DNA of 64,000 nt. Origin: an uncultured Gemmatimonadales bacterium (GTDB taxonomy: Bacteria; Gemmatimonadota; Gemmatimonadetes; Gemmatimonadales; Gemmatimonadaceae). A program made the translations under genes and the position numbers. The notes under the pieces were generated by a model. The model was not told the DNA's origin. It made no database searches and saw only the letters and a program-made list of their open reading frames with translations. Shown in pieces: positions 1 through 64,000 of this stretch; positions within the stretch are counted from its first letter, which is position 1, and each line of letters starts with the position of its first letter. The stretch covers positions 416,001 to 480,000 of the forward strand of contig CAVPQB010000004.1 in assembly GCA_963707505.1 (NCBI GenBank), given 5' to 3'.

Positions 1-2
1 GT

Positions 3-338
3 GTTCCGCGCCGCGCCGAGGTCGAGCCGCTGGTGCAGCTGGTCGCGCCATTCGCTCCGCATCTCGCCGAGGAGCTGTGGGAGCAGCTCGGCCACGACGG
101 CAGCGTATTTGATTCACGCTGGCCGGAGTTCGACCAGTCGTTGCTCGTCGACGACGAGATCGACCTGGTGGTTCAGGTGAATGGAAAGGTGCGCGGCAAG
201 ATCCGTGTTGCGCGTGATGTCACGCAGGAATCCGCGCTTGCGGCAGCGATGCACAACGCCACGATCGCGAAGTTCATCGCGTCGACGCCGAAGAAGGTAG
301 TGTTCGTGCCGGGGCGATTGCTAAACGTCGTGGTGTAG
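3..338 (+). CDS. leuS: Leucyl-tRNA synthetase, C-terminal fragment (5' truncated by window edge)
   Basis: Motifs PFAPHLAEELWEQLG, VVQVNGKVRG and terminal KKVVFVPGRLLNVVV are typical of the LeuRS C-terminus. Confidence 0.95.
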   Translation, partial: VPRRAEVEPLVQLVAPFAPHLAEELWEQLGHDGSVFDSRWPEFDQSLLVDDEIDLVVQVNGKVRGKIRVARDVTQESALAAAMHNATIAKFIASTPKKVVFVPGRLLNVVV

Positions 339-422
339 CCATTCATAGCGGCGCGTTGTGACGGCGCCCACCCACCGGCCGCGATGCCTCGCGGCTGTGG
401 GGCACGGATGCATCCATGCCTG

Positions 423-2181
423 TCAGTGCCTCTGAAACTCCGGCGCACCAAGTGCAAGACCGACTAGCTGCGCCAGTTGATTCTGATTCGCTCGCGCAGC
501 GTTCGGTCCGGGTCCTACCATCGGATTGTTGCCTTCGTTCAGAATGTGTCGCGTTTGCGGCGACACGTCGCCACCGAACAGAATCGACACGAGACTATCT
601 ACCTGCACCTGGCGCGGCGCGCTCACAAGTGCCGTCGCGGGTGGCCAGGTCTTGAGTGATGCACCTGGTATCTGACCCGCAGCGACCTGTATCCCGAAAT
701 TGATCCGATTGAGAATGGCCCCCGTGTTGAGCCACGCATCTCCAGTCTCGGGATAACCGTCCGGCGCTATGTGTCCCCACAACGGCTCTCCGAGGCGCGC
801 GACTGCCTGCACGTCACGCTGAAGCGTGTCGGGAGTTGCGTCCAGCGCGCGCAGTGTGCCGACGACGACTTCGAACGGTGACTTCACCTTCGCGCGATAC
901 GCGGATGTTGCGAAGAACTCCGGCGACCCTATGATTGTGCGCATGACTTCCGCGATGTTGCCGTTCGTTCGCGTGAACGTCGCAGCCGCGCGGTTGACGA
1001 GCTCCGTCGACGGAGAATCGCTCACGAATCTACGGCAGAGTTTCAGCGCGATGAAGTGCGCGGTTGCCGGTCGAGCAGCGAGGATGTCAAGCAGCCGCTC
1101 GCCTTCGGCCTCTCCAAATCCTGCTGGAAAATCGTAGCCGAGGAACCTCTTCTGGCCGGCGTCATGCATTCCGGCGTTGAAGTAGAAGGTGCCGACATGG
1201 TTCGGGTCACGAATTGTCCAGCCAGTCAGAATTCGCGCCGCTTCGATGACGTCTTCCTGCGTGTAGCCGCCGTCGACGCCGAGCGTGTGGAGCTCCATCA
1301 ACTCGCGTCCGTAGTTCTCGTTGAGTCCTTTGCCGTGCCGGACGCTCGGGCGATACGGAGCAGGGGGACGTGCGTTGGGATTGCCGATCGTGATGCGGCC
1401 AGCGCGGTCGATGAACACCGTGCTCCTCTCCTTCTGCGTACTTCGCTGTCGCGACGGCTCGCGTGCGATACGCATCCACCTCGGCGAGAGTGACACGGTC
1501 GCTGTCAGCCCTGCTGGTCCAGTTGTCCAGATAGAACAGCATCGCCGGAGAATGCGCAACTGCACCGAGCAACGTGCGGAAGTTGCCGAGCGAATGCGCG
1601 CGCACCGAGTCATCGAACTGGACCAGCATGTACCGATCGGCACCCTTGTCCGCGAAGATGGAGAAGTGGTTTTCCCAGAAATCGGTCATCACTTCGCGAA
1701 GCTGCCGCTCACTGAGAACGGCGCGTGCAACCTTCGCTTCACGAAGATTCGTAATTACCTGATTCGATGCCCTGTCGGCTGCACGAATCGCCGCGGTATC
1801 GGGGGATACGCCTCCTGCCTTGCGCAAATCGCCAGGGGCACCGTAGATGCGCGCCAGGCTCGCTTCGTCCTGGAAGATCGACGGATAACGCGAGAGGAAC
1901 TGTTCGGCGCGCTCGTCATCGATCGCGTCGGGTGCGAGCTGCTCGCCGACCCATCTGTCAACGCCAATCTCGCGTACATGAGCGTAGTCTCCCGGACGCG
2001 CGCCGAATGTGAGCCGGTTCACAACCTGCCGAACCTGTTGCTCGCGCGTCATCTCGCGCGGGCCGTCAGCGAGCGGCCGAATGTCGACATGTATTCCGCT
2101 GCTGGTGCAGCCGCACGCCATACACGTAAAGGCAAGCGCCACCCATCGTCCGAACCCCGTGTATGGCACTTGCTGCATCAT
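423..2181 (-). CDS. DUF1800 family exported protein, frameshifted near 1440
   Basis: N-part (1207..2181): signal/lipoprotein-like leader, NRLTFGARP, RQLREVMTDFWENHFSI, HSPAMLFYLDN. C-part (423..1643 frame): NENYGRELMELHTLG, HDAGQKRFLG, KVKSPFE, APEFQRH. The halves join by one frameshift. Confidence 0.85.
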
Positions 2182-2320
2182 GTTCTCCCGATTGGATCAA
2201 CGCACATGTCGAGATTGGACGTGCGCGCTCACAGTCTCGTTAACCCTGACCGGTGATCAGCTTGGCAACTTCTCCTGTACGGTTACCATTCCGGTATGGC
2301 AACCGTTCAGCGCGATATCC

Positions 2321-2803
2321 TCACGAAGAATGGTCGTGTATTATGCGCCACTGTCCGTCACGTCGTCGCATCACGAGACTCGTCGGTCCATGCCCGGTGG
2401 TCGAGTCGCCACGACTCAACCTGTAGTACGCGATGACGTTCGCGAGATCCGGCGCGAGCAGATCGACTTCCAGATTCTCGAACGAGAGTGAATCCTGTCG
2501 CGCTCCACGAGCGAAGCGTGGTGCGTATCGCGCGCGAATTGCATCGCGACCGTGCACCACACCCGTTGGCGTCACGTAAGTAATTCCGCTGCCGGGTTCG
2601 TACGAGTCCATGAAACCATCCAGATCACCCTTCGTCCAGGCGCGCGCGGATGCGTCCATCATACCGGCAATCTCGGACCGCGCCTCGATCCGCTGCGAGT
2701 CCGTCGGATACGCCGAAAAACTGCCGCTGTTACCGGCGACAAGGACGCATCCTGTCGCAGCTGTAACGAGTAACGCGAGCGCTGCGTGCGTGATCTTCAT
2801 CAT
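2321..2803 (-). CDS. NTF2-like / DUF4440 (YybH-like) lipoprotein
   Basis: ATG at 2803 overlaps the upstream stop (ATGA). Leader ending ATGC; AWTKGDLDGFMDSY and C-terminal WRIIHDHSS. Confidence 0.8.
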   Translation of the reverse strand: MMKITHAALALLVTAATGCVLVAGNSGSFSAYPTDSQRIEARSEIAGMMDASARAWTKGDLDGFMDSYEPGSGITYVTPTGVVHGRDAIRARYAPRFARGARQDSLSFENLEVDLLAPDLANVIAYYRLSRGDSTTGHGPTSLVMRRRDGQWRIIHDHSS

Positions 2804-3954
2804 AGCAGATGTGCCACCCATTCTCCCGCGTAGTAGCCGACAGCCGCGACGCCGAGCCCGACGACGAACATGTCGAACCCGGACCGGAATAACCCGCGAC
2901 CAGTGAAAATCGATCTCAATCCGCCAACGAAGAAATGGCTCGCCATCGCGATCACGAACGACGTTATTACTGCAGAACGTCCGGTCAGGAAGAAGAACGG
3001 CAGTACCGGTATCAACGCACCGATTGCAGTTGCGCCTCCGGTCAGCCACGCCTCGCGGAGTGGCGACATGTTGGGCTCGCCGATCTCGAGCTCTTCCCGA
3101 ACCTGCTCGCGGAGCATTCGCTCGGGATCGTGCATGATTTCCTGTGCGAGCTGTTCCGCGACACCGCGCTCCATACCCTTCGCTTCATACATGAGCGCGA
3201 GCTCGTCGCGCTCCACTTCGGGCATGAGCGCGATCTCGTCGCGCTCCATCTCGATCTCGTGCTGATAGACTTCCTGCTCGCTCTTGGCCGCCAGATAACC
3301 GCTCGATCCCATCGACAACGCGTCCGCGATCAGACCGGCGACGCCAGCGACGATCACCATGTGCTGCGGTGATGCAGCAGCTGCTCCGAGCACGCCAGCC
3401 ACGAGACCGAAGTTGGCCGTGAGACCGTCGTTGAAGCCGTAAACCGTGTTACGCAGGAATCCGCCCGATCCCTTGCGATGCCACGGCTCCTCGCTGGTCC
3501 CTGTAATTGCGGAAAGCTCGGTAGCGTGCTCGGCGGATTCGCGCGCGAGCAACAAGGCTTCCGACCCACCCGGTGCACCGCGCGGTGTTGCGCGATGCAT
3601 GTCCATGTATCCCTTTACCTCGCGTCCTTCTTCGGCGAGCAGCATGGGAAGTAGAAACCCGGGTCCAAGCAGCTTGCCGAGCATTGCGAGCAGTCGAGTG
3701 CGCGCGGTGGGTCTGAATTGTTTTGGAGTTCCGCCGTTTTCGCGGATCAGATTGGCCCAGATCTCCAGGTGGCGACTTTCGACCGCCGAGAGGCGGCGGA
3801 AGACATCACTTTTGTGACTATCCTTTTCAAGGTCGGCCAGGATGTCGTACAGGTAGGCCGCGTCGGCCTCGTCCTGCCAGTGGTGCTCGAAGGTATGGAG
3901 GTCGGGCTTTGCGCCGTTCGACGGTGGAACCTGCCGCTGCGCACTTTGTGTCAT
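2800..3954 (-). CDS. VIT1/CCC1 family iron/manganese transporter with N-terminal ferritin-like (rubrerythrin-type) domain
   Basis: N-terminal E/ExxH ligands (DEADA, ESRH, EEGRE, ESAEH); VIT1 motifs RNTVYGFNDGL and SMGSSGYLA. Start 3954 or 3978. Confidence 0.88.
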   Translation of the reverse strand: MTQSAQRQVPPSNGAKPDLHTFEHHWQDEADAAYLYDILADLEKDSHKSDVFRRLSAVESRHLEIWANLIRENGGTPKQFRPTARTRLLAMLGKLLGPGFLLPMLLAEEGREVKGYMDMHRATPRGAPGGSEALLLARESAEHATELSAITGTSEEPWHRKGSGGFLRNTVYGFNDGLTANFGLVAGVLGAAAASPQHMVIVAGVAGLIADALSMGSSGYLAAKSEQEVYQHEIEMERDEIALMPEVERDELALMYEAKGMERGVAEQLAQEIMHDPERMLREQVREELEIGEPNMSPLREAWLTGGATAIGALIPVLPFFFLTGRSAVITSFVIAMASHFFVGGLRSIFTGRGLFRSGFDMFVVGLGVAAVGYYAGEWVAHLL

Positions 3955-4027
3955 GCCGTAATATCGCGCCGGCGTCAATGTTTTTCGACGGGGGCGGCCT
4001 GGGAAGCGCGGATATATCCGCGCCCTA

Positions 4028-4438
4028 CTACATCTTCATCCGTCGCGCGCGGCGCTCGGCGTCGTGCTTTCGCATCTCGGCGCGCAGAGCGTCGAGCTTT
4101 TTCTGCTGGTCGGGATTGAGGACGCGACGAAGCGCGTCCTGGGTGCTGTCGCTGACGAGGTGCGCCAGTGCATCCACCGAATCCATAGTCGGGCGGAGCG
4201 GCTTGTAGATCGCGGAGATCTTCTTCCGCTGAGCGTCCATCAGTGAATCGACGACCGTTCGCTGCGCGGTGGTCAGCCCCCACTCCGTCGCGGTGCGATT
4301 CCAGAAGGTGCGGGAGTCGACGGGTCCGCTTGCGTTGTCCGTGCGCAAAGCGCGGTCGCCGGCTACACCGATGGCGCCGCCAGCGACAAATGCGCCAATG
4401 ATCACCAGAGCCGCGACCAGCTTGGACTGTTGCATCAA
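4028..4438 (-). CDS. Membrane-anchored periplasmic helical protein (Spy/CpxP / heavy-metal-sensor-like)
   Basis: N-terminal TM (GAFVAGGAIG); LTTAQR and LNPDQQKK motifs resemble LTxxQ; third gene of the ECF operon. Confidence 0.6.
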   Translation of the reverse strand: MMQQSKLVAALVIIGAFVAGGAIGVAGDRALRTDNASGPVDSRTFWNRTATEWGLTTAQRTVVDSLMDAQRKKISAIYKPLRPTMDSVDALAHLVSDSTQDALRRVLNPDQQKKLDALRAEMRKHDAERRARRMKM

Positions 4439-4441
4439 GTG

Positions 4442-4837
4442 CTAGTGAGAGGAGATTACGTCGCGGAACGTAGCGCCGCGCGTATCCGGACCGTCACGCT
4501 CGCTCAACGCGCCAGTCGGCACAGTCACCTGTTGCGTGATGCTGGGCTGCGTGGCCGACTCATATGCTGTGCGCAGCTCCTGATCGTGCGCCTGAATCAG
4601 CAATGCGCCCACAACCGTCGCCACGATGATCGCGGCCGCAGCAACGAGACCACCGCGCGCCCAGCTCCCGACCACCATCCACCAGCGCCCTGCGGCAGAG
4701 TCACCGATGCGCGCCATGATGCGTGATTCGAGCACGCTCCAGTATGCGTCCCCGCCAGGCGGCGCATACATGTCGCGCACAGTCGCGATCACCTTGTTTG
4801 GCAGCGGCTCGTCGAGCCTGATCTGGTTATCTGTCAT
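4442..4837 (-). CDS. Putative single-pass anti-sigma factor
   Basis: Directly downstream of the ECF sigma with 1-nt overlap; YWSVLESRIMARI followed by one TM helix. Confidence 0.65.
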   Translation of the reverse strand: MTDNQIRLDEPLPNKVIATVRDMYAPPGGDAYWSVLESRIMARIGDSAAGRWWMVVGSWARGGLVAAAAIIVATVVGALLIQAHDQELRTAYESATQPSITQQVTVPTGALSERDGPDTRGATFRDVISSH

Positions 4838-5388
4838 CAGTCGTTCCTCAAGTCGCGCAACATTCCCCGCAGCCGCTGTCGAGCGTGGTGCAGGTCTGAT
4901 CGCGCCGTTCCTTCCGGTATCCCGAGCGTCTTTCCTATCTCGGAGTGTGCGAACCCTTCTATATCGTGCAAGACCAGCACCGATCTCATCCTTTCAGGCA
5001 ATTGCGCCAGTGCTTCACCCAACCGGCGCCGCAGCTCGTCCGCTTCACCAGGATCACGAAAGCTTCCCGCGAGCGATTCGTGCAGCTCATCAGTTGTACG
5101 TACCTTCCGTCGCCTTGCAAGATCCAGTGCCGCGTTGGCCACGATCCGGTTGAGCCACGGTCCAAACGACTGCTCCAGATTGAATCTGTCCAGCGCCTGA
5201 TACGCGCGGACGAAAGCTTCCTGAACAGCGTCCTCTGCATCTTCGTGCACAGTTACAATCGCTCGTGCAACCGCATACGCACGTTTTGAATGCAACTGGA
5301 CGAGCATTCCGAACGCCGCCTGATCGCCCCGCTGGGCAGCGGCGGTCAGTATCCGCTCGTCAGAAGAATTACGCGACGGCTCGTTCAC
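4837..5388 (-). CDS. ECF RNA polymerase sigma factor
   Basis: Region 2 DAEDAVQEAFVRAY and FGPWLNRIVAN; region 4 EIGKTLGIPEGTARSDLHHAR. GTG start at 5388 is uncertain (ORF extends to 5472). Confidence 0.92.
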   Translation of the reverse strand: MNEPSRNSSDERILTAAAQRGDQAAFGMLVQLHSKRAYAVARAIVTVHEDAEDAVQEAFVRAYQALDRFNLEQSFGPWLNRIVANAALDLARRRKVRTTDELHESLAGSFRDPGEADELRRRLGEALAQLPERMRSVLVLHDIEGFAHSEIGKTLGIPEGTARSDLHHARQRLRGMLRDLRND

Positions 5389-5529
5389 GCGTTGAGTAGA
5401 GGGGCTCGGGGGTGGGGACACCGCCGGGAAATCTAAACCCCGGCGGACCGCTCGCCTGCCCAGCGCCACCACTTACCGCGCTGCTGGGTGTCCTTTTGGG
5501 TGTCGCTATTGGGTGCGCTATTGGCTGCG

Positions 5530-6582
5530 CTACGGTGTCTCTACGTGGACGTTTACCGAGAGGCCCGGGCGTAGAGGATGATCGGGGCATCCTTTCGTTA
5601 CCGCAATGCGAATCGGTACTCGCTGAACGACCTTGGTAAAGTTCCCGGTCGCGTTGTCGGGCGGAAGAAGCGCGAACTTTGCGCCCGTCGCTCCGCTCAG
5701 GCTCTCGACCTTCCCCCGTGCCGTGCAGCCACCGTACGCATCGACGTCGAATTCAACCGGCTGGCCGACCTTGATGTCGTTGAGCTGCGTCTCCTTGAAG
5801 TTCGCTGTCACCCACACGCCGGTGTCCGCCACGATGCTCATGACAGGCTGGCCGGCTGTCACGAGCTGGCCCACCTCGACCTGCTTGCGCGCAACGAGAC
5901 CGCTCGCCGGCGCCGTGATGCGCGTGTAGCTCAACTGCAGCTTCGCGTTATCCAGCGCTGCCTGCGCGCCGCTCGACCGTGCTTCGGCGATTCGCACGCC
6001 GGCCTGCGCGGTGGATATCTGCGAGCCCGCTGTGGTGACCTGGCGCTGCGCTGCGAGCAGTTGCGCTTCGGCGGCCGCGGCCGCAGCCTGCGCAGCGTCG
6101 AGCTGCTGCTTGGATACGATCTGCTTCGCTGCCAGGTCCTTCATTCGCGCCAGATTCGCCTGCGCATTCGTGTTCGCCGCCTGCGCCGCGATCACCTGCG
6201 CATCGAGCTGCGACCGCTGCCCTGATGCGGTGGCCACCTGTCCTTCGGCCTGGCCCTCGGTCGTCTTGGTACCAGCAACGCCCTGTGCCGCCGCAAGATC
6301 GGCCTGCGCCGACTCGACACGAACGCGATACTCGGCGTCGTCCAGCGTTACGAGAATCTGATTCTCGTTCACGTGCTGGTTCTCGTCCGCCGCGACGCTG
6401 GTCACATAACCGCCAACCTTGGCGAGCACCGGAACGATGTGCCCGTCCACCTGTGCGTCGTCAGTGCTCTCGTGACTGCGTGAGTAACTCCACGTCTTGA
6501 AGCCCCATATCGCCGCGATTACCGCAACGACTATGACGATGGGGATGATGATCTTGCGCTTACTACCGGATTCGCTTGCCAT
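5530..6582 (-). CDS. HlyD/EmrA family membrane fusion protein
   Basis: ESTDDAQVDG, WVTANFKETQL and FALLPPDNATGNFTKVVQRVP are EmrA-type signatures. Confidence 0.93.
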   Translation of the reverse strand: MASESGSKRKIIIPIVIVVAVIAAIWGFKTWSYSRSHESTDDAQVDGHIVPVLAKVGGYVTSVAADENQHVNENQILVTLDDAEYRVRVESAQADLAAAQGVAGTKTTEGQAEGQVATASGQRSQLDAQVIAAQAANTNAQANLARMKDLAAKQIVSKQQLDAAQAAAAAAEAQLLAAQRQVTTAGSQISTAQAGVRIAEARSSGAQAALDNAKLQLSYTRITAPASGLVARKQVEVGQLVTAGQPVMSIVADTGVWVTANFKETQLNDIKVGQPVEFDVDAYGGCTARGKVESLSGATGAKFALLPPDNATGNFTKVVQRVPIRIAVTKGCPDHPLRPGLSVNVHVETP

Positions 6583-6602
6583 GTTTACGAGAGAGTGAGT
6601 GC

Positions 6603-7961
6603 TCAGGGAAGGGTCGTGACAACGCCTTGCGCGCGCGCGAGCGCGACGCGAGCCGTCTGGAAATTCGTTTGCGCGTCAATGACTGCGGTACGCGCCGTGG
6701 TGAGTCCCAGCAGGGCCGTGATGACATCCGCGTTACCGGCGACGCCAGCGCGGAAACGCTCGCGCGCCTGCGAGACTTCCTGCTCGGCGAGTCTCAGCTG
6801 TTCCCGCGTCGCCTGCACTTGCTGCTCGGCGGCGTGCAGGTCCAGAATCGCTGTGCTGACGTCCGCGGCCGCCTGCTGCCGGATGTCCTGCTGCTCCACC
6901 TGCGCCTCGCGCACCAGACCTTGCTGCTCCTGAATGCGGCCGGAGCGCCGGAATCCGTCAAGAACCGGCACCGATACCTGGAGGCCGTATTCGTAGGTGT
7001 TCAGCATGTGGTGGACTGACAGTCCATTCATTCCATCGTCGGCGACGAGCGATACGGTCGGCAGGTACTCGGCGCGAATAGCGCTTACCGCCTGTTGAGC
7101 GGCTGCGATACGTGCCTGCGCCTGGAGCAGATCGGGTCGGTTTTGCAGCGCTCGCTCGGTGGCTGCCGCCTCGTCGGTGGTCACGGCTGTGGTGTCCATC
7201 GCGCCGAGTGAATCGGTCAGAACGAGCGGCGTGCGCGCTGGAACGTTGAGCGCACGCGCAAGCGCGATGAGCGTCCTGTCACGCGCAGCGCGCGAGTTGA
7301 TTAGACCGGCGCGTGTCGATGCGAGTTGCGCCTGTGCGCGTGTCACGTCGAGGGCGATACCGGTTCCGGCGTCGAGCTGAGCCTGCGCAACGTTCACAAG
7401 ATCCGCGGCGAGTACACTATCCTCGCCGCGAGCACGGAAATCGTCTTCCGCACGCAGCGCCTGGACGTACGCCAGCGCAGCCTGCGAGCCGGCCTGCTCC
7501 GATGCGACAGTCGCAGCAGCGCTGCTCGCTTTGACGGCCGCGCCAGCGGCGCGGTACCGCGCGAAGGCACTGAAGTTGAACAACGGCGCCGCCACACTTC
7601 CCCGCGCGTCGAGCACGTGAAACGGGCCGAGGATCTGTCCGTTCGGATTGAGGCCCGGAAGCGAGAAACCGAATGACGCGGTGTTGAGCGTTCGAGCGAA
7701 TTGCGACGCTGACGCGTTCAACGACGGCAACAGGTCCGCGCGGCTCTGGCGCACACGCGCCTGTGCCTCGGTGACACGTATCCGCGCCCCCTGCGCGGGT
7801 GCGCTATTGCGAGCCGCAATGCGAGCCGCGTCGCCGATCGACAACGTCGATGGTACCCGCGCCGTGGTCGTGTCCTGTGCCGCCAGCGATTGCACCGCGA
7901 TGCGCGATGCAACGCCCAAGCTCAACACAAGCGCCAGGCGCGTCGTGAATTTGCCTTTCAT
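6603..7961 (-). CDS. TolC family outer-membrane efflux protein
   Basis: Signal peptide from ATG 7961 (TAATG overlap with tetR stop); two OEP repeats (ADLLPSL, AEYLPTV, RFRAGV). Confidence 0.9.
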   Translation of the reverse strand: MKGKFTTRLALVLSLGVASRIAVQSLAAQDTTTARVPSTLSIGDAARIAARNSAPAQGARIRVTEAQARVRQSRADLLPSLNASASQFARTLNTASFGFSLPGLNPNGQILGPFHVLDARGSVAAPLFNFSAFARYRAAGAAVKASSAAATVASEQAGSQAALAYVQALRAEDDFRARGEDSVLAADLVNVAQAQLDAGTGIALDVTRAQAQLASTRAGLINSRAARDRTLIALARALNVPARTPLVLTDSLGAMDTTAVTTDEAAATERALQNRPDLLQAQARIAAAQQAVSAIRAEYLPTVSLVADDGMNGLSVHHMLNTYEYGLQVSVPVLDGFRRSGRIQEQQGLVREAQVEQQDIRQQAAADVSTAILDLHAAEQQVQATREQLRLAEQEVSQARERFRAGVAGNADVITALLGLTTARTAVIDAQTNFQTARVALARAQGVVTTLP

Positions 7962-8596
7962 TATTGAGGTACCGCGCGGAGCGCGGAGAGGTAGAAGTCG
8001 ACCAACTCGTTGTATATCTGTTCGTCCGGCCGGTTGCGAAGGTGTGGGAAGAACTTTCGCTTGCAGCACCACATCGCGCTGGTGCTGAAGAGCGAGATCA
8101 GCATTCGTCCCGCGACCGCTGGATCCAACGCACGAAACTCTCCAGCGTCGATGCCGCGGCGTATTATGCCGGAGAGCAGCGTCTGAGTGCGGGCGATGAC
8201 TTCGGTGCTGTAGAACTCCACCAGATCCGGGAAGTGATGCAGCTCGCTCACGACGACCCTGTAGATCACCGAGAACGCCGGCGTTCGCACGAAATCCCAG
8301 TAGTGCTCCATGAAAGCGAGCAACTGCTCCCGCGCCGCGCCGGTGCCAGGAATTCCTTCGCCTGCGACGATGGCCTCGACGATGGTGGAGCGCACCATCT
8401 CGCGGAAAAGCGCTTCCTTGTTGGGGAAGTAGAGGTATATGGTGCCCTTCGAGACTCCAGCCTGCCTGGCGATGTCTTCCAGGCGTGCGCCGGCAAGGCC
8501 GTGCTCCCCGAAAACCTCGAGCGCGGCGTGCAATATCTGTTGGGGGCGTTCTTCGGGAAGCCGCCGCCAGCGCGGTTCCGTAACTTCTGCGGACAT
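7961..8596 (-). CDS. TetR/AcrR family transcriptional regulator
   Basis: HTH motif ILHAALEVFGEHG...IARQAGVSKGTIYLYFPNKEALF. Confidence 0.93.
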   Translation of the reverse strand: MSAEVTEPRWRRLPEERPQQILHAALEVFGEHGLAGARLEDIARQAGVSKGTIYLYFPNKEALFREMVRSTIVEAIVAGEGIPGTGAAREQLLAFMEHYWDFVRTPAFSVIYRVVVSELHHFPDLVEFYSTEVIARTQTLLSGIIRRGIDAGEFRALDPAVAGRMLISLFSTSAMWCCKRKFFPHLRNRPDEQIYNELVDFYLSALRAVPQ

Positions 8597-8608
8597 AAGT
8601 GGTGTTCG

Positions 8609-8636
8609 GTATGTTACTGACCAGTCAGTAACATAC
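8609..8636. promoter_or_regulatory. Putative TetR operator (13-bp perfect inverted repeat)
   Basis: GTATGTTACTGAC-CA-GTCAGTAACATAC, 12 nt upstream of the tetR ATG. Confidence 0.8.
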
Positions 8637-8654
8637 TCAGGCTCTGCGATGGCG

Positions 8655-9164
8655 TCAACGAGCTCTTGAGCGGCCACGTGGGGACTTTCCGCCGATCCGG
8701 AGGATGGCGTTCCATTCTTCCGGGCGGACCGGCTGCACGGAGAGCCGGCTTCCTTTTCGGAGCAGCTCCATCTTCTCCAGCTCCCGGATGTGCCGCAGGC
8801 CCGGGAGATCGAGAAAGTTCTCGAATCGGTCGCTGGCCCGAACGTCTACCATGTACCAGATCGGATTGGACTCACTGCTCTTGGGGTCATAATGCTCGTC
8901 CGCCGGGTTCCACGCGGAAAAATCCGGATAGCCTTCACGCACGATCTCTGCCGTACCCACTATCCCGGCTGGATCCGCACCAGAGTAATAGAAGAGCACG
9001 CCGTCGCCCTTCTTCATATCGTCACGCATGAAGTTGCGGGCCTGATAATTACGTACGCCGCTCCAGTGGGTCGTTTGGCGGGGTGAGGCCAGCAGGTCAT
9101 CGTATGAGAAGCAGCTTGGTTCGCTCTTGAGAAGCCAGTAGCGGCGGTCCTTCGATTCGGGCAT
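8655..9164 (-). CDS. EVE domain protein
   Basis: YWLLKSEP, WSGVRNYQARNFMRD, YDPKS, RLSVQPV. Confidence 0.93.
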   Translation of the reverse strand: MPESKDRRYWLLKSEPSCFSYDDLLASPRQTTHWSGVRNYQARNFMRDDMKKGDGVLFYYSGADPAGIVGTAEIVREGYPDFSAWNPADEHYDPKSSESNPIWYMVDVRASDRFENFLDLPGLRHIRELEKMELLRKGSRLSVQPVRPEEWNAILRIGGKSPRGRSRAR

Positions 9165-9367
9165 GGTGCGTTCGATTGTTGGTTCGCATTCGGGCCTTGC
9201 GTGGCCGTTCAGAAATCTATGGCGTTCGAGGGGGTGCAGAATGCCTGGCGCCGGTGTATCACAGCCCGATAACACGCGACGCGACGCGACGCGACGCGGC
9301 AGCGGTTTGCAGTTGGCTGTGGCCCGTCGCACGTTACCGTAGATTCAGACGCAACCAATCCCATCCC

Positions 9368-10639
9368 ATGCATCAACACATTCGCTGGCTGGCCCTCTCC
9401 GTTCTGATTGGCGGTTCCTTCCCGACGACGACTGTCGCGGCGCAGAGTACGACGTTGAACGCTGCAGCAATCTCGACTAAAACGGGGCTGACGCCGCCCA
9501 GTCTGCTCGCACCGTTCAAGACTGGCAAGCAGTACTTCGACGTTGACGCGTCGGGCGCGTTGCAGGTGCGTAGCGGAGAAGGCGTCGCTCCGCGCATGCT
9601 GCTTCCGGGCGGCAGCTTCTCCCTCGTCGCGCCATCTCCGAATGGCCGATACATTGCTTACGGAGTCGGTGCGGCGACGGGCACAGGACCATATCAGGTT
9701 CGCGTTCGTGACGTGCAAACCGGCAGAGATCTTCCCGACGTGTTGCACAATGCTCGCATCTCGCCTGCACCGTGGTCGCACGACGAGAAGGGCTTTCTGT
9801 ACGTGCGTCAGGATTCGGCGAATGGGCGCGAGCGTATCTACTATCATGGAATCGGCCGTGCCGAATCGAATGACGCGCTGATCTTCAGTCAGTTCGATCA
9901 TCCCGAGTGGCGTTACGCGGCGCGCGTGAGCGACGACGGCCATTACGCGGTGTTCACCATTTCGTATCCCGCGGACCCGCACACACGCATCTATTTCATC
10001 GATCTCGACGATCCTGGCAAGCCGAATTTCGGTGCGCCAGTCGTGAAGCTTGTGCAATCGTTCGATTCGCGCTACGAATTCGTGGACAACGCTGGCAGTT
10101 ATTTTTTCCTGCAGACTGACCGCGACGCGCCGCTCGGAAGAATCATTCTCGCCAACACCGACGTAATCCGCGAGACGCGTTGGCCGTCGCTCATCCCGCA
10201 GGCCGACGATACGTTGTTGTTCGCGAGGACGGCCGGTGACGAGTATCTCGTCGCGGTGTATCGGTCGGCGGCCGGCGCGACCAGCGCGCGCCTGTACGGC
10301 CCGCAGGATCCGTCGGTGCTGCGCAACGAGATGCGCAGTCGCATGGATTCGCTCAGGAAAGCCCGCGAGAAAGAGGGCGACAGTCGTCGCCCGGACAGGG
10401 GACTGGGGCCGCGCGGGCTCATGGGCGCCGGGCCGGCCATACGGCTCGAGCCGCGCAGCGATTTGCCGATTCCGGCCGGAGCCAGCATCATCGCGATGAA
10501 CTCGGTCGCGGACGACGCGCAACTCTTTTATACCGTAAAGTTGTCTGATGGAAAGGTGCAGTCGTTCGTGTACGACGTGAAGCGATCGACCAACCAGCCC
10601 TTTCCGGAACCAGCCGCGAATCCTTCACCTGGTAAATGA
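9368..10639 (+). CDS. Exported prolyl-oligopeptidase-type beta-propeller protein lacking a catalytic domain
   Basis: Signal peptide; SPNGRYIAYG, VRDVQTGRDLPD, WSHDEKGFLY, IYYHGIG, SDDGHY and FFLQTDRDAP resemble the S9A N-terminal propeller; no GxSxGG motif. Confidence 0.7.
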   Translation: MHQHIRWLALSVLIGGSFPTTTVAAQSTTLNAAAISTKTGLTPPSLLAPFKTGKQYFDVDASGALQVRSGEGVAPRMLLPGGSFSLVAPSPNGRYIAYGVGAATGTGPYQVRVRDVQTGRDLPDVLHNARISPAPWSHDEKGFLYVRQDSANGRERIYYHGIGRAESNDALIFSQFDHPEWRYAARVSDDGHYAVFTISYPADPHTRIYFIDLDDPGKPNFGAPVVKLVQSFDSRYEFVDNAGSYFFLQTDRDAPLGRIILANTDVIRETRWPSLIPQADDTLLFARTAGDEYLVAVYRSAAGATSARLYGPQDPSVLRNEMRSRMDSLRKAREKEGDSRRPDRGLGPRGLMGAGPAIRLEPRSDLPIPAGASIIAMNSVADDAQLFYTVKLSDGKVQSFVYDVKRSTNQPFPEPAANPSPGK

Positions 10640-11232
10640 TGGCCCTGCTTCCTTTTCTTGCTCTTTTCGCCGGCGCCGTCCGCACAGTAGTCGCCGTCGC
10701 CGTCGTCATCCTTGCAATCGCCTTTCTGCTCGACTGGCTGGTTCGTACGAGACGGGTAAACCCCTTCCATCCGATGGCACGGGTCATCCGCCGCTTCGTC
10801 GATCCGATGGTGACGCCGATCGAGCGGCGCATCGTGCGCGCGGGCGGCAGCCCGAGCTCGGCGCCGATCTGGGCACTCGTCGGCGCGGTGTTCATCGGGA
10901 TCGTGATCATCAGCGGCCTCGATTTCGTGCTCCAGGGGCTCGTGACGATGATCTTCGCGGCCTCGTCCGGCCCCGCGGGGCTCTTCGTAATGCTCGTGCG
11001 GCTCACATTCGACGTCCTGCGGCTCGCGATCATAATCGTGGTTCTCGTCTCCTGGCTGCCGATATCGCCATTTTCGGCATGGGTTCGCTGGGCCTTCGCC
11101 CTTACCGAGCCGCTGCTCCGCCCGCTCCGGGACATCGTTCCGCGACTCGGCATGTTCGATATCACTCCGATCGTAGCGTATTTCCTGCTGGGCATCCTGG
11201 AGTGGGCCTTCCTGAGGATGGTCGGTATGTGA
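10636..11232 (+). CDS. yggT: YggT family membrane protein (two repeats)
   Basis: LTEPLLRPLRDIVPRLGMFDITPIVA motif, plus a weaker first repeat (DPMVTPIERRI). Confidence 0.85.
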   Translation: MMALLPFLALFAGAVRTVVAVAVVILAIAFLLDWLVRTRRVNPFHPMARVIRRFVDPMVTPIERRIVRAGGSPSSAPIWALVGAVFIGIVIISGLDFVLQGLVTMIFAASSGPAGLFVMLVRLTFDVLRLAIIIVVLVSWLPISPFSAWVRWAFALTEPLLRPLRDIVPRLGMFDITPIVAYFLLGILEWAFLRMVGM

Positions 11233-11270
11233 ACTACATCCGTCCATCCGGCTTATCGGATGGACGGCCC

Positions 11271-11299
11271 TTGTCCCCGGCGGCTTTCGGGGCTATCGT
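11271..11299 (+). promoter_or_regulatory. Putative sigma70 promoter of metH
   Basis: TTGTCC-N17-TATCGT immediately upstream of the riboswitch-like element. Confidence 0.5.
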
Positions 11300-11312
11300 T
11301 CGAGACAATCGA

Positions 11313-11365
11313 TACCCGTGGCGATTTCAGGCAAATTGCGACCACGTAAAACTTTCGCTAAAGCG
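11313..11365 (+). ncRNA. SAM-II (SAM-alpha)-like riboswitch aptamer
   Basis: CCCGTGGCGATTT...TTGCGACCACGTAAAACTTTCGCTAAAG follows the SAM-II pattern: P1 CGTGG/CCACG, pseudoknot GCGA/TCGC, UUGC, GCUAAA. Lies upstream of metH. Confidence 0.8.
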
Positions 11366-11373
11366 CCCCTCAT

Positions 11374-11404
11374 GGCCCGGCGCTCCCTGCCCGGGCCTCT
11401 TTTT
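11374..11404 (+). terminator. Intrinsic terminator in the metH leader
   Basis: GGCCCGG-N10-CCGGGCC followed by TCTTTTT, between the aptamer and the metH ATG. Confidence 0.7.
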
Positions 11405-11418
11405 GTATTCACGGTGGT

Positions 11419-14400
11419 ATGACTACTTCAAGCTCTCCCGACGGCTCCAGTTCCTCCGCGTATCTCGCCGCGCTTGCCGATCGCGTTCTCGTGTACGACG
11501 GCGCGATGGGGACCAACATCCAGCGTTATCATCTCACCCCCGACGACTTCGGTGGCAAGGCGCTCGAAGGGTGCAATGACAACCTGGTGCTCACGCGTCC
11601 GGATGTGATTCAGGAAATTCACGAATCGTTCCTCGCGGTGGGATGTGATGTGGTCGAGACGTGCACCTTTCAATCGACGCCGCGTCGGCTGGAAGAGTGG
11701 GGGCTCCTGGACAAGGCGCACGATCTGAACGTGAAGGCTGCGCAGCTTGCCCGCGCCGCGTGTGACAAGTTCGCGACGCCGGATCGACCACGATTCGTGG
11801 CCGGCTCGATGGGACCGACCGGAATGCTTCCCTCGAGCACGGATCCCGTCCTTTCGAAAGTCACGTTCGAAGAGCTTGCGTCGAACTACTGCGCGCAGGC
11901 GAAAGCGCTCATCGAGGGCGGCGTGGATGTGCTTCTCATCGAGACGTCGCAGGACATTCTCGAAGTGAAGGCCGCGGTGGTCGGCATCGAGCGCGCATTC
12001 CAGGAGATGGGGAAACGCGTCGCCTTGCAGGCGCAGGTGACGCTCGACGTCAGTGGCCGTATGCTGCTCGGCACGGACATCGCGAGTGCGATGACGACGC
12101 TCGAATCGCTACACGTGGACGTGATCGGTCTGAATTGTTCGACCGGTCCCGAACACATGCGCGAGCCGATCCGGTTCCTCGCAGAGAACGCGACGTTGCC
12201 GTTGTCGGTCATTCCGAACGCCGGCCTGCCCCTCAATACGGGCACCGGCGACGCGATCTACCCACTCGAGCCTGCGCCGATGGCCGACGCGCTGGGCGAG
12301 TTCGTGCGCGACTTCGGCGTGCGCATTGTTGGCGGTTGCTGTGGAACGACGCCTGAGCATCTCGCCGCGATAGTTACACGTGTGAACGAGCTGCGCGCCG
12401 CAGATACGAAGAATGCGCCACGCGAGCGCGACGAGCCGCGACTTCCGATGGTATCCTCCGCAATGCGCGCGATGTCGCTGCGCCAGACGCCGCCGCCATT
12501 GATCGTTGGCGAGCGCGTCAACGCGCAGGGCTCGCGTCGCGTCAAGCGGTTCCTGCTCGCCGAGGATTACGAGTCGATTGTGGAAGTGGGGCGCGAACAG
12601 GTTGATTCCGGCGCCCACGTGCTGGATGTATGCGTCGCAGTGACGGAGCGATCGGACGAAGCGGTGCAGATGTCGCAGGTTGTGAAGCTGCTATCGATGG
12701 GCGTCGAAGCACCGCTGATGATCGACTCCACCGAAGCGGACGTCGTGGCGGCTGCGCTGGAACATGTTCCTGGTCGCGCAATTGTGAACTCGATCAACAT
12801 GGAGAACGGTCGCAAGCGCATCGAGTCCATTGTTCCTCTGGTGAAGAAGCATGGAGCCGCCGTTGTTGCGTTGACGATCGACGAGATCGGCATGGCGAAG
12901 ACGCGCGAGCGCAAATTGGAAGTCGCGCGCAAGATCTACGACATCGCCGTTGGCGAGTATGGCCTTGCGCCGGAAGATCTGTTGTACGACGCGCTCACGT
13001 TCACGCTCGCCACGGGCGACGCGGAATGGATCGATTCAGCGGCCGAGACCATCGAAGGGATCAGACTCATCAAGCGCGAGCTGCCGGGCGTGGGAACGAT
13101 TCTCGGTGTTTCAAACGTGTCGTTCGGACTGACCACCGAAGCGCGCTCGGTGCTCAATTCGGTGTTCCTGCATCACTGCGTGCAGGCTGGGCTGGACGCC
13201 GCGATCGTGAACCCGGCGCACATCCGGCCTTACGCCGAGATCTCCGCGGCGGAGCGCGCGGTCGCCGACGATCTCGTGTTCAATCGCAGGCCGGATGCAT
13301 TGCAGATGTTCATCGAGTACTTCTCGACGGCGCCGGAATCCAGCACCTCGGGTCCTGCAGCGAAGGAGGATCCAACCGCTGGCATGACGGCGGACGAGAA
13401 GATTCACTGGATGGTGTTGCACCGAAAGAAGGAAGGGATCGAGGATGCACTGGATGCTGCGAATGTGCGCGCGGACCCGGTTCGCGTGCTGAACGGCGTT
13501 CTGCTTCCTGCGATGAAGGACGTTGGCGACAAGTTCGGCGCTGGTGAGCTGATTCTTCCGTTCGTGTTGCAGTCGGCCGAGGTGATGAAGAAAGCCGTGC
13601 AGCATCTCGAGAAGTTCCTGGAGAAGAGCGAGGGTTACACCAAGGGTCGGGTGGTGCTGGCGACCGTGTACGGCGATGTGCACGACATCGGGAAGTCACT
13701 CGTCAATACGATCCTTTCGAACAACGGCTACACCGTGTACGACCTGGGCAAGCAGGTTCCCGTTAATACGATCATCGAGAAGGCGATCGAAGTCGATGCC
13801 GACGCGATCGGGTTGAGCGCGTTGCTGGTATCGACGTCCAAGCAGATGCCGTTATGCGTTCAGGAGCTGGACAAGCGTGGCATTCACATTCCCGTGATGA
13901 TCGGCGGAGCCGCAATCAACCGGCGCTTCGGGCGCCGCGCGATGTTCGTGGACGGAGAGCGCCCGTACGACGCCGGGGTATTCTACTGCAAGGACGCGTT
14001 CGAAGGTCTCGATACGATGGACGTGCTGCAGGATGACACGCGCAACGCGGACTTCGTGGAGAAGCTGATCGCGGATGCGCGCAAGGACATTTTCCTGCAC
14101 ACACAGGTAGGGAAGGACACCGCGGCCGGAACGGATTCGACGACGCGGAGCGACGTCGCTGCCGACAATCCAATTCCAACACCGCCGTTCTGGGGGCCGC
14201 GTGTGCTGCGCGACATTCCACTGGACGACGTGTTCGCGCATCTCGATCTGGATGAGTTGTATCGCCTGCAGTGGGGCGCTCGCGGCTCCGGCGAGCAGTA
14301 TCAGCGTACCGTGCGCGAGGAGTTCGAGCCTGTTCTGGAGCGACTCAAGGCGGATGCGAAAACCGAGGGATGGCTCAAGCCGGAAGTGGTGTACGGATAC

Positions 14401-14967
14401 TTCCCGGTGCAGTCGTCCGGCAATGAGATCATCGTTTACGACGCCGGCGCATACGCAGCGGACGGAACCAGGCGCGAGACCGCGCGCTTCACATTCCCAC
14501 GAATGGTCGGTCGCGAGCGGCTGTGTCTTGCGGATTACGTGCGCTCGGTCGAATCAGGCTTGGTCGACGTACTTCCGTTGCAGATCGTGACTGTCGGTCA
14601 CGCAGCGTCCGAGAAATTCGCAACGCTCCAGGCCGCGAACGAATACGCGGAAGCGTACTACATACACGGGCTTGGCGTGGAGACGGCAGAAGCGTTGGCC
14701 GAATGGAGTCACCGCCACGTGAAGGCGGAGCTCGGCATCGAGTCGGGCAAGCGCTATTCCTGGGGTTACGGTGCGTGCCCTGATCTTGAGGACCATGCGG
14801 TCGTTTTCAGGTTGCTCCCCGCGAGTGAGGAGATCGGCATGGTGCTGAGCGAGTCGTTCCAACTGATGCCGGAGCAATCGACTGCGGCTGTGATCATGCA
14901 CCATCCCGAGGCGCGATACTATGCTGTACGCGGCGCCGCGGCGGAAAGGGAGCCCGCGCTTGCGTGA
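11419..14967 (+). CDS. metH: Cobalamin-dependent methionine synthase
   Basis: DGAMGT, GLNCSTG, GGCCGTTP (Hcy/Zn), pterin domain IVGERVN, B12 motif DVHDIGK, activation domain RYSWGYGACP. Confidence 0.97.
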   Translation: MTTSSSPDGSSSSAYLAALADRVLVYDGAMGTNIQRYHLTPDDFGGKALEGCNDNLVLTRPDVIQEIHESFLAVGCDVVETCTFQSTPRRLEEWGLLDKAHDLNVKAAQLARAACDKFATPDRPRFVAGSMGPTGMLPSSTDPVLSKVTFEELASNYCAQAKALIEGGVDVLLIETSQDILEVKAAVVGIERAFQEMGKRVALQAQVTLDVSGRMLLGTDIASAMTTLESLHVDVIGLNCSTGPEHMREPIRFLAENATLPLSVIPNAGLPLNTGTGDAIYPLEPAPMADALGEFVRDFGVRIVGGCCGTTPEHLAAIVTRVNELRAADTKNAPRERDEPRLPMVSSAMRAMSLRQTPPPLIVGERVNAQGSRRVKRFLLAEDYESIVEVGREQVDSGAHVLDVCVAVTERSDEAVQMSQVVKLLSMGVEAPLMIDSTEADVVAAALEHVPGRAIVNSINMENGRKRIESIVPLVKKHGAAVVALTIDEIGMAKTRERKLEVARKIYDIAVGEYGLAPEDLLYDALTFTLATGDAEWIDSAAETIEGIRLIKRELPGVGTILGVSNVSFGLTTEARSVLNSVFLHHCVQAGLDAAIVNPAHIRPYAEISAAERAVADDLVFNRRPDALQMFIEYFSTAPESSTSGPAAKEDPTAGMTADEKIHWMVLHRKKEGIEDALDAANVRADPVRVLNGVLLPAMKDVGDKFGAGELILPFVLQSAEVMKKAVQHLEKFLEKSEGYTKGRVVLATVYGDVHDIGKSLVNTILSNNGYTVYDLGKQVPVNTIIEKAIEVDADAIGLSALLVSTSKQMPLCVQELDKRGIHIPVMIGGAAINRRFGRRAMFVDGERPYDAGVFYCKDAFEGLDTMDVLQDDTRNADFVEKLIADARKDIFLHTQVGKDTAAGTDSTTRSDVAADNPIPTPPFWGPRVLRDIPLDDVFAHLDLDELYRLQWGARGSGEQYQRTVREEFEPVLERLKADAKTEGWLKPEVVYGYFPVQSSGNEIIVYDAGAYAADGTRRETARFTFPRMVGRERLCLADYVRSVESGLVDVLPLQIVTVGHAASEKFATLQAANEYAEAYYIHGLGVETAEALAEWSHRHVKAELGIESGKRYSWGYGACPDLEDHAVVFRLLPASEEIGMVLSESFQLMPEQSTAAVIMHHPEARYYAVRGAAAEREPALA

Positions 14968-16846
14968 CGCGCTGCTGAAGCGGCTGCTCGATCCCGAGGC
15001 GCTCGTCGTTTTCGACGGTGCGATGGGAACGATGATCTATGCGCGCGGTGTGTTCATCAATCAGTGCTATGATGAGCTGAGCATTCGTGCGCCCGAGCTC
15101 ATCAGCTCGATTCACGACGAGTACGTCAGTGCTGGCGCCGAGGTGATCGAGACGAATACCTTTGGCGCCAACAGAATCAAGCTGGAGCAACACGGTCTGT
15201 CGGCCGACGTGCACCAGATCAATACTGCGGCGGCGAAACTGGCTCGCGCCTCGGCAGGGGATGCGGTTCTGGTTGCCGGTGCAGTGGGCCCGCTTGGTGT
15301 TCGCCTGGAGCCGTACGGACCAACGTCGCGCGATGATGCGCGCGAGATCTTCGCGGAGCAGATGCAGGCGCTGAAGAACGGCGGTGTCGATCTGTTCATT
15401 CTGGAAACGTTTTCGGATCTGGACGAGCTGATGCAGGCGATAGTCGCCGCGCGCGAGGTTGACGCGGGAATGCCCGTCATCGCGCAGGTAGCGATCAATG
15501 CGGATGGAGTCACTGCGTACGGCGCGACTCCGGAAGATATCGTGCGCACACTCGATGCGGCTGGCGCCGACATAATCGGGCTCAACTGTTCCGTTGGTCC
15601 ACAGACGATTCTCGAAGCCATCGAGAAGATGGCGCCACTCACTACGCGCAAGCTGAGCGCGCAGCCGAATGCGGGCATGCCGCGCGATGTGGGTGGACGC
15701 ACGATGTACATGGCGAGTCCGGAATACATGTCGACATATGCGCGCCATCTCGTCGTGGCCGGCGCGAAGCTGATCGGCGGATGCTGCGGGACCACTCCCG
15801 CGCACGTTCGGGAGATTGCCGAAGGTGTGCGGCCGCTCGCGCCACGCTCGGGGCGCACCTCGCGCGCTACGGTCACGCATGTACCTTCGGAGAACAAGGC
15901 GACCGGTGTCGCGCCCGTTCCGTTCGGTGATCGATCGAGATGGGCGAAGAAGATCGCCGCTGGTGAATTTGTAACGTCGGTCGAACTGGTCCCGCCGCGC
16001 GGCGTGGACGCGTCAAAACTGCTGCGCGACGCCGCGTCGTTGCGCGATGCAGGCGTCGATGCGATCAACGTGCCCGACGGTCCGCGCGCGCAGAGTCGGA
16101 TGGGGGCGGTCCTCACAAGTCTGCTGATCGAGCAGAACGCGCACATCGAAACCGTCACCCACTACTGCTGTCGCGATCGCAACCTGCTGGGCATGCTCAG
16201 CGATCTGCTCGGTGCTTCCGCGGTAGGATTGCGAAACGTGTTGCTGATCACGGGCGATCCACCAAAGATGGGGCCGTATCCATCAGCGACTGCCGTATTC
16301 GACATCGATTCGATCGGCCTCACGAATCTTGTGAGCAGTCTCAATCGCGGACTGGATCCCGGCGGTAACGCAATCGGCGAGCCGACGCGTTTTGCGGTAG
16401 GCGTCGGCGTGAACCCGGCTGCACTCGATGTCGCCAACGAACGGCGACGGTTCGAATGGAAGGTCGAGGCCGGCGCTGAGTATGCGATTACTCAGCCGGT
16501 GTTCGATGCGGACCAGCTCGAGACATTTCTGCGCAGCATCGAGCTGCTCCGGATTCCAGTAGTTGCCGGAATCTGGCCGCTGGTGTCGGTTAGAAATGCA
16601 GAATTCCTGGCGAACGAAGTGCCGGGTGTCACTGTGCCAGACGAGATTATCGCTCGCATGCGTCGCGCTAATGCTCTGTCCAAGGAACACGCGATACAGG
16701 AAGGAATCGCAATTGCGCGCGAGATGCTCGAGCGCGTGCAGCCAATCGTCGCGGGCGTTCAGGTGTCGGCTCCGTTCGGCAAGGCGGAGCTAGCCCTCGA
16801 AGTTTTCGCCGACGTCCTCGTGAAGCCGATCGCCGTCGCGAGTTAA
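14960..16846 (+). CDS. yitJ: Bifunctional homocysteine S-methyltransferase / methylenetetrahydrofolate reductase (YitJ-like)
   Basis: HMT domain (DGAMGT, GLNCSVGP, GGCCGTTP) fused to MTHFR (VELVPP, HYCCRDRN, ITGDPP, ITQPVF). TTG start after a GGGAG RBS. Confidence 0.92.
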   Translation: MRDALLKRLLDPEALVVFDGAMGTMIYARGVFINQCYDELSIRAPELISSIHDEYVSAGAEVIETNTFGANRIKLEQHGLSADVHQINTAAAKLARASAGDAVLVAGAVGPLGVRLEPYGPTSRDDAREIFAEQMQALKNGGVDLFILETFSDLDELMQAIVAAREVDAGMPVIAQVAINADGVTAYGATPEDIVRTLDAAGADIIGLNCSVGPQTILEAIEKMAPLTTRKLSAQPNAGMPRDVGGRTMYMASPEYMSTYARHLVVAGAKLIGGCCGTTPAHVREIAEGVRPLAPRSGRTSRATVTHVPSENKATGVAPVPFGDRSRWAKKIAAGEFVTSVELVPPRGVDASKLLRDAASLRDAGVDAINVPDGPRAQSRMGAVLTSLLIEQNAHIETVTHYCCRDRNLLGMLSDLLGASAVGLRNVLLITGDPPKMGPYPSATAVFDIDSIGLTNLVSSLNRGLDPGGNAIGEPTRFAVGVGVNPAALDVANERRRFEWKVEAGAEYAITQPVFDADQLETFLRSIELLRIPVVAGIWPLVSVRNAEFLANEVPGVTVPDEIIARMRRANALSKEHAIQEGIAIAREMLERVQPIVAGVQVSAPFGKAELALEVFADVLVKPIAVAS

Positions 16847-16856
16847 AGCCTCGCGG

Positions 16857-17897
16857 TCACTCCTTACCGACCACGAGTACTACAAATGAACCCGGCACCA
16901 TGCTCGGGCGCGCGCGCGGCTGTGTCGCCGTGGGGGCCGGAGCTGGATTGAAGCTGGCCGTGATCAGATAGACCCGGTGCGTCTTTGGATCCAGCGCCAT
17001 CGTGCGCGCCCCTCGCTCGGTCGGGATGTTCTCGCTCGTGAATTTTCCGGGCGCGGTCTGCGTCACGAGTGTGAGTGTTCCCGCGCCGTTCGAGCTGAAG
17101 GCGATGCCCGTCACCGGATCGAAGGCGTTGGCGTCGGTGCCGGCATCTGTCGGCGGAGTGGCTACGACCTGGCCGGTGTTGGAGTCGATGATGCCCATCA
17201 TCTTGTTGCCACATCCCGCGAAGAGCAGGTGATGCGCCTGATCCATCGCCAATCCACTCGGCTCCTCGCAGGGAGCGATGGGATATGTATGAAGCACGGT
17301 GAGCTTCGTAGCGTCGAACTCGACTATTGTGCTCTTGTCCTCGATGTTCACGAAGATGTGACCTGCACCGTCTGAAACGGCGGCTTCCGGCTTGCCTCCC
17401 AATGCGAGCGTGCCGACGACCGTATCGCCAACCGCGTCTATCGCCGTGGTGTTCTGGCCGCGGCCATTGAAGGTAAATACACGGTTGGTAGCCGAATCGT
17501 ACAGTATTCCATCAGGATTTGCTCCCGTAACGCGGATCACCTTCTTGGGCGCGAGCGTCACGAAATCGAATACCGTCACCGTCGTGTCGCGACCGTTGCT
17601 CGTGTAGCCCTTGCCGAGCGCGTACGCGAGAGCGATTCCATGTACGCCACCAGTGTTAGGGATCTCGGCTACGAGCTGTCCCGAATTTGCGTCGACCACC
17701 TGCACGCGCGTGGAGCGCGAGATGAATATTCTGCTGCGCGCGGTGTCGAATGTCACGTAGTCCCAACCACCCTCTCCGGCGACAGCTATGCGACGCGTTA
17801 CATGAAGACCACTGGGCGCTGTTTGTGCGCCGAGCGGCGCCGCTACCAGGGCCGACCCGAACGCCAGGGTGGCGAGCGAGAGAAAGCGTGCGAACAC
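16857..17897 (-). CDS. YncE/YVTN family exported beta-propeller protein
   Basis: Signal peptide from GTG 17897 (AGAGG RBS); GGWDYVTFD, GVHGIA, GKPEAAVSDG, GARTMALD. Confidence 0.85.
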   Translation of the reverse strand: MFARFLSLATLAFGSALVAAPLGAQTAPSGLHVTRRIAVAGEGGWDYVTFDTARSRIFISRSTRVQVVDANSGQLVAEIPNTGGVHGIALAYALGKGYTSNGRDTTVTVFDFVTLAPKKVIRVTGANPDGILYDSATNRVFTFNGRGQNTTAIDAVGDTVVGTLALGGKPEAAVSDGAGHIFVNIEDKSTIVEFDATKLTVLHTYPIAPCEEPSGLAMDQAHHLLFAGCGNKMMGIIDSNTGQVVATPPTDAGTDANAFDPVTGIAFSSNGAGTLTLVTQTAPGKFTSENIPTERGARTMALDPKTHRVYLITASFNPAPAPTATQPRARPSMVPGSFVVLVVGKE

Positions 17898-17952
17898 GAG
17901 AGCCTCTTGAGAAGTGTTTGGTATCATCAAATCATAATCAAAGCGGTGCCGA

Positions 17953-19236
17953 TTACTCAGGCGTCCTGCCCCGCGGTGGCGGGGGGAATCGGACTTCGGC
18001 GACCGTGCCCTTGCCGTTTTCGGACCGGAATGTGATGCGCGCATGGTGGACGTCGGCAATCCATTGCGCAATGGACAGGCCAAGTCCGGCTCCGTCGCCG
18101 CGAACCCGCGCCGTATCACCTCGATAGAACCGCTCGAAAATGTGCGCCATCTGGTCGCTCGGAATCCCGATCCCGGAATCCGCGACTGCCAGCAGCGGCC
18201 CCTGGGGGGAACTGGTCACCGATACCGTCACCGATCCGCCCGCCGGCGTGAACTTGATGGCGTTGTCGAGGAGGATCATCGCAAGCTGGCGCACCAGTGC
18301 TTCGTCGCCGTCGATCGAGGCTTCCTCGAAGGCATCCAGAGATAGCATGACGCTACTGCGTGAGGCCAACGCGCTGGCAGCACTCACCGCATCGGATATC
18401 ACGTCATCCAGAAATATCCGCTTCATCGTGACAGGCCAACCGCCGGCGTCGGATCGCGCGAGAAGCAGCAGGTCCTCCACGATCTTGCCAAGCCGGGTGG
18501 CCTCGCGCTCGATGGCAACCAGTGCCTCGCGCTCTCGGCTACTATCGTCGCCGGAAGCGAGCGCGACCTCGGCGCGGCTGCGGACCACTGCCAGCGGCGT
18601 GCGCAGCTCGTGCGCGGCATCGGCCATGAAGCGCCGCATGTAGTTCATGGTACGCTCTACCGGCTCGATCGATTTTCGCGTAAGAAACGAGCCGCCGACC
18701 GCAAATAATACGAGCGCGCCGAGCGCAGCCGCGCCGAATGCTAGAATGAGATTGGCGTACTGATCCTCGAGCTCGAGCTGATCGGCCACCGCGACCGATA
18801 CGTAGACGTGCCCGCCGCGCGAACGGAACCGCTCCGCGGACACTCGCAGTACATGATCGTTATGAGGATACAGCGTGAGCAGGGCAGTCGAATCCTGCAA
18901 TGCAGTTTTTGCAGCATCGGTGATCGCCGTCGGCGCGATGGACGGAACAAGTGGTTTCGCGTTGTGGTCGAAGAGATACAGGTCGCGGTCGGGAATGCGA
19001 AGCTCACCGACAGCATCCATCACAGCGCCGGATGCCGACGCTTGCTCCGCTTCGCGAATACTCGTGGCGCGCTGAATTGCGTCGGACGCCATCGCGAGTG
19101 ACGCATCCAACTGCGATGAGATCTGCGATCGTATGGCGAGGAACAAGCCGCCTCCGAGCAGCACGACGATGGTGCCGAGTGTCAAGGCGTACCATATCGT
19201 GAGCCGCATGCGAAGGCGCGCGAGATTGTCCGTCAA
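17953..19236 (-). CDS. Membrane sensor histidine kinase
   Basis: Two TM segments, H-box DAAHELRTPL, N-box LLDNAIKFT, G-boxes DSGIGI and GAGLGLSIA. Confidence 0.93.
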   Translation of the reverse strand: MTDNLARLRMRLTIWYALTLGTIVVLLGGGLFLAIRSQISSQLDASLAMASDAIQRATSIREAEQASASGAVMDAVGELRIPDRDLYLFDHNAKPLVPSIAPTAITDAAKTALQDSTALLTLYPHNDHVLRVSAERFRSRGGHVYVSVAVADQLELEDQYANLILAFGAAALGALVLFAVGGSFLTRKSIEPVERTMNYMRRFMADAAHELRTPLAVVRSRAEVALASGDDSSREREALVAIEREATRLGKIVEDLLLLARSDAGGWPVTMKRIFLDDVISDAVSAASALASRSSVMLSLDAFEEASIDGDEALVRQLAMILLDNAIKFTPAGGSVTVSVTSSPQGPLLAVADSGIGIPSDQMAHIFERFYRGDTARVRGDGAGLGLSIAQWIADVHHARITFRSENGKGTVAEVRFPPPPRGRTPE

Positions 19237-19901
19237 ACGCCCAGCCTGTAACCCGCGCCGCGCAGTGTGTGGATGAGCTTCGGCTCGAAGCCGTCGTCGA
19301 TCTTGCGGCGGAGCCTCCGCACCAGCACTTCGAGCACGTTCGTGAACGGATCGTGATTGTCGTCCCACACGTGCGCCGTTATCGCGCTGCGCGTCACCAC
19401 GTTGCCGGCGTTTTGTACCAGAAACTCGAGCAGCGAGAATTCCTTTGCCGTCAGCGTGATCTTCACGCCGCCGCGCGTTACCTCGCGTGTCGGTATATCG
19501 ACGTGGAGATCGGCGACGTCGTAGTGTTCCGGAGCGATCGCCGGACGGCGTCGCGCGAGTGCCTTGATCCGCGCCGTGAGCTCCATGAACGCGAACGGTT
19601 TCGTGAGATAGTCGTCCGCACCGGACTCGAGCCCGTGCACGCGATCTTCGACAGCGTCACGGGCGGTGAGCATCAGGATCGGGGTTGCCATCCCTCGCTC
19701 GCGAATCGTGCGGCAGAGATCGAAACCGGTACCGCCCGGCAGTATCACGTCCAGCACGATGACGTCGAAGGTCCCCAACAGGGCGTGCTCGCGGCCCGTC
19801 GCAAAATCGTGCGCCGCGTTGACCTCTATGTGATGGTTGCGCAGACCGTCGGTGATGACGGCGGAAAGCTCTGGATCATCTTCTACGAGAAGGACACGCA
19901 T
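19233..19901 (-). CDS. OmpR family response regulator
   Basis: VLLVEDD, LDVILP, GADDYLTKPF, winged helix ending IHTLRGAGY. Confidence 0.95.
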   Translation of the reverse strand: MRVLLVEDDPELSAVITDGLRNHHIEVNAAHDFATGREHALLGTFDVIVLDVILPGGTGFDLCRTIRERGMATPILMLTARDAVEDRVHGLESGADDYLTKPFAFMELTARIKALARRRPAIAPEHYDVADLHVDIPTREVTRGGVKITLTAKEFSLLEFLVQNAGNVVTRSAITAHVWDDNHDPFTNVLEVLVRRLRRKIDDGFEPKLIHTLRGAGYRLGV

Positions 19902-20029
19902 GTGATCTCGGCTGCGGAAAGGCCCGCGGAATACCGTCGCGGACGACCGGACTTTCACCTATACTATACGGGCGCGTTCTCCAAAAATACCGGAATCGCG
20001 CCTGAACCACCCGTACTCACTGCCCGAAG

Positions 20030-21193
20030 ATGCCGACAATGCAAGATATCCGTCCATCACTGACGATGTTATCCGAGGACGAGCTGATGTTCCGCGACGC
20101 GGTGGCCGCATTTGCTGCCACCGAAATCGCGCCACGCGTCAGGGCCATGGAAAAGGCCGGAAAAATAGATCCCGCTCTCATCCCGCAATACTTCGACCTG
20201 GGCTTGATGGGAATCGAGGTCGATGAAAAGTACGGCGGATCAGGCGGTGCGCTAATGATGGTCACGCTGGCTGTCGAAGAGCTGTCAAAGGTCGATGCGT
20301 CTGCCGCAATCGTCTGCGACGTGCAGAACACTCTGGTCAACTACCCCGTCGCGCGCTACGGCACCGAAGCACAGAAGGCCAAATATCTCGGCATGCTCAC
20401 CAGCGGCACGCTCGGCTCGTATGCGCTTTCCGAAGCCGGCTCCGGCTCGGATGCGTTCGCACTCGCAACCCGCGCCGAGAAGCGCGGCGATTCATATGTG
20501 CTGAACGGCCGCAAGCTGTGGATCACCAACGGCGCGGAGGCGGGCCTGTATGTCGTCTTTGCCAATGTCGATCCGAGCGCGGGCTACAAGGGAATCACGG
20601 CATTCATCATCGAGCGCGGCTTCCCCGGATTCGGTGTGGGAAAGAAGGAGGACAAGCTCGGCATTCGCGCCTCGTCCACAGTCGAATTGCTGCTCGACAA
20701 CTGCGAGGTTCCGGCAGCCAACGTACTCGGCCCTGTGGGCCAGGGATACAAAATCGCAATCGAGACGCTCAACGAGGGCCGCATCGGGATTGGCGCACAG
20801 ATGATCGGGGTCGCGCAAGGCGCGCTCAACGCGGCGATTGCCTACATCAAGGAGCGCCAGCAGTTCGGCAAGCCTCTGGCCGAAATGCAGGCTATCCAGT
20901 TTCAGGTGGCGCAGGCGGCGACCGAAATCGAAGCGGCTCGGCTCATGGTATACAATGCGACGAGGCTCAAGGACGCCGGCCACGACATCGCACGAGAGGG
21001 CGCCATGGCGAAGCTGTACTCATCGCAGGTTTGCGGGCGCGTTACGTCGCTTTGCGTCGAGCTATTCGGCGGTTATGGCTACACGACCGACTATCCGGCC
21101 GAGAAGTTTTTCCGCGATGCCAAGATCGGCACCATCTACGAAGGCACCTCAAACATGCAGCTGCAGACGATCGCAAAGGCGGTGCTTCGCTAG
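20030..21193 (+). CDS. Acyl-CoA dehydrogenase (short/branched-chain type)
   Basis: YALSEAGSGSDA, NGRKLWITNG, RQQFGK, IYEGTSNMQ. Confidence 0.95.
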   Translation: MPTMQDIRPSLTMLSEDELMFRDAVAAFAATEIAPRVRAMEKAGKIDPALIPQYFDLGLMGIEVDEKYGGSGGALMMVTLAVEELSKVDASAAIVCDVQNTLVNYPVARYGTEAQKAKYLGMLTSGTLGSYALSEAGSGSDAFALATRAEKRGDSYVLNGRKLWITNGAEAGLYVVFANVDPSAGYKGITAFIIERGFPGFGVGKKEDKLGIRASSTVELLLDNCEVPAANVLGPVGQGYKIAIETLNEGRIGIGAQMIGVAQGALNAAIAYIKERQQFGKPLAEMQAIQFQVAQAATEIEAARLMVYNATRLKDAGHDIAREGAMAKLYSSQVCGRVTSLCVELFGGYGYTTDYPAEKFFRDAKIGTIYEGTSNMQLQTIAKAVLR

Positions 21194-21347
21194 CTCAGCT
21201 GCAGTCTGGCATCATCATCTATAAACATCTGGCTGTCTCATCTTTTGAGACTGCGGCCCTAGCTGCCGATCTTTCAAGGATGGACACGTCTCCGACCAAC
21301 ACGCTCCGATCGCTCCGTGCGGCCGGGGCGTGGTAAATTATCCGACC

Positions 21348-22415
21348 ATGTTTACATCAAAATCGATCGAATTTCTCAAGCAGCTTCTTGACACTCCGGG
21401 CCCGTCGGGCTTTGAAGGGGCGCCAGCGAAGATCTGGCGCGCTGAGGCTTCCAAGTTCGCGGAAGTGACGGCTGACGTCGCCGGCAATTCGATGGCCGTT
21501 GTGAACCCGTCCGGATCGCCGACGATCATGCTTGCCGGGCACATCGACGAGATCGGCGTCATCGTCACGTATGTCGATGACGATGGATACGCCTACATCG
21601 CTCCGATCGGCGGCTGGGATCCACAGGTTCTCGTGGGGCAGCGCATTCGATTCAGCGGGCGTCATGGCGACGTAGTCGGCGTCGTGGGGAAGATCCCGAT
21701 CCACATCATTCGACCCGAGGACCGCGAGAAAGGTGCACGGATGCGCGATCTGTGGGTGGACGTCGGAGCGCGTGACAAGAAAGAATGTCTGACCATGCTC
21801 TCGGTCGGCGATCCAGGCGTTATCGATGCGCAGGCAGTCGAGCTGCCAAATTCGCGGATTGCATCGCGGTCTATCGACAACAGGATTGGCGCTTTCACGG
21901 TTCTCGAGGCTCTCAGGCGCTACGCCGAGAAGCCCGGCAAGGCGAAGGTAGTTGCCGTCGCGACAGCCCAGGAAGAGATCGCCTACCGCGGCGGCGGGGC
22001 GCTCGTCGGCGCTGCGGCGCTCCGACCCCATATGGCGATCGTGGTCGACGTCACGTTCGCGATCGATCATCCCAATATTGAGAAGAAGGAACACGGCGAG
22101 GCAAAGCTCGATGGTGGCCCGGTGCTCACACGCGGCGCTGTGGTATCGCCCGTAGTGTTCGGACTGCTTCGCGACGTCGCCGAGAAAAAGAAGATTCCGT
22201 TCAGCGTACATGCCGCTGGTCGCGACACGGGAACCGATGCCGATGCGATCCACATCGCTCGCGAGGGCGTTGCAACCGGCCTTGTATCGATCCCGAATCG
22301 CTACATGCACTCGCCGAGCGAGATGATATCGCTCAACGACGTGAACAACGTCGCCGAGCTGATAGCAGAGACGTGCCGCGTAGTGACCTCGAAGACGGAT
22401 TTTACCGCGCGGTGA
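21348..22415 (+). CDS. M42 family aminopeptidase
   Basis: GPSGFE, AGHIDEIG, DNRIG, QEEI, DVTF, GTDAD, RYMHSP. Confidence 0.93.
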   Translation: MFTSKSIEFLKQLLDTPGPSGFEGAPAKIWRAEASKFAEVTADVAGNSMAVVNPSGSPTIMLAGHIDEIGVIVTYVDDDGYAYIAPIGGWDPQVLVGQRIRFSGRHGDVVGVVGKIPIHIIRPEDREKGARMRDLWVDVGARDKKECLTMLSVGDPGVIDAQAVELPNSRIASRSIDNRIGAFTVLEALRRYAEKPGKAKVVAVATAQEEIAYRGGGALVGAAALRPHMAIVVDVTFAIDHPNIEKKEHGEAKLDGGPVLTRGAVVSPVVFGLLRDVAEKKKIPFSVHAAGRDTGTDADAIHIAREGVATGLVSIPNRYMHSPSEMISLNDVNNVAELIAETCRVVTSKTDFTAR

Positions 22416-22463
22416 CCTGGGAAAGGGCGAAAGTTGCCGCGGAGTACTCGCCTCGATGAAACC

Positions 22464-22504
22464 AAAAAGCACCGCAACCCGATGACTGGATTGCGGTGCT
22501 TTTT
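22464..22504. terminator. Bidirectional intrinsic terminator
   Basis: AAAAAGCACCGCAA...TTGCGGTGCTTTTT between convergent genes. Confidence 0.85.
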
Positions 22505-22520
22505 ATTGGAACAGCCGCGA

Positions 22521-23186
22521 TTACACCCGCTTGACGCGACGTTTGACGAAGCCTGCGACGCCAACGAAGCCAGTGCCCAAGAGCGCGAGCGAGGATGGCT
22601 CCGGCGTAGTTGTGACACCGACGTCCACGTTCATTGCAACGCGGGACTGTTCAGTGTATCCGTAGGGGCCGGTCGGCGTGTACTGGACGAGCAGGAACGA
22701 GTATTCGCCGCCTGCATTAGGATCGAACGAGCCGTTCAGAAACGACATGCCCTCGTTCCAGGAGTCCTGGTAGGTCCCGAGGGGAATCTGCTGCATCGCC
22801 CACTGATCGGTGCCCGGTGCGGGATCCCGGTCCACAAACAGCTTGAACAGACTATTGGAAGTTCCGGCATCGGTATAGAAGTCGAAGTTCCAGCCTGCAT
22901 ATGCTGCGTTGCCGGCGCTGGGGCCGGCCGCGGCGAAAAACGTACCCGCCCCATCGTTGGTAACGGCCGGAGCGGAATAGCGTGGTGTCGCCGTAAGGCC
23001 CATCGTGGCGCCGTTCACTCCTCCTGTCATGACTGCGTTGTTCGGGATTCCAGTACCACCGAAAGTGGCTACGGGGAGGCTCCCGAAGGTGCCGGCAGGG
23101 GTGACGGCCTGGGCGTGACCGGTGCCAGCGCCGGCTAGCGTAACGGCGACCGCTGCTGCGACGAGCGAAGTAACCCGATTATTCAC
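22521..23186 (-). CDS. PEP-CTERM sorting domain protein
   Basis: GTG start after a GGAGA RBS, signal peptide, C-terminal TTPEPSSLALLGTGFVGVAGFVKRRVKRV. Confidence 0.92.
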   Translation of the reverse strand: MNNRVTSLVAAAVAVTLAGAGTGHAQAVTPAGTFGSLPVATFGGTGIPNNAVMTGGVNGATMGLTATPRYSAPAVTNDGAGTFFAAAGPSAGNAAYAGWNFDFYTDAGTSNSLFKLFVDRDPAPGTDQWAMQQIPLGTYQDSWNEGMSFLNGSFDPNAGGEYSFLLVQYTPTGPYGYTEQSRVAMNVDVGVTTTPEPSSLALLGTGFVGVAGFVKRRVKRV

Positions 23187-23335
23187 GAAGCTGTCTCCAA
23201 AAAAAAGTGCCCCAAACCAGGGCGGTCCGGGGGTGTCTCTCCCGTTGCGTGACTCCCGCAGATCCATTGGGAGCAGTGGCCAGTAACGGGCTACGAAGCA
23301 CCATAAGGATCAGGTCCTTCTTGCAATCATTTGTG

Positions 23336-23352
23336 TAGCATTGCGGATGCCG
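23336..23352 (-). promoter_or_regulatory. Putative sigma54 (-24/-12) promoter of the PEP-CTERM gene
   Basis: Minus strand CGGCATCCGCAATGCTA has exact GG-N10-GC spacing; PEP-CTERM genes are known sigma54 targets in other bacteria. Confidence 0.55.
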
Positions 23353-23532
23353 TTTTACTCAGAATTTTGTGACGAGTACAACGTGTTGGGCTGCAACGGC
23401 TTAGAGCGATCTGAGATATTTGCCAATGCGGGAGTTGTGGGTCATCGTACGTATTTGACTTACCGGCGCTACACACTGTGGTTTGTACGCAACAGACCAA
23501 GATGCCCGGGCGGGCGAGATTAAATTTGGATC

Positions 23533-24426
23533 GTGCCTCTCCCGATCCCCGCCCCGCGCGAAGCCGGCTTCACGCGCTCCACGTCGGTCCCGCTCTACTG
23601 GGCTCGATATGGCGAGCCCGGCAGACCGATTCTCATATTGCTTCACGGTGGACCTGGCGCCGATCACCGGTATCTCCTTCCGCAGATGCTGCATCTGGCC
23701 GAGAAGTACGATCTGCTGCTCTACGATCAACGTGGCGGTGGCCGATCGAGGGCGTCGGACAACAGCCCGATCGGTTGGCGAGACCATGTCGCGGACCTGG
23801 CGGCTATCTGCCATGAATGTGATATTGCGGCGCCGTCCATTCTTGGCTATTCCTGGGGAGGAATGCTCGCGCTGCTCTACGCTATCGCCCAGTATCACGA
23901 TGGGTCGCTCCCCAAGCCGGCTCGGCTCGTCCTCATGAGCCCTGCGCCGGTAACCAGTGAATATCGTGCGGAGTTCGACGCGAATCTTCGTGCGCGGGGG
24001 AACGCGCCGGCCATCGCAGACGAGCGTGCGATTCTCATGGCGTCAGATTTGCGCGAGAGAGATCCGGATGCATATCGCCAGCGGATATTCGAGCTCGGGG
24101 TCGCCGGTTATTTCTACAATCCGGCCAACGCTCGCAACCTCACGCCGTTCCGTGTGGTTGGCCGCGTGCAGCAGTCGACCTGGGAGAGTCTTGGCGATTT
24201 CGACCTTCGGCCGGAGATCGAGCGCTTGCGGATAACGGCGTGTATCGTTCATGGCCGTGACGATCCTATTCCCCCCGCGTCTTCAATCGACGTGGCACAC
24301 GCTCTCGAAACCGCACCTGTCTTTCTGGATCGATGTGGCCATGTTCCATATGTCGAGCGTCCCCAGGAACTCTGGGAAGCGATCGATCCGTTCCTCGCGT
24401 CAACCGACGCCGCAGCTTCCGGGTGA
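23533..24426 (+). CDS. Alpha/beta hydrolase (proline iminopeptidase-like)
   Basis: LHGGPG, YDQRGGGRS, GYSWGG nucleophile, HGRDD, CGHVP. Confidence 0.88.
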   Translation: MPLPIPAPREAGFTRSTSVPLYWARYGEPGRPILILLHGGPGADHRYLLPQMLHLAEKYDLLLYDQRGGGRSRASDNSPIGWRDHVADLAAICHECDIAAPSILGYSWGGMLALLYAIAQYHDGSLPKPARLVLMSPAPVTSEYRAEFDANLRARGNAPAIADERAILMASDLRERDPDAYRQRIFELGVAGYFYNPANARNLTPFRVVGRVQQSTWESLGDFDLRPEIERLRITACIVHGRDDPIPPASSIDVAHALETAPVFLDRCGHVPYVERPQELWEAIDPFLASTDAAASG

Positions 24427-24882
24427 ATGACTGATTTTCGCGCCGAGCACCATCTCGCCACCATCGACGCCGACGGAGCACTCTGCGACGTCATGGTTCG
24501 TTTCTCCTACGACGGCCTCGAGCATATTGGGCGTCTGTGGTTCAGCGGTCCAGCCGTCGGCGACAAGCCTTTGCCGGACCACGGCGGAATTCCGGGCCGC
24601 ACGATCGAAGAGGCGATCCAGCTCTCCGAGCGATTCACTACCGACGATCTGCTGCGCCGTTTTTATCGAGCCCGCGCCGAGAAGCGCAAATACCTGCAGC
24701 TGAGGCGTGCGACGGAGCAGATGCTCGACAAGGTGAAGTATATGAATCGCATCGCGCTTTCGATGAAGGGCGGGATGCTCGATCCAGATGGCGCCCGTCA
24801 GGAGCTGGACCTGATCGTTAAGCAGATGCACGAGCTTGTGGATACGATGCCCGCGATGGCCGGGGTCGAGGAAACGCACTAG
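24427..24882 (+). CDS. Hypothetical protein
   Basis: 151-aa ORF abutting the upstream stop, with protein-like composition and a helical C-terminus. Confidence 0.7.
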   Translation: MTDFRAEHHLATIDADGALCDVMVRFSYDGLEHIGRLWFSGPAVGDKPLPDHGGIPGRTIEEAIQLSERFTTDDLLRRFYRARAEKRKYLQLRRATEQMLDKVKYMNRIALSMKGGMLDPDGARQELDLIVKQMHELVDTMPAMAGVEETH

Positions 24883-24917
24883 CAGTTCGTCGTAGTCGAG
24901 AAAGCGGTCCCGATACT

Positions 24918-25031
24918 CGTCATCCTCGCGAAAGCGGGGATCCATCTGCTGCCGACCCGCTGTTGGGGCGACGCATGCGTCGCCCCTGCTACAGATCGAT
25001 CACATGGATTCCCGCTTTCGCGGGAATGACG
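24918..25031. repeat. Composite REP-like palindromic element
   Basis: CGTCATCCTCGCGAAAGCGGGGATCCAT and its inverted copy ATGGATTCCCGCTTTCGCGGGAATGACG enclose the palindrome GGGGCGACGCATGCGTCGCCCC. Confidence 0.8.
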
Positions 25032-25068
25032 ACTTACTGAGCGCCAGGCGCCCTTAGTTTCACTGACG

Positions 25069-25710
25069 ATGCCGCTACAACCCGCTTCCGCACGCGCGCC
25101 GCTCATCTTCAAGCGGCTCAGGCGAGCATATCCCGACGCGCATTGCGAGCTTGACCACGTCAATGCGTATCAGCTTCTTGTCGCGACGATCCTGAGCGCC
25201 CAATGCACCGATAAACGGGTGAATATGGTGACGCCGGCGCTATTTGCCCGGTATCCGGACGCGGAGGCTCTGGCGATGGCGGATCCTCGTGAGGTGGAGG
25301 AGCTGGTCAAGCCGACCGGATTCTTTCGCAACAAGACGAAGAGCCTGCTCGGAATGGCTGGCGGGTTGCTCGATCAGTTCGGGGGCGCCGTTCCTGACCG
25401 GATGGAAGATCTGGTCACGCTGCCAGGCGTGGGTCGGAAGACGGCGAATGTGATCCTCGGCACCGCCTTCGACAAGCCGGCTGGTGTCGTCGTCGACACG
25501 CATGTGGGGCGGCTCGGCCGACGGCTTGGCCTCACTCGCCTGTCGGATCCCGTGAAGGTCGAGCGGGTGCTGATGAAGCTATTCCCGCAAAAAGATTGGA
25601 CTCTGCTGTCTCATCTGCTGATATTTCACGGACGCCGCGTCTGTCTGGCCCGACGCCCGAGGTGCGCAGAGTGCGTGCTGAATGACCTATGTCCATCGAG
25701 TGAAGTGTGA
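25069..25710 (+). CDS. nth: Endonuclease III
   Basis: LSAQCTD, HhH motif [16 protein letters not shown], 4Fe-4S motif C-x6-C-x2-C-x5-C. Confidence 0.96.
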
Positions 25711-26186
25711 AGCAAGCAACATTTGAGACAAACAAGGGAACGATGGTCGCCGAGTTGTATTCCGGTGACGCGCCCAGGACGGTCGAGAACTTCGAGAAGC
25801 TCGCGAATGAAGGCTTTTACGACGGGGTGAAATTTCACCGCGTGATTCCCGAGTTCGTGGTGCAGGGGGGAGACCCGCTGTCGCGCGATCTTCCTGCCGG
25901 CAATCCGCGGATCGGCACCGGCGGGCCCGGCTACACTATCAAGTGCGAGACCAAGGGCAATCCGCGCACGCACGAGTTCGGCGCGCTGTCCATGGCGCAT
26001 GCGGGGAAGGATACCGGGGGCAGCCAGTTCTTCATCGTCCTGGACGAGAAGAACACCAAGCACCTCAACGGCGTGCACACGGTGTTCGGCAAGGTGACGC
26101 AAGGCGAGGACGTCGTGCGCCAGATCAAGCAGAATGACGTGATGAACAAGGTGCGCGTTACCGACACAGCCACAGCCACGGAGTAG
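25707..26186 (+). CDS. Cyclophilin-type peptidyl-prolyl isomerase
   Basis: [38 protein letters not shown]. Confidence 0.95.
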
Positions 26187-26191
26187 AGACG

Positions 26192-26344
26192 ATGGAAACG
26201 AAGCAGCATGGTACGGACTTCCCCGCGGCGCTCACTGGGCTGATCGTCGGCGGATGCTTTGTGTTCGCTATTCTCTTCGGCATCGTTGTTCTCACGAACA
26301 ATCACTACGCGAGCGAGAAGCCCGCAGCCGCGGCGACAAAGTAG
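26192..26344 (+). CDS. Small single-TM membrane protein (50 aa, absent from the ORF track)
   Basis: METKQHGTDFPAALTGLIVGGCFVFAILFGIVVLTNNHYASEKPAAAATK; starts 5 nt after the ppi stop with GGAG upstream. Confidence 0.7.
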   Translation: METKQHGTDFPAALTGLIVGGCFVFAILFGIVVLTNNHYASEKPAAAATK

Positions 26345-26431
26345 CCATCGCATTGCCCGCACGGGATCGGGACATCAATCCCGTGCGGACCTGCGCCGCA
26401 GCGCGATCGTGCGCTGCTAATGTTGCACGCG

Positions 26432-27145
26432 ATGGCTGAGCTGTCTCTCCAGGCGACGGACCTCGTCCGCAACTTCGGCACACGTCGCGCCGTAAACGGA
26501 GTCTCGCTCACGCTCGTGCCGGGCGATTGTCTCGCGCTGTTCGGTCCTAACGGCGCCGGAAAGACGACGCTTCTACGGATGCTTGGTGGTTTGTTGCGTC
26601 CGACTTCCGGGAGCGCCGCGATCGAGGGTACCCCGCTACCCGGCGGTGCTGATGTGCGCGCACGTGTCGGTCTGGTGTCGCACCAGACGATGCTGTACGA
26701 TGTACTGACGGCACGCGAGAACGTGGAGTTTTCGGCACGCATGTACGGCGTCCAGGACGTGCGCGGGGCAGCCGACGAAGTGCTGGCGCGACTCGGCGCC
26801 GCGTCGTTCGCCGATGTTCGCGTGCGATCGTTGAGTCGTGGTATGCAGCAACGAGTCTCGGTCGCGCGCGCGATTGTGCACGCTCCGTCGATCCTTCTGG
26901 CGGACGAGCCATTCACCGGCCTTGATGCGGCCGGCGCCTCGGCGCTCAGCGGCATGTTGGCCGGGTTACGCGATTCCGGCGCGACGATAATCATCGTTAC
27001 TCACAACCTCGAAGAAGCGCTGGCAATCTGCACGGCGGCAGCGATAATGCGCGAGGGTAGATTCGTGCGTCTGGACCATGCGCCGATTCCCGCACGCGAG
27101 GAATACACTGCGCTCTACCGTGAGCTATCGGTCGATGCCGCCTAG
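26432..27145 (+). CDS. ccmA: Heme ABC exporter ATP-binding subunit
   Basis: GPNGAGKTT, LSRGMQQR, DEPFTGLD; precedes ccmB and ccmC. Confidence 0.88.
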   Translation: MAELSLQATDLVRNFGTRRAVNGVSLTLVPGDCLALFGPNGAGKTTLLRMLGGLLRPTSGSAAIEGTPLPGGADVRARVGLVSHQTMLYDVLTARENVEFSARMYGVQDVRGAADEVLARLGAASFADVRVRSLSRGMQQRVSVARAIVHAPSILLADEPFTGLDAAGASALSGMLAGLRDSGATIIIVTHNLEEALAICTAAAIMREGRFVRLDHAPIPAREEYTALYRELSVDAA

Positions 27146-27854
27146 CACACACGTGACGCCGGTCCTTCGCCGCGCGCCTGGATTTATTGGATCGACGCTG
27201 GCCATCGCGCGCAAGGACACGTTGATCGAGCTGCGCTCGCGCAGCGTGATTCTCTCCGCGCTGGCGTTCGCGGTTCTGGCGATCACGATATTCTTTTTCG
27301 CATGGGATCCTACGGCGGTCGCATCGATCGATCTTGCGCCGGGCGTGCTCTGGGTGATCTTCACCTTTTCCGGACTGCTGGGCCTGCACCGCTCATTCGG
27401 CGTAGAGCAGCCGACCCGGGCGATGGACGCCTTGTTGGCGGCGCCGGTGGATCGTGAAGCGATCTACCTGGGCAAGCTGGTCGCGAATCTCGCGTTTGTC
27501 ATTCTGGTGCAGGCCATATCGCTGCCCGCCGTTGCACTACTATATAATGTGCCGATAGGTGGGTACATCTGGCCGTTGATCGGAGTCGTTCTGCTGGCAT
27601 CAGTGGGCCTGGTCGCGGTGGGGACGCTGTTTTCCTCGATGGCGGTCAGTACCCGGCTCGCCGAGCTGCTCCTGCCACTGTTGGCACTTCCGTTTTTCGT
27701 TCCTGTGATTCTTCCCGCCGCGCAGGCTACCGCGCGGCTCATGAACGGGCGTGCGGTGTCGGAAGTGTCCGGTTACATATCGATCCTGGGTGCATTCGAC
27801 GTCGTGTTTCTGGTTGTCTGTACACTGCTATATCCATATACGTTGGAACAATGA
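27135..27854 (+). CDS. ccmB: Heme exporter protein B
   Basis: ARKDTLIELRS, PGVLWV, GKL, LLPLLALP; about 6 TM helices. Confidence 0.88.
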   Translation: MPPSTHVTPVLRRAPGFIGSTLAIARKDTLIELRSRSVILSALAFAVLAITIFFFAWDPTAVASIDLAPGVLWVIFTFSGLLGLHRSFGVEQPTRAMDALLAAPVDREAIYLGKLVANLAFVILVQAISLPAVALLYNVPIGGYIWPLIGVVLLASVGLVAVGTLFSSMAVSTRLAELLLPLLALPFFVPVILPAAQATARLMNGRAVSEVSGYISILGAFDVVFLVVCTLLYPYTLEQ

Positions 27855-28513
27855 AGTTCTCAAAACTTGGAGTTGTGGCGGTTCTCGCGGTGATCGGCGT
27901 GTATATAAGGGCGATCTACTTCACGCCGTTCGACGCTTTGCAGGGTCCGGCGCAGAAGATCCTTTACGTTCACGCGCCGTCGGCGTGGGTTGGACTGTAC
28001 CTGGCGTTCGGGCTCGTATTCATTACGAGCGTGCTGTACCTCTGGCTCAAGGATCCGAAGCTGGATCGCGTAGCGTCGAGCTCTGCTGAGGTAGGATTCG
28101 TCTTCACGTCGGTCGTGCTCACGACCGGTCCGCTCTGGGCGAAACCGATATGGGGCGCGTACTGGACGTGGGACGCGCGCCTGACGCTGACGCTGTTTCT
28201 CTGGTTCATCTACGCGGGCTACATAATCCTGCGCGGCGCGATCGATGACTTCGAGATGCGCGCGCGATTTTCTGCTGTACTGGGAATTCTCGGCGCGTTG
28301 CTTGTTCCGTTCATACATCTGAGCGTGTACTTCTTCCGCACCATGCACCCAATGCCGGTGCTGCTCAAGCCGAGCGCACCGTCGATGCCGTCGGAGATGG
28401 TAATCACGCTCGTGTCGGCGTTCTGCGCGCTGACGCTGTTGTATGCGTGGCTGCTGCATGAACGCTACTTGCTCGCAACCGAGCGTGACGCTGCACTGGA
28501 GGGACGGTCCTGA
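27851..28513 (+). CDS. ccmC: Heme exporter protein C
   Basis: YVHAP, WWD domain WAKPIWGAYWTWDAR, IHLSV. Confidence 0.92.
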   Translation: MKFSKLGVVAVLAVIGVYIRAIYFTPFDALQGPAQKILYVHAPSAWVGLYLAFGLVFITSVLYLWLKDPKLDRVASSSAEVGFVFTSVVLTTGPLWAKPIWGAYWTWDARLTLTLFLWFIYAGYIILRGAIDDFEMRARFSAVLGILGALLVPFIHLSVYFFRTMHPMPVLLKPSAPSMPSEMVITLVSAFCALTLLYAWLLHERYLLATERDAALEGRS

Positions 28514-28629
28514 TGCCGCCACAGGATGCATTCTGGTACCATCTCGCGTACACCGTGGCAGGTATAGTGTACACGTGCTACGCGGTAAGCTTGCAGTGGA
28601 GGAGGCGTAAGTGGCGGCGCAAGGAATAG
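28513..28629 (+). CDS. ccmD: CcmD-like small protein (38 aa, absent from the ORF track)
   Basis: MPPQDAFWYHLAYTVAGIVYTCYAVSLQWRRRKWRRKE; TGATG overlap with ccmC; hydrophobic segment followed by a basic tail. Confidence 0.65.
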   Translation: MPPQDAFWYHLAYTVAGIVYTCYAVSLQWRRRKWRRKE

Positions 28630-30144
28630 TTTTCGTTGTCGGAGCGGGGCCGGATCTTCCGGGTTTGCTCACCGTGCGAGGCAGGGAGCTGCTCGGCACT
28701 GCTGACGCTGTAGTGTATGACCGCCGCGCGCAGCGAAAGCTCATTCCCGGTGGCGTTGCGGGCGGTCCCGAGCGCTATTACGTCGGATCGCGCTCGAAGG
28801 GCGGGCGCCCGGCGTCCTCTGACGTAGCACAACTGCTCGTCACGCTCGCACGTCAGGAAATGCGCGTTGTGTATCTCGTGCATGGTGATCCGCTCGCGCT
28901 TGGTCGCGGAAGCGAGCTGGTCACAGCTCTGCACGATGCGAGCGTCGAATTCGAGATCATTCCTGGCGTGCCGGTCGGAAACGCGGTCGCGACGTATTCC
29001 GGAATTCCGCTGTTGTCGCCGACGATGACCTCGGCGACGATCTTTGCGAGCGGTCGGAGCGCCGCACGCGGTGGTGCGAATACTGATTGGGCCGCGATTG
29101 CAAGAATCGGAGCTACGGTCGTCGTAAGTGATGCGACCGCGGTTCTCCCGGCGCTAATTACGGGCTTTGCAGTAGCTGGCATTCCGGGCGAGATTCCGGC
29201 GGCTGCGATCGTTCACGCTGGACGCGCGTCACAGCGTGTCATCATCGCGACACTTGGGACCATCTCGAATGAGATAGTGCGTGCCGGATTATTACGCTCG
29301 GTGACCGTCGTGATCGGGTGGACGGTGCTGTTGCGCGACGAGCTTGCGTGGTTCGACAATCGCCCGCTGTTCGGCGTGCGTGTCGTATTTGCACGGTCAC
29401 GCTACGGCTCGCGTGCGGTCGCGGATCGTTTGAGCGAGCTTGGTGCGGCGGTGATTGAAGTTCCCCTTCCGCGGATCACACGCCTCGACCTGACTCAGCT
29501 GCGCGAAGAGATAGAGGCGAATCGCTGAGTACGAATGGCTCGTGTTCTCGAGTCCTGACGCGGTGAACACATTCTGGGAGCATCTCGTTCTGAGCGGCAG
29601 GGACACCCGATCTCTATCCAATGCGAAGATCGCGTGCGTCGAGCCGGCGACCGCTGCTGCCTTGCTGGATCGTGGCATAACGGTCGATGTGGTCCAGGAT
29701 CGTTTCGACCCGGTCGCGCTCACCGACGCACTGTCGGAGCGATCCGACATTCCGGGCGCATCGATGTTGTATCTCGCCGATGATGCTACCGCCGAGCCAT
29801 TCGCCCGCGACCTGGAACAGACAGGCGCGACTGTCACATCGCTCCCTCTGTATCGCGAAGTGCCAAACGAGAAAGCGTATGCACGTTTGCGCCGAGTGCT
29901 TGGCGAGCACCATTCGAGCCTGGTGGTGGCGATGTCGCCCGCAGCTGCAGAGGAGTATGTTCGTGCCGCTGGGGAACACGTGATAGGTTCGGTTCCTGCG
30001 GCCGCGTACGACGACGCGACGGCTCAGGTTCTGCGCGATGCTGGGATCGACGTCACGATCATTCCGGCAAAGCCGGGTACAGATTCCTTCGTCGAGGGAA
30101 TCCGCTCGAAATTCGGGACGGTAAGGCCGGACGTCCTGAGTTAA
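28611..30144 (+). CDS. Uroporphyrinogen-III C-methyltransferase / synthase (CobA-HemD) fusion, frameshifted near 29517
   Basis: SUMT-like N-domain (VGAGP, ADAVVYD, GDP..GRG), linker LAWFDNRPLFG, HemD domain (YEWLVFSSPDAV, ATAAAL). One extra base splits the ORF. Confidence 0.8.
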
Positions 30145-30164
30145 ACCCAAACACGGACGAGAAT

Positions 30165-32694
30165 TTGACGCACACTTTCGCGTTCAACGAAGTCGGCAGC
30201 CGTAAGCGGAGCAGCTTTGCGCCTGTGGTCAGGGCCAGCGCACTCGCGTTGGCCTTCGCTTCGTGTCGCTCGCCGAACGCGAGCTCGCCACCGTCGTCGG
30301 GTAATGCGGGAGTGCCGGAGGGGCAGGCAGTTCTTCCCACAGGGGTTCGGCTCGATCCCGCAGCCGCATCGGTATCACTCGGCTCCATGCCACTGGCAAT
30401 GACATTATCGCCAGAGGGCGACAGAGTCGTCGTGCTGCTCAACGGATGGCGGGAGCAGGGATTTCAGATTGTCGATCGGGCTTCCGGCAGGGTCGTGCAG
30501 ACTGTGTCACAAGCGGCGGCGTTTATCGGCGTGGCGTTTTCGCCTGACGGAAAAACGCTTTACGTATCGGGCGGAAATCAGGACGTGGTGTACCGCTACG
30601 CGTGGCACGATGGCACTGTGTCGTTGACTGATAGTCTGGTGCTTGCGGTCAAGTCGCCAAGGAAATCCGGCACGAGATATCCTGCCGGACTTGCGCCGTC
30701 ACGTGACGGACGATTGTTGTATGTGGCGGAGAACACAGCGGACTCGTTGGCTGTAATCGACCTCGCGAGCGGGCGCGTTGTGCAGCGCCTCGCGACCGAA
30801 CGCTATCCGTACAGCGTCGTCACCGCCCCTGACGGCACGGTGTACGTGTCGGGCTGGGGCGGGAATACGGTGTCTGTATTTCAGCCGGATGGCTCGACGT
30901 CGCTCAAGGACGCCGGACGCATGGTTGTCGATCGGCATCCATCGGCGCTGCAGCTGACTGCGGATGGATCGCGCCTGTTCGTTGCGTCCGGAAGTACAGA
31001 TCGCATCTCGGTACTCGACACGAAGAGCCGCAAGGTGATAACGCGTCTGCTCGATCCGCCACCGACGGGGCCCGCGGAGGGAAGCACACCGAATGCGCTG
31101 GCGCTTTCGAGCGACGGGACACGACTTTTCGCGGCTGAAGCAGATAACAACGCAGTTGCAATATTCGATCTGAGCGCAGAGGTAGCGGGTGTCCCGGGGG
31201 CGCATGGTGCGGATCGGCTGGTCGGGCGCATTCCCGTGGACTGGTATCCCACAGCGGTCTATGCGGCGCAGGACACGCTCATCGTGCTGAGTGGGAAGGG
31301 TCATGGCACGGCGCCCAATCGCGGACGGGCCGGATCCGCATCATCCAACGCCAAAGGGCTCACATGCCTACACGCTCGGGCAGACGTCTGGATCACTGAT
31401 GACGTTGACGCTGGCTCGCGCCGATTCGGCAACGCTCGCGCCGCTTTCGGCGCGGGTTGCTCGTGCGCAAGGTTGGGATGCGACCTCACACACCGGCAGC
31501 TCAACGACGTATCCGCCGTTCGAGCACGTGATTTACGTAATCAAGGAGAATCGTACCTACGATCAGGTGTTGGGCGATCTGCCGATCGGCGATGGAGATA
31601 CTTCACTCGTATTCTTCCCGCGAAAGGTGTCGCCCAATCATCACGCGCTGGCGGAGCGGTTCGGAGATTTCGATCGCTTCTTCACCAACGCGGAAGTAAG
31701 TGCCGACGGGCATAACTGGTCCACGGCTGCCTACGCGACTGATTATCTGGAGAAGACGGTCCCAAGCCAGTATTCCGGTCGTGGCCGGAGCTACGACTAC
31801 GAGGGAACGAACGGCGGATACGACAGCGCCGACATTCACGATGACGATGTGAGCGAGCCTGCACGGGGCTACCTGTGGGATCTCGCAGAGCGCGCGCATA
31901 TCACGCTACGCAACTATGGTGAGTTTGTCGTGCGCGACACCGCCAACGGCCGCATAGTGTACGTCGGTGACAAACCGTTTCTCGCGACCCACACCAACCC
32001 AGAGTATCCAGGCTTCGATCTGAACTTGATGGATCAGGCTCGGATCGATATCTGGCTCCGGGAGTTTGCCGGGTATGTGAAAAGTGGAGAGATGCCGCAG
32101 TTGGAGATCGTCCGGTTGCCCGACGACCATACCGCCGGGACTCGGGCCGGCTCCCGAACTCCGCGCGCGTTCATGGCCGACAATGATCTCGCACTGGGCC
32201 GCATGATCGAGGCACTGTCACGCTCACCGTTCTGGAAGAACACCGTCGTCTTTGTCGTCGAGGATGACGCGCAGAATGGTCCGGATCACGTGGACTCGCA
32301 CCGTGCGCCCGCATTTGTCGTATCTGCGTACAATCGAGGTGGTGTAATTCACCGCTGGACCAACACCACCGATGTGATCGCGACGATGAGCGAGATTCTG
32401 CACACCGGATCGCTGTCGCAGTTCGATTTCTACGGCCGGCCGTTGCACGACATATGGACATCGAAGCCAGATCTGCGCCCGTACATCGCGATCGTACCCG
32501 GTGTCGATCTGAATGAGAAAAATACGAAAGCGAGCGTCGGAGCGGCCGCGTCTGCGCGCCTCGATCTCTCGGAGGAAGACAGAGCCGACGAGAACAGCTT
32601 CAATCGCATTCTCTGGAAGGCGATCAAGGGAGAGGCCACTCCGTATCCTGGAACCGTGCGCGTCTCCGGTTTGGAATGGCGACGGGCACGATAG
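30165..32694 (+). CDS. Lipoprotein with YncE beta-propeller and phosphoesterase (alkaline phosphatase superfamily) domains, frameshifted near 31320
   Basis: Lipobox FASC and propeller repeats, then HVIYVIKENRTYDQVLGD, EVSADGHNW, DDHT, EDDAQNGPDHVDSHR. Confidence 0.85.
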
Positions 32695-32755
32695 CGTGGG
32701 AGTTACGGTGGCCGGTGTAATGTCCGTGACAGGTGAATCTGACTAGCTTGACCGC

Positions 32756-34006
32756 GTGACGACCATTACATGTGCCGTCAGGTCAATGCAGATCGCCCGC
32801 GCCATTCGGTGCGCTGGCGCGCTCGCGATCCTGAGCGTCGTTCCTGTCCTTCGGGCCCAACAGCCGCTGAGTCGTTCAGAGGCGATTCAGGCTGCGCTCG
32901 GGAAGTCCGTGCTGGTGACCGCGATAAGCGCGGATACTCTTGCGGCGTCGGCGCGGCTGAGATCGGCGCGGGAGTATCCCAATCCTTCTCTGACGATGTC
33001 CTACTCCAAGGATGCGCCGCAGAACCATTTCTCATTCGACATCCCGCTGGACCTGCCGGGAATTCGTGGTGCACGTGTTCGGGCGGCTGAAGCGGCTCGC
33101 ATCAGCGCGCGATTTGGCTTTCTTGCCGCACGCGCAGCAATAGAGCTGAACGCTGATACGATGTACACCACAGCGCAGGGTGCGGAGCTTCGCGCTGCTC
33201 TGTCGCACGCGACTGCGGTTGACGCGGCCAGGCTGTTGAGCGACACGAAGACGCGTAGAGATGCCGGCGATGCGAGCGACCTGGACGTGAACCTCGCGGA
33301 AGTATCAGCAGCGCAGGCGGCCAACGCCGCAAATGCAGATTCTCTCGAAGCAATCGATACGCGACTCGAGCTGCAGGCGGCAATGGGTCTTCGTGGCGAC
33401 ACGATCGTCGTTACGTTACGCGACTCGCTTGCGGCCCCGTCGATCCAGATCCCACCAGCCGCCTCGGATCTGACTGCGACGCCCACGGTCGCTGCAGCAA
33501 GCGCTGCGGTTACGTCCGCGCAGCAGACTCTCACCTTTCAGCGTCGCAGCGTGTTCGGCGTGCCGTCAATTCAGTTTGGAGCGGATGCGAAGGATCCGAC
33601 CGGTGCAGAGAAGGGACTGCTGCCAACGATAGGCGTTGCTCTTCCAATTCCGTTTTTTAACCGAAACGGAGGCGCGATCGAAGCGGCGCACGCCGATGTT
33701 ACACGGGCCACGGCGGAGCTCGCGATCGCACGATTAAACGCAGCCACAGAGCTTGCCCGGGCTTACCGTACACAGGCGGTCGCAGAATCGCGCATTGGGC
33801 GCGATCGCACGATCATGGATGCAGCTACCCGGAACGTATCGATGGCGGAACGCGCATATACCGCGGGAGAGATGGCGATCGGCAACATTCTCGAGACGAG
33901 GCGAGCTCAGCACGACGCGCAGGCACAGTACGTCACCGACCTCGTGGCTGCAAACGTCGCCTCAGCGCTGGTTCGCGTGCTCACTGCAAACGGAGTCACC
34001 CAATGA
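32756..34006 (+). CDS. TolC/CzcC family outer-membrane factor
   Basis: Signal peptide, YPNP, IPFFNRNGG, AYTAGE; first gene of the RND triad. Confidence 0.85.
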   Translation: MTTITCAVRSMQIARAIRCAGALAILSVVPVLRAQQPLSRSEAIQAALGKSVLVTAISADTLAASARLRSAREYPNPSLTMSYSKDAPQNHFSFDIPLDLPGIRGARVRAAEAARISARFGFLAARAAIELNADTMYTTAQGAELRAALSHATAVDAARLLSDTKTRRDAGDASDLDVNLAEVSAAQAANAANADSLEAIDTRLELQAAMGLRGDTIVVTLRDSLAAPSIQIPPAASDLTATPTVAAASAAVTSAQQTLTFQRRSVFGVPSIQFGADAKDPTGAEKGLLPTIGVALPIPFFNRNGGAIEAAHADVTRATAELAIARLNAATELARAYRTQAVAESRIGRDRTIMDAATRNVSMAERAYTAGEMAIGNILETRRAQHDAQAQYVTDLVAANVASALVRVLTANGVTQ

Positions 34007-35049
34007 TGGATCGTCGACTGCTGCTCGCGCTCGCAGCGTTGTCCGCGCTTTCGGCATGCGGAAAATCCGACACTGCCGGTGAAGCCGATGCGACTCCGGT
34101 TGTAACTGTCGAGACCGCGCAGGTAACGACGGCTGCATTCACTCCGATGGTTCGCGCCGTTGGCACCGTAGTATCCAGCCCGACGGGATACGCCGAGCTG
34201 AGTGCGCCAGCTCCATCACGGATTGCTCGCGTGCTCGTGACAGCCGGACAGACTGTGAAGTCCGGTGAAGCACTGGTCGAGCTCGACGCTGCAACGTTGC
34301 GGGCGGCCTCGACGGGCGCGGATGCGGCGCTGGCCGCGGCGCAGAGCGCTTATGATCGGGCTTCAGAGCTCGCGCAACAGGGGATCGTGGCACGCAAGAC
34401 GGTTGATCAGGCTAGCTCCGATCTCGCTCAGGCGAAAGCTGCCGCTGTCGGTGCGCATCGCACCTACGCACTGTCCACGCTGCGATCTCCGATCTCCGGT
34501 GTGGTAACGAAGATGAATGCCGTCACCGGCGCGTCCGCTGACCCAGCACAGGTACTCGTCGCGATCGCGGATCCCAGCGCGCTGCAGGTTCTTTTGCAAC
34601 TCTCGCCTGTGGACGCGGGATCGGTACGGCGCGGCGCTTCCGTCAGCTTCGCGGATAATGACACGCCTTCGGCCTCTGTGGTGGCCCGCGGTTCCGTGAT
34701 CGCAGTGGGCGCCGCAATCGACTCGGCCACGCGCGCCGTGCCGGTGCGAGTACACGTTGCATCGTCGACACGTCCGCTCAGGCTTGGGGAAACTCTCACC
34801 GGCAAGATCGCAGTCACCGGTTCCCGGAGCGCGATGTCCATCCCGTCCAACGCACTCGTTCCTGATAGTACGGGGTTCAAGGTTTACGTCGTGAAACAGG
34901 GAATCGCATATGCGACGCCGGTCGAGGTCGGCACACGCGGCGATTCGCTCGTACAGATCACCAAGGGGCTTGCGGTAGGCCAGACGGTCGTGACGACAGG
35001 CGCGTACGGCCTCGAAGACAGCAGCAAAGTCACCGTTCCCAAGCGGTAG
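34003..35049 (+). CDS. RND efflux periplasmic adaptor lipoprotein
   Basis: Lipobox LSAC; lipoyl-like GQTVKSGEAL, LRSPISGVV, GLAVGQTVV. Confidence 0.9.
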   Translation: MMDRRLLLALAALSALSACGKSDTAGEADATPVVTVETAQVTTAAFTPMVRAVGTVVSSPTGYAELSAPAPSRIARVLVTAGQTVKSGEALVELDAATLRAASTGADAALAAAQSAYDRASELAQQGIVARKTVDQASSDLAQAKAAAVGAHRTYALSTLRSPISGVVTKMNAVTGASADPAQVLVAIADPSALQVLLQLSPVDAGSVRRGASVSFADNDTPSASVVARGSVIAVGAAIDSATRAVPVRVHVASSTRPLRLGETLTGKIAVTGSRSAMSIPSNALVPDSTGFKVYVVKQGIAYATPVEVGTRGDSLVQITKGLAVGQTVVTTGAYGLEDSSKVTVPKR

Positions 35050-35055
35050 CGGACA

Positions 35056-38000
35056 GTGCGTCTTTTTGATATCCTCGCAGCGCAGCGACGCGTCATATAT
35101 CTGGTTGTCGTACTGCTGAGTGTAGGCGGTGTTTGGTTGGCTCGGTCGCTCCCCTCGGCGATCTATCCGGAATTGCTCTTCCCGCGTATCACGATCGTTG
35201 CCGAGGGCTCATCGCTGGGCGCCCGGCAGGTGGAGTTCTCGGTCACGCGTCCGTTGGAGGAGGCGGTGAGCACCGTGCCAGGTGTCACCCGCGTGACGTC
35301 CAAATCCATTCGCGGCGCCGCTGAGATATCCGTGACGTTCACGCCGGCGACAGACATGCAGTCCGCACTGCAGCTGGCACAGACGCGCGTGAGCCAGATA
35401 CGCAATACGCTCCCCAGCGATGTGAACGTCGAAGTCGCACGCCTCACCCCGTCACTGTTCCCGATTCTATCGTACAATCTGGAGGGCACCGATCCCTCCA
35501 CGTTGTACGACATCGCGCGATACCAGATCCGGCCGATCATATCCCGCGTTCCGGGTGTCGGGCGGGTGGATGTGCAGGGAAGCAGCATCCGGGAGATCGA
35601 AGTCGTAGCTGATCCATCGACTCTTGCCGCGCAAGGCCTCACGTACAACGACCTTGCGACGGCAATTCAGAATGCAATCTCGCCGGCAGCGGTAGGACGC
35701 GCTGCACGCGACTACAAGCAGTATCTGATCGTGACGGATCAGGAAGCCCACTCCGTCGCCGACGTCGGAGCTGTTGTTCTACCAAACGGCTTGCATGTTC
35801 GCGACGTGGCAACGGTACAGATGGGCGCCGAGGATCAGGTGCTGCTCGTGCGAGGCGATGGGAGGCCGGCCGCATTGCTGAACATCACGCGACAGCCCGG
35901 TGGGAACACGGTCGACATAGCAGATAGCGTTGCTTCTATCGCCGCGACGATCCGGAAGACACTTCCCCCTGGCGTGATTCTCAAGCCTGTATACGATCAG
36001 GCCGCACTCGTGCGCGAGGCTGTGACCTCCGTTCGCGACGCGATGATCATCGGTGCCGTTCTGGCCATAATAGTTCTCTTCGCATTCCTTCGACACGGAC
36101 GCATTACTGCCGTAAGTGCGACCGCCATCCCGCTTACGATGGCGATCACGGTCTTCGTCATGTCCATGATCGGGCAGACGTTCAACCTGATGACGCTGGG
36201 AGCGATGGCCATCGCTGTGGGTCTCGTCATCGATGATGCGGTAGTAATCACCGAGAACATAGCGCGACACCTTTCCTTCACACCGGACAGGCACCTCGCC
36301 ATCCGTGATGCGCTCCAGGAACTGATCCTGCCCGTCACCACATCCACGATCACCACTGTAGTTGTATTCCTGCCACTCGGCTTGCTCACGGGCGTAGTCG
36401 GGCAATTCTTCAAGGCGCTTTCGATCACGCTCACGATAGCGGTGATCGTATCGCTGTTTCTCGCCATCACGCTCATACCATTGCTCAGCGAGCAGTTCGT
36501 GCGAGCGGAGGACGCCGAGTCTGAGCGACCGGGCGCAAAAAAACGCGGCATACTGCACCACATCGGACGTGGACTGGATTCGCTCGCGGACATCTATGAG
36601 CGGTCGCTCGTCAGCGTACTGCGTCATGTCTGGATAATGATCGGAGGCGCGGTCCTGCTCGTGATTCTCGGTGTGGTCGCCGCACGCTTCACAGGAACCG
36701 GTTTCCTTCCGGAAATGGATGAGGGCGCCTTCGTACTCGACTATTTCACGCCCGGCGGAACGGCGCTGTCGGAAACCGATCGCGAGGTTCACATCGCTGA
36801 GAAGATTCTCGCGCAGACGCCCGAGATATCCGGCACTTCGCGCCGAACCGGCGCTGAGCTCGGCCTCTTCGCGACACAGCAGAATGTAGGCGATCTCGTC
36901 GCTCGTCTCGTCCCCGAATCCAAGCGGTCGCGGAGCATCTTCCAGGTGATGGATGACGTCCGCGGCAAGATCGCAACCGCCGTTCCTCGGTTGCATATCG
37001 AGTTTGTTCAGATTCTGTCGGATGTCATCAACGATCTCGCCGGTGCCGCGCGTCCCGTTGAGATCAAGCTGTTCGGGGACGACCTGAATCAGCTCGAGGC
37101 GTACGCTCGCTCGATCAGCGATCCGCTCAGCAAGGTCGCGGGAGTCGAGGACCTGTTCAATGGCGTGAGCGAGCCCAGCGCCGAGATATTACTGCATGTC
37201 GGGTCGGCGGAGTCGGCGCGCGCGGGATTCACTCCTGCGGGCGTCGGTGACGTCGTGCAAGGGGCGTTACTGGGCGTTCCTGCGGGCGAGGTACGAGCTG
37301 CTGACCGCGCCATCGGCGTTCGTGTTCGTGCACCGGACGCAGTCCGGTTCGATGCGAACAAGCTTGGAGAGCTCCCACTCGTATCAGCTTCGACGCGTAG
37401 CGCTGTCCCGTTGTCCGCGGTCGCAACTCTCACACCGACCGAGACGCGGGCCGAGCTGGATCGGGAAAATCAGCAGCAGATGATAGCGATCACGAGCGAC
37501 GTGAGCGGCCGCGCGTTGAGTGGCGTGATGACCGATGTCAAGAGCGTGCTCGCGGCACATCCGCCGCCCGCGGGTATCCGCGTTGAACTGGGCGGACAGT
37601 ACGCGGGTCAGCAGGAGGCCTTTCACGCATTGCTCCTCGTACTGTTGCTCGCCGCACTCAGCGTTACAGCGGTCATGGTGGTGCAGTTTCAGTCTTTTGT
37701 GGAGCCACTCGTAGTCCTTGTCGTAGCGCCGATCTCATTCGTGGGTGCGGTGTTCCTGCTGTTGATAACCGGCACACAGCTGAACGTATCCTCGTTCATG
37801 GGTCTCATTCTGCTGGTGGGACTGATCGTAAAGAATGGAATCATCCTACTCGACTTCACTCGTTATCGGATGGTCCATGACGATGTTCCGCTCGAGGTCG
37901 GATTGCGCGATGCCGCGCGCACACGTCTGCGCCCCATTCTCATGACTACGCTCTGCACGCTGTTCGGGTTGCTTCCGCTCGCACTGGGGCTTGGCGCCGG

Positions 38001-38176
38001 AAGCGAGCTGCAGCGTCCGCTGGCGCTCGCGGTAATCGGCGGACTGGCACTGTCCACGCCAATCACGCTTGTACATGGTGCCAAGTTTGCTCGTGCTGAT
38101 TCGGGGTCGCGAGTATCGCATCGCTCGCCCGGCGACTGAGAGGACCGTGGTGGAACCGACGGCGACCGTGTCGTAG
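35056..38176 (+). CDS. RND efflux permease (AcrB/CzcA family), small frameshift near 38070
   Basis: GLVIDDAVV, FLPEMDEG, RLRPILMT, QRPLALAVIGGL. The last TM (YMVPSLLVLI) continues in another frame to a stop at 38176. Confidence 0.92.
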
Positions 38177-38224
38177 CCGGGTACGCGCAGCCGAGAGCCT
38201 CCGGCTGCATGTTATCTTTGGTCC

Positions 38225-38767
38225 ATGATTCATTCATGGCACGATCTCCCGCCCGGAAGCAATCCTCCCGTGCAGGTTACCGCGGTCGTAGAAATACCGA
38301 CTGGAAGCCGCAACAAATACGAGCTTGACAAGGACACCGGACTCTTCCGTCTCGATCGCGTCCTGTACTCGGCGGTTTCATATCCCGGTGAATACGGTCT
38401 GATCCCGCGTACGCTGCACGAGGATGGCGATCCGCTGGACGTTCTCGTTCAGGTCGATCAGCCGACTTTTACGGGATGCCTGATCGACGTGCGGCCAATT
38501 GGCGTTCTTAAGATGCTGGATCGCGGCGAGCCTGATGACAAGATCTTCGCCGTGCCGTGGCATGACCCACGTTACGAGGAGTATTACGACATCGCACGCT
38601 TCCCCCAGGCGTATCTGAAGGAGATCGAGCATTTCTTTCTCATCTACAAGGATCTCGAGGGTCGTCGCGTCGAGATCAAGGGATGGGAAGGAAGCGACTC
38701 GGCAAAGCAGGTGATTGTCGATTCCATCGCGCGCTACGACGCGAAGTACATGCACGTCGGACCCTAA
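38225..38767 (+). CDS. ppa: Inorganic pyrophosphatase (family I)
   Basis: EIP..SRNKYE, YGLIPRT, DGDPLDV, DDKI, YKDLE. Confidence 0.96.
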   Translation: MIHSWHDLPPGSNPPVQVTAVVEIPTGSRNKYELDKDTGLFRLDRVLYSAVSYPGEYGLIPRTLHEDGDPLDVLVQVDQPTFTGCLIDVRPIGVLKMLDRGEPDDKIFAVPWHDPRYEEYYDIARFPQAYLKEIEHFFLIYKDLEGRRVEIKGWEGSDSAKQVIVDSIARYDAKYMHVGP

Positions 38768-40881
38768 GGCGTCTTCGTCATCCCGAAGATGTCCTGCATC
38801 CGCGCCGCTTTTATCACGGCAATCGCGTCGTTGCGCACCTCGCGCGCACGCGTGCTATCGCCCTGGTGGTCCAACGCGTCGCTGAGATTGAGCCCGACAA
38901 GCGTATAGTCGACAGGCGTCGGCAACGACGGTCTGTCGATCCAGTCGCCACGACGCACTATCGCCGCCGGTCCGCGATAGATTCGCCATAGTGCATCCGT
39001 TCCGCGTGTGTCCAGTACCGGTCCGGTGGAATCCGACACTGGAGTCGGCATCAATTTCTGAACGAGCCCCTCTCCGAGTATGTAGCGCTGCAGACCAAAC
39101 TGCTTCGGATACGGCGAGCCCATCGTGAAATACACCGGCCGCTCGGGAAGCGCGTCGGTAATGAGACGCAGCACGAAGACGTCCTTTCGCTCCAGATAGC
39201 CCGCTCCGATGCGTCCCTCGATTGCGCCACTCTTCAGCAACTGAGGCTCGCGCAGCTCCATGAGATCGGGAACGGAATCAGCCTGCGCCTCGGTCATTCG
39301 GAATACTGCATGTGTTGGAACTGGCCACGTGCCCGTTCGATACATCGCCGGACCGGCTGCGGCATCGTACTTGTGAATGGGCGCCCGCAGCAACTGCTCG
39401 ACGAACCAATCCATCTGAAGGTACTGATCGATGACAACGGTAACGTCCGTCCGCACGCCTTCGACGTACTGCGCGTACCAGAGTGGAAACGTATCGTTGT
39501 CGCCACCAGTGACGATCACGCCATACGGCTCGACCGAGTTGAGAATGTCGACTGCCCAATCGCGCGCGACGGTATCGTTCCGCCGCGACGCCGCGCTCCA
39601 GTTTCCGATGAGCGGGATTGCTGCGACCGCCAGCAATGCACCACCCGAGCGCGCTCGCTGCCAGATCGCGGCAACCGCTACCGCGATCCACACGCCCCAC
39701 GCGCTGAAGCTCCACAGATAGAAGTAGTCACGATCGCGTACTTCGCGCGGCACGCTGTCACCCAGCCCGGGCGCCTGGGAGTAACCGTACTTGAAGTTCA
39801 TGTAATAGACGAGCAGCACCGTCAGCGTGAACATGAGGGTCGCCCAGTAGATACACGAAGCGCCGATCCCATCGCCAGTGTACAGTTGCCCCATATATGC
39901 CCAGTCCGAACATAAGGAGCGCCATGAGCATTTGCGCGAACGGTGCAGATCCGTGTGGATCTCTCAGCCATTGCCACTTGAAGTACAGCCACCACATGCC
40001 GAGCTGCGACCCGAACGAGATCTGGCGATCCATCACTGACGGCTTGCCGTATTGAGTGCGGTTGATGTTGTCGGAGAGCCGGGTGTATGTCTTCTCGCTG
40101 AACGTGCACGACCATTCGAGCTTCGTCGTGCAACCAGTCGGTGCGCCTTCGTTCATCTCTGGCGCCTGTGCAGCGCGAATTGGCTCGAAAATGAACGGTG
40201 TCAGTCCCAACGCAAAGGCGCCGAACACTGCAAGTACGAGACGTGGCTGCAGGAACTTCCTCCACCGCTGGCTCGCGACGGTCACCACGACTGCGAGTCC
40301 GGGAGCAAGCCGGCTGGATGCACGGCGTAGCCCGCGCCCAGCAGAAACGCGATCGCGACCAGCTTCGCATCGTTCCTCGGCTTCCCGTCCCCATCGAGCC
40401 AGCTGAGCATCAATAGTGTGATGATCGCGAACAGCGCGAGCGAGATCGTGTACACTTTCTCGTTCACGACCGACTGATTCCAGACCGTGAACGCGCTCGC
40501 GCCAACGATCACGCCAGCGGCAGCGCAAAGTCTGCGGCGCAGTGTCGCCACTCCGCCACGTGCCAGCACGAAGTCGATCAGGATAAACCAGGAGCCAGCC
40601 GCGATCGCGCTGCAGAGGGCCGCGAGAATGTTGATTCGCGCCGCGTATGAAACTGGTATGGGGATCGACCCGAATGCATGCGCGATCAGAACGAACAATG
40701 GATTGCCGGGCGGGTGTGGCAGTCCGAGCACCTTCGCGGCCGCTATGTACTCGCTCGTGTCCCACATCGCCGTCGTCGGTGACAGCGTGATGAGATACAA
40801 CACGAATACACACAGTGAGGCGAGCGCGCCCCAGGCGTACGGGGGAGTTTGCGGCGCCCCCGTTCTGACCTCTCGCGTCAT
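38764..40881 (-). CDS. DUF2723 / TMEM260-like membrane glycosyltransferase, frameshifted near 40300 and 39860
   Basis: WDTSEY..LGLPHPPGNPLF, WNQSVVNEKVY, RDRDYFY and GGDNDTFPLWYAQYVEGVRTDV across three frames; multi-TM. Confidence 0.85.
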
Positions 40882-41660
40882 CAAAATTCCGTTTTTGGCT
40901 GTGGGTCGTGAACGCCGCGGAGCCGCTGCTCGGGGACCGGCGCACGTGTATCCTCGCCGCAACGCCCCGGCGGAAGTATCGAATCGCGCGTCGAAGCACC
41001 GAGCGTGTCGTGCATTATCGCCCGCAGGGTATCACACGCAACGATCGTAGCGGTCCTCGGTTTTCTATTGTCTCGCGTGTGTGTCACGAAGATCAGTGCG
41101 ACGGTCGCCAGCGTGATTCCCGCACCGACCAGTGTGCGGCGGAGCTGTGCCGAGCCACGTGCGACGCGCATCTTTAGCGCCGACACCGCAACACCGGTGT
41201 CGGCGGAAATTTCTTCGTAGCTCCGGTCTTCGCCGTACTTGCTGAGCACGACGGAGCGGGTGGCGTCGGGCAGGGATTCCAGCGCCTCGCTCAATCGCTG
41301 CGCAAGGGCATGGTCTTCCTCGCGCGGGAGCACCGCAGTGTGGCCCGCATCGGAATGAGCCCGCATCCATTCGCCCGCGATGTTTGCGCGACGCCGCGCG
41401 GCATCGCTCGCGGACCGGCATCTGTTCGCGACTATGCAGAGCAGCCAGGAACTGAAGCGGTCGCGCTCCTGATAGCTGTCGAGCGACAGATAGGCCCGGA
41501 TGAACGCGTCCTGCACCGCGTCGGCGGCGTCGTCCGGGTCGCCGAGCAGCCGCATCGCCAATCGGGCGCAACGTTCATGGTACCGCTCGAAGAGGAGCGC
41601 GAAGGCGTCACTCTCCCCATCGCGAATCCGGCTGACCACCGCCGCGTCGGAAATCACCAT
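40881..41660 (-). CDS. ECF sigma factor with C-terminal transmembrane helix and ~65-aa extension
   Basis: DAADAVQDAFIRAY, FSSWLLCIVAN, SYEEIS..ALKMRVARG, then LVGAGITLATVALIFV and a Cys-containing tail. Confidence 0.85.
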   Translation of the reverse strand: MVISDAAVVSRIRDGESDAFALLFERYHERCARLAMRLLGDPDDAADAVQDAFIRAYLSLDSYQERDRFSSWLLCIVANRCRSASDAARRRANIAGEWMRAHSDAGHTAVLPREEDHALAQRLSEALESLPDATRSVVLSKYGEDRSYEEISADTGVAVSALKMRVARGSAQLRRTLVGAGITLATVALIFVTHTRDNRKPRTATIVACDTLRAIMHDTLGASTRDSILPPGRCGEDTRAPVPEQRLRGVHDPQPKTEF

Positions 41661-41782
41661 GCTACGTTAACCCACGTGAGCGGCTCACGGTCACATCTTG
41701 CAGGCAGGCCGGCGAAAAGTCCACCCCTGGCGTCCCCGCGACCATTAGTGCACTGTAGTGCGGACCTCAACCCCCATGGATC

Positions 41783-42529
41783 ATGACCGCCCCTGACGAA
41801 CTCAGCACGTCCGCGCCGCCAGTGTCCGCGAAGCCGGCGAGCCTGTGGGAAGACTTCATCGATATTTTCGTGTCACCCAGCGAGGTGTTTGAGCGCAGAC
41901 GCGACTCGGGCTTTTTCGCGCCCTTGGTGGTCTTCGTAGTCCTGTCCGTTGCCATAGTGGTCGCTGGCCACTCCGCCCTGCAACCGATATTCGACTCCGA
42001 GTTCACGCGCGGGATGGCGGCCGCCGCCAAGAAGAACCCGCAGCTGACGGACGCTCAGATCCAGACTTCGCGCGCCTTCGCGGAGAAGCTGACCCCTGTT
42101 CTGGTTGGTCTGGGCGCCGCCATCATGCCGCTGCTCGTGGGAGTGATCCTGTGGATCGCGGGCAAGTTCGTCGATGCCAAGGAAGGCGTAGGTGCTGCAT
42201 GCATGATCGCCTGCTACGCCTTCATCCCGCGCATCCTCGATTCACTGCTCAGAGTGGTGCAGGCATTCGTCATGGACCCGGCTTCTCTCAACGGTCAGTA
42301 CCGCGTGAGTCTGAGTGCCGCACGTTTTCTGGATCCGGACACGGCGTCGCCAGTGTTGATCGGACTACTGGGCCGGATCGACCTTTTCACGATCTGGGTG
42401 ACCGTGCTACTCGCGATCGGTCTGTCCGTAGTTGCGCGAATTCCGCGGCAGAAGGCGGCGATCGCCGCGGTCGTCGTCTGGGTCGTCGGCGCGCTTCCGG
42501 CGCTCCTGCAGGCACTCAGGGCATCGTAA
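41783..42529 (+). CDS. Yip1 family membrane protein
   Basis: DIFVSPSEVFE, RIDLFTIW; about 5 TM helices. Confidence 0.8.
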   Translation: MTAPDELSTSAPPVSAKPASLWEDFIDIFVSPSEVFERRRDSGFFAPLVVFVVLSVAIVVAGHSALQPIFDSEFTRGMAAAAKKNPQLTDAQIQTSRAFAEKLTPVLVGLGAAIMPLLVGVILWIAGKFVDAKEGVGAACMIACYAFIPRILDSLLRVVQAFVMDPASLNGQYRVSLSAARFLDPDTASPVLIGLLGRIDLFTIWVTVLLAIGLSVVARIPRQKAAIAAVVVWVVGALPALLQALRAS

Positions 42530-42537
42530 ATTCGTCA

Positions 42538-42575
42538 TCGTCGTCATCCCCCGTGAACGCGAGGGATGACGACGA
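42538..42575. repeat. Hairpin / degenerate CGTC-type REP between convergent genes
   Basis: TCGTCGTCATCCC...GGGATGACGACGA; shares CGTCATCC with the 24918 element. Confidence 0.55.
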
Positions 42576-42619
42576 TAGCCACTTTCGGACATCACAAACC
42601 TGCTCTCGGACTCCCGCCC

Positions 42620-43324
42620 TCAGGTCTCGATCGCTCCGTGCTCGATCGGTTCCCGTTCGCGCCTGATGAACAGCGTGTCATAAAGAACGGCCGCGATTAT
42701 CGATCCCACGATCGGTGCGGTCCAGTAGATGAACTGACCTTCGTAAATCCCTGAAGCAAGCGCCGGCCCGAACGACCGCGCCGGATTCATCGACGCGCCA
42801 GTAAGCGGCCCGATCGCCAGAATGTCGACCGTCACCACCAGTCCGATCGCGAATCCGCCTACCTTCGGCGACTTCGGATCTACCGCAGTCGCGAATACCG
42901 CGAACGTCAGGAAGAAGGTCGCGATCGCCTCCAGAATCCATGCCTGCGACGCGGTAACGTCCAGTGAAATCGCCTGGCCACCATCACGCGTAGCTGCGAC
43001 GATTGCGTCGGGGAACGTGCCTTTGAGTATGTACGCGGCCGCTGCCGCGCCGAGGAGCTGCGCTACGATGTAGATACCGGCCATCATAGGGTCGATGCGG
43101 CGCGCCGCTACGAATCCAAGTGTGATCGCCGGATTGAAGTGACCCGAGATCCGCATGAGCGCCGTCACGAATATCGACAACACCAGGCCGTGCGCCAGCG
43201 CCACCTGCAGCAACGCATACGGAGAGTTCGCCTGCGCAGCAGCCATTATCGCGGCGCTGCCCACGAACACCAGTGCGAACGTACCTATGAACTCCGAGAC
43301 AAAATGGCGTAGCGGATCACGCAT
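42620..43324 (-). CDS. MIP family channel (aquaporin-like)
   Basis: EFIGTF, GHFNPA, SMNPARSFGP, YWTAP. Confidence 0.95.
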   Translation of the reverse strand: MRDPLRHFVSEFIGTFALVFVGSAAIMAAAQANSPYALLQVALAHGLVLSIFVTALMRISGHFNPAITLGFVAARRIDPMMAGIYIVAQLLGAAAAAYILKGTFPDAIVAATRDGGQAISLDVTASQAWILEAIATFFLTFAVFATAVDPKSPKVGGFAIGLVVTVDILAIGPLTGASMNPARSFGPALASGIYEGQFIYWTAPIVGSIIAAVLYDTLFIRREREPIEHGAIET

Positions 43325-43384
43325 GCGTTACCCCGTTCGAAACAAGGTTGACCGGGCGCCTGCGAAGCGCCCGGATGCGCGTCG

Positions 43385-44629
43385 CTACACTACCCGGCGG
43401 AAGACCAGCGCGGCATTGATACCGCCGAATCCGAATGAGTTGCTGAGCACGTGCTCCACCCGGTCGGAATGCCCTGTCCCCGTGATGTAGTTAAGATCGC
43501 ACGCCGGGTCGCGCTCGGTAAGGTTCACGGTAGGCGGAAGCCATTCCCGGTCGATTGCGAGAGCGCAGATCGCAGCCTCGATCGCTCCGGATGCACCCAA
43601 CGCATGGCCGTAATATCCCTTGGTTCCGCTCGCCTGCACAGTCGCGGCCGAATCGCCGAATACCTGCTTGATTGCTACCGTCTCAGTTGGATCGTTGAGC
43701 GGAGTCGAGCTGCCGTGCGCATTGATGTATCCGATCTCGGATGGGGACACCGCTGCGTCGCTCAGCGCCATGCGCATCGCGCGCGCGGCCTGCGTTCCGT
43801 CAGGCAGGGGCGCTGTCATGTGATGCGCGTCGTTGGTCGTGCCATAACCACAGACTTCGGCGTAGATTCGCGCGCCGCGCGATACTGCCCGATCGTGCTC
43901 CTCCAGTATCAGCACCGCCGTTCCCTCGCCCATCACGAATCCATCACGCTCGTGATCGAACGGTCGCGACGCGTGTTCGGGATCGTCGTTGCGGGTGGAC
44001 ATCGCACGTATGAGAGCGAAGGCGCCAAAGCAGAGCGGCGCGAGTGGCGCCTCGGCGCCTCCTGCTATCATGACGTCAGCGTACCCGTCGCGGATCTGGC
44101 GGAACGCTTCGCCGATCGCCATCGCACCCGACGCGCAGCTCATCGCGTTGGTCGAGTTCGGGCCCGTCACACCCAGCTCGATCGCGATGTTGCAGCTTGC
44201 AGCGCCGCCGAACACCGCGAGCGCGAGTGTTGCATCGACCGCGCGCAACCCCTCGCGAAGAAACACGCTGAGCTGTTCTTCCGCGTAACCCACGCCGCCG
44301 AGCGCGGTGCCCATCATGGCGCCGACTCTGTCTCTATCCTCGGTGGCGAGATCGATTTCGGAGTCCTCGATGGCCTGCTTCGCCGCGGCCACGGAAAACT
44401 GACCGAACCGGTCCAGCCGTCGCGCGCGCTTGCTCTCGATGAAATCGTTCGGATCGAAGTCCGGAACCTCAGCAGCGTTGTGACTGCGAAAGATCGACGG
44501 GTCGAATCGTGTGAGCGAGCGTACTGCCGATCGCTCACGCAGCACGCCCTCCCACATTCCTTCCTTGGTGGAGCCGATTGGTGTTATCGCACCGATCCCG
44601 GTTATCACTACTCTTCGTCTGCTACTCAT
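43385..44629 (-). CDS. Beta-ketoacyl synthase (FabF/KAS II-like)
   Basis: RRVVITGIG; Cys-His-His triad (MSCASG, NAHGSST, YYGHALGA); SNSFGFGG. Confidence 0.93.
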   Translation of the reverse strand: MSSRRRVVITGIGAITPIGSTKEGMWEGVLRERSAVRSLTRFDPSIFRSHNAAEVPDFDPNDFIESKRARRLDRFGQFSVAAAKQAIEDSEIDLATEDRDRVGAMMGTALGGVGYAEEQLSVFLREGLRAVDATLALAVFGGAASCNIAIELGVTGPNSTNAMSCASGAMAIGEAFRQIRDGYADVMIAGGAEAPLAPLCFGAFALIRAMSTRNDDPEHASRPFDHERDGFVMGEGTAVLILEEHDRAVSRGARIYAEVCGYGTTNDAHHMTAPLPDGTQAARAMRMALSDAAVSPSEIGYINAHGSSTPLNDPTETVAIKQVFGDSAATVQASGTKGYYGHALGASGAIEAAICALAIDREWLPPTVNLTERDPACDLNYITGTGHSDRVEHVLSNSFGFGGINAALVFRRVV

Positions 44630-45120
44630 TCGGCCTCCGCCACGCGTGCCAGCCCTGCAAGAGTGCGCGACGCGATGCCGTGCACGAACACTGGTCCAAT
44701 CACCGTTGTGGCCGCGAATTCTCCGATCAGCGGCCACTCGGGTCCGTTCCACACGTGCAGGACACGAACGTGCGTCCCCGCCGGTGTGGGCTCGAAGCTC
44801 CACTCGACGTCCATTCCACTCGTAACACCAGCAACGTGCCGAAACCGAACTGCCGGCGCGCTGTCGATCACCTGCATGTCCGATCGCCACCATGTGGGCC
44901 AGTCGAGCAGCCCGAACGGTCTGTTGGCCGACATCTCCACCACCCCGCCACCATCCGCCTCCTGCCTGTTGAACCGAACGAAGCGATAGTGCGGAAGATG
45001 CTCCGGCCAGCGACTCACATCCCGCGCGAGCGCGAAGATCCGGCGTAATGGCGCGCGCACCTCGAGCTCGTCCAGGACGTGCATGCGACGGCCAGCTGGC
45101 ATCGGTCCCAGGTCGATCAC
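44626..45120 (-). CDS. SRPBCC / polyketide cyclase-aromatase family protein
   Basis: IFALARDVSRWPEHLPHY, WWRS, GMDVEWSF; coupled by 4-nt overlaps on both sides. Confidence 0.8.
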   Translation of the reverse strand: MIDLGPMPAGRRMHVLDELEVRAPLRRIFALARDVSRWPEHLPHYRFVRFNRQEADGGGVVEMSANRPFGLLDWPTWWRSDMQVIDSAPAVRFRHVAGVTSGMDVEWSFEPTPAGTHVRVLHVWNGPEWPLIGEFAATTVIGPVFVHGIASRTLAGLARVAEAE

Positions 45121-45830
45121 GTTGCACACTCGCCCGCAGTCGGAACCCAGCTTGTCGTGATCCTGAAGCCGAGTCGCCGATGCACCGTTGGGTGCACGCC
45201 GAGCGCGTCGAATACGGCCGTCGATAATTCTCCCGGTGTGTAACCGCGCATTACCGACAGCACGCCATCGTGCCGCGTAACGCTGTGAAACCGGAGCGGA
45301 AACGACGCCACCCAGAACCCCGCAGCCGCGATCCAGCTACGCTGCAGGTCGCTGACAACGACCGCCACACGGGCCACGCGATTCATCTCCCGCAGCAGTG
45401 CGCGCTCTTCGTTGTCGCGAAAATGATGCAATGTCTGAGAGCACATCACGACATCCACGCTTCCATCACCGAATGGTAGTGCAAGTCCGCTGCCGCATAT
45501 CGCGTACGATACTGAACCGGACGCCGATCTTGCGATCACAGGCTCGGCGTCCAACCCCACGGTAGTCAGAGTTACATGGTGAGCTGCGGCGGCAATGACC
45601 GCCGCACGCGGAATGTCGCCGCGCCCCGTGCCTACATCCAACAGGGTCGCTGCTTTTGGAAGGCGCGCGAAGTGCAGCGCAAGCTCCGCGATCGCCGAGC
45701 GGGTCCCTCTGAAGATGATGTTCGAGCGTCGAAGGTCCTCGACTGTTCGAAGAACGAGTCTCTCGTCTTCCTGACGGGAATCGAGCAGCTCCTTTCCGTA
45801 TCTGCGCCGCGGTGTCAGCAACCCTCGCAT
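45117..45830 (-). CDS. Class I SAM-dependent methyltransferase
   Basis: LLDVGTGRGD, SQTLHHF, SDLQRS, TRHDGVLSV. Confidence 0.88.
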   Translation of the reverse strand: MRGLLTPRRRYGKELLDSRQEDERLVLRTVEDLRRSNIIFRGTRSAIAELALHFARLPKAATLLDVGTGRGDIPRAAVIAAAAHHVTLTTVGLDAEPVIARSASGSVSYAICGSGLALPFGDGSVDVVMCSQTLHHFRDNEERALLREMNRVARVAVVVSDLQRSWIAAAGFWVASFPLRFHSVTRHDGVLSVMRGYTPGELSTAVFDALGVHPTVHRRLGFRITTSWVPTAGECAT

Positions 45831-45838
45831 AGTTGAGC

Positions 45839-46315
45839 CTATCGTTCCAACTGCGCGAATCCACCACGATAGTAGAGTAGCGGCCGCGCATCACGCATCG
45901 ACGCCGCCACGGTTTCTCCGATGATGACAGTGTGATCGCCAGCCTCAGTCGCGGATACGCGTTTGCATTCGACGAATGCGAGCACGTCGTTGAGGAGCGG
46001 CACGCCGTTCTCGCCATTCCGGTAACCGATTCCCTCGAATCGCTGCGCGCCCGTATCCGCGAACCGCCGTGCGATCGCCTCCTGAGTGGATGCGAGGATG
46101 TTGACCGCGAAGTACGGCGCCTTCGTCAGTGTGTCGTGCAGCGACGCGGCGTGATCGATGCACATCACCACCAGTGGCGGCTCGAGTGACACCGACGCAA
46201 AGGCGCTGACCGTCATCCCGTACGCCGATCCCGCTTCGTCCGTCGCAGTGACGACTGTGACACCGCTCGCGAACCTTCCCATTACTGCCCTGAATGCATC
46301 CGGATCGAGGCTCAT
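45839..46315 (-). CDS. Flavin reductase (HpaC/DIM6-NTAB family)
   Basis: FRAVMGRFASGVTVV, SVSLEPP, AGDH, PLLYYRG. Confidence 0.93.
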   Translation of the reverse strand: MSLDPDAFRAVMGRFASGVTVVTATDEAGSAYGMTVSAFASVSLEPPLVVMCIDHAASLHDTLTKAPYFAVNILASTQEAIARRFADTGAQRFEGIGYRNGENGVPLLNDVLAFVECKRVSATEAGDHTVIIGETVAASMRDARPLLYYRGGFAQLER

Positions 46316-47547
46316 ACACCGAACAGTAACAGCCGTGCGAAATACCCGAGTCTCAACACCTGGCTCGCCGGCACGAATCCCCCCGCCACCCCTACGAGCA
46401 GGTCTGCCATTTCCTTGCGCCTGGACAGCGCGCGCGCCGCGTGGTTGATGAGAGCGGGAACGGCTACGGTTCCTGCAATCAGCCTCTCGACTTGCCACTT
46501 TCCGTGGAACTCCGCGCGCCGAGCGCGTTCGTACGCGGCCAGCGCGCGATCCGCGCGACCCGTGCCAGCCGCGTTCGTCGCTGCCTCAGCTGCGAACGGC
46601 GCCAGCAGCTCGCCGCCGCGCAACGCGCTGTACACACCTTCGCCGGTGAATGGATCGAAGAAATCAGCGGCGTCTCCCACCAAGGCTGCGCCGCGCGCCC
46701 AGGCTCGCTTCGTGTACGACGCAAACGGTCCGGTCGCACGCACGGACTCAACGCGCTCGGCGACCGCGAACCGCGCGGCGAGATGTGGATGACCGATCAG
46801 CCACTCGTCCAGCATAGTGTCCGGATCCACCGCTGCGTCACGCGCGGCGCGCGCCGGCACCACCAGCGCGACGTTGGTCAGCCCGTTTCCGACGTCGGCG
46901 ATGCCGACGTATCCGTCCCTCTCGACGTGCATCTCGCCAACTTCCGTGACGCCGGGCACGTTCCGGAAGTGCGCGACAAACGCGACGCGGCGCGGAATGC
47001 GCGAGACACGCGTGAGTCCCAATCTGCGTCCAACAACCGAGCGCAGGCCGTCTGCGCCAATGACGAGCGGTGCCCTCATCTCGCGCGTGGCGCCATCGGA
47101 ATCCAGAATCATCACACCGCACGTGCGACCGCTACCGTCGCGAATCACGTCGGTGACTCGCGCACGTTGCACAAGTGTTGCGCCCGCCGTCTCTGCCCGC
47201 CCTGCGAGGATTGCATCCAGTATCGATCTTCGTACAGCGATTCCTCGATCTTGGAATGCGCGGTATCCGTGTTCTGCGATGAAGCTTCCGTGTATCTCGC
47301 AGCCGTTCGGCGCACGTACGCGCATGCCTGTGAGCTGTGCCGGACCGGATGCTTCGACCTGTTCCATTGCGCCCATGGCGGCGATGATGCGCGATGCCTG
47401 AGGGCTGAGGTATTCGGCGCAGACCTTGTCGCGGGGGAAGGTCGCGCGATCGAGCAGCATCACATCGATTCCCGACTTCGCGAGATGCCATGCTGTGGAC
47501 GATCCACCGGGTCCCGCTCCGACGACTATCGCTTGCGTCTTTCTCAT
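46312..47547 (-). CDS. FAD-dependent oxidoreductase (geranylgeranyl reductase family)
   Basis: GAGPGG, FPRDKVC, GADG, VGDAADFFDPFTGEG. Confidence 0.88.
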   Translation of the reverse strand: MRKTQAIVVGAGPGGSSTAWHLAKSGIDVMLLDRATFPRDKVCAEYLSPQASRIIAAMGAMEQVEASGPAQLTGMRVRAPNGCEIHGSFIAEHGYRAFQDRGIAVRRSILDAILAGRAETAGATLVQRARVTDVIRDGSGRTCGVMILDSDGATREMRAPLVIGADGLRSVVGRRLGLTRVSRIPRRVAFVAHFRNVPGVTEVGEMHVERDGYVGIADVGNGLTNVALVVPARAARDAAVDPDTMLDEWLIGHPHLAARFAVAERVESVRATGPFASYTKRAWARGAALVGDAADFFDPFTGEGVYSALRGGELLAPFAAEAATNAAGTGRADRALAAYERARRAEFHGKWQVERLIAGTVAVPALINHAARALSRRKEMADLLVGVAGGFVPASQVLRLGYFARLLLFGV

Positions 47548-47560
47548 CGACGTACTGCCG

Positions 47561-48421
47561 TTACCCAATCGAGCCCCAGTCTCCGAAGTTTCTTGCGATG
47601 CAATAAACGATGACTCCGAGTACAAAACCCGCTGCTGTGGAAAGTAGGTTTACTACATCGTTGTCGATCCGAATGATTCCTCCGACTCGGCGGGTGGTAG
47701 CCCCGCAGCGGTGAACCGTCCGTTCCGTAGGTTCTGCGCAGTCGTCGCACCAGCGCCGCTCCTGCACGGTCGCGCCGAGCAGCGAGTCGATGATCGATCC
47801 GCCAAAGCCTCCGACCAGCGCAGCGAGAAGGACTCCATGTCCTCGAAAGCCCGCCAGCATGGCGCAGAGTGCGACCCATGCGGCACCGGAGACGGAGCCC
47901 AGGAGCCCCGCACCCGTCACGCCTCCAGAAGTGCCAGAACGGACGATCGTTCCGGTAGTAATCAATCTCGGTTCGCCTCCCAGCCAAACCCCTATCTCTG
48001 TTGCCCATGTGTCCGAAGACGCCGCTGCCAGCGCTCCGACGGCTCCCCAGACCAGAGCTGTGGCAGGAACCGCTGCGCTGAGGGCTGCGGCCAGCGAATA
48101 GACCCCTCCGTTCGCCAGAACCTGTATCGCGTCGCGACGCCCGCCCTTGGAAACGACGCTGCCACTGCGCGCTTCCTTGTCGTCCTTGCCGGCCCATGAG
48201 AGGACCGTAGCGGCCAGGAAATAGGCAATCAGCAGTACGGCCCATCGCCAGCCGGCGATGACGCACAACGTCCCGCAGGCTGCTGCCGCGACGGCTCCGC
48301 TCCCGCTCAGCGACCGTGCTCGCCGCGCGAGCAGCGCTGCCACGATCGCGAGCGCGAGCCCAATGGCAGCCCGGCCCAGCAGACTCAAGCTTCCGTTTTG
48401 CGCGAAAATTGTCTCAGTCAC
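47561..48421 (-). CDS. DUF92 family membrane protein
   Basis: SLSGSG, GGRRDAIQVLANGG, SDTWATEIG, GTSGGVT, DSLLGATVQ, DNDVVN. Confidence 0.9.
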   Translation of the reverse strand: MTETIFAQNGSLSLLGRAAIGLALAIVAALLARRARSLSGSGAVAAAACGTLCVIAGWRWAVLLIAYFLAATVLSWAGKDDKEARSGSVVSKGGRRDAIQVLANGGVYSLAAALSAAVPATALVWGAVGALAAASSDTWATEIGVWLGGEPRLITTGTIVRSGTSGGVTGAGLLGSVSGAAWVALCAMLAGFRGHGVLLAALVGGFGGSIIDSLLGATVQERRWCDDCAEPTERTVHRCGATTRRVGGIIRIDNDVVNLLSTAAGFVLGVIVYCIARNFGDWGSIG

Positions 48422-48448
48422 TCGTGGGAGTTAACTTGGCGCTCTAAT

Positions 48449-49000
48449 ATGTCGCCAGCCTATCCCACGTCAGTCGATCCGCTCGTGCCGCTCTCTCTAC
48501 TCGAGGCCGTGCGCGAAGCTGACCGCCCGGATGGCGATGGCGAGGCGGAATATGCTCCGGAGTTCCTCAACAAGCGATTGGGAACGACCGACACCATCTA
48601 CGCTCAGATCAGGCGTTACAACGAGGCCGCGAAGCGCGGCCACCCGATACCGGAAGCCGAAGTCGTCGCGCTCGCGCGGCTCATGGGCAGGCGGCCGGAC
48701 GCTATCGAATTGTTCCGGAGCGCTGGTGTCACTATCGCGCGTGCTGCGTACGGGCGGCTCTCTCGCCTCAAGCGCGGCAGCGTGAATCTGCTTCCGCGCA
48801 TCGTCGCGCGGCCCATTGCGCGACGTCAGGCGCAGAAACTGCTCGCCCGGTACTTCGGAGCCAAGCTCAACCGGTCGGGACCGGTACTTCGGATGGATGT
48901 TCCCGCGCGCGCGCCTGTATCGGTGGGTGCCGATGAGCCTGGACGCGAGTATTACGACGCTGCGCTCCGTGAGCTGTTGACTCTTCTTACTCTTACCTGA
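48449..49000 (+). CDS. Hypothetical protein
   Basis: 183-aa soluble ORF, divergent from DUF92 and 16 nt upstream of the M24 peptidase. Confidence 0.65.
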   Translation: MSPAYPTSVDPLVPLSLLEAVREADRPDGDGEAEYAPEFLNKRLGTTDTIYAQIRRYNEAAKRGHPIPEAEVVALARLMGRRPDAIELFRSAGVTIARAAYGRLSRLKRGSVNLLPRIVARPIARRQAQKLLARYFGAKLNRSGPVLRMDVPARAPVSVGADEPGREYYDAALRELLTLLTLT

Positions 49001-49016
49001 CAGAAGGCCCTGAGAA

Positions 49017-50195
49017 ATGTTGCTTGCCTCAAAACTTGATGAGATCCGCAGTGCCATAGCCGATGCCGGCGTGGACGGCTGGCTGTTGTTTGATTTCCGC
49101 GGAACCAACCCGATCGCCGCGAGCATTGTCGGTATCTCCGGCATGGTGACGCGCCGGTATTTCTGCTACATACCGCGCAATGGAAATCCGGTCGCGATAA
49201 CTCACGCGATAGAGCAGGGCCCCTGGGAGACGTGGCCATCCGACTGGACGAAGTACGTCTACAGCAGTTGGCGCGACCTGGAGGCGTTTCTCGCGAAGAC
49301 GGTATCCGGCAAGCGTGTGGCGATGGAGTATTCCGCGGGCGATGCCGTGCCGTATCTGGATCGCATCCCTGCAGGGGTAGTGGAGATGGTGCGCAATGCC
49401 GGTGCCGAAGTCGTGACGTCGGCCGATCTCGTCACACGCATCTATGCGGTGTGGACGCCGGAGCAGCTCGCATCACACAAACGCGCAGCGGAGCACCTCG
49501 CGCGGATCGCGCGCAACGCGATGGCACTCGCCGGCGAGAAGGCGCGCTCGGGAAGTCCGATGCGCGAGTACGAGCTGCAGCAGCTCATCCGGCAGGAATT
49601 CGACGAAGCGGGTCTGTTCACGGACCACGGCCCGAACGTCTCGACCGGGCTGAGCGCCGCCAATCCACACTACGAGCCAACCGCAGAGCAGTCGGAGCTG
49701 ATCAACGACGGCGATATCCTGTTGATCGATCTCTGGGCACGCGAGCCCGACGGTGTGTACGCCGACCAGACGTGGATGGGCTCGTTGGGACCCGCCAGCG
49801 CGGCGAACGTCACGATCTGGGAGACAGTTCGCGGTGCGCGCGACGCGGCGATCGCAGTGCTTCGCGATCGCATAGAGAATGGCGTTCCTGTCACAGGGGG
49901 CGAAGCCGATGACGCCGCACGCAGTTACATCACCGAGCGCGGCTTCGGCGAAAAATTCACGCACCGTACCGGCCATTCCATAGACTCGCGCGACATACAC
50001 GGCTCCGGTCCGAACATCGACAATCTCGAGAGCCGCGACGTGCGCGTGCTTCTTCCCGGCGTTGCCTTCTCGATCGAGCCGGGCATCTACATAACCGGAC
50101 AGGTTGGGATGCGGAGCGAGGTCAATGGATATGTTTCGGAGGGCTCGCTGCTCATCACGCCGAGCAGGATTCAGGAAGATCTGTTCATCGTATGA
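49017..50195 (+). CDS. M24 family (Xaa-Pro) aminopeptidase
   Basis: NPHY, IDLW, YADQT, HRTGH, SIEPGIY, RSE metal ligands. Confidence 0.92.
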   Translation: MLLASKLDEIRSAIADAGVDGWLLFDFRGTNPIAASIVGISGMVTRRYFCYIPRNGNPVAITHAIEQGPWETWPSDWTKYVYSSWRDLEAFLAKTVSGKRVAMEYSAGDAVPYLDRIPAGVVEMVRNAGAEVVTSADLVTRIYAVWTPEQLASHKRAAEHLARIARNAMALAGEKARSGSPMREYELQQLIRQEFDEAGLFTDHGPNVSTGLSAANPHYEPTAEQSELINDGDILLIDLWAREPDGVYADQTWMGSLGPASAANVTIWETVRGARDAAIAVLRDRIENGVPVTGGEADDAARSYITERGFGEKFTHRTGHSIDSRDIHGSGPNIDNLESRDVRVLLPGVAFSIEPGIYITGQVGMRSEVNGYVSEGSLLITPSRIQEDLFIV

Positions 50196-50247
50196 TCCGG
50201 TCGTGCGCTGACGTCGTGCGCTGACGTCGTGCGGTGATGTTGGAACG

Positions 50248-51273
50248 CTAGCGCACGACGTCGGTCCATATCCGTGGATCTTCGAGACCAAGTCTCCACA
50301 ACGCAAACTTGGTGATTCCGGTGCGGCGCGCGCCGCGAACGAGAGAATCGAGCAGCGTCGCATCACTCACCCACACGCTCCACCCGTCCGACTCGGCGTG
50401 GAGCGTGTTCGACGCAGGATCGCGCTGCAACGCAACGTGCGCGGCGCGCGCCAGCGCCTCGGCGTCCGCGAACGATACGATCGCTGTCGCACTATCCGAG
50501 CGCCACTGGTATCCGTAGGTCGGGAACGCGGCCACCACGCGCGAACTGCCGACGTCGCCGGCACGCATTCCAAGCGCCCGCATCGCCCAGTCCGGCGACG
50601 CGATCGGCCCTGGTGGTGATGTGAGCCAGTGCTGGTCGTACAACATCACCACCAGGAAATCCACGGCACTGAGCAGCGGCCGGCCGGGATACGCGGCGGT
50701 ATCGGTCGCGGGAATCGCCATTCCGGTCGGCGATACGCCGTGCGCGCGCGCGGAGTCTGCGAAGGCGTTGCTCACGCGAATCAGAACGTCGAGATCGTCG
50801 GGAGTGAGCCCTTCGAAGTCGAGAATCATCCCGCGATAGCCGGCGCTGCCAAGCAGGGTCGCCGTGCGTCCCGCCGCCTGTCCGAGCACGGTGGAATCGC
50901 TGCCGAGGGCGCGAATCGTTTCCGGATGAAACCGCGTGCCATGATATGACGTGACCAGCGCCATGCGCCGGCGGTTGCCGGGATTGTTGCGCACCGACGA
51001 GTCCGCGTACAGTGCGGTTGGCCGGAACGTTGCGCTGTCCAGGACTATGAAACCAGAGATGACCACGTCGAGCTGCGCATCGTGCGCCACCGTGCTGGCC
51101 TCGCTGCGCGCATCCCACGGCGCGACAAAGCCCCAGAATTCGGCGCCTGCCGCCGGGGGCCGGCCACGCGCGGATGCGCAGGCGGCGACGCTCGCTGCGA
51201 CGCTCGCGGCGGCGACGAGGCGTAACCCGCGCAGCAACTGGTTTTTGGCCCGTACCAGGAATCTGGTCGTCAC
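50248..51273 (-). CDS. Glycoside hydrolase family 18-like lipoprotein
   Basis: Lipobox-like VAAC, GMILDFE, VMLYDQHW, PGPIAS, YGYQW, ALWRLG. Start uncertain. Confidence 0.8.
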   Translation of the reverse strand: MTTRFLVRAKNQLLRGLRLVAAASVAASVAACASARGRPPAAGAEFWGFVAPWDARSEASTVAHDAQLDVVISGFIVLDSATFRPTALYADSSVRNNPGNRRRMALVTSYHGTRFHPETIRALGSDSTVLGQAAGRTATLLGSAGYRGMILDFEGLTPDDLDVLIRVSNAFADSARAHGVSPTGMAIPATDTAAYPGRPLLSAVDFLVVMLYDQHWLTSPPGPIASPDWAMRALGMRAGDVGSSRVVAAFPTYGYQWRSDSATAIVSFADAEALARAAHVALQRDPASNTLHAESDGWSVWVSDATLLDSLVRGARRTGITKFALWRLGLEDPRIWTDVVR

Positions 51274-51322
51274 CGTTGGTAAATTAGCAGACTCATCCTT
51301 GTTCGCACTCGAAGTCGGTCGC

Positions 51323-52123
51323 ATGCACGTTTCCAGACACCCAGTTCTCGTGTTGTTCCTGGCTCTTGTCGCCGCCTGTTCGGGTCGCGACAAGAGCTCC
51401 GCCCAGGCCGTCGGTGATACCGTGGGCGCGGCCCATCGCGCGGTAATCGTCGCGCGATCGCCGACTTCCTACAACGGTGGTGCGGTGGCCAGTAGCGGCA
51501 AGATCACCGGAGTGGTCACCTTCAACGGGACACCGCCGGGCGACACCGCGATCATCGTCCCGGCGGACCAGAATGGATGCGGCAAGCCGCTCACCGTCCA
51601 GCTTCTGGCGCGAAGCAGTGGCAAGGTCGCGAACGCAGTCGTCTGGGTTACCGATGTCCGGCAGGGAAAGGCCCTGCCGAGCCAGCGGCGCTTTCAGTTG
51701 ACGAATGACAACTGTGCGTGGGATCCACAGGTTCAGACAGTTGTCACGGGTGGCGCGCTCAATGTCGTGAACTACGATCCGCTCGCCGAGACTGTATTCG
51801 CGACGAATGTCGCGACCGGTGATACGGTCGCGCTCGCGCCGTTCACCGACGACGGTCAGGTAATCCCGTACGACAAGCTGCTGCGTACACCGGGCGTGGT
51901 CGAGTTTTCCGTGGAGAGCAGGCCGATGTCGCGTGCCTGGGTAGTGGTGCTGGATCAGCCGTATTTCGCGACCACCGATGCCGCAGGCGCATTCACCATC
52001 GATAGCGTTCCGCCGGGTGTGCACCACATCCGCGCATGGCACCCGATGCTCGGCATCGCGGACGGAACGGTTACCGTCACCGCGGATGGAACTGCAACGG
52101 TGAATCTGCAGTTCCATCCGTAA
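51323..52123 (+). CDS. Lipoprotein with cupredoxin-like / carboxypeptidase-regulatory-like domains
   Basis: Lipobox VAAC, GKITGVV, PYFATTDAAGAFTIDSVPPG..AWHP. Confidence 0.75.
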   Translation: MHVSRHPVLVLFLALVAACSGRDKSSAQAVGDTVGAAHRAVIVARSPTSYNGGAVASSGKITGVVTFNGTPPGDTAIIVPADQNGCGKPLTVQLLARSSGKVANAVVWVTDVRQGKALPSQRRFQLTNDNCAWDPQVQTVVTGGALNVVNYDPLAETVFATNVATGDTVALAPFTDDGQVIPYDKLLRTPGVVEFSVESRPMSRAWVVVLDQPYFATTDAAGAFTIDSVPPGVHHIRAWHPMLGIADGTVTVTADGTATVNLQFHP

Positions 52124-52132
52124 CGGTCAGAA

Positions 52133-54133
52133 CTATTTCAGGTATTGGTTGAACCAGGCGACGGATCGGTCGAGCATGTCGCGTTGATGCACCGGATTGG
52201 CGAAGTGATGCCCCTCGTCGGGGTACACGACGAGCTGCGTCTTCACGCCGACGTGCTGCAGTCCGCGCCAGAACTCGAACGATTGCGGTGCCGGGCATTC
52301 GGCGTCGCGCTCGCCGACGACGATCAGCGTCGGAGTCTTCGCGTGCGTGATGAAATTGATCGGCGAGCTCCTTGCGTAAACGGCCGGATCTTCGTACGCG
52401 GTGGCGCCGAAGAACGGAACCATCCATTCGCTGATCTGATTCTCGCCGGTGTAGCTGAGCCAGTTCGAAATACCGGCTCCGGCGACGGCTGCCTTGAAGC
52501 GAGTAGTCTGCGTGACGGTCCACATCGTCATGAAGCCACCGTAGCTCCATCCGGTAACGCCAAGTCGGTTGGCATCGACGGGATAACGCGCGATCACCGT
52601 GTCGACGCCGGCCATTACGTCACGCAGGTCGCCGTAGCCGAAATCCTTGACGTTGGCCCTCGTGAACGCTTCGCCCTGACCGTAGCTGCCGCGTGGATTT
52701 GGCATGAACACGAAATAGCCCGCGCGCGACAGCACCGCCTGCTGGCGGATCCAGCGCATGAACGTCGACGCCAACGCCGACGACGGGTCCGCCGTGGACG
52801 TACACGATCATCGGGTAGTGCTTGCTCGCTCGAAAGTCGTCGGGGTAGAGCAGGAGTCCCTGGACGTTGAACTTGTCGCTGTGCCAGTGGACGCTCACGG
52901 ACTTGCCCCAGGACGGCGTGACGCCGGCGTTGACGTGCGTGATCTGCGACCAATGGCCGATCGGACCGACCCAGATCTCCGGCGGGGTGCTGAACGATTC
53001 GCGCACCAGCGCGACCGTGTGTCCGTTGGACGGGGCGGACATGACTGGAAGACCTCGGCCGGAGCGGCGGCGATTGTTTCATCGGCCGTCCAGAACGAAG
53101 TCACGGCACCCGTGCGTGCGTTGACGCTGGCGATCTCGGAGCCGCCGTGGGACCACATGGTGGCGAGGATCGACTCCGCGACTCTGCCACCTGAAGGCGC
53201 CAGCCGAGACGGTGATGTTGGGAGTGAGGTCGTGCGGCACACCGCCGGCGGCGGGGACTGTGTAGAGGTCGCCGCCGGTGGAGCCTTGGTCGCTCATCAG
53301 GCCGCCGATGAACGCGATGTGCGATCCGTCGGGCGACCAGATCGGCTGCGCGATCTGCACGTTGGGTTTCGCGATTTCTCGGTGGGCGCCGGTCGTCGCG
53401 TCGATTCCATCGAGACGCGCCACCCACCAGTTGTTGTTGCCCGATCCGTTGGCCACGCTCACGACGAATTCTTTCCCGTTCGGCGACCAGTCGAACTCGT
53501 ACACGTAGAGGTCGGCTTCGAAATGACTTTGAGTTCGCCGGTCGCGACGTCGACGATGGCCAGGTGCTGTCGGTCGATGTGCGTGTCCATCGCGCCGGTG
53601 TCGCGTGGCGTCGCCTGCGTCGGGCCGTTCGCTTCTTCGGACGGTGACGAATACAGTACGGCGATGCGCGACGCATCCGGTGAGAAACGCGCATCATGCA
53701 CCGACCCCGTCACCGTGGCGACTCGACGCGCCGAGCCACCCGTGGCGCCAACAATGTAGAGCGCCGGAGTCCCATTGCCCGTCGTAGCTCGTACCAGGAG
53801 CTGCCTGCTATCAGGCGACCATGCGAGCTCGGACATGCTCCCGCGATCCGCGCTCGGTAGCGCGACGGCTTCCGGTGCATCCCTGCCGCCGTTGGCTGCG
53901 AGCTCGACCGCTACGGTCTCGCCCCGGCGCGAGTCCGGTCCGATCCAGGCCAGGTGCTGGCCGTCCGGCGCGATCGCCACGCTCGTGAACTGCCGGAGGT
54001 GCGGCGCTGCTGCGCTATTCTGCGCTCGTGCGGAAGTGGTTGCAGCGAGTGCGCAGATAAGTGCGACGCGTACCGCTACGCGAGTGAATTGCGCATTTGA
54101 TGACGAGCTCTGTCGAAACAACGAAACCTCCAT
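52133..54133 (-). pseudogene. S9 family (acylaminoacyl/dipeptidyl) peptidase split by about four frameshifts; pseudogene or assembly error
   Basis: Propeller repeats (WSPD, WSPN) in several frames, YPMIVYVHGGP, PNPRGSYGQG, GWSYGG, GERD, DEGH. Confidence 0.7.
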
Positions 54134-54192
54134 GAGTGGACACAACTACGATTCGATCGTGCGGTAGTGACTGTCAACTCACGTCGCGATCG

Positions 54193-56028
54193 CTACATGC
54201 TCTCCAGCGCTACACGGTCGCCTGCGCGGAACTGACCGCGGTAGAGCTTCGCGTACGTCCCTTCCGCGTCGAGGAGGTCCGCATGGCTACCGGTCTCGAC
54301 GACGTGTCCATGCTCCAGCACAACGACGCGATCGGCGCGAAGCACTGTCGATAGTCTGTGGGCGATGATCAGCGTTGATCTCCCGCGCAGCAACTCCTCC
54401 ATCGCCGCCTCGACCAGGCGCTCGCTCTCGGAGTCGAGGCTCGACGTCGCCTCGTCCAGAATGACGAGTGCCGGATCCTTGAGGAATACGCGAGCGATTG
54501 CGAGACGTTGCCTCTGCCCACCTGACAACTTCACTCCGCGCTCGCCAACCGCGGTGTCATAACCTTGCGGCAGCCGGACGATGAACTCGTGCGCGTTGGC
54601 CGCGCGCGCGGCCGATTCGATCGCAGAATCCGGCACCGCGACGGAATCTCCTGCGAGAGCGTACGCGATGTTGTCTCGCACAGTTCCGCTGAACAACGTC
54701 GGTTCCTGCGGAACGACGCCGATCGATTCACGAAGATCGCGGAGCGCGAGGTCGCGAATGTCCATTCCGTCGAACATTATGCGTCCACCGGTGACGTCCC
54801 AGAATCGCGGCAGGAGCGACGCAACCGTCGTCTTTCCCGCGCCGCTTGGGCCCACCAGCGCCACGATTTCGCCGGGGCCTATATGCAGCGACACGTCGTG
54901 CAGCGCTTCCGGTAGCTCCGGTTGATACTTGAAGTGAACGTGCTCGAGAGCGACGTCGCCTCGTCGCGGCCGCGGCAAGGCGACCGGCGCGACCGGGTCG
55001 ATCACAGTCGGCCTCATGTCCATCAGCTCGAAGATGCGATGCGCGGCACCAGCCGCTTCCTGATACGCGCCGAACAATGAAGCCAGCGACGCCACTGCTC
55101 CCGCGACATACATCGCGTAAAGCAGGAACGACACGAGCGCGCCAGCGGTGAGCTGACCCGCGAGCACGAGTCGTCCGCCTTCCCAGAGTACGACTACGAC
55201 TCCGCTGAATCCGAAGAACGTGAGCGCGCCGAAGAACACGCCGCGAATCTTTGCGCGATCCACCGCCGCCCGCACCACGTCGAGCAGATGCTTGTCGTAC
55301 TTGCGAGTCTCCTCGCTCTCGGCGGTGAAGCTCTGCACCATCCGTATCTGCGAGAACGCTTCGTCGGCAGTGCCGGTTGCTTCGGCGATCCTGTCCTGCA
55401 CCCCGGTACTCGCACGGCGCAACATTCGTCCGAATACGAAAGCCGCACCGACGACCAGAGGCACGACCGCGAGCGTGGTTCCGGTAAGAGCGGGTTGCTT
55501 GATGGTGAGCATCACCAGCGCGCCGAGCAGGAAGATCGACTGTCGCGTGAACTCGGATAGATTCGTGCTCAGAACTGTCTGCAGTACACTCGTGTCGGAT
55601 GACAGCCGGCTCGTAAGCTCGCCCGTGCGCCGGTCGGTGAAGAATCCCGGTGACAGATGCACCATGTGCGCGAACAGATCCGTGCGCAGCTTCGCTATCA
55701 CGCGCTCGGCGGTCGACGTCAGCAGGTAAACCTGGACCATGTTGAGCGATGCCTGCACCGCGAACAGCAGCAGGAGGCCAGCTGCTATCTCGTTGAGAAA
55801 CGTTGCGTTCCCGTGCTGGAACGCAGTGTCGAGCAGCACGGCGACGATCGCGGGAAACGCGAGGCCGGCTGCGCTCGCCGCCAGCAGACACACAAGTGCG
55901 ACAGCGAGTTGGCCGATATACGGCTTTACGCGCGGGAACAGCCGCGCCAGTGCGGTGGGCGATATCGGCTTACGGTCCTTCTTCGCACCGCCTTTCGGTT
56001 CGGCGGTCTGAACCGCGGTTGCAGCCAC
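54193..56028 (-). CDS. ABC exporter, fused permease-ATPase (MsbA/ABCB-like)
   Basis: TMD with RTGELTSRL; GPSGAGKTT, LSGGQRQR, LDEATSSLD. GTG start overlaps the cyoE stop. Confidence 0.92.
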   Translation of the reverse strand: MAATAVQTAEPKGGAKKDRKPISPTALARLFPRVKPYIGQLAVALVCLLAASAAGLAFPAIVAVLLDTAFQHGNATFLNEIAAGLLLLFAVQASLNMVQVYLLTSTAERVIAKLRTDLFAHMVHLSPGFFTDRRTGELTSRLSSDTSVLQTVLSTNLSEFTRQSIFLLGALVMLTIKQPALTGTTLAVVPLVVGAAFVFGRMLRRASTGVQDRIAEATGTADEAFSQIRMVQSFTAESEETRKYDKHLLDVVRAAVDRAKIRGVFFGALTFFGFSGVVVVLWEGGRLVLAGQLTAGALVSFLLYAMYVAGAVASLASLFGAYQEAAGAAHRIFELMDMRPTVIDPVAPVALPRPRRGDVALEHVHFKYQPELPEALHDVSLHIGPGEIVALVGPSGAGKTTVASLLPRFWDVTGGRIMFDGMDIRDLALRDLRESIGVVPQEPTLFSGTVRDNIAYALAGDSVAVPDSAIESAARAANAHEFIVRLPQGYDTAVGERGVKLSGGQRQRLAIARVFLKDPALVILDEATSSLDSESERLVEAAMEELLRGRSTLIIAHRLSTVLRADRVVVLEHGHVVETGSHADLLDAEGTYAKLYRGQFRAGDRVALESM

Positions 56029-56957
56029 TATCTGAATACGTGCAGGTCCACAACCATCGCGACGTACAGCAGCGCGAGGTACAGAAGCGAATACATGAAC
56101 ACGAACCGCTCGGTTGCTGTTGAATCGTCGCGTCCCTTGCCCCAGCGGATCTTGACGATTCCGTACGCCAGCGGCGCAGCGACCACCAGCGCCGAGACGA
56201 GGTAGAACAACCCGAATGCGCCTGTGCAGAACGGAAGCACCGATAATGCGACCATGATGCCCAGATACCACAGCATCTGATCCTTGGTATGCTTCTCCCC
56301 CCAGATCAGCGGCGCCATCGGAACTCCAGCAGCGCCGTAATCGCGCTTCTTGAGTAACGCCAGCGCCCAGAAGTGTGGCGGCGTCCAGTAGAACACGATC
56401 AGGAACAACGTCCACGCCGTGAGATCCAGCGTGCCCGTCACCGCGGCGTAGCCGACCAGCGGCGGGATTGCTCCAGCCGCGCCGCCGATCACGATGTTCT
56501 GTGGCGTTCTCCGCTTGAGCCAGTGCGTGTAGAGAAACACGTAGCCATAAAATCCGAGCAACGCGAGCGCAGCGGTGAGCACATTTGCGTATCGCGCCAG
56601 CAGGAACGTCGCCGCCGTCGCGAGCAGAATCCCGAACGCGAGTACGGCGCGCGGTGCCATCCGCCCGCTCGGGATCGGCCGCAGCTTGGTGCGCGGCATG
56701 TGCGCGTCGATGTCACGGTCCAGATACATGTTCACCGCGTGCGCTCCGCCAGCCATCAGATAGCCGCCCACCAATACCGTGAGCACGAGCCACCCGCTTG
56801 GCGTCCCCGCGACATACATCGCGGCGACGGTCGTAACGAGAAGCAGCGAAATGATCCGCGGCTTGGTGAGCGCGATGAGATCCGACGCGAGCGAATGTTC
56901 GCGCTCGTTTGTCACGGAGACCGCTCCGTCGGCATTCATGCCATGACCCGTGGTCAC
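56028..56957 (-). CDS. ctaB: Protoheme IX farnesyltransferase (heme o synthase)
   Basis: LTKPRI, NMYLDRDID..M.RT..RP, LKRRTPQNIVIGGAAGA, WTPPHFWAL. Confidence 0.95.
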   Translation of the reverse strand: MTTGHGMNADGAVSVTNEREHSLASDLIALTKPRIISLLLVTTVAAMYVAGTPSGWLVLTVLVGGYLMAGGAHAVNMYLDRDIDAHMPRTKLRPIPSGRMAPRAVLAFGILLATAATFLLARYANVLTAALALLGFYGYVFLYTHWLKRRTPQNIVIGGAAGAIPPLVGYAAVTGTLDLTAWTLFLIVFYWTPPHFWALALLKKRDYGAAGVPMAPLIWGEKHTKDQMLWYLGIMVALSVLPFCTGAFGLFYLVSALVVAAPLAYGIVKIRWGKGRDDSTATERFVFMYSLLYLALLYVAMVVDLHVFR

Positions 56958-57973
56958 GCCGCTGCCGCCGCGCCACGAAGTGGCGCTTCCTCGTCACTGC
57001 GTTCGGCGAGCGAATATTTCGCCAGCGCTGCAAGGGTGAAGATCGATAGCCACACCAGCGTACCCACCGCCTGGTGCAGCGAGCGCCACACTGGCGGAAG
57101 GTGCATCTCCACCATTCCTGCGGCAACAACTATTTGTAGCACTATGGCGCCGAGCGCCGCCCATGCTGCAACGCGCACCTGACCTGGCTCACGTCGACGC
57201 TGTGCCGATAGTGCCACTCCGATCATGTGGAAGAACAACAGGAACGCGAGCACTCGATGCGTCACCTGGATGTACAACGGTGTTCCTGTCACCGCGATCC
57301 TGGTGCACCATGGGAATCCCTGGCACGAAGCGTTGGCGCCGAGCACGTTCGCGGTGAGCGCGCCCATTACCAGTACGATGAACGCAAGGATCACTGCCGC
57401 TCGCGCCGCGCGATACGTTCGCGGCGACGCAACTTCGGTCCCGTCGAACCCCCAACCGCCCGCGCGAAGCGCAGCGATGGAGAGTACCGCCAGGAGCGTC
57501 ATCGCGATCGCGAGGTGCGTGACGATTACATAAGGATTGAGCGAAAGCTTGACTGTTATTCCGCCGAATACCGCGGCGGTGACGACAAGCCCGGTCGCAA
57601 GCATCGCCGATCGCAACACACCCCCCCGACCGCCCACGCCCCGTTGCGCGCGGCGCTTGTACGCGGTGATGAGAAGTGCAATGATCGCGATCGTGACCGT
57701 CGCCGCTATGTAGCGATGCGTCACCTCGACGATCAGATCCGGGCGCTCGAGCGGTGGAAACAGGTACCCCTGACACGTGGGCCAGTGATCGCCGCACCCC
57801 ATGCCCGATCCCGTAATGCGCACGATGGCGCCAAAGACGATCTGGGCGAACGCCAGGCCCGTTGCCACATATGCCAGCCGCCGCAGCAGGGGCAGGCCAC
57901 CGTGTGTTGGGGCAGGCTCCACTGCCTGCGCCAAAGTCCGACGAGACTCGGACCCGCTCACAACGCTCTCCAT
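56954..57973 (-). CDS. ctaA: Heme A synthase (CtaA/COX15)
   Basis: GAIVRITGSGMGCGDHWPTC, EVTHR and further conserved His residues (VTHL, VTHR, SLHQ). Confidence 0.92.
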   Translation of the reverse strand: MESVVSGSESRRTLAQAVEPAPTHGGLPLLRRLAYVATGLAFAQIVFGAIVRITGSGMGCGDHWPTCQGYLFPPLERPDLIVEVTHRYIAATVTIAIIALLITAYKRRAQRGVGGRGGVLRSAMLATGLVVTAAVFGGITVKLSLNPYVIVTHLAIAMTLLAVLSIAALRAGGWGFDGTEVASPRTYRAARAAVILAFIVLVMGALTANVLGANASCQGFPWCTRIAVTGTPLYIQVTHRVLAFLLFFHMIGVALSAQRRREPGQVRVAAWAALGAIVLQIVVAAGMVEMHLPPVWRSLHQAVGTLVWLSIFTLAALAKYSLAERSDEEAPLRGAAAAA

Positions 57974-58167
57974 GCGACCCAGAAAACCACAGCCAGCACC
58001 ATCGCCGGCAACACGCCCCAGATCATCTCGACGACCCGAGGCGATCGCGGCATGTTGTCAGCCGGTACCATGTCCGTTGGCGGAAAAAACGCCGACCGCA
58101 GAATCAGCAGCTCGGCGACGACGGTAATGACGAGGCAGGCCCAGAACAGGGCTCGATGTAGCTCCAT
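57958..58167 (-). CDS. Small two-TM protein resembling the cytochrome c oxidase subunit II transmembrane domain
   Basis: 69 aa from ATG 58167; second helix VVEMIWGVLPAMVL resembles the COX2 ExxWTxxP motif. Confidence 0.6.
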   Translation of the reverse strand: MELHRALFWACLVITVVAELLILRSAFFPPTDMVPADNMPRSPRVVEMIWGVLPAMVLAVVFWVAWRAL

Positions 58168-58219
58168 TTCAGAGTCTAAAGCTACTCGCCATCCCACGTT
58201 CGTTGCAGTACCGTTGTTG

Positions 58220-59555
58220 ATGCCTTCCGCACTGCCGCGCCGAATCGGCCTCTGGAGCGCCGTCGCAGTTCTCGTCGGATCCACCGTTGGGTCCGGAATC
58301 TTTCGCTCGCCCGCGGGCATTGCCGATCGGCTTCCCGGGCCGCTCCCCATGCTGGCGCTCTGGGTGTTTGGTGGCCTCGTCGCGCTCTGCGGTGCGCTCA
58401 CACTCGCCGAAATCGCGAGCGCCTATCCGGAAACCGGCGGCGTTTACGTCTATATCAGGGAAGGGTGGGGACGCGTTCCCGCCTTCCTCTTTGGATGGGC
58501 CGAGCTCGTAATCATTCGCGCCGCCGCCCTCGGTGCCATCTCGACCACGTTTGCGGAATACATGTTCCGCTCCACCGGCCACGACCCGCTCACTGCGCCG
58601 TACAATCAGTGGGTCCACTACGTCGCCGCGATATCGATCGGCCTGATGGGCATTCTCAACTACGTGGGCGTGAAATGGGGCACGCTCGTCCAGAATACGC
58701 TCACCGTTCTCAAGTGCGCCGGTTTGCTCGGCATCGAGATCGTCGCGCTTGCAGCACTGCCACATACGGGCGGTCATTTCACCCCCGTCGCGCCCAGCGG
58801 AAGCTTCGGCTTCGTGCCCTTCGCGCTCGCTCTCACGTCGGTGCTTTGGGTGTACGACGGCTGGGCCGATGTCAGCTTCGTAGGCGGTGAGGTCAAGGAC
58901 CCGGAGCGCAATCTTCCCAAGGTTCTGATCTACGGAACGCTTGCGGTTATCGCCCTCTACCTGCTCGCCAACATCGCATACCTGTCGGTCCTCTCGATCG
59001 ACGAAATGCGTCACTCCAAGCTGGTCGCGGCCGACGTCGCCCAACGCCTCCTCGGCGAGCCGGGTGTCGCCGCCGTCGGCATCGTTGTAATGCTCTCCGC
59101 GCTCGGCACCCTTGCCAGCTCGATGCTCACCGGTCCGCGCATCCTCTTCGCGATGGCTACTGACGGTCTGCTCTTCCGCCGTCTCGGCAGAGTGCAGCCC
59201 CGGTTCCAGACTCCCGGCGCCGCGATATTACTGGCCACGGCACTTGGTGTCATATTTGTGATGCTGCGAACCTTCGAACAACTGGCGGACACATTTGTGA
59301 CGGCGATTATCCCGTTCTACGCGCTCGGGGTGGCAGCGATCTTTCCGCTCCGGAAGAGGAAGGCCGGCTACAAGCCCGCGGTGCGCGCGCGCGTGGTTTC
59401 CCGTGGCGCCGGTCGTGTTCGTTCTTGCGATCCTCTACCTGCTGGGCAGCGCGCTCGCCGATCCGGTAGCCCGAATACCTACTCTGGCGATCTTCGCCGT
59501 GATCTTCTCTGGTCTGATCTTTTACCCGTTTATCAACCGAACGGCCGTTCAGTAA
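58220..59555 (+). CDS. APC family amino acid permease, frameshifted near 59390
   Basis: VGSGIF, AEIASAYPETGGVYVY, YDGW, GEVKDPERNLP. The last TMs continue in another frame to a stop at 59555. Confidence 0.88.
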
Positions 59556-59641
59556 AAGAGTTGCAAGGACGTTGCAAATTCCCCCTGCCCCAAATGTGCG
59601 GGCGACCGTAAAATATATGCTTCCTTAATCCGAGAGGTTGC

Positions 59642-62600
59642 ATGCTCAAGGGTCGTTTGATTACGGCGCTGGGACTGGCGACGGCGTGCTTACTAGTGAA
59701 GCACGCGGAGCGCCAATGCACAGAACGTTACATCCGGTGGTGTCAGCGGTACGGTGACCGATCAGTCCGGTGCACCAATTCCGGCTGCACAGATTACAGT
59801 CACAAATACCCAAACAGGCGTTTCCGTCAACGCCACTGCACGCGATGGTGGGCGATATTCCGTCCAGGGTCTTGAAGTCGGCGGGCCGTACACCGCCGTC
59901 GTTCGCCGGATCGGCTTTGCGCCGATTACGCGAACGGGCATCATGGTTACCCTCAGCCAATCGACTCGCGTCGATGTCCAGATGACGAGCCAGGCGGCCG
60001 TGCTCAGCGGCGTCCGCATCGAGGGTGCCATCAATCCGGTGATCTCGCCGAGCAAGACCGGAACGGGAACGACGATCTCCGATTCAGCGCTCCGGCGGTT
60101 GCCGACGCTGAACCGGAATTTCACCGACTTCGTTCAGCTCGTTCCGCAGGTGTCCACCAACACCAGCGCGCTCTCGGGCGGCGGTGTCAACATTCGCCAG
60201 AACGGCATCCAGATCGACGGTGCCTCGGCGCAGGACATCTTCGGCATCGGCACCACCGGTCAGCCAGGTGCGAGTGCCGGCGCCAAGTCCATCCCGCTCG
60301 AGTCGGTCAAGGAATACCAGGTGCTGCTGTCTCCGTTCGACGTTCGTCAGGGCAATTTCGGCGGCGTGCTCATCAATGCAGTGACGCAGAGCGGGACGAA
60401 CGAGTTCCACGGCTCAGCGTATGGCTTCACGCGCAACCAGAGCTTCACGCGCACGCAGACGTATCTCACCGATTTCTCCAAGCAGCAGTACGGCTTCTCT
60501 GTCGGTGGCCCGATCATTCGCAACCGCCTCTTCTTCTTCGTGAACCCGGAGTGGCAGCGCCAGACTGCGCCGACGTCGGGTCTGTACGCGGGCTCGCCGA
60601 ATCTTCCGGTCGATCAGTCTTACGTCGACCAGTTCGCGACGATCCTCAAGACCCAGTACGGTCTGACCAACCCGGGTGACCTCGGACGGGTGACGCAGAA
60701 AAGCCCGAACACGAACTTCTTCGGCCGCATCGACGCGTATCTCCCGTTCAACACGCGGCTCGTTCTACGTCACAACTATGCGTCGGCCGACCAGACGAGC
60801 TTCAGTCGCAGCACGGCAGGATCGAACTCGCCGCGTCTCCCGCTCACCTCTTACCAGTACCAGTTCAGCAATACGAGCCACTCGTCGGTTGCCGAGTTCC
60901 TGAGCAACTTCTCGAACGGCATCTTCAACGAGCTGCTACTCAACTACACTACGATTCACGATTTCCGCACCGTGCCGGTGCAGTTCCCATCCGTCACAGT
61001 TCGCGGCATCCCGCGCAACGACGGTCAGACGGGAACGGTGACGCTCGTCGCGGGCACCGAAGCGTCGTCGCAGGGAAACAAGCTCGACCAGACGACGTTC
61101 GAGATCACGGAAAATCTCACGATTCCCCTGGGCGCCCACCATGTCACCATCGGCACGCGCAACCAGTTCTATCACCCGGTCAACCTGTTCGGCCAGAGCT
61201 CGCTCGGATCCTGGTCGTTCCTGAGCCTCGACTCCTTGTCGAAGGGTCTGGCGTCCGGTGATACCGTCGGTGTTCCGGCTCTCAGCGATCCGAACCACGG
61301 CCTCTCGACGTTCCATGCTCGCCAGTACTCCGTGTACGTGCAGGATGCGTGGCAGGTCACGGAACGGTTCAACGTGACCGGCGGTGTGCGCCTCGAGATT
61401 CCCAAGTTCGAGGACGTTCCACCGTTCAATGCTTCGGTCTTCGCCGCGTACGGCCGGAGCACGTCTTCGGTTCCGACGCGCCGCACCGTGTCACCTCGCC
61501 TGGCGTTCAATTGGGATGTCACCGGCGATCAGCGCAATCAGCTGCGCGGTGGCATCGGCTACTTCACCGGCTCACCGCCGTACGTGTATCTCTCGAACGC
61601 GTTCCAGAACTCCGGGCTGAGCGGATATGCGACACTCGTCTGCAGCGGTACGACGAGCGCGACGACGTCGTTCATGCCGCAGCAGTTCAACGCTGCGAAC
61701 ATCGCAACACCGCCGACGTCCTGCGCTGCATCGGGCGCCAAGCCCGGCGCAACGGCGGCACTCAGCTCGACGATCAACACGATCGATCCGAAGTTCCGCT
61801 ACCCGCAGTATCAGAAGATCTCGTTGGCTTACGATCACCAGTTCGGCGGCGGATACGTCGGAACGCTCGAGGGACTCTACACGCACGCTCTCTCGAATCC
61901 GTTCTACCAGAACCTCGCGCTCGCCGGCCCGCAGTCGGTCGACTCGCACGGGCGCGTCGTGTACGGCACGTTCACGGCGACGCGTGCCAACCCGACGACC
62001 ACGGGTCCCACGCAGCAGGTGCTGGACATGACGAGCATGGCTGGTGACTACACCTACAGCCTTACGGGTCAGCTCCAGAAGACCTTCACCGAACCAGTTC
62101 GAGGGCTCGTTGGCCTACACGTACAGCCAGGCGCGTGACGTGGTGACCGTAACCAGCTCAACTGCCAACTCGAACTACCGCTATCAGCGTGATGTATCCG
62201 GCAATGTTACGGACAACAATCTCACGCGCTCCAAGAACGACCAGCCGCACCGCATCATCGCAACAGGCACGTACCACATGCGGACGCGTACGGACGTCTC
62301 GTTCATCTACCAGGGCAGCTCTGGCTCACCGTACGATTACGTCTACGGCAGCGGCGATGCAAACGCCGACGGGCAGACTCAGAACGACCTCATCTACGTC
62401 CCCAAGGACGTGCGTGATCCGAACGAAATTCTCTTCACGGGTTACAACGACCCGGCGAAGGCGGCTTCAGTCGCGACGCAGCAGGCTGCGTTCGACAAGT
62501 TCATCAACAGCGTCCCGTGCCTGCGAGAGAGCCGCGGCAAGATCCTGAGCCGGAATGCCTGCCGGTCGCCGTGGGTCAACGAAGTCGACGTGAGCGTGTC

Positions 62601-62895
62601 CCAGTCGCTCGCGGCGTTCCACCAGCAGAACCTTGCGCTGCGTCTGGACGTCATCAACTTCGGAAATCTGCTCAATCCCAAGTGGGGTCGTCAGGCATTC
62701 GTTTCCAGCGGCGCCGGCCCTTACAGCAGCGCGACGAATCTCCTGACGACGACGGGTTACGTAACGGGGGCAGTCGTCAACGGCATCAACCCGGTACAGG
62801 GGATCTACACGTTCGATTCAAGCACGCAGCGCTATAACGCGCAGAACGTGTCATCCAACTACAGCATGCAGCTATCGCTGCGCTATAGCTTCTAA
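59642..62895 (+). CDS. TonB-dependent receptor (Oar-like, N-terminal carboxypeptidase-regulatory-like domain), frameshifted near 59700 and 62091
   Basis: Signal peptide, GTVTDQSGAPIP, LPTLNRNF, NAVTQSGTNEFHGS, SPRLAFNWD, C-terminal QLSLRYSF. Confidence 0.9.
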
Positions 62896-62910
62896 GTTCC
62901 TGAAAGTAGT

Positions 62911-62957
62911 AAACACAAACGCCGCCACGGTTCAGACCGTGGCGGCGTTTGTGTTTT
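62911..62957. terminator. Bidirectional intrinsic terminator
   Basis: AAACACAAACGCCGCCACGGT-TCAG-ACCGTGGCGGCGTTTGTGTTT, a 21-bp perfect stem. Confidence 0.9.
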
Positions 62958-62985
62958 GTTCTCGGTTGGCGTGTTGCCGGGAACC

Positions 62986-63867
62986 CTAGAACACCTTCAC
63001 ATTTATGTATCGCTTGGGGTTCTTCTTGATATCAGCGACGAGGCTGTCCATCCGCCCCAGCAGCGAGTGTACGTCATTGTAGAGCGCCGGATCGTTGATC
63101 AATTTTGCCGCTGACCCGTTGCCACTGTCTACCTTCGCTACGATCTGATTCAGCGCGCGGCCCGTCGAATCCAGTGACGTGGTCAACGAGCTCATGTTAC
63201 CGCTCGCCGTGCGAAGGTTCGACAGCGTCGAATCTATCTTGGCCGAATCGACCGCCGACGTCGCGCGCCGAAGCGACGTCATGGTAGCGGTAAGCTGGGT
63301 CGACTGCACGGCCGCGATGGCGCTCAGCTGCGACATGAGCTTGTTGGTGCCCGCAAGCGTCTGACGCAGATCCGCAAGACCGCCTCCCGCTACGAGCTCC
63401 TTGTTCATCGCACTCGTAAGTGCAGCGACTGACGTCGTAATCGAATCAGCCTTCGCCGTCAGCTGCGCAATTCCCGCCGATGCAGGACCACTCACCACGG
63501 TATCGCCCTCGACGTACCGCGCGCCCGACGGTTGTGGCGTGAAGTTCACGGCAACGTCTCCGAATATTCCGTTCGGAACCACCGTCGCCGGACTGGGCTT
63601 CGGAATCGGTTGCGCGCTTGTTATTCGCAGCTGAGTCAGGAGGCTCCCATCCGGGCGAAACTGCACGTCCGAGACGTAGCCAACCGCTGCGCCACTCACC
63701 CATACGGGCGCACCCGTCTTGAGGCCGGCTCCCCACGCGAATCTGGCGTACAGCGGATAGCCCTTGGATAGGCCGCCGCGCGCAAGCCATAGCGAGCCGA
63801 TGACGGCGATCACGAGCCCCACCACGATCACTACACCGACCAGAATGTCGTCACGAGTCTTTTTCAT
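62986..63867 (-). CDS. mlaD: MlaD/MCE family protein
   Basis: N-terminal TM, MCE motif GLKTGAPVWVSGAAVGYV, helical tail ending DIKKNPKRY. Confidence 0.88.
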   Translation of the reverse strand: MKKTRDDILVGVVIVVGLVIAVIGSLWLARGGLSKGYPLYARFAWGAGLKTGAPVWVSGAAVGYVSDVQFRPDGSLLTQLRITSAQPIPKPSPATVVPNGIFGDVAVNFTPQPSGARYVEGDTVVSGPASAGIAQLTAKADSITTSVAALTSAMNKELVAGGGLADLRQTLAGTNKLMSQLSAIAAVQSTQLTATMTSLRRATSAVDSAKIDSTLSNLRTASGNMSSLTTSLDSTGRALNQIVAKVDSGNGSAAKLINDPALYNDVHSLLGRMDSLVADIKKNPKRYINVKVF

Positions 63868-63880
63868 ATTGTCAGCCGGA

Positions 63881-64000
63881 TCAGGCCTGAAGGTATGGCG
63901 CCAGGAGCAGCGCGGTAACGGCATCGAGTACAAGTATCGCTACCGACGTTATGACAACCGCAGCAGCTGTGCTTCTTCCAACTCCCTCTGCGCCCGCGTT
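63881..64000 (-). CDS. mlaE: MlaE family ABC permease, C-terminal fragment
   Basis: Manual translation NAGAEGVGRSTAAAVVITSVAILVLDAVTALLLAPYLQA* matches the MlaE GAEGVG motif; lies upstream of mlaD. Confidence 0.85.
   Translation of the reverse strand, partial: NAGAEGVGRSTAAAVVITSVAILVLDAVTALLLAPYLQA

Follow-up and report, generated by a model that had tools for sequence, protein, structure and literature searches.

A membrane-tethered ECF sigma factor with a sequon-bearing tail precedes a DUF2723 gene in Gemmatimonadaceae: a candidate sensor of O-glycosylation

In the window, by which we mean the whole 64,000-nucleotide stretch analysed here, the gene of an ECF sigma factor continues into a hydrophobic helix and a short tail, and its stop codon overlaps the ATG of a gene for a predicted glycosyltransferase (TGATG). 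This arrangement raises the question of whether the sigma factor senses the glycosylation of its own tail, as the original prediction proposed. The architecture on which that proposal was built is borne out: the frame is open through both Pfam regions, there is no stop between region 4 and the hydrophobic core LVGAGITLATVALIFV (aa 177-192, 41085-41132), and the flanking genes encode a Yip1 protein (divergent) and a pyrophosphatase (convergent) rather than an anti-sigma factor. Regions 2 and 4 are present and region 3 is absent, which makes the protein a member of the ECF class. The features of the locus are as follows.

40881..41660, minus strand: membrane-tethered ECF sigma factor, 259 aa (open reading frame and Pfam domains)
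41391..41594, minus strand: Sigma70 region 2, aa 23-90 (PF04542, Sigma70_r2, E=1.2e-16)
41142..41300, minus strand: Sigma70 region 4.2, aa 121-173 (PF08281, r4_2, E=2.6e-10)
41079..41135, minus strand: single predicted TM helix, aa 176-194, rich in Gly, Ala and Thr (19-residue Kyte-Doolittle mean 1.81)
40959..41036, minus strand: Cys209-Cys234 loop, predicted glycan reporter (conserved Cys pair and motifs)
41025-41033, 41001-41009 and 40977-40985, minus strand: the three D-[ST]-[LIVM] motifs in the loop
38764..40881, minus strand: DUF2723/TMEM260-like predicted GT-C transferase, its start overlapping the sigma stop (PF11028, E=2e-35)

The fusion is not the product of an indel, because 17 of 21 Gemmatimonadaceae genomes of the same genus carry the same uninterrupted ECF-TM-tail frame (one cut by a contig start). 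Contigs from two runs also span the junction of region 4 and the TM helix without a gap, though on one side they extend fewer than 31 letters beyond it, and an artefactual fusion was therefore rejected. The original prediction had named a stop after region 4 in orthologues, or a lack of conservation of sequons or synteny, as grounds for its dismissal; no such stop occurs in the same-genus orthologues, the motifs are kept, and a DUF2723/TMEM260-like gene follows the fusion in every genome that carries it. The fusion was not found in 19 genomes of other genera and is restricted to one genus among the 77 sampled. The tail is similarly confined: 400 genomes of the family gave only weak matches outside the genus (the best in genome G372, E=1.3e-5, and not beside a sigma factor), none of 2575 candidates of 36-126 aa is a stand-alone tail protein, a search of 1.84 billion representatives covered the tail in only 4 of the best 150 matches, and the ESM Atlas gave no match at 0.9. 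Such a narrow range, together with the long branch that leads to the tethered clade in the sigma tree, is what would be expected if the fusion were left over from a sigma/anti-sigma pair in decay and regulated nothing. Conservation of regions 2 and 4, as well as of the promoter, loop and Cys pair, nevertheless extends down to about 52% overall identity, and this explanation is barely credible.

The last helix of region 4.2 is continuous with the membrane helix in the AF2 model (helix 159-194), along which pLDDT drops from 85 to about 50. The best 19-mer of the protein on the Kyte-Doolittle scale is aa 176-194; across homologues the hydrophobicity of this segment ranges from 1.53 to 2.26, and is at least 1.6 in 61 of 71. 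Because charged residues lie on both flanks of the helix, its orientation is not settled by sequence; we infer an N-in/C-out topology with a disulfide in the tail. The helix ends in a small residue followed by an invariant His, where a signal-peptidase site is possible: the residue at -1 is small (T, S, A or G) in 71/71 homologues, yet that at -3 is often Phe or Met. Reading IVA-C as a lipoprotein signal was rejected: the Cys is set off from the helix by about 10 polar residues, and VVC occurs in some homologues. Among the extended ECF groups, ECF48, ECF52 and ECF53 likewise carry a C-terminal extension with a TM helix and have no adjacent anti-sigma factor; in the portion of PMC7826278 consulted they are described as exclusively actinobacterial, with a zinc finger before the TM helix and extensions of up to 350-400 aa. 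In contrast, region 4 of this Gemmatimonadaceae protein passes directly into the TM helix, and the Cys/His cluster sought between the two is absent.

The tail comprises 65 aa, in which Cys209 and Cys234 enclose DTL210, DTL218 and DSI226, as originally described. Although the homologue search itself selects for tail similarity, the Cys pair is found in 71/71 homologues and three D-[ST]-[ALVIMT] motifs in 70/71, with exchanges confined to the sequon alphabet. In the homologue alignment the Asp and the Ser/Thr are invariant at all three sites while the spacer columns vary: 66 loops with three sites each show no change of Asp to Glu or Asn and none of Ser/Thr to Ala, and the exchanges at site 3 are S 57/T 9 and L 51/I 8/M 7. 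One homologue has gained a fourth DTL within an insertion. At the rate seen in exported proteins, the Poisson chance of three motifs within 24 aa is ~4e-4.

Asp-Ser/Thr is also a frequent helix cap, and AF2 predicts a helix over tail residues 203-219. The motifs might thus be structural and unglycosylated, acting as helix caps or binding a ligand or partner, with DUF2723 modifying another envelope polymer under an unrelated signal; some DUF2723 lineages also lack motif enrichment, and no activity of a bacterial DUF2723 protein was found in the literature searched. This explanation is nonetheless quite unlikely. The substitutions obey the sequon alphabet, the regulators ahead of DUF2723 keep one and the same motif in three different structural contexts, and its enrichment is specific to exported proteins.

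That enrichment was evaluated across the proteome, with proteins assigned as exported or cytoplasmic by our own heuristic: D[ST][ALVIMT] has an observed/expected ratio of 1.72 (857/499) in 361 exported proteins of this genome and 1.10 in 785 cytoplasmic ones. Permuted and Glu/Asn control motifs give 0.79-1.02, and the exported ratio is still 1.54 without the 20 densest proteins. The enriched third residues, A, I, L, M, T and V, are the set reported for B. fragilis (PMC10897501). In Bacteroidota-type O-glycosylation, D-(S/T)-(A/L/V/I/M/T) is enriched in non-cytoplasmic proteins, and Bacteroidota and Fibrobacterota are named as its bearers (PMC12871550); this Gemmatimonadaceae genome has the same bias. 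The main text of that review does not name Gemmatimonadota and describes no regulator. Zixibacteria are enriched 2.33-fold, and, if the glycosylation reading is correct, the pathway would reach Gemmatimonadales and probably Zixibacteria. E. coli (0.73) and pSymB (0.80) show no enrichment and have no PF11028. The simple rule that a genome with DUF2723 is enriched in the motif is not upheld, however, as Longimicrobiales with DUF2723 have ratios of 0.68 and 0.62, and two genomes of a Bacteroidota-side phylum have 0.94 and 1.14, from only 15 and 19 proteins.

Upstream of the sigma gene lies a conserved bipartite element, TGTGAC-N17-RGTT.

41690..41695, minus strand: predicted ECF -35 box TGTGAC (invariant in 17/17 upstream regions)
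41666..41672, minus strand: predicted -10 box GGTTAAC (GTT invariant in 17/17 upstream regions)

The 17 regions compared include two from unpublished genomes. The -10 box stands 17 nt past the -35 box and 5 nt ahead of the ATG, and the operon transcript would likely be leaderless. In 16 of 41 genomes there is exactly one copy of the full pattern, against none for the reversed control, and in a PWM scan the predicted operon promoter scored 26.3 and the next site 18.0. No wider regulon was found among the remaining sites of that scan (scores ≤18), none of which lies ahead of the other two DUF2723 genes; behind this once-per-genome promoter, DUF2723 is the sole non-regulatory gene.

The closest relatives of the tethered sigma factor are sister ECFs that possess a separate anti-sigma factor with a TM helix and an AMPK1_CBM domain. 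The tethered sigmas cluster with all 20 of the ECFs linked to DUF2723 (SH-aLRT 86 and 93), the promoters of which have -10 GTT in 20/20 cases, and the AU test rejects a grouping with the GTC set (p-AU 0.0044). The transferases of tethered sigmas likewise cluster with six anti-sigma-linked ones (support 96). Two or more linker motifs, in tandem next to the membrane, are found in 18 of 23 DUF2723-linked anti-sigmas vs 5 of 47 unlinked ones, the first 30 anti-sigma loci having been picked by likeness to a DUF2723-linked anti-sigma. Since the ECF set provides just two phylogenetically independent pairs, inconsistent in direction, this contrast is largely one inheritance. A single DT[LV] where the CBM begins may be structural, as it is frequent in unlinked anti-sigmas as well, and hhalign of the tail against the anti-sigma profiles was not significant (probability 3.5%, E=0.012). 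This anti-sigma layout and a GTGAC -35 are shared with ECF278, whose subgroup s1 is accompanied at +1 by a one-TM anti-sigma that carries an AMPK glycogen-recognition domain in the periplasm, as far as described in the text of PMC7826278 covered here, in which no link to DUF2723 appears. ECF278 is there a Desulfovibrio/Syntrophobacter group with -10 GTATA, as opposed to GTT or GTC here; the promoter in the window matches its -35, and has GGTTAAC followed by GTAGC at the -10. Unlike ECF278 and the sister ECFs, the sigma factor in the window has neither a separate anti-sigma nor a CBM. No ECF or anti-sigma gene was found near 80 named DUF2723 loci (0/80).

A second class of regulator stands ahead of DUF2723 in 12 genera, none of which showed the other layouts. 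The gene is preceded in 28 of 30 loci (the other two being cut by contig ends) by a BlaI/BlaR1-type M56 + HEAT sensor, which is unrelated to the ECF/anti-sigma regulators and whose transferases form a separate group in the tree. D[ST][VIL] is present in 29/29 complete C-termini of this sensor, the HEAT piece of which is helical, as is the tail. These observations raise the possibility, for which we would put the odds a little short of even, that a glycosylation homeostat evolved at least twice in Gemmatimonadaceae, once as ECF/anti-sigma with its fused derivative and once as the BlaI/BlaR1 type, with a membrane-side substrate sequon as sensor, a spare DUF2723 as output, and DUF2723/TMEM260 as the undiscovered D-S/T transferase across the FCB group.

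For the fusion itself, the reading that we favour, at a probability of roughly 55%, is that of a negative feedback sensor. The likely periplasmic tail, with its three predicted sequons, would be glycosylated by DUF2723 paralogues, and the glycans and disulfide would make the ~65-residue tail too bulky for the RseP size filter or for Prc, thereby blocking proteolysis. A bare tail would instead be cut, with RseP-type cleavage in the Gly/Ala-rich helix, and the freed sigma factor would transcribe its own gene and the adjacent, spare DUF2723 from the predicted promoter. The genome encodes two RseP-like M50 and three S41 proteases. A tethered ECF released by proteolysis is a known chassis: according to the parts of PMC5411451 consulted, the Pseudomonas putida sigma/anti-sigma hybrid IutY is released by Prc and then RseP, and about 50 periplasmic residues suffice for a direct RseP substrate. 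Both proteins combine a cytosolic ECF, one membrane segment and a periplasmic part (here presumed) in a single chain. IutY, however, as described there, possesses a folded anti-sigma domain together with a siderophore receptor in the outer membrane, in place of a 65-aa Cys loop with three sequons and a GT-C transferase as target; the tail in the window has no Pfam match, and no TonB-dependent receptor is encoded among the neighbouring genes.

The sign of the loop could also be the reverse, with the cognate DUF2723 modifying the tail and so promoting release or activity in a positive feedback switch. The genomic evidence is the same for both signs, and in the portion of PMC11286266 available, glycan-free and Cys-free luminal domains of ATF6 do not fully restore responsiveness. 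ATF6 resembles the tethered sigma in being a membrane-bound transcription factor that proteolysis sets free, and luminal glycans and cysteines are thought to take part in its control; as a eukaryotic bZIP protein with N-glycans that needs Golgi transport, it is, on the same partial source, an analogy only. Other DUF2723 paralogues would tend to hold such a switch on, and RseP prefers a short bare tail in the consulted part of PMC5411451, which makes an activating mark very unlikely.

Alternatively, the protein might be a general sensor of envelope stress or folding, in which the tail carries glycans as most exported proteins do, with no effect beyond stabilising it, disulfide/redox state or protease load acts as the signal, and the transferase belongs to the stress-response targets. 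The invariant Cys pair would fit this explanation, 80% of exported proteins already carry at least one motif, and genes other than DUF2723 lie downstream of five motif-rich anti-sigmas, the five unlinked ones with two motifs. Yet there is one promoter copy per genome, no chaperone or protease targets were found, and the motif is kept without a Cys clamp in the anti-sigma linkers and BlaR1-type C-termini examined; we regard this explanation as unlikely. The glycosylation-sensing circuit of the original prediction gains from the exported-motif enrichment, the single-target promoter, and the motifs of the anti-sigmas and BlaR1-type sensors, while the expectation that DUF2723 and enrichment go together does not hold in every lineage. 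If the negative feedback sensor is real, the regulator would respond to how far its own O-glycosylation sites are occupied, an input that would be new for bacteria in the literature searched, and the 259-aa protein with its 38-bp promoter would offer a compact O-glycosylation reporter for screening missing core-glycan genes.

The O-glycosyltransferase of Bacteroidota was called undiscovered in a 2025 review, which expects a likeness to eukaryotic O-mannosyltransferases and proposes homologues of the O-mannosylation machinery as the place to search (PMC12871550). Human TMEM260 is an O-mannosyltransferase of the ER with IPT domains as its acceptors, according to the part of PMC10214176 consulted. 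With TMEM260 the predicted transferase in the window shares PF11028, above the cut-off, an aligned catalytic Asp (Asp41, 40759-40761, corresponding to human Asp52) and a second matching stretch, and the orthologue in genome G015 matches PDB 9rql (E=5.5e-16). Since sequon-bearing sensors of two unrelated classes precede DUF2723, and PF11028 is present in 251/251 genomes of a Bacteroidota-side phylum (that containing a Balneolaceae genome), we name DUF2723 as a single testable candidate for the missing Bacteroidota-type transferase. In the window its gene is interrupted by two single-base indels, one at ~40300 and the other at ~39863, as judged against three relatives, 87-89% identical, in which it is open over 705 aa. 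Independent contigs match the relatives at both places, and the indels are therefore likely assembly errors; a true pseudogene is unlikely. Further genes of the window also appear frame-broken relative to the relatives. The genome has three DUF2723 genes, of which the one adjoining purH may be the housekeeping copy.

A translated reading frame, a Pfam search and a hydrophobicity score (KD19 1.81) bear out the original prediction that sigma regions 2 and 4 continue into a hydrophobic helix and tail. The features are as follows.

40881-41660, minus strand: tethered ECF sigma factor ORF, 259 aa (ORF translation)
aa 23-90 of the minus-strand ORF: sigma region 2 (Pfam search)
aa 121-173 of the minus-strand ORF: sigma region 4.2 (Pfam search)
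aa 176-194 of the minus-strand ORF: hydrophobic stretch (KD19 1.81)
C-terminus of the minus-strand ORF: 65-aa tail with Cys209, DTL210, DTL218, DSI226 and Cys234 (sequence)

The sigma stop codon overlaps the ATG of the PF11028 (DUF2723/TMEM260-like) gene, as had also been claimed. Judged by the organisms in which homologues occur, the host belongs to Gemmatimonadaceae. In an AF2 model built from a 26-sequence alignment (mean pLDDT 69.6), whose fold matches in a structure search are ECF sigma factors, the tail is of low confidence and a single helix spans residues 159-194, so that the region-4 recognition helix passes into the membrane helix. Because the two are continuous, promoter binding probably requires release of the sigma factor.

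The concern that the fusion might be artefactual is answered by its presence in 17 of 21 same-genus genomes, two of them unpublished (G007 and G017). It was found in none of 19 genomes of other genera, and strong matches to a tail profile among 400 family genomes were confined to this genus; the fusion is genuine and local to one genus. The expected synteny is likewise kept, with DUF2723 behind the fusion in all 17 relatives, immediately in 16 and behind a small membrane ORF in G012. The window's own DUF2723 gene carries two single-base indels relative to three close relatives. These we treat as assembly errors, since contigs of other runs carry the relatives' state at both sites; one 93%-identical contig spans both, and a ~99%-identical contig shows the change at 39862, near that contig's end. 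Further apparent frameshifts at 30165-32694 and 35056-38139, where a beta-propeller/phosphoesterase-like gene lies in two overlapping frames and an efflux pump C-terminus is unlike those of relatives, suggest an indel-prone assembly. Elsewhere, 43385-47547 holds a conserved cluster upstream of aquaporin and Yip1 genes, labelled by eye as ketosynthase-, cyclase-, methyltransferase-, flavin-reductase- and FAD-oxidoreductase-like.

The predicted conservation of the cysteine pair and sequons holds in a homologue search that was biased toward similar tails: both cysteines are kept in 71/71 homologues and three D-[ST]-[ALVIMT] motifs, the Bacteroidota O-glycosylation sequon, in 70/71, the exception carrying DSS; one tail has four. 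In the 66 homologues whose loop is 24 residues long, all three sites keep Asp and Ser/Thr without exception, site 3 exchanges S/T and L/I/M, and the spacer columns are more variable. The tethered ECF is real and conserved, and that the fusion is a remnant seems extremely improbable. Arg213, Met216 and Pro229, outside the motifs, are likewise almost invariant, and a purely structural role for the motifs is an unlikely alternative, if a more credible one.

Sister ECFs have a separate anti-sigma factor, composed of a TM helix and an AMPK1_CBM domain, and resemble ECF278s1 as described in the available text of PMC7826278. We compiled 77 such loci (the 30 best matches to a DUF2723-linked anti-sigma, 40 chosen for genus spread out of 250 matching genomes, and 7 found earlier), leaving out two without the anchor motif; DUF2723 lies behind 23, is absent behind 47, and five are too short. 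At least two motifs occur in the membrane-proximal linker of 18/23 linked versus 5/47 unlinked anti-sigmas, a contrast that, with only two independent pairs, is not statistical evidence of co-evolution. The usual linker pattern, G-D[ST][VI]-x5-DTL, sets its motifs 8 residues apart, just as in the tail. The -10 element is GTT in 20/20 linked loci with a sigma gene, matching the tethered sigma promoter, while unlinked loci have GTC (30), GTT (12) or neither (5). In quick trees without a firm root, the tethered sigmas group with all 20 linked ones (SH-aLRT 86, 85 rows; 93 with six rows removed, mostly long branches), the transferase tree agrees (support 96), and a grouping with the GTC set is rejected (p-AU 0.0044). 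We infer that the tethered sigma arose when the anti-sigma domain and CBM were lost while the TM helix and motifs were kept; direct homology between tail and anti-sigma is not significant.

Several of these loci have features of their own. In L140:2507-3157 (G134) the anti-sigma linker is internally duplicated, so that four motifs precede the CBM; the small membrane ORF and DUF2723 come next. L126, L132, L134 and L136 combine tandem-motif anti-sigmas and GTT promoters with no DUF2723 behind; in L126 the next gene encodes a motif-rich DUF5916/CBM9 protein. L072 (G000:C3:303000-310000, the window's own genome) and L074-L077 represent a widespread ECF278-like operon of ECF, TM-AMPK1_CBM anti-sigma, exported helical protein and second CBM protein, with the promoter GTGAC-N17/18-[AG]GTC.

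A predicted promoter, TGTGAC-N17-RGTT, closely precedes the ATG in 17/17 upstream regions (15/15 without the unpublished genomes). Of 41 genomes, 16 have exactly one copy of the full pattern and none has its reverse, although the pattern, which includes the start codon, misses any site with a leader. When the window's genome was scanned with a PWM free of that limit, the sigma site scored 26.3 and the runner-up 18.0. A short inverted repeat in the spacer (41677-41689, GTGAGC-C-GCTCAC) is kept in the closest relatives only. The operon terminates at a convergent pyrophosphatase gene, leaving DUF2723 as the sole evident output. General stress sensing by the sigma factor is the foremost rival, though a rather doubtful one.

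The genomic context suggests that protein O-glycosylation is under feedback control, a reading to which we assign a probability of roughly 55%. With three glycans on its disulfide loop, the tail would resist proteolysis; an under-glycosylated tail would undergo trimming and intramembrane cleavage, and cleavage would induce a spare transferase. Positive feedback by the same parts is improbable. The genome encodes candidate release proteases (two M50, three S41). According to the available text of PMC5411451, RseP selects substrates by size, and a periplasmic part of about 50 residues makes IutY a direct substrate; the 65-residue tail is close to that limit. A tethered ECF in this context is apparently undescribed: open literature on Gemmatimonad O-glycosylation yielded nothing on such a system, and that on anti-sigma factors, O-glycosylation, ECFs and proteolysis only unrelated work. 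Nor did it link TMEM260 to Bacteroidota, though subscription papers may hold an earlier proposal of DUF2723 as the transferase.

Against human TMEM260 the intact DUF2723 orthologue scores E=5.5e-16, and its Asp41 falls opposite Asp52, which is essential in the human enzyme according to the available text of PMC10214176. DUF2723 occurs in 41/41 Gemmatimonadales genomes, in 251/251 genomes of the GTDB phylum holding a Balneolaceae genome (perhaps not core Bacteroidia), and in one Fibrobacterota and one Zixibacteria record; among 14 control genomes the single PF11028 match was B. thetaiotaomicron. The window's genome has three copies; one paralogue (L037:7001-9250) adjoins purH, as in several relatives, and another (L036:5407-6987) is divergent, 525 aa, behind a folP-like gene.

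Gemmatimonadales carry a motif-enrichment signature. With our own gene calls (3324 genes) and a hydrophobicity heuristic for class, the motif is 1.72-fold above expectation in exported proteins of the window's genome (n=361; 857 vs 499), still 1.54 without the 20 densest, and 1.10 in cytoplasmic ones (n=785); control patterns (E[ST]x, N[ST]x, permuted) give 0.79-1.02, and the tripeptides with the strongest enrichment include DSL, DST, DSA, DSV, DTT and DSI. Pooled loci give 1.5-4.4 for Gemmatimonadales groups, the 'cytoplasmic' class also being high (2.2 and 2.6) in two small sets. In 400 kb samples, ratios are 0.73 for E. coli (20 proteins), 0.80 for pSymB (22), 0.68 for a Longimicrobiales genome (36), and 2.33 in exported proteins of a Zixibacteria genome with five DUF2723 copies (G426, L290-L309; 35). 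Two genomes of the Bacteroidota-side phylum, intended as positive controls, gave 0.94 and 1.14 from 200 kb each, with only 15 and 19 proteins; the available text of PMC12871550 reports some Bacteroidota species without enrichment. Pooled Longimicrobiales loci give 0.62. From this lineage comparison, DUF2723 presence alone does not predict enrichment. Longimicrobiales (L270-L289 and further loci), with DUF2723 present and the motif depleted to 0.62-0.68 in exported proteins, may rely on another acceptor motif.

What appears from sequence to be an independent replicate of the sensor-DUF2723 layout is an M56 peptidase of the BlaR1 type whose C-terminus carries a HEAT piece; it is present in 31/301 family genomes (12 Gemmatimonadaceae genera, none among those with observed ECF-linked layouts). 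A BlaI-type repressor adjoins the gene in the one locus checked. DUF2723 lies behind the sensor in 28/30 extracted loci (L330-L359, e.g. L043:60-3747), the other two reaching contig ends, and these transferases form a separate tree group. D[ST][VIL] stands at one aligned position in 29/29 complete C-termini, which we take to be extracytoplasmic, as in the BlaR1 family; the motif may be a helix cap. ECF-linked and BlaR1-type systems share the same small membrane ORF ahead of DUF2723 (~45-58 aa, two helices, GY.DL.RGG motif; L042:3799-3969, L031 with a 305-nt gap, L101-L109, L330-L359). This ORF has no Pfam match; some gene calls show it fused to the DUF2723 N-terminus, and it is possibly a transferase subunit.
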